From an uncultured virus (IMG/VR IMGVR_UViG_3300030095_002703) (taxonomy: Duplodnaviria > Heunggongvirae > Uroviricota > Caudoviricetes), in the IMG/VR virus record IMGVR_UViG_3300030095_002703: DNA of 20,000 nucleotides, one strand, 5' to 3'. A program made the position numbers and the translations under genes. The notes under the pieces are model-generated. The model saw only the letters and a program-made list of their open reading frames with translations. It was not told the DNA's origin and did no database searches. This document shows positions 1 through 20,000 of the stretch, one piece after another (the first letter of the stretch is position 1; each line of letters starts with the position of its first letter).

Positions 1-1
1 A

Positions 2-577
2 ATACCGAACAGAGATGTAAAACCCTTTGAATGGGTAGAAAGATATTTACCTAAACGCACAGACTTGAAGGATGAACGTGGTATACAGATAACTAGACCT
101 AGCCCTTTACATGATTGGATTTGGGTGGGCGATGAACATATCATACCGCTACCAAGAGTGGATAAAGAAGCCAAAAAAGCACACAAAGAAGTTATTAATA
201 ACTTTTGTGAGTGGATGTGGAATATGTTGCCTTTGTTAGAGGATAACACCCCGACTAACTGGCAAGAGCGTAGGGATAAGTGTGTGATTTTGGGTATAAG
301 TGCGCCACACCATTCATATTGGCAAGACTTAAAGACTCAAAAAGCTGCTCAAACAAACTTTTTGAAGTTATTGCACACCCCCGATGACCCCCTGTATGTT
401 GATCTAGCCATTGAGTGTATAGCGCAACTTCAAGATAACGGCCAACGAACTTATGATCGCGAAATACATGCTTGGGTAGAGCATAAATTAAGCGATGATG
501 CGAAGGCTTTTAGGAGAAAGGTAAATACGTGGGTCAACAAGCATGGTGGGTTTACTACTATAACAACAGATTACTAG
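2..577 (+). CDS. Phage hypothetical protein, 5'-partial
   Basis: The frame of the 65..577 ORF stays open back to position 2 (ata ccg aac aga ...), so the TTG at 65 is probably not the true start. It ends at TAG 577, next to the RBS of the following gene. No family recognised. Confidence 0.75.
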   Translation: MPNRDVKPFEWVERYLPKRTDLKDERGIQITRPSPLHDWIWVGDEHIIPLPRVDKEAKKAHKEVINNFCEWMWNMLPLLEDNTPTNWQERRDKCVILGISAPHHSYWQDLKTQKAAQTNFLKLLHTPDDPLYVDLAIECIAQLQDNGQRTYDREIHAWVEHKLSDDAKAFRRKVNTWVNKHGGFTTITTDY

Positions 578-587
578 GAGAGTAGTG

Positions 588-1550
588 ATGAATCAGAGAA
601 AACAAGTAAGGGTGAGTGAGATAGGTGATATGGTTGATGGTAGGGGTATACGTGAGTTTACTGAGGATGAACTAAGCCAAGACGGTAACAACCAATACGT
701 TATTATGTTTATGAAAGAGGTACGTAAAGCATTTCCTTATATCAAGTTTGCAGGGAAGGTTTTTAATCCACGAGATGGTGTGACCTACGCAAAGAATAAC
801 CTACGTCCCGATAGGATATATGTGTATACAGACACAGATGAATGGTGTTGGGGTTGGATAGCCTATGGAGATTACAAAGTAGATGGTGATGGCAAAAATA
901 TGTATTGCGTTTATTCACGCAAAATACGAAACAACAAGTATGATTATCTCAGAGAACAACATTATATAGCTATGACAAGTAAGCTAGACATAGCGGTGCG
1001 TAATGCCAAGCGATATTTGTCACCATTTAATGCCAAAGAGATAATAGACTTCAGTAAGGAGGGAGTGACGGAGGGTGTTAAAAGCCATGAGGATACTCTC
1101 AGACGTGCTTTACACGAAGCAACGAAACCGTTTACGGAAAGTGTTGGGCACTATAAAAACCTACCTCAATTATTTACTGAGTTGTTTCATTTAGCTGATT
1201 CTGAATATCAGTTTTTATCGGAAGAGTTTTCTAACCAACTAAGCACTATGCGTAACGTCTACGAACCGTACATGGAGCACCATAAAAACCCTGTAACTTT
1301 TTACTGTGTATGTATCCATGAGCGCAGGGGGAAGCAATTATTTGATGTAACACCTACCAGAGATCTTAATGCTAGTCCGTGGGATTCAAATGCCAATAAC
1401 CTAGATGGAGATCTTACTACTTATACAGATGATACTTTGCCAATAGATATTAAGGGTAAATTATCTGTGCTTTCTATAACCGATCTAGGTGAGTATGTAC
1501 ACAATGTTGGTTATCGTTACAGCAAAGGTATATTTTATGTTACACAGTGA
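588..1550 (+). CDS. Phage hypothetical protein (~320 aa)
   Basis: Long ORF with GGAG at 577-580 ahead of GTG585/ATG588, tightly packed with neighbours. No recognisable motif. Confidence 0.8.
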   Translation: MNQRKQVRVSEIGDMVDGRGIREFTEDELSQDGNNQYVIMFMKEVRKAFPYIKFAGKVFNPRDGVTYAKNNLRPDRIYVYTDTDEWCWGWIAYGDYKVDGDGKNMYCVYSRKIRNNKYDYLREQHYIAMTSKLDIAVRNAKRYLSPFNAKEIIDFSKEGVTEGVKSHEDTLRRALHEATKPFTESVGHYKNLPQLFTELFHLADSEYQFLSEEFSNQLSTMRNVYEPYMEHHKNPVTFYCVCIHERRGKQLFDVTPTRDLNASPWDSNANNLDGDLTTYTDDTLPIDIKGKLSVLSITDLGEYVHNVGYRYSKGIFYVTQ

Positions 1551-1815
1551 CAGCTTTACATATAAATATGGTTCTAATGTTACTGTACATCGCGTGTGTA
1601 TACATAGTGACAACAATACCGTTGAAATATCATGTTTAGGTATGGATTGTGTTGACTCACCAGACAATGGTGTGTACGATTCTATAGACAAATTACCTGA
1701 TTGGATACAAGATAGGTTAGCGGTGTTGTTTTTATGCGACCCAAATCCTCCTACTAAAGAGGTAGGTGGTATAGGAAGGAGGATTGACGCTAATGTTTTT
1801 TGGATAAATAAATAA
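1537..1815 (+). CDS. Phage hypothetical protein (~92 aa)
   Basis: ORF 1489..1815. The likely start is ATG1537, preceded by AAAGGT and overlapping the end of the upstream gene. C-terminus LPDWIQDRLAVL...GIGRRIDANVFWI. Confidence 0.7.
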   Translation: MLHSDSFTYKYGSNVTVHRVCIHSDNNTVEISCLGMDCVDSPDNGVYDSIDKLPDWIQDRLAVLFLCDPNPPTKEVGGIGRRIDANVFWINK

Positions 1816-1828
1816 GAGAGGGTTAATT

Positions 1829-2005
1829 ATGTTAGAGGAAATAATAAATATAATATTTAGCATAGTATTTTTAGGTTTTTTGGGTTTTATCTGTCATGGC
1901 GTTGTGCTCGTAATAAATGACAAGCAAAAAATTTGGGAACAAAAACAAAGAGGTAACTATTATGGCAATGACTCCCGAAGCGAAAGTAAAGAGCAAAGTA
2001 GTTAA
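1829..2005 (+). CDS. Small single-pass membrane protein (58 aa), absent from the ORF track
   Basis: GAGAGGG RBS at 1816-1822, then ATG1829. Translates as MLEEIINIIFSIVFLGFLGFICHGVVLVINDKQKIWEQKQRGNYYGNDSRSESKEQSS*, with a ~25-residue hydrophobic stretch. Fills the apparent intergenic gap. Confidence 0.65.
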   Translation: MLEEIINIIFSIVFLGFLGFICHGVVLVINDKQKIWEQKQRGNYYGNDSRSESKEQSS

Positions 2006-2312
2006 GCACTTAAAAAACATGGGGGCATACTACTTTTTCCCTGCTACTGGTGGTTATGGTAAGAGCGGAGTGCCTGACATAGTTGGGTGTTACAATGGTT
2101 TGTTTTTTGGTATCGAATGTAAAGCAGGAAATAACAAAGCTACTGCATTACAACTAAAGAACTTATCAGAAATAACACAAGCAGGAGGCATTGCTTCCAT
2201 AATAAACGAGGACAACGCGCACACTGTGCCTGACATTCTTGTAAACAAGGAACTGGTCTCAAGTAGTGGTGGTTGGGAACAATTAGAATTTGACTTTGAG
2301 GATATGCAATGA
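1962..2312 (+). CDS. VRR-NUC domain nuclease (Holliday junction resolvase-like)
   Basis: Motifs TPEAKVK, GVPDIVGC, FFGIECKAG and T-x-LQ, typical of phage VRR-NUC PD-(D/E)XK proteins. GAGGT RBS before ATG1962. Confidence 0.88.
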   Translation: MAMTPEAKVKSKVVKHLKNMGAYYFFPATGGYGKSGVPDIVGCYNGLFFGIECKAGNNKATALQLKNLSEITQAGGIASIINEDNAHTVPDILVNKELVSSSGGWEQLEFDFEDMQ

Positions 2313-2617
2313 GCATAGATGAAGCAAACTCTGATAACTTGGATAAAGACTATATGAGAATGTCTAAAGATATAAAGACTACAATTATAGATCAAAGTCC
2401 TAAGGATATGGTAAACAGTCCTAGCCACTATACGGCAGGGAGTATTGAGTGTATTGACGCTATAGAAGCATCAATGACACCCGAAGCGTTTAAAGGGTAT
2501 TGCAAAGGGGCATGTATGAAATACTTGTGGAGGTATGAGCACAAGGGTAAGTCGTTAGAAGATTTGAAAAAGGCTAGGTGGTACTTAAATAAGCTGATGA
2601 CTAAAGTGGAGGGTTGA
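2309..2617 (+). CDS. DUF3310 protein (T7 gp1.7-like nucleotide kinase family)
   Basis: Signature DMVNSPSHY...IECIDAI...KYLWRYEHKG...EDLKKARWYL. ATGA overlap with the upstream gene. Confidence 0.88.
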   Translation: MSIDEANSDNLDKDYMRMSKDIKTTIIDQSPKDMVNSPSHYTAGSIECIDAIEASMTPEAFKGYCKGACMKYLWRYEHKGKSLEDLKKARWYLNKLMTKVEG

Positions 2618-4458
2618 TGGACCTAATAACAGTAGATTTTGAAACTTATTATGATAAAGAATACTCATTACGAAAAATGACAACAGAATCCTACGTACGC
2701 GACCCTAGATTTGAGGTGGTGGGTGTAGGAGTAAAAGTAAACAACGGAAATACGGAGTGGGCCAGTGGATCACATGAAGAACTTAAGCGGTACTTACACA
2801 CTTTTAATTGGGCGGATAGTGTCTTACTCGCTCACAACACTATGTTTGATGGTGCCATTCTTAATTGGCGTTTCGATGTTCATCCTCGCCGCTATACCGA
2901 TACTCTTTGCATTGCCCGTGCTTTACATGGGGTCGAAGTTGGGGGCAGTCTCCATGCGTTATCTCAAAGGTATGACATTGGACTTAAGGGAACAGAGGTA
3001 CTCGACGCTATCGGAAAAAGACGTGACTCCTTTTCAGAAGAAGCCTTAGACAAGTACGGCGATTATTGCGTTAATGATGTAGAGCTGACCTACAAACTGT
3101 TTAAGATCATGGGTAAGAACTTCCCTAGACAAGAACTTAGAGTTATTGATACTACGTTGCGTATGTTTATTGAACCTATGCTAGACCTAGACTTAGGGTT
3201 GTTAGAACAACATCTTGAAAGTATTAAGGCAGTTAAGGATGACCTGATAACTTCTTGTGGTGCAGATAAGTCAGAACTGATGAGCAATCCTAAGTTTGCT
3301 GAGTTGCTAGAAGGCTTGGATGTAGCACCTCCTATGAAGATAAGCCCTACTACAGGTAAGAGTACATTCGCCTTTGCTAAGTCAGATGATGGATTCAAAC
3401 AGTTACTTGATCATCCTAATTATAAGGTTCAAGCGTTAGCAAATGCACGGTTAGGTAATAAAAGTACGTTGGAAGAAACTCGTACACAAAGGTTTATAGA
3501 TATATGTAAGCGAGGACTACTACCTGTACCTGTAAGGTATTACGCCGCTCACACTGGTAGGTGGGGTGGGGATGATAAGATTAATTTACAGAACTTACCT
3601 AGTAGAGGGCCACATGGTAAGAAGTTAAAGAGAAGTATAATTGCTCCAGAAGGTTATACAATAATAGATTGCGATTCATCTCAGATCGAGGCTCGTGTGC
3701 TTGCATGGTTAGCAGGGCAAGACGATTTAGTAGCGGCGTTTGCAAACAAAGAAGATGTATATATAAAAATGGCATCTATTATCTATGGCGTACCTGAGGA
3801 CGAGGTAACAAAAGAACAAAGATTTGTTGGTAAGACCACCATACTTGGCGCAGGATATGGTATGGGCGCAGTGAGATTTACTGAGCAGTTAAAAGGTATG
3901 GGAGTTCACATGGACATTGCCGAGGCTCGTAGGGTAATAAAAATATACCGCGAGACTAATTGGAAGATAAACGTGTTATGGCGTAACTGTCAGAACATGC
4001 TACTGGAGTTGGTTCGTGCTCGGACACAGAATTTTGGAACTAATGATATAATAAAGCCTGTTGTCACGAATCAGTATGGTGGGATAAGATTACCCTCTGG
4101 ACTCATTATGAAGTATGGTGACTTACGGTGGCAACAAAATGAAAAGGGCGTAGAGTTTACTTATAAAACAAGACGAGGCCGAACTAGGATATACGGTGGC
4201 AAGGTAGTAGAGAATGTATGTCAAGCCATAGCCCGATGTGTGATTGCTGAACAGATGTTAGCTATTGCTAAGAAATACCGTCCTGTCTTAACAGTACACG
4301 ATTCGATAGCGTGTTGTGTGCCAATAGAAGAAGCAAAGGAAGCGCAAATATATATTGAAGCGTGTATGCGAAAAACCCCTACTTGGGCAGAAGGGCTACC
4401 TTTAGATTGCGAGTCTGGTGTAGCTAAAGCCTACGGAGATTGTGAACCTGATGGGTAA
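2617..4458 (+). CDS. polA: Family A DNA polymerase with 3'-5' exonuclease domain and no 5'-3' exonuclease
   Basis: ExoI VDFETY, ExoII HNTMFD, ExoIII YCVND; HTGRWGG and NLQNLP; motif A DSSQIEAR, motif B RFVGKTTILGAGYG, motif C VHDS. GGAGG RBS and TGATG coupling with the upstream gene. Confidence 0.96.
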   Translation: MDLITVDFETYYDKEYSLRKMTTESYVRDPRFEVVGVGVKVNNGNTEWASGSHEELKRYLHTFNWADSVLLAHNTMFDGAILNWRFDVHPRRYTDTLCIARALHGVEVGGSLHALSQRYDIGLKGTEVLDAIGKRRDSFSEEALDKYGDYCVNDVELTYKLFKIMGKNFPRQELRVIDTTLRMFIEPMLDLDLGLLEQHLESIKAVKDDLITSCGADKSELMSNPKFAELLEGLDVAPPMKISPTTGKSTFAFAKSDDGFKQLLDHPNYKVQALANARLGNKSTLEETRTQRFIDICKRGLLPVPVRYYAAHTGRWGGDDKINLQNLPSRGPHGKKLKRSIIAPEGYTIIDCDSSQIEARVLAWLAGQDDLVAAFANKEDVYIKMASIIYGVPEDEVTKEQRFVGKTTILGAGYGMGAVRFTEQLKGMGVHMDIAEARRVIKIYRETNWKINVLWRNCQNMLLELVRARTQNFGTNDIIKPVVTNQYGGIRLPSGLIMKYGDLRWQQNEKGVEFTYKTRRGRTRIYGGKVVENVCQAIARCVIAEQMLAIAKKYRPVLTVHDSIACCVPIEEAKEAQIYIEACMRKTPTWAEGLPLDCESGVAKAYGDCEPDG

Positions 4459-4720
4459 AGTTATTAACATAGATAGAACTCCTTATATACAAGATGATAT
4501 TGATGATTTTGATAAAGATGGTGTGTCTACTAAAATATTTATAGCTCAAAGTAGCGATTGTGATTATGCTTTAGTCTTTGAACAGTCTAGATTTTTAGAT
4601 GGCAAAGAGATTGATACACAAGAAATTGTAATACCTTATGAGAATTTGAGGCAAGTATTACCCAACATACTTAGCGCCACTAAAGAAGTATTAAGGCTTA
4701 CGGAGGAGAGTAAGGAGTGA
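4451..4720 (+). CDS. Acidic phage hypothetical protein (~89 aa)
   Basis: ORF 4442..4720 fills the space between polA and the nuclease with overlaps at both ends. Start is GTG4442 or ATG4451. Confidence 0.65.
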   Translation: MGKVINIDRTPYIQDDIDDFDKDGVSTKIFIAQSSDCDYALVFEQSRFLDGKEIDTQEIVIPYENLRQVLPNILSATKEVLRLTEESKE

Positions 4721-5388
4721 GTATAAAACCTTGGTCATTCTCTAAAATAAAATCTTTTGAGCAATGCCCTAAAAAGTTTTATCACCTTAAAATATTAAAA
4801 GATTACAAGGAGCCTGAGACTGAGGCTATGTATTACGGCACAGCTTTTCATTTAGCCGCCGAAGAATATATACGTGATGGTACACCACTCCCTGAGAAGT
4901 TTATGTATGGTAAGGCAGTACTTGATTCTCTTGCCGCCAAAAAAGGTGATAAGCTATGTGAGTTAAAGATGGGGCTTACAGAAAATTTAGAACCATGCGG
5001 ATTCTTTGATGATAATGTATGGTGGAGAGGCATAGCAGATTTAGTTATATTAAACGAAGAAGATAAGGTAGCATGGGCTATAGATTATAAAACAAGTAAG
5101 AGCACTAGGTATGCAGATAAAGGTCAGTTAGAATTAATGGCTATGGCATTGTTTAAACATTTTCCTAATATAGAGACAGTGCGTGGTGGCTTAGTATTTG
5201 TAGTGTGTGATGAGTTAGTTAAAGAAGAGTATGAACATACAGTTGCATCGAGCCTGTGGACTAAGTGGCTAACCGATTATAGTCGTATGGAGAAAGCGCA
5301 AGAAAAGAATGTATGGAATGCAAACCAAAGTGGCCTGTGTAAACGTCACTGTGTGGTGACTGAGTGTGTATATAACGGGAGGAACTAA
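4717..5388 (+). CDS. Cas4-like / RecB-family PD-(D/E)XK exonuclease
   Basis: WSFSKIKSFEQCPKKF, GTAFH, RGIADLV and IDYKT, plus C-terminal LCKRHCVVTEC. One N-terminal and three C-terminal Cys match the Fe-S staple pattern. AAGGAG RBS before GTG. Confidence 0.9.
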   Translation: MSIKPWSFSKIKSFEQCPKKFYHLKILKDYKEPETEAMYYGTAFHLAAEEYIRDGTPLPEKFMYGKAVLDSLAAKKGDKLCELKMGLTENLEPCGFFDDNVWWRGIADLVILNEEDKVAWAIDYKTSKSTRYADKGQLELMAMALFKHFPNIETVRGGLVFVVCDELVKEEYEHTVASSLWTKWLTDYSRMEKAQEKNVWNANQSGLCKRHCVVTECVYNGRN

Positions 5389-5657
5389 TGCCGTACAAAA
5401 ATAAAGCAGATCGCAAGAAACAAACCAATGCTCCTAAGGGTACTAAAGAGCATAAGGCTCGTATGGAAAGACAACGAGCTAGACGTAAGATGGATAAGAA
5501 AGGTAAAGATGTTAACAAGAACGGTAAGGCTGATAAGCGTGAAGGTAAAGATGTAAGCCATAATAAAGCTTTGAGTCGTGGGGGTAGTAATAAAGATGGT
5601 GTTAGAGTAGAAAGTAGATCAGCTAATCGAAGTCGTAATTACAAAAAGAAAAAATAA
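5388..5657 (+). CDS. Small basic HNH-like endonuclease
   Basis: DVSHNKALSRGGSN...VRVESRSANRSR resembles the D-H..GG-N..N HNH core. Very Lys/Arg-rich. GGAGG RBS with TAATG coupling. Confidence 0.7.
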   Translation: MPYKNKADRKKQTNAPKGTKEHKARMERQRARRKMDKKGKDVNKNGKADKREGKDVSHNKALSRGGSNKDGVRVESRSANRSRNYKKKK

Positions 5658-5668
5658 TTTTTTGTGTG

Positions 5669-5871
5669 GACGCTTACCTAGATGCGTCAATAAATAGTTT
5701 GGGACGATCTCTACCCCTAGATTGTTTTGGAGTTTATATATTCTCTCCTTTAACCCAACAAAATCAGGTAGCTTGAGGTGCTTATCCTATCATCCCGACC
5801 TAGCCCTATCGGGAAGCGAAGCAGGGCTATTAACTTTTCGTGTGACGTGGACACCCATTTCACACTTTTTT
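5669..5871 (+). promoter_or_regulatory. Candidate structured RNA leader: two pseudoknots and a terminator-like hairpin
   Basis: Complementary segments read directly: GACGC/GCGTC with its loop pairing to ATCAGGTA; TCCCGA/TCGGGA with TAGCCCT/AGGGCTA; GTGTGA..TCACAC followed by T6. See findings. Confidence 0.55.
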
Positions 5872-5886
5872 GCATCGGAGAAATAA

Positions 5887-7422
5887 ATGAAAATAGTAGA
5901 TAACAAGGCGTTATTGTTAAGATTACGTAGTCCAAAACAAGTTACCACAGTAATACCTAAAAGCAAAGAATTAGAAAATAATAAAGTATTAGTTAATTGG
6001 GGTATAGAAGAAGCGCACGTACTTAGGAACTTAAATATAAAAGCGCCCTCTCCCATAGAACGCACATACCAATGGACAGGACAACACGCGCCATTTGATC
6101 ACCAAAAAACAACGTCCTCATTTTTAACACTTAACCGAAAGTCTTTTTGTTTTAACGAACAGGGTACAGGCAAAACAGCTAGTGCTATATGGGCATCTGA
6201 TTTTTTATTAGACAAAGGTTTAATAAACAGAGTGTTAGTGATATGTCCATTATCAATTATGGATTCAGCATGGCGTAATGATTTATTTACATTTGCTATG
6301 CACCGTACGGTAGATGTAGCTTATGGATCTGCTAAAAAACGTGAGGAGATTATAAACAACGGTTCTGAGTATGTAATAATAAATTATGATGGATTAGCCA
6401 TAGTAGAGAAAACTATAATAAATGGAGGCTTTGACTTAATAATAGTAGACGAAGCTACGCATTACAAAAATCCACAAACTAACAGGTGGAAAACTCTTAA
6501 TAGGGTTATAAATTCTAACACTTGGTTGTGGATGATGACAGGTACTCCTGCGGCGCAGAGTCCTATAGACGCGTACGGTTTAGCTAAGTTAGTAAACCCT
6601 AACAAAGTACCTAGATTTTTAGGGTCATTTCGTGATCAAGTAATGCGTAAAGTAACTAACTTCAAATGGGTTCCCAAAGATACAGCTACCGAGACCGTAC
6701 ATAGAGTATTGCAACCTGCTATAAGGTTTACTAAAGAAGAATGTTTAGACCTACCTCCTATGGTATATGTCAAACGTCAAGTAGAAATGACTCGGCAACA
6801 AAATAAATACTACAAAGAACTAAAAAGTAAGATGGTAATGCAAGCGGCAGGAGAACAAATATCAGCGGCAAATGCGGCTGTTAACATGAATAAATTATTA
6901 CAAATATCAGCAGGTGCAGTGTACACCGACAAAGGAGATGCATTAGAGTTTGATATAAAACACCGCTATAAAGTATTAAAAGAAGTAATGGATGAGTCTA
7001 GTAAAAAAGTATTAATATTTGTACCTTTTAAACATGTAATCGACATACTGACAGATAAATTACGTAGCGAAGGCATAACAACAGAAATCATACGTGGGGA
7101 CGTATCAGCACCAAAACGTACTGACATATTTAAAAGGTTTCAAGAACAAGACAATCCTAAAGTGTTAGTTATACAGCCGCAAGCCGCCGCGCATGGGGTC
7201 ACTTTAACAGCCGCAAACACTGTGGTGTGGTGGGGGCCAACTAGTTCTCTTGAAACATATGCTCAAGCTAACGCTCGTGTACACAGGTCAGGACAAGATC
7301 ATAAATGTACCGTTGTGCAGCTACAAGGTTCTCATGCAGAGAAACGTGTTTACTCATTGTTAGATAACAGAATTGACGTACACACAAAAATGATTGACCT
7401 TTACAAAGAAATACTTGACTAA
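5887..7422 (+). CDS. SNF2-family (SF2) helicase/ATPase
   Basis: Q motif PFDHQ, Walker A EQGTGKT, Ia VICPLS, Walker B IVDEAT, III MTGTP, V AHGVTL, VI QANARVHRSGQ. GGAG RBS at 5877-5880. Confidence 0.95.
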   Translation: MKIVDNKALLLRLRSPKQVTTVIPKSKELENNKVLVNWGIEEAHVLRNLNIKAPSPIERTYQWTGQHAPFDHQKTTSSFLTLNRKSFCFNEQGTGKTASAIWASDFLLDKGLINRVLVICPLSIMDSAWRNDLFTFAMHRTVDVAYGSAKKREEIINNGSEYVIINYDGLAIVEKTIINGGFDLIIVDEATHYKNPQTNRWKTLNRVINSNTWLWMMTGTPAAQSPIDAYGLAKLVNPNKVPRFLGSFRDQVMRKVTNFKWVPKDTATETVHRVLQPAIRFTKEECLDLPPMVYVKRQVEMTRQQNKYYKELKSKMVMQAAGEQISAANAAVNMNKLLQISAGAVYTDKGDALEFDIKHRYKVLKEVMDESSKKVLIFVPFKHVIDILTDKLRSEGITTEIIRGDVSAPKRTDIFKRFQEQDNPKVLVIQPQAAAHGVTLTAANTVVWWGPTSSLETYAQANARVHRSGQDHKCTVVQLQGSHAEKRVYSLLDNRIDVHTKMIDLYKEILD

Positions 7423-7443
7423 AGCAATAAACGCTATTAAAGT
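7415..7443 (+). promoter_or_regulatory. Putative sigma70-type promoter
   Basis: TTGACT (7415-7420), 17-nt spacer, TAAAGT (7438-7443), upstream of the GGAGGT RBS and ATG7474. Confidence 0.6.
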
Positions 7444-7473
7444 TAAGATCTCGTCACTTAGTGGAGGTAATAA

Positions 7474-7881
7474 ATGAGCGAAGAGATTGTAGATGAACCT
7501 AACGCAGAGAAGCTTACCGAGGTCTATCTTAAAATAAAGGCAAAACGTGCGGAGTTATCCGCGTCATTTAAAGAAGAAGATGATGTACTAGTGAAGCAGT
7601 TGAACAAAGTAAAGAAGGCGTTACTTGCATACTGTGAAGATCAGGGACTAGAAAGTGTTAGGACTTCAGCAGGGTTATTTTATAGGTCTGTTAAGACTCG
7701 ATACTGGACTAGTGATTGGCAATCTATGTATGAATTTATTTTAGATAATGAAGTACCTGAGTTTTTTGATAAGAGGCTAAATCAAGCTAATGTGCGACAG
7801 TTCTTAGAAGATAACCCTGACCTTGTACCTAAAGGTCTTAATGTAGATTCAGAATACGCGATAGCGGTAAGGAAAAAGTAA
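7474..7881 (+). CDS. Phage replication-module protein with N-terminal coiled coil, function unknown
   Basis: Strong GGAGGT RBS. Helical N-terminus followed by SVRTSAGLFYRSVKTRYWTSDW...FFDKRLNQ. Confidence 0.8.
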   Translation: MSEEIVDEPNAEKLTEVYLKIKAKRAELSASFKEEDDVLVKQLNKVKKALLAYCEDQGLESVRTSAGLFYRSVKTRYWTSDWQSMYEFILDNEVPEFFDKRLNQANVRQFLEDNPDLVPKGLNVDSEYAIAVRKK

Positions 7882-8138
7882 TGAGTGAACAATTTGTACC
7901 TATTGAAGAAGTGTCAAAGCACTTCTCAGTATCAATATCAACCATTCGCGCTTGGATACGGCAACAGCATATACCTAAAAGTGCTTACTTAAAAGTTGGT
8001 AACACCTATAGATTTAGGATAAGTGATGTCACCAATGCGTTGAAACCTGAAGAAGAAAGTGTGGATTTTGAAAGTCTTGATGCCTCAGAAAATACTGCGG
8101 ATTTAGTTACCGAAGCATTTACTGACGAGGACATCTAG
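7881..8138 (+). CDS. Excisionase/AlpA/MerR-like winged HTH DNA-binding protein
   Basis: IEEVSKHFSVSISTIRAWIRQQHIP...KVGNTYRF matches the HTH_17/Xis-like pattern. Acidic tail. TAATG coupling. Confidence 0.8.
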   Translation: MSEQFVPIEEVSKHFSVSISTIRAWIRQQHIPKSAYLKVGNTYRFRISDVTNALKPEEESVDFESLDASENTADLVTEAFTDEDI

Positions 8139-8821
8139 TGGATGAAGGCTCTGGCCTACGTCGAATTAGTATTCGTGGTAGCAGATTTAGTGAGATTATT
8201 AGTGGTAAAGAAGTTAACACGAATATAGATAGCTTTAGGGATATTGTTATTATGAATGCGGCTCCCGTGTCTCGTACTTACTATAAGGATGCATACGACC
8301 CTAACAAGGTTGCGTTTCCTTTATGTTGGTCAGCAGATACACAGAGGCCGTCTGTAGATGTCCCCAAAGAACAAAAACAATCTAATCGTTGTCTAGATTG
8401 TGCAAAAAATATACGCGGTTCGGGTAGTAATGGAGGACGTGCGTGTAGGTTTTCGCAACGCCTAGCAGTAGCGTTTGAGGATAAGTTAGATGAAGTATAT
8501 CAACTCCAATTACCTGCTACTTCTATATATGGTAAAGGGCATGGTGGGCACATGACCATGCAGGGTTACGTCAAGTTCTTGTCAGGGCGTAACGCTGTAG
8601 CTACAAACGTTCTTACGAGAATGTATTTTGACGAGAGAAGTGTTGTACCAAAACTTTATTTCAAGCCTGTGCGTTCTCTTGGGGCTATGGAGTTAGATAC
8701 TGTGCGAAAAATGATTAATCATTCAGATACATTAAAAGCTATTACTTTAGATGTATCACCAGTAAACAACTCTGTGTCTCCGTTTGGAGTAGTAGATGGT
8801 TTTGAAGTAGATGCAAACTAA
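8138..8821 (+). CDS. Phage replication-module protein, putative ssDNA-binding/recombination protein with Cys cluster
   Basis: RRISIRG...PLCWS...CLDCAKNIRGSG..GRACRFSQRLAV gives four Cys, a possible Zn site. Located between the HTH gene and the primase. Function is inferred from context. Confidence 0.65.
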   Translation: MDEGSGLRRISIRGSRFSEIISGKEVNTNIDSFRDIVIMNAAPVSRTYYKDAYDPNKVAFPLCWSADTQRPSVDVPKEQKQSNRCLDCAKNIRGSGSNGGRACRFSQRLAVAFEDKLDEVYQLQLPATSIYGKGHGGHMTMQGYVKFLSGRNAVATNVLTRMYFDERSVVPKLYFKPVRSLGAMELDTVRKMINHSDTLKAITLDVSPVNNSVSPFGVVDGFEVDAN

Positions 8822-8839
8822 AAACTAAGGACTTATGTT

Positions 8840-9538
8840 ATGAGTTATATTATTGAAAATGTAGAAATACTTTATCCACGTATTAATCAGCCGTATAAGT
8901 TTGATTCTGCGGCAGGAGAGAACGGTAAAAGTGTGCCGTGTGATCCATTTGATGATGGGGCAAAGTATGAAACAAAGTTTCGCATGGAGAAAGATCAAGC
9001 CAAAGCTTTGTATGCGAAGATGACAGAATCTTATTTAGCGGCTAAAGAAAAAAATTGGCCGGATAAGATTGACTTTCCATTTGATAAACAAGAAGATGGA
9101 ACTTATGTAGGTAAAGCCGTGCTTAAAGCGGCGTATGGTAAAGATGCTACAGCACGGCCTAAACAGTATGATGCTAAGAGCACCGAACTGCCTGAAGATT
9201 TTAAACTGACTACTGGCAGTACAGGCAATGTAGCGGTAACATTTTATCCGTATTATATGCGTGAAGCAGGTGTATCTATCCGATTACGCGCAGTACAGGT
9301 TGTTAAGTATGTACCATTGGAGTCTGCATCACCGTTTAGTGCAGTAGATGGATTTGAAATGGAGGCAAGTGATAATCCATTTAAAACTGCTAAACCTACA
9401 CCTAAAGTAAGTGACGATGTTTTTGAAGATGAACCTGCTCCAGTAAAAGAGCCAAAAAAGGTCGCTAAAACAAAAACAGTAGCGCCAAAAGAAGCCGACA
9501 AGGACTTGGCCTCAATCGTTGATGAGTGGGACGACTAA
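8840..9538 (+). CDS. Single-stranded DNA-binding protein, T7 gp2.5/DUF2815-like OB fold
   Basis: ILYPRINQP...KYETKF...GSTGNVAV...GVSIRLRAVQVVKY pattern, then a Lys/Pro-rich linker and an acidic aromatic C-terminus (IVDEWDD). AAGGA RBS. Confidence 0.75.
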   Translation: MSYIIENVEILYPRINQPYKFDSAAGENGKSVPCDPFDDGAKYETKFRMEKDQAKALYAKMTESYLAAKEKNWPDKIDFPFDKQEDGTYVGKAVLKAAYGKDATARPKQYDAKSTELPEDFKLTTGSTGNVAVTFYPYYMREAGVSIRLRAVQVVKYVPLESASPFSAVDGFEMEASDNPFKTAKPTPKVSDDVFEDEPAPVKEPKKVAKTKTVAPKEADKDLASIVDEWDD

Positions 9539-9557
9539 CCTTTTATCAACACTTCAC

Positions 9558-9625
9558 GTAGCTAGGAACTTCCGAAAAGGGTGCGACGGCACCCCTGCTA
9601 CACTATCTCTCGGACTTAGGTAGTG
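9558..9625 (+). promoter_or_regulatory. Candidate structured RNA leader of the primase-helicase gene
   Basis: GTAGC/GCTAC encloses GGA-ACT-TCC and GGGTGC-GACG-GCACCC. A further hairpin CACTATCT/AGGTAGTG covers the RBS region. Confidence 0.5.
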
Positions 9626-9629
9626 AATA

Positions 9630-12388
9630 ATGGATACTAAAACTTTTTTGCAGAATACTCTTAGTAGTGAAGGTCGCTACTGTGTGTTTGCATTTCGCAC
9701 AGAAGATGATAGGAGAGTTCAAAAGTTTTATTCTTCTATAGATCATGTGGTAGACGCGGCACAAAAATTAGACTCTCAAGGCTATGATACTTACTTTGCC
9801 TTAGCAACATTCAACGAAGATAACTCACGTAAAGTTAACAACGTAAACAAACTTAAATCTTTTTTCCTTGATCTTGACTGCGGTGTTACCAAAGACTACC
9901 CCGACCAAGACCAAGCAATAAAAGCATTATCTCAATTTTGTAATACTCTTTCTTTACCAAAGCCTATGCTTATAAACTCAGGACGAGGCGTACATGCTTA
10001 TTGGTTTCTCTCTGAAGATGTATCTCCACTTGATTGGGTTCCTGTAGCAGAACACCTAAAGAAGTTATGTGGTACTCACAAACTCTTGGCAGATCCCGCA
10101 GTGACTGCTGATGCCGCTAGAATACTACGAGTGCCTAAGACACATAACTATAAGACTAGCCCTCCTTCTCCTGTTGACTACTTTGTAGGGGATGTACCCA
10201 AGCCTGTAGACTTTGACGCGTTTGCTGAGTTACTTGGTATGGATATGATACCAGTTCCTACAAAGATAGAAGGTGGGGTTAGCGCGTTTAGGGAGGCGTT
10301 AATAAAAAACAACGATAATAAATTTAAGACTATCATTGAAAAAACTATAGCAGGTGTAGGGTGTGAGCAGATAAAAATAATAGCCACTGACCAAGAAAAT
10401 TGCAGTGAGCCTTTGTGGAGGGCAGGGTTATCAATAGCAAAGTTTTGTTCTGACGGCGTTAGTGGAGCTAAGTTTATATCTCAAAAACATCCTAATTATT
10501 CTCCAGAAGCTACCGCAGACAAGTTAGAAAACATAAAAGGGCCGTATCTTTGTACTTCTTTTGATGAATTCAACCCTGAGGTATGTACTGATTGTAAACA
10601 TTGGGGCAAAATTAAGTCCCCCATATTGCTAGGTCGCACTGTGGTAGAGGCTAGCAAAGAAGATAATATGGTAGAAGTTCTTGTAGATTCTGAAGATGAG
10701 TTTGGTGATACGGCTACGTACTCTATACCTACATACCCTAAACCTTATTTTAGAGGGGCTAACGGAGGTATATACCTACGAACTAAAACTTCTGACGGCG
10801 AGATAGACGAAAGACTTATATATCATAACGATTTATATGTTACAAAACGTATACGCGATCAAGAAGTAGGCGAGTCTATAGTCATGCGTTTACATTTGCC
10901 TGTAGATGGTGTGCGAGAGTTTACAATACCTTTAACAGCAGTCACTTCCCGTGATGAATTTAGAAAACAAATGTCTATGCAGGGGGTGGCAGTGACTAAA
11001 ATGGACGATCTTATGGCTTATACAACAGCATGGGTAAACGAGTTACAGGCTACTAATGTAGCTGATGAGGCCCGCAGACAATTTGGTTGGACAGACGATA
11101 CATACAAATCATTTGTTATTGGGGATAAAGAAGTATTTGGAGATAGGGTAGGATCTAATCCCCCTTCTACTGCTACAGCAGGTTTGTTTGATTTGTTTAA
11201 ACCTAAGGGAACTTTAGATGAATGGAAGTTATTGGCTAACTTCTACGATAGAGAAGGATTTGAATTACACCAATACATAGTAGGGACTTCTTTCGGTGCT
11301 CCTTTGATGGAGTTCTCCCCTATAGCTTGCGCAGGGTTTCACATACATGGTACAGGTGGAGAAGGTAAGACTACCGCCATGTTCGTAGGGGCATCGGTAT
11401 GGGCAGAGCCAGATGGGTTTGTTATGCAGGAGAAGGACACTAATAACTCTACAATGAACAGGGGGGAGGTCTACCACAACTTACCTTTATACCTTGACGA
11501 GTTAACTAACGCTAGTGGTGAAGTGTTATCTCAGTTAGCTTACCAATTATCAGGAGGTAAACAACGTGCCAGAATGTCAGGTGGTAGTAATGTAGAAAGG
11601 TTTCGTGGTAAGCCGTGGAACCTGTTATCTGTGAGCACTGGTAATACAAGTTTTATAGAGAGGGTAAGTATGTTTAAAACCATACCGAGGGCAGAGGCAC
11701 AGAGGATATTAGAGACCAAAGCTGTTAAGTTATTTAAAAAGTCAGAGACTAAGCAAGAAACAGATGCACACCAAGCAAGGATCAAGAAAGTGCATGGTGT
11801 AGCAGGTAAGATATACATACAGTTTATAATTAATAATTTAGATGAAGTAAAAGCTCTACTACAAAGAGTACAAATAAAGATTGATAAGGAAGCTAACTTA
11901 ACTTCTGAGAATAGATTTTGGTCAGCAGGGGTAGCGGCTACGCTTACAGGATTGATAATAGCTAAACGTCTAGGGCTTGTTAACTACAATATGAAAAAGC
12001 TAAAAGCCTACGTGTTAAAGTTATTAGCAGAAAATATGAGGGCCGTTAGCGATATGAACACTCCTGTGCACGATACTTTAAATAGTTATATCCACGAGCA
12101 TTGGGGTAGCATACTAAAAATCCAAAGCACTGACGATTTACGTAAAGGTCAGGATAACGGTCTTGATGGATTAATCATACCTGAGTTAGATCCTAAAGTT
12201 AGGTTAGTAGGTAGGTATGAAACAGATACTAAGATGGCATACCTAGTACCAAAACAATTAAAGAAATGGTGCGGCAAACAGCAGATAAATTACGGGTCTT
12301 TTATTCAAGACCTTAAAGAAAAGATGAATGCCAAACCAGTAGTAATAAGACTTACTAAAGGCACGTCTACTCAACTACCTGCTACTAG
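9630..12388 (+). CDS. Primase-helicase fusion: AEP/RepB-like primase, Cys-rich linker, DUF927 P-loop helicase; 3' end lost in the gap
   Basis: Primase motifs FLDLDCG, NSGRGVHAYW and DAARILRVPKTHN; Cys cluster GPYLC-x10-CTDC; RRQFGW; Walker A GTGGEGKTT; Walker B LYLDE; STGN. The ORF runs into Ns at 12389. Confidence 0.88.
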
Positions 12389-12398
12389 NNNNNNNNNN
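12389..12398. other. Assembly/scaffold gap (10 N)
   Basis: Run of ten n characters; the true gap length is unknown. Confidence 0.99.
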
Positions 12399-12554
12399 AT
12401 GGTAATAGGTGCTTCTGTCTTTGTGCCTTGTGTAAATACAGATAAGACACTAAAACAAGTTAAGGAGATATTCAAGAATAAGTCTTGGACCGGGGAGTTT
12501 AGAGTAAGAACTGAAAACGAGAAATTAGGTGTGCGTGTGTGGCGTACTCTATGA
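12399..12554 (+). CDS. Small phage protein, probably a separate gene that is 5'-partial because of the gap
   Basis: MVIGASVFVPC...LGVRVWRTL* follows the gap. The GxSxFxP...GVRVWR pattern is one I associate with small stand-alone phage proteins rather than helicase C-termini. Confidence 0.6.
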   Translation: MVIGASVFVPCVNTDKTLKQVKEIFKNKSWTGEFRVRTENEKLGVRVWRTL

Positions 12555-12587
12555 TATAGTTTCTATAGTTCAGATTTACTCCCCGTT

Positions 12588-12624
12588 GCCCCCTATTCGT
12601 TGCCGAGACGGTAGGGGGTTTTTT
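12588..12624 (+). terminator. Rho-independent terminator between convergent gene blocks
   Basis: GCCCCCTAT-tCGT-tgccgag-ACG-GTAGGGGGT stem-loop followed by a T run (12619-12624), overlapping the stop codon of the minus-strand gene. Confidence 0.85.
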
Positions 12625-15600
12625 ATTGTCTATACTCCATATTACTTCTCATAATCGCATACTCCATAAGGGGGTTAACCGTAACACCGTTATGCATTTT
12701 AGCACTAGTGCGCATGTGAGCATCAACAGAGCTAGATATTTGTTCTGGAGTTATTGGCACAGTGGGGTGTCTCTTATTATGAGCTATTATATCTTTAAGA
12801 ACCTCTCCCATAGTTTCATGGTCTCCCATACGTTGAGCTACATAGAATTTTTTAGTCAGTTTAGTTCTTTTTTGTGTTATAGCTCGCTCTACACCTTTAT
12901 TTCTAGCATTCTGTTCTTGTCTAAAAGTATATTCAACAGGGGGAAAGCCTAACGCTTGGGCCGCAAAATCTCCAAAGGTCATATCATCATATATAGGATC
13001 ACTTCTCCTAGTACGTATACCTCCCTCTCTAGCATACCTACCTACAGTACTACGATAAAAATTGGTTAAACCCGCAGGAGCTAGGTTTTCAAGCCCTCGT
13101 TCTATTTCTCCATCACCTAAGTCTCCTATACCACGATATAACCTGTTAGCAGTGCTAAGTGAAGGGCCGCCTAAATAATAAGCTAAACTCTCTTCTAATG
13201 ATGGATCTTTATTAAATCTGTTTTCTTGTAATAACAAACCTGTAAGCCTTACACGACCAGCTACATCTATACCAGTAAGCTCTGCTATAGCACCTTTATA
13301 CCAACCTTCATCTACAAGTTTACGAAATGCTGTATCTGCATCATCTTCTTCATCGTCAAAATAAAACAAGTCAAACAACATAGATATTGCACCGTAAAGA
13401 GGTATGCCTTGAAGCCCTGCAAAAAATACAGCGGCTAGATGTATTCCTGCTAATTGTTTTAGAGCCATATTTCTTAGCTCACTGTTAGCATTTTCACCAT
13501 ACATATTATTTATAGCCAACTTACCGGCTTTAATCATAGAGTAATACATTTGTAGACCATAACTTTTATACATTAGAGCTATACGTCCTATACCTTGTTG
13601 AGAGTATCCCACAGCAGTTTCTAATACTGCGCCGCCGTTAGTTTCTTGAGTAAGATATAGAGCTTCTTCAGCCGCTTTCTGCATACGCTCACTCATACTA
13701 GAAGGGACATCTATAAATTTACCATCAACCGCGCTATAGTATTTTTTATTAGCATTCATTTTGTCTAATATTAAGTTATAGCTAGCAGTAAGAGTCACCT
13801 GCCTATTGAACCTTTCGGCAGAACTAAACATGATTGCGGATGCCGCAGAAACTCCATCTAAAAATCTTAACGCTTTATTACTACTACTCTTGCGTCCTAG
13901 ATCGTCAACCCCTAATTGGTCTCTTAGTTCTGAGTGATATATCTGCCCTCTGTCATTAGCCATTTTAACCAAGGGGATCATTCTTTCCATCATAGCTATT
14001 TTTTCATTAGCTTCTTTAGCAGTAGGATAAGCCTTGCGTATTTTGTTTTTTACAGAATTTTTTAAAGTGTATACATCATCTTTAACATCATAATATTCGT
14101 CTATAGATAATTTTGACGCGCCCACAAACTTAGTAGCTTGAGCTATGGCTTTGTTAGTATTGTTTATACCAAACTTGCCTGATAGAAATGGCCCTACTAC
14201 TAAAGGTATTTGAGATAGATTAACTAATGCAGATGACGCATTGAATCCAATGGTGTATATAAATGCTAGTTGGTTTGATCTTTGAAAATATTTTTCAGTG
14301 GCTTTATTATTTGCACCTGTTCGTGCAAACTTGGCTCTCAGCCGCATCTCTTCTCTTACACTATTAAAAGTGGTTTGTTTTATACCTTTAGGAGCATCTT
14401 TAAAATTAACCGCTTCTATTTCTTTTTCTATTTTTCTTATTTCTGCTACAGCCTTCATTTTTTCTATCTGGGCGGTTAAGTCATACCCTTTATTTTGCAT
14501 AGCGTCGCGTACATCTCTATCATACCCTAATACGTATTTACGTTTTTGTAGGGATTTAGCAACAGAAGTTTCAGGTAACGATTCAATAAACAACCTCATT
14601 ATTTGTTCTTGCATCGCCGAATCTGCATCCTTACCGCTAGCGGATATAACATCTAATACGTCAGAAACAAAAGACTCAGGAGGAGCGTTTTTAAATCTAG
14701 AAGGATTAGTCTCTCCATCGTAAGATACAGGATCTCCTACTGTATTAGGATCAGACTTTACTTCTTCTAACATATTATCTCGTTGTGTTCTGTTCTCAAA
14801 CATTAAGAACACAGGCTCTACTCTACCGTCTATAGTAGTGTCAAAAGATAATTTATACTTGCCTTGTCGCACTAACGGAAAATATACTTCTAACTCACGA
14901 GCCTGTGCTAAACGTTCGTTTATTTGTTTCTTTAGTCTAGTCTTTTGTGGGGTTACTTTCCCGTCTCCTAAAGCATCTATTTCACCATTAATAATTTTAA
15001 CTAACGCTTCGTACAGGTTTTTGTAAGCAGCGCGTTGAGCGTTAAACTGATCTTGTCCGCTTTTACCTAAAGCATTCCAATCTTTACGTTGAGCTTTCCA
15101 GATATCTTCTAAATTATTACCACTGCTATCGGTCTTACCTTTATAATCACTTTGAGGTTTGTTAGGGTCTACTTGATATATAGTAGCGCCGTAGTCAGAA
15201 TGATAAACCAAACGATCTAAAGCTTCTTTCGCTTCTACCCCGTTTTTCTTTACCCAAGCATCATAGTCGGCCAATACAGCTTTTATTTTTTTATTAGCTT
15301 TTTGAATGCCTCCTCTTTGCCTTTCAAACGCTACATGTAATTGTTGTCCTAAAGAACCAAAACCAACGTTTCTTGCTATATCTCCTAATGCTTGAGAGCC
15401 AGTGAGTTTCATAAACACTTCTTTTGTTTTTATATTGACTTCTTTACCTGCATTCAAAAAGTCCACTGCATTTTTTACAAAAGGCTTTTTATTTCCAGAG
15501 GATACAAGTTTCTGAATATCTCCCATGTCTTTTAACATATCTTTAACGCCATCAGGCGTAGCATCTAATACGCCAGAATTTCTTGTGTTAGCATTGGGAG

Positions 15601-18600
15601 ATAATGAGGCCATAATTATTGTATCAGCGGCATCAAGCGCAGAAGTTAATGGTTTAGCATCCATGCCTATAAGCCTACGTACTAAGTTAGTAACTGTTCG
15701 TAAGAATCTTTGTAAAGCGTTTATCTTTTCGCCTTTTGGATTTATAGACGCTAACTTACGTTGAAACACAGGGTTACTAAAAGCTTCAGCTACAAAATCA
15801 TTAAGGTTTTGTGCTCCGTAGGCGGTGTCTAAATAAGGTTTAACGTCGTTATATAAAACATTTAATTGTTTAGTAACAGGACTTGACTTGTTGTTAAGTA
15901 TATTTACTGTAGCCCCGTGCGTAGCTTCATGTAACACAGAATGAACTGTCATACCTGTATTAGGATCTAAGGTAATAGTGTTAGTTTTAGGGTCAAAAGT
16001 AGATACAGCACTGCCATCTACGTTAGCAATGTCTATAGACACACCTTCTAAATTATTAGACAACGCTCTAGCAATTTGTTTAACGCGTTTACTTGTAGAG
16101 GTTTCAGCTAAATTTTGCAATGCGCGTTTTAAATCGCCATTTTTAATTATTGTTTTAACAGCAACAGTTAAATCGTTATCCAAAGCAACTGCTTCTTTAG
16201 GATCTAATCTCAGGTTAAGTACGTCTATCTTACCCCCTGTGTCTAAAAACGCTTGTGTGTCTCGTTCTATTCTTTCTCGTGCACTTTCTTTAGTTTCTTT
16301 TGGAGCAGGTTTAATTTTAGCTTTACCCTGTACTTTTTCGACCGCATCAGCGACACGCGCTAATTCTTGCTCTTCTTTACTTAGTTTTCTTTCTGCTCTA
16401 GGAGTTTCTTTAACTACTCTTTCAGCTTTCTTTTTAGGTTTGGACGTACCAACAACTTTTGCTTTACCATCTGTAGCACTGTCTACTGCTATAGCAGTTT
16501 TAGTATCACGTTGTTTTATCTTAGTATCTTCTTGTTCTTGTTTAGCTCGCGTTGTAACATCTTTTTCTACTTTAGTTGATTCTTTTTGTTGTTCTACAAT
16601 ACGTCTATCTATTTCAGTTTTAGCGTCAGGACTTAAGTTATTTTCTATCCACTGCAATGTAACCTTAGTATTAGAGCCACCTGTACCAGCAAACTTAGCT
16701 TTTTCAGAAGTAGGAGTGTCTTTTTGTGCTCTAAACTTAGGTGTGTTTTCTGCAATTTCAAAAGCTATAGCTGTAAAAGCGTCAGCAGGGCGTTTAAATT
16801 TTTTAAGGTATGTTTGGGCAGTTTGTTCAACGCCTTTTTCATCACGAGGTATTTTCTTATTAAGTAATGTATTTATAGCTGTCACATCATTAGGGTTAGT
16901 AAACTCTGCGCCACGAGGTACGGCAGTGGGAAACTCTATACTTCCCCTTATGTCAGAACTAGTATCAACAGGAGCTTCTACTTCAGTCTTAACTTGTTTA
17001 GGTGTAGTAGCTTTCTTTGGAGTTTTCCGGGGCGGTGTAAAAACGTCTCCAGTTTGAGCTGCATCGCGCCTTTGTTTAGGTTTAGTTTTTAAAGAGTCAG
17101 GTATTAGGGCTTGCGTTGCTTCTGATATGTTAGCATCTTTTAATATCTTTCCTACGTCTGCTATTTCAGGCGCACTGCCTAATGTCCTAGGTTCAGCAAC
17201 GGTGTCAGCTAATGTTCGAGGTCTACGTCTAGTTCTTTGTCTTTTTTGTATATCTTTAAGTGCAGGTTGTTGCGGGTCACTTGGTCTACGTTCTTTTATT
17301 TGCGCTTCTATATCTTGCAAACCCGCCTTATCTTCATCAGCAATAACCATGCGTTCTATTTCTAAATCGTCAACTTCTTTAGCCGCATCCTCTTGACGTT
17401 GCATTTCTGCTAATTCAATATCTTCAGCAGCGGTTCTTTCTGCTATTGTACGATCTTGAAAATCAGAGTATCTAACCTCGTCTATTACGTCAGGTTGTTC
17501 TTTTATCTGATCATCGTCTTCTATACGTTTTGTTCTTTCTTCTTCAGCAGCACGTTCTGCCATAGCGTCAGCTATTTCAACATCACTAATTTCAGTAGGG
17601 CTTGTTCTTTCTGCTTGTTCTAGTTCTTCGGGAAATAAATCGCGTTGTTCTCTAGGTATGCGCACTGCGGCACTAGGCATGTCTCCTAATGTTATTTCAT
17701 CTTCTGCTTCTTGTTCTCTTCTGGATCTTTCTTGCGATCTTCTAACTTCTTCTTGTTGTTCGCGTGTGCCAGCCTCTCCAGTAGGACTTACTAATATATC
17801 ATCAGATGGCGCAGGTAATAGCCCTGCAATGCCTTCCTCTTCACCAAGCTGTTCGTCTTGAGGACTTTTTGTTCTTGCGCCTCTTTTACCTGATATGAGA
17901 TCTGCCAGCACTTGAACTATAGCGCCCGCACCGCCGCCAATCATACCTTCTTCAATTACTCCAGCATCAAGTAATTCTTTTTCGGGGTTGTAACCACGCT
18001 CGTTTAGATTTTGTAGTATAGCAGCAGAAGCTTCTTGCGCCATTTCAACTATGCCAGTAGCTCCAGCATTGCGTACGCGACTCATAACCCCATCTATAGA
18101 ATCAGGGCCAAGTTTATCCATTATTTTACTTAAACTTTCTATCTCAAGTCTTTTAGCAATTCTACCTAAAGGAATGACTTCAGTTAATCCAATAAGAATA
18201 CCACGACGAGTAGCAGCATTGCGTTCTTCTTCTGTAGCCTCACCTGCACGAGCACGTTCACTAGCCTCACCTGCACCTGCACTACCTGCAATAATCCCTG
18301 CGGCGGGCAATGCGGCGGGGCCAAGCAAGGCAGTAGGCAGTAAAGCGCCAATAGAACCAACACCAGACGCTAATTTATAAGATATTGCTTCTTTATCTCC
18401 ACCTTCAGGACGTAAAAAGTTAGCTGCGTCTTGTATTTTTTTGCGAGCTTTAAGTTCTTCTTCCTCTTCTAGTAACGCAACAGCACCTAATCCAGCAGAC
18501 TCGTACATGCCTACTGCACCTGCGCCAAGACCAGAAGCTATATTTTCAAAAAAGCTTGAATCGCCGCTACCAGACTTTCCTACTTCTTGGCGTAGCCTTT

Positions 18601-18682
18601 CAACTAATATCTGTACAACTTCGTAATCTTCTTGTTCGTACGCACGTTGAATACCTCTTGATAGGTCATCTACATAGGCCAT
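12623..18682 (-). CDS. Very large (2019 aa) putative internal virion/DNA-ejection protein with a zincin-like HExxH domain
   Basis: AAGGA RBS upstream on the minus strand. N-terminal Gly/Ala-rich hydrophobic helices, a long charged low-complexity region, central FDPKTNTITL...VLHEATH...FVAEAFSNP, and a helical C-terminal half. Lies in the block opposite the replication genes. Confidence 0.8.
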   Translation of the reverse strand: MAYVDDLSRGIQRAYEQEDYEVVQILVERLRQEVGKSGSGDSSFFENIASGLGAGAVGMYESAGLGAVALLEEEEELKARKKIQDAANFLRPEGGDKEAISYKLASGVGSIGALLPTALLGPAALPAAGIIAGSAGAGEASERARAGEATEEERNAATRRGILIGLTEVIPLGRIAKRLEIESLSKIMDKLGPDSIDGVMSRVRNAGATGIVEMAQEASAAILQNLNERGYNPEKELLDAGVIEEGMIGGGAGAIVQVLADLISGKRGARTKSPQDEQLGEEEGIAGLLPAPSDDILVSPTGEAGTREQQEEVRRSQERSRREQEAEDEITLGDMPSAAVRIPREQRDLFPEELEQAERTSPTEISDVEIADAMAERAAEEERTKRIEDDDQIKEQPDVIDEVRYSDFQDRTIAERTAAEDIELAEMQRQEDAAKEVDDLEIERMVIADEDKAGLQDIEAQIKERRPSDPQQPALKDIQKRQRTRRRPRTLADTVAEPRTLGSAPEIADVGKILKDANISEATQALIPDSLKTKPKQRRDAAQTGDVFTPPRKTPKKATTPKQVKTEVEAPVDTSSDIRGSIEFPTAVPRGAEFTNPNDVTAINTLLNKKIPRDEKGVEQTAQTYLKKFKRPADAFTAIAFEIAENTPKFRAQKDTPTSEKAKFAGTGGSNTKVTLQWIENNLSPDAKTEIDRRIVEQQKESTKVEKDVTTRAKQEQEDTKIKQRDTKTAIAVDSATDGKAKVVGTSKPKKKAERVVKETPRAERKLSKEEQELARVADAVEKVQGKAKIKPAPKETKESARERIERDTQAFLDTGGKIDVLNLRLDPKEAVALDNDLTVAVKTIIKNGDLKRALQNLAETSTSKRVKQIARALSNNLEGVSIDIANVDGSAVSTFDPKTNTITLDPNTGMTVHSVLHEATHGATVNILNNKSSPVTKQLNVLYNDVKPYLDTAYGAQNLNDFVAEAFSNPVFQRKLASINPKGEKINALQRFLRTVTNLVRRLIGMDAKPLTSALDAADTIIMASLSPNANTRNSGVLDATPDGVKDMLKDMGDIQKLVSSGNKKPFVKNAVDFLNAGKEVNIKTKEVFMKLTGSQALGDIARNVGFGSLGQQLHVAFERQRGGIQKANKKIKAVLADYDAWVKKNGVEAKEALDRLVYHSDYGATIYQVDPNKPQSDYKGKTDSSGNNLEDIWKAQRKDWNALGKSGQDQFNAQRAAYKNLYEALVKIINGEIDALGDGKVTPQKTRLKKQINERLAQARELEVYFPLVRQGKYKLSFDTTIDGRVEPVFLMFENRTQRDNMLEEVKSDPNTVGDPVSYDGETNPSRFKNAPPESFVSDVLDVISASGKDADSAMQEQIMRLFIESLPETSVAKSLQKRKYVLGYDRDVRDAMQNKGYDLTAQIEKMKAVAEIRKIEKEIEAVNFKDAPKGIKQTTFNSVREEMRLRAKFARTGANNKATEKYFQRSNQLAFIYTIGFNASSALVNLSQIPLVVGPFLSGKFGINNTNKAIAQATKFVGASKLSIDEYYDVKDDVYTLKNSVKNKIRKAYPTAKEANEKIAMMERMIPLVKMANDRGQIYHSELRDQLGVDDLGRKSSSNKALRFLDGVSAASAIMFSSAERFNRQVTLTASYNLILDKMNANKKYYSAVDGKFIDVPSSMSERMQKAAEEALYLTQETNGGAVLETAVGYSQQGIGRIALMYKSYGLQMYYSMIKAGKLAINNMYGENANSELRNMALKQLAGIHLAAVFFAGLQGIPLYGAISMLFDLFYFDDEEDDADTAFRKLVDEGWYKGAIAELTGIDVAGRVRLTGLLLQENRFNKDPSLEESLAYYLGGPSLSTANRLYRGIGDLGDGEIERGLENLAPAGLTNFYRSTVGRYAREGGIRTRRSDPIYDDMTFGDFAAQALGFPPVEYTFRQEQNARNKGVERAITQKRTKLTKKFYVAQRMGDHETMGEVLKDIIAHNKRHPTVPITPEQISSSVDAHMRTSAKMHNGVTVNPLMEYAIMRSNMEYRQ

Positions 18683-18699
18683 AGAATATAATCCTTAGT

Positions 18700-19998
18700 C
18701 TAGATTGATGAGGGTAGCGGTACTAATGCATTTGCTCTTGCTTGCGCAGAACCTGCTGATGCGCCTGTTTGTGTAGCACTAGTTTTTCCTAAAGTATTTT
18801 TCATAACTTGTTCAATTTGAGTTTTAAATTGGTTAGTGTATCCACCTTGCGCTTTTAGCTGTAATAAAAACTCTTTATATATCTCTATAAATTCGTCAGT
18901 CTTAGTTTTGTCTTTAAGTTCTTGATATGTACTTTCAATACCTATTAACTGATCTCGAGCCAATTTAACTTTCTCTTTGCTAGCCTTACGATCATTAACT
19001 ATACTATTTAGGCGTTGCATTTCAGGTTGAAGAGCTTTTTCATACTGCGTTCTAAGATCGTTATTCTTATCTTTTAAATCGCTAATAGCTCGCGCAATGT
19101 CTTGTAGACTAGCTTGTGTCTGTATTAACTCTCGTAACCTAGCTTCACCACTAACTCTTATAGCGTCAATCTTATTTTTTATGCCATTTTGATTATTTTG
19201 ATACATTCTATCGGCTTCTTTTTGATACATCTCCAAGTCGCCTTTAGTAACATTAGCCATAGTGTTCATAGCAGCAGCTACGTCTTTAGTATAAGTATCA
19301 AACAATTTTGCGGCATCAGTATTAATATCTTTTATTACCGCATTCTTTTTAGTCTCGTTATCAACATAAGTATTGCGCTGTTCGGTAATAATATCCCGCC
19401 GTCTTTTAGCTACATTTTGATCAAACTTACCTCTAGCTATACTAGCCCCACGACCTGTACCACCTTCAATTAGACCCCTAACGCCCGCCTCAGCTCGCGC
19501 TTTTTCTAACGCTTCAGGATCTAACTGCCTAGCGTCTTCTTCTTCTTGTCGTTTTAAATAATTAGCTAACCCTGTTTGGTATTTTTTAATACCATAACCA
19601 CCTTTTTCTGAGTCGTCAGAAGCTAACCTTGCTAATTCTTTATCTCTTTCTTCTATAGGGTTTATATCCATACGTGTGTCTAACTTACCCATAAACTCAT
19701 CACCTAAAGCGGTACTTAATTGAGTTTGGTCTATCCCTGAAGTGTCTGGCGCAGGGGTATCAAGCACATCTTGTAGTTGTTGATCTACACTAGGTGTAGG
19801 TGTAGGTGTTTGAGCTGACGTTCTAAGTACTCCTAAACCACCCATGTCAGCTATTGTTTTATCCTTATCCTTATCCTCTGCATATTTTGCTTCAACTTCA
19901 GCGTCAATTTTTGCTATGGACGCATCTACGTCATCAGATATTTTTTGGTCAAGTGCGCCTAATCCTTTACCTATACCGTAAATGCCCGCGCCGGTTGC
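18700..19998 (-). CDS. Coiled-coil putative virion/ejection protein, 5'-partial
   Basis: The frame of ORF 18700..19845 has no stop from 19846 to the window end (reads ...GAGIYGIGKGLGALDQKISDDVDASIAKIDAEVEAKYAEDKDKDKTIAD-MGG...). Helical, Q/E/K-rich. Confidence 0.75.
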   Translation of the reverse strand, partial: ATGAGIYGIGKGLGALDQKISDDVDASIAKIDAEVEAKYAEDKDKDKTIADMGGLGVLRTSAQTPTPTPSVDQQLQDVLDTPAPDTSGIDQTQLSTALGDEFMGKLDTRMDINPIEERDKELARLASDDSEKGGYGIKKYQTGLANYLKRQEEEDARQLDPEALEKARAEAGVRGLIEGGTGRGASIARGKFDQNVAKRRRDIITEQRNTYVDNETKKNAVIKDINTDAAKLFDTYTKDVAAAMNTMANVTKGDLEMYQKEADRMYQNNQNGIKNKIDAIRVSGEARLRELIQTQASLQDIARAISDLKDKNNDLRTQYEKALQPEMQRLNSIVNDRKASKEKVKLARDQLIGIESTYQELKDKTKTDEFIEIYKEFLLQLKAQGGYTNQFKTQIEQVMKNTLGKTSATQTGASAGSAQARANALVPLPSSI

Positions 19999-20000
19999 GG

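Follow-up and report, generated by a model that had tools for sequence, protein, structure and literature searches.

A widespread family of pseudoknotted leader RNAs upstream of helicase and other genes in uncultured marine phages

A pseudoknot upstream of a SNF2 helicase gene in an uncultured virus (IMG/VR record IMGVR_UViG_3300030095_002703) belongs, as judged from comparison of related sequences, to an uncatalogued family (no Rfam match) of widespread pseudoknotted leader RNAs of uncultured marine phages. Pseudoknotted phage leaders are known as a general kind; the RNA family itself appears to be new, and the comparative evidence for its structure is unusually strong. Structured RNAs with such covariation are rare, and most of those that were followed up are riboswitches, ribozymes or protein-binding regulators. 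The RNA is common in marine viral contigs, of which no fewer than 200 carry the fold (scans for its type A and type B forms taken together); it stands at the entrance to replication genes and has no catalogued relative. All coordinates below refer to the window, which is the whole stretch of 20,000 nucleotides that was analysed.

The pseudoknot is located in a gap of 229 nt (5658-5886), the widest gap between same-strand genes in a phage replication module with a family A DNA polymerase, a PD-(D/E)XK exonuclease, a gp2.5-like SSB and a DUF927 primase as neighbours, and it heads a long same-strand gene block. The features around the gap are:

5388-5657, + strand: basic open reading frame of 89 aa (phrog_4590), immediately 5′ of the gap
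5877-5880, + strand: Shine-Dalgarno sequence GGAG
5887-7422, + strand: SNF2 helicase gene (SNF2-rel_dom, E 4e-24; Helicase_C, E 6.7e-17), with its ATG at 5887-5889
8840-9538: gp2.5-like SSB gene, about 3 kb downstream of the knot

The knot starts 136 nt past the stop codon (5655-5657) of the upstream reading frame, and its last base lies 57 nt 5′ of the helicase ATG. A -1 frameshift pseudoknot, which lies 5-9 nt behind a slippery heptamer within overlapping reading frames, was considered and is excluded by this distance from the stop codon. A coding reading is excluded as well, since the insert within the RNA (P1, below) varies in length and its lengths are no multiple of three. ARAGORN found 0 tRNA or tmRNA genes in the window, and no promoter-like site was found on the + strand between 5300 and 6300. 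The 89-aa upstream protein is very basic with a lysine run at its end, and it is 75-80% identical across relatives with and without the RNA. A tie between the RNA and this protein was rejected, as the protein occurs without the RNA and the RNA also occurs behind unrelated genes.

The earlier note on this DNA had described stem 1 as TCCCGA (5793-5798) paired with TCGGGA (5809-5814) and stem 2 as TAGCCCT (5801-5807) paired with AGGGCTA (5823-5829), with 13 Watson-Crick pairs within 37 nt (5793-5829) and loops of 2, 1 and 8 nt as read along the sequence. Coordinates and pairs of both stems are exact, and so is the description of a GC-rich element in AT-rich DNA (62% G+C versus 39% for the window). 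Interleaved perfect stems of 13 or more pairs within a span of up to 60 nt number 2 in the window versus a mean of 4.3 (sd 2.9) in 100 dinucleotide-preserving shuffles, and the window sequence alone thus does not exceed chance. For the whole gap the MFE z-score is -1.9, only slightly better than shuffles. The second interleaved stem pair (12204-12245, 6 + 8 pairs) is AT-rich and lies within the primase reading frame, and the shuffles yield about four such structures per window.

The RNA extends over approximately 5669-5829 on the + strand, and the compact perfect knot of the earlier note, although its pairs stand, is the 3′ core of this larger RNA and not a stand-alone unit of 37 nt. Its parts, together with the hairpin that follows, are:

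5669-5688, + strand: hairpin H1, GACGC (5669-5673) with GCGTC (5684-5688), 5 Watson-Crick pairs and a 10-nt loop
5677-5768, + strand: pairing PKa, H1 loop bases 5677-5679 and 5681-5683 with ATCAGG (5763-5768), A5680 bulged
5689-5757, + strand: variable region H2, in which GGAG (5729-5732) can pair with the anti-Shine-Dalgarno-like CUCC (5745-5748)
5757-5830, + strand: core, match to covariance model R1 (68.3 bits, E 2.4e-14)
5771-5817, + strand: helix Pa, GCTT (5771-5774) with AAGC (5814-5817), which extends stem 1
5776-5788, + strand: insert P1, separating Pa from stem 1; in the window it forms a weak hairpin of 3 pairs
5793-5814, + strand: stem 1 (S1), 5794-5798 with 5809-5813, the sixth pair of the earlier reading being 5793/5814
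5801-5829, + strand: stem 2 (S2), 5801-5807 with 5823-5829
5840-5871, + strand: hairpin P5, outer stem 5840-5845/5860-5865 and inner stem 5847-5850/5855-5858, followed by T6 (5866-5871)

H1 is located just past the upstream stop codon. PKa has six Watson-Crick pairs in the window, encloses H2 and ends three bases before Pa. P1 interrupts the 5′ strand of stem 1 and ranges among relatives from about 12 nt without a hairpin to more than 50 nt. On the 3′ strand Pa adjoins S1 directly, so that stem 1 is effectively a 9-pair helix. The 8 nt given for loop 3 in the earlier note are correct as the length in a plain knot, but 4 of the 8 bases (AAGC, 5814-5817) pair with GCTT (5771-5774), and the true loop 3 is GAAGC (5818-5822). 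As a consequence of the same pairing, the sixth pair of stem 1 (T5793-A5814) competes with T5774-A5814. Each of the two outer pairs of stem 2 is formed in just 50 of 72 relatives. Little or no variation is seen at several unpaired positions, a part of which, including CGAAGC, was set by the search patterns described below; the GAA of loop 3 is not invariant, with deviations in four loci (L050, L051, L052 and L004).

The conservation of the fold was investigated in 80 IMG/VR loci with tblastn-confirmed relatives of the helicase (55-85% protein identity), in the upstream regions of which the same knot was found with different stem sequences. A type A pattern, made from the 5′ half of the knot plus CGAAGC and making no use of the helicase, retrieved at least 120 further stretches, those listed reducing to 84 distinct cores. 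In alignment A1, a MAFFT alignment of 72 distinct full-length leaders, 92.7% of 1912 cells are standard pairs, versus 37-42% in controls with the 3′ partners displaced (slid) by 1-3 columns. Changes on both sides were seen in 17 of the 27 pairs, and five helices show compensatory changes. None of 500 column shuffles attained the observed values; as the sequences are mutually related, these shuffle counts are no probabilities. The slid-partner controls, like the prokaryote negative controls given below, preserve the relatedness among the sequences.

All parts of the fold contribute to this result. Among the 72 relatives, H1 is paired in 97.3% of cells with 3 of 5 pairs changed on both sides, PKa in 94.7% with 3 of 6, S1 in 96.7% with 3 of 5 and S2 in 91.3% with 5 of 7. 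One column pair of PKa alone is UA in 29 sequences, UG in 22, AU in 7, CG in 5 and GU in 5. For Pa, the strands were extracted by fixed sequence anchors without looking for complements, the 5′ strand being the four bases after a conserved UA. All 4 pairs form in 83 of the 84 distinct sequences among the matches listed, in 17 strand combinations. This amounts to 335 of 336 pairs versus 271 +/- 3.8 with shuffled partners, with 0 of 2000 shuffles equalling the observed value, and to 15 G-U pairs versus 1 A-C pair. The core alignment, with 84 sequences among the matches listed, had the same outcome as A1, and Pa is 97.9% paired in it.

Covariation of both stems in homologous leaders, which the earlier note had proposed as a check on the knot, was looked for and is present in 72 type A, 84 core and 48 type B sequences, with compensatory changes in both stems in more than 130 distinct sequences. 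S1 and S2 are both supported as conserved RNA pairs, as the H-type topology of the earlier note demands. In the paired columns G-U combinations outnumber A-C combinations 141 to 47 on the + strand, which points to selection on the + strand RNA and not on duplex DNA. On this comparative evidence, the structure is under selection as RNA.

The search with covariance model R1 gave 36 matches in 81 sources, every one of them upstream of the helicase and on the helicase strand. In the window 5757-5830 is the sole match on both strands, in a search with a model whose alignment includes this very sequence. R1 is positive in 34 of the 80 helicase loci, to which L007 is added by eye, and the element is absent from about half of the close helicase relatives. 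Five near-complete viral genomes (55-82 kb) have one real copy each; a second weak R1 match in one of these records (G005) is not a knot. Among the matches listed, approximately 70 of the 84 distinct cores have the N-terminus of the helicase directly downstream. A few have a small inserted PDDEXK_14 nuclease gene or another gene in this place, 11 have no ORF of 60 aa or more in the available downstream DNA, and 1 looks like a chance match. The PDDEXK_14 phage endonuclease gene is found between the leader with P5 and the helicase in L037 (2091-2501), L187, L188, L119 and L123, and the assignment was made in L037 (E 1.4e-30), the sole copy scanned. In seven relatives without the knot (L005, L056, L062, L067, L071, L074 and L077), two different conserved hairpins, both small, lie some 50 nt ahead of the helicase start. 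These hairpins, between the basic reading frame and the helicase, may be an alternative leader.

Seven helicase loci harbour a shorter form, type B, which has neither H1, H2 nor loop 2 and in which loop 3 is GAA. The unit is approximately 75 nt, a size that suits immediate biochemical and structural work. A type B pattern in which only S1 and CGAAG were fixed, leaving the 3′ arm of S2 free, matched at least 97 stretches in viral contigs. The S2 arm is fully complementary (6 pairs) in 92 of the 106 matches listed. In 48 distinct sequences among the matches listed 89.2% of cells are paired, versus at most 46% with slid partners, and Pa, P1 and S2 all show changes on both sides; the S1 pair adjoining Pa is fixed by the search pattern. 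P1 is here a purine-rich/pyrimidine-rich hairpin that is paired in 71% of cells, with all 6 pairs showing changes on both sides, and anti-Shine-Dalgarno-like 4-mers occur in 69% of the P1 regions versus 20%. In the type A leaders, the corresponding motifs are found in H2, where CCTCC occurs in 48% of 66 sequences versus 3% of shuffled ones and CTCC in 67% versus 13%, an enrichment that is indicative only, as these rows too are mutually related. In the relatives inspected by eye, the H2 motif is placed in a hairpin loop.

The genes behind type B comprise the helicase, a Rha-like regulator, an exonuclease VIII-like gene, HTH proteins and several uncharacterised genes. Type B also precedes small proteins with an RNA polymerase alpha-CTD domain, and in L253 (77-316) and L263 (523-825) the RNA polymerase alpha C-terminal domain downstream of type B was matched with E 8e-10 to 8e-12. 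The genes upstream of type B are mutually unrelated. In 15 of 45 type B sequences, an upstream ORF of at least 40 codons ends in frame at the UA(A/G) before Pa; a function as stop codon was rejected, since 15 of 45 is approximately the one-third predicted by reading frame alone. Tandem copies occur in several type B contigs, at 87-nt spacing in L251, L256, L260, L264, L290, L296 and L315; further tandem pairs are in L287, L313 and L047 (1009-1194). Each copy has its own Pa partner, and L251 possibly has three copies. An odd member, at the 81st percentile among the helicase loci, is L007 (560-640), with an 8-pair S2 of unrelated sequence, an unchanged S1 and a matching Pa. In this locus S2 is followed directly by U7, a Shine-Dalgarno sequence and the helicase start, and stem 2 itself looks like an intrinsic terminator.

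The family was found to be confined to marine viral contigs. DNA nearly identical to 5300-6500 (95-97% of sampled words) is present in 14 seawater or marine DNA runs of 12 coded studies dated 2014-2025, showing that the phage is widespread in the sea. BLAST of 50,697 records of cultured phages with the window, the leader and the type B unit gave no real match, six matches at E 0.9 being rejected as chance. The closest cultured helicases are only about 40% identical, leaving no annotated relative to read from. In prokaryote genomes, one per species, the type A pattern had 31 matches, 0 of them with a complementary S2 arm; about 70 were expected by estimate, and the pattern is thus found at roughly chance frequency. 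The type B pattern had at least 120 matches in the same genomes, and a complementary S2 arm was seen in 0 of the 120 listed. These searches consequently gave no host or prophage copy and no host assignment, and they serve as a clean negative control for the viral matches.

The earlier note had stated that the knot does not match the preQ1, SAM-II/V or guanidine-III classes, and the covariance-model search agrees. With the 4227 models of Rfam there were 0 matches in the window at the gathering score, nothing over 5757-5830 at E up to 10, and 0 in 20 related loci at E up to 1. A type III antitoxin RNA (ToxI-like), in which short pseudoknot repeats in tandem precede a toxin gene, was rejected on the single copy in the window, the lack of conservation of the downstream genes and the lack of an Rfam match. 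A full-text literature search turned up no description of the motif. The supplement (file 5) of an IMG/VR survey, PMC10690425, which reports 10,006 unnamed candidate RNAs, lists DNAVirus_1070, _1473 and _1549, among others, at most 25 bp upstream of SNF2-domain genes. These candidates share with the present RNA the IMG/VR source and the SNF2-domain gene downstream. The main-text passages searched never mention a helicase, and the motif may be among the 10,006 candidates.

The function to which these observations point, a plausible reading held tentatively, is that of a cis-acting regulatory leader or attenuator in which the folded knot would be the recognition domain for a small-molecule or protein effector. 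Cis action, regulation and the existence of an effector are what this reading adds to the observed structure, conservation, strand, copy number and contexts. The position fits a leader, upstream of the helicase, on its strand and with one copy per genome. The RNA would be read through from the upstream polymerase/exonuclease genes. It folds as a double pseudoknot, in which the H1 loop pairs with 5763-5768 and the loop of the extended stem 1 (Pa + S1) with 5823-5829. As a leader it would set the level of expression that passes into the helicase-SSB-primase genes.

The output could take three routes, and the parts downstream of the knot look modular, resembling expression platforms. The first would be through terminator-like signals, which are P5 with U6 in the window and elsewhere a U-rich tract directly after S2. 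P5 in the window has 6 + 4 pairs followed by T6 and looks like an intrinsic terminator, although a simple terminator scan did not list it. Its consensus in 12 helicase leaders has 9 pairs, 4 of which are changed on both sides, with a U-rich run next to it that is weaker in relatives, and the Shine-Dalgarno sequence and start codon come after. Of 63 type A sequences 23 have the U-rich tract directly after S2, as do 22 of 45 in type B, versus 14% at random places. The second route would be through the ribosome-binding site, as some members have the start codon 4-10 nt after S2, where others have P5 and the U-rich run in between. The third would be through the CUCC/CCUCC anti-Shine-Dalgarno-like element held in a hairpin, although pairing of such a motif with a Shine-Dalgarno sequence is of a kind that cannot covary. 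Inspection by eye of leader folds and listings showed no mutually exclusive pairing of the knot with P5 or the Shine-Dalgarno sequence. Between S2 and the next start codon lie 4 to about 190 nt, depending on the member, a range for which a single steric mechanism cannot account. The functionally mixed genes behind type B argue against autoregulation by any single protein. They also show that the earlier proposal of a cis-regulatory RNA controlling the helicase, right in that the RNA precedes this gene, was too narrow; the regulation itself remains the inferred part of that proposal.

The earlier note had likened the knot to the T4 gene 32 translational operator, and both are indeed small H-type pseudoknots placed 5′ of a gene for phage replication, in its leader. 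The analogy breaks down in context, as the downstream gene is the SNF2 helicase or another early gene and not, as in T4, the autoregulated gene of an SSB, and a hairpin precedes the ribosome-binding site. The T4 operator has an open A/U-rich tract leading to the ribosome-binding site, whereas P5 (5840-5865) fills this space here, and the marine-phage RNA adds to the knot a further helix, an insert and another long-range pairing. The T4 operator has no Rfam model, according to a passage of PMC10690425.

There is also a likeness in size, H-type topology and short A-rich loop 3 to the preQ1, SAM-II/V, fluoride, guanidine-III and NAD+-II aptamers. These small pseudoknot riboswitches also have variable expression platforms, at a ribosome-binding site or a terminator, and occasional tandem copies. 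They differ from the marine-phage RNA in that it has no covariance-model match, is found in phages only at one locus per genome and has no identified switching helix, and its gene context suggests no ligand. Riboswitches usually precede several genes of one pathway; confinement to marine viral contigs at a single copy per genome is unusual for them and counts against the regulatory reading.

An RNA of purely structural function, working without any effector, is a possible explanation, if one on the unlikely side. It could be a put-like read-through element or a terminator of unusual, pseudoknotted build, or it could act as a shield that protects a long untranslated gap from Rho or RNases. The excess over chance of terminator-like signals after the knot (P5 with its U run, and the U tract in 37-49% versus 14%) speaks for it, as does L007 with its 8-pair S2 directly before U7 and a Shine-Dalgarno sequence. 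The restriction to phages, the occurrence once per genome where a long same-strand gene block begins and the lack of an alternative "off" pairing by eye fit it as well. It leaves out of account the many members with neither P5 nor a U tract, and a simple shield or terminator would need neither five covarying helices nor such conserved junction bases. The put RNAs of phage HK022 are similarly phage-specific cis-acting RNAs that precede terminators where an early operon begins, in one or two copies per genome. They are two plain hairpins just after a promoter and are not known to form a pseudoknot, whereas no promoter-like site was found for the marine-phage RNA at 5300-6300 of the window and many of its members lack a following terminator.

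Within the preferred reading of a cis-acting leader with an effector, a narrower version is doubtful as matters stand, namely that the family is a ligand-sensing RNA class, a riboswitch, of lytic marine phages only, which would read a cellular or infection-state signal and gate replication or early genes. It would act by way of a pseudoknot-embedded terminator stem (S2 or P5) together with the hairpin-held anti-Shine-Dalgarno element. A sensor of such a signal would give a direct handle on the timing of replication in uncultured marine phages.

It is unlikely that the RNA is a self-cleaving ribozyme or a host RNase site, which would separate the upstream message from that of the helicase or early genes, or free unit-length RNAs from tandem copies; if it were a ribozyme, a new catalytic fold would be added. 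In favour of it, the pseudoknot is compact, one variable stem is optional and the bases at the junctions are conserved; in 50 of 72 type A sequences the S1 pair adjoining Pa is G-U, the location is intergenic among varied neighbours, and tandem copies 87 nt apart occur in several contigs. Small ribozymes are moreover common in phage and metagenome sequence. Pistol and HDV-like ribozymes resemble the marine-phage RNA in a hairpin loop that pairs with a downstream strand, in a further adjacent helix and in their place between phage or metagenome genes, but their strand order appears to differ. No Rfam ribozyme was matched even at E up to 10. Read-length contigs from RNA libraries cover 5757-5907 and 5790-5940 exactly and so span the element and the start of the helicase gene. 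Such contigs reveal neither the ends nor the strand of a transcript nor transcription itself, and stretches that they leave uncovered carry no meaning; the bridging is weak evidence against cleavage, because DNA carry-over is possible.

Quite improbable is a free-standing, trans-acting phage ncRNA, for instance a decoy that shows anti-Shine-Dalgarno-like or other motifs to host or phage factors and is next to the helicase only incidentally. The differing neighbours of type B, the tandem copies and the hairpin-displayed CCUCC motifs would agree with it, and the hairpin and U6 of the window could end a transcript of about 210 nt. Against it stand the absence of a promoter-like site on the + strand at 5300-6300, the many members in which the next start codon comes 4-10 nt past S2 with no terminator between, and the 15 of 45 type B sequences in which the RNA begins at an upstream stop codon. 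Inverted repeats arisen by chance, or a signal at the level of DNA (an operator or an origin, for instance), which the window by itself would allow (2 knots versus 4.3 +/- 2.9), are already refuted, as far as comparison allows, by the compensatory changes of both stems in the more than 130 distinct sequences, the great excess of G-U over A-C on the + strand and the 0 of 31 and, among those listed, 0 of 120 prokaryote matches with a complementary S2 arm.

Two further observations concern the window outside the RNA. A run of 10 N at 12389-12398 lies near the 3′ end of the primase reading frame. On the minus strand, a reading frame of 2019 aa (12623-18682) converges on the replication genes, and over its last 750 residues, at the C-terminus, it matches PHROG families with the annotation DarB-like antirestriction (E 5e-37).
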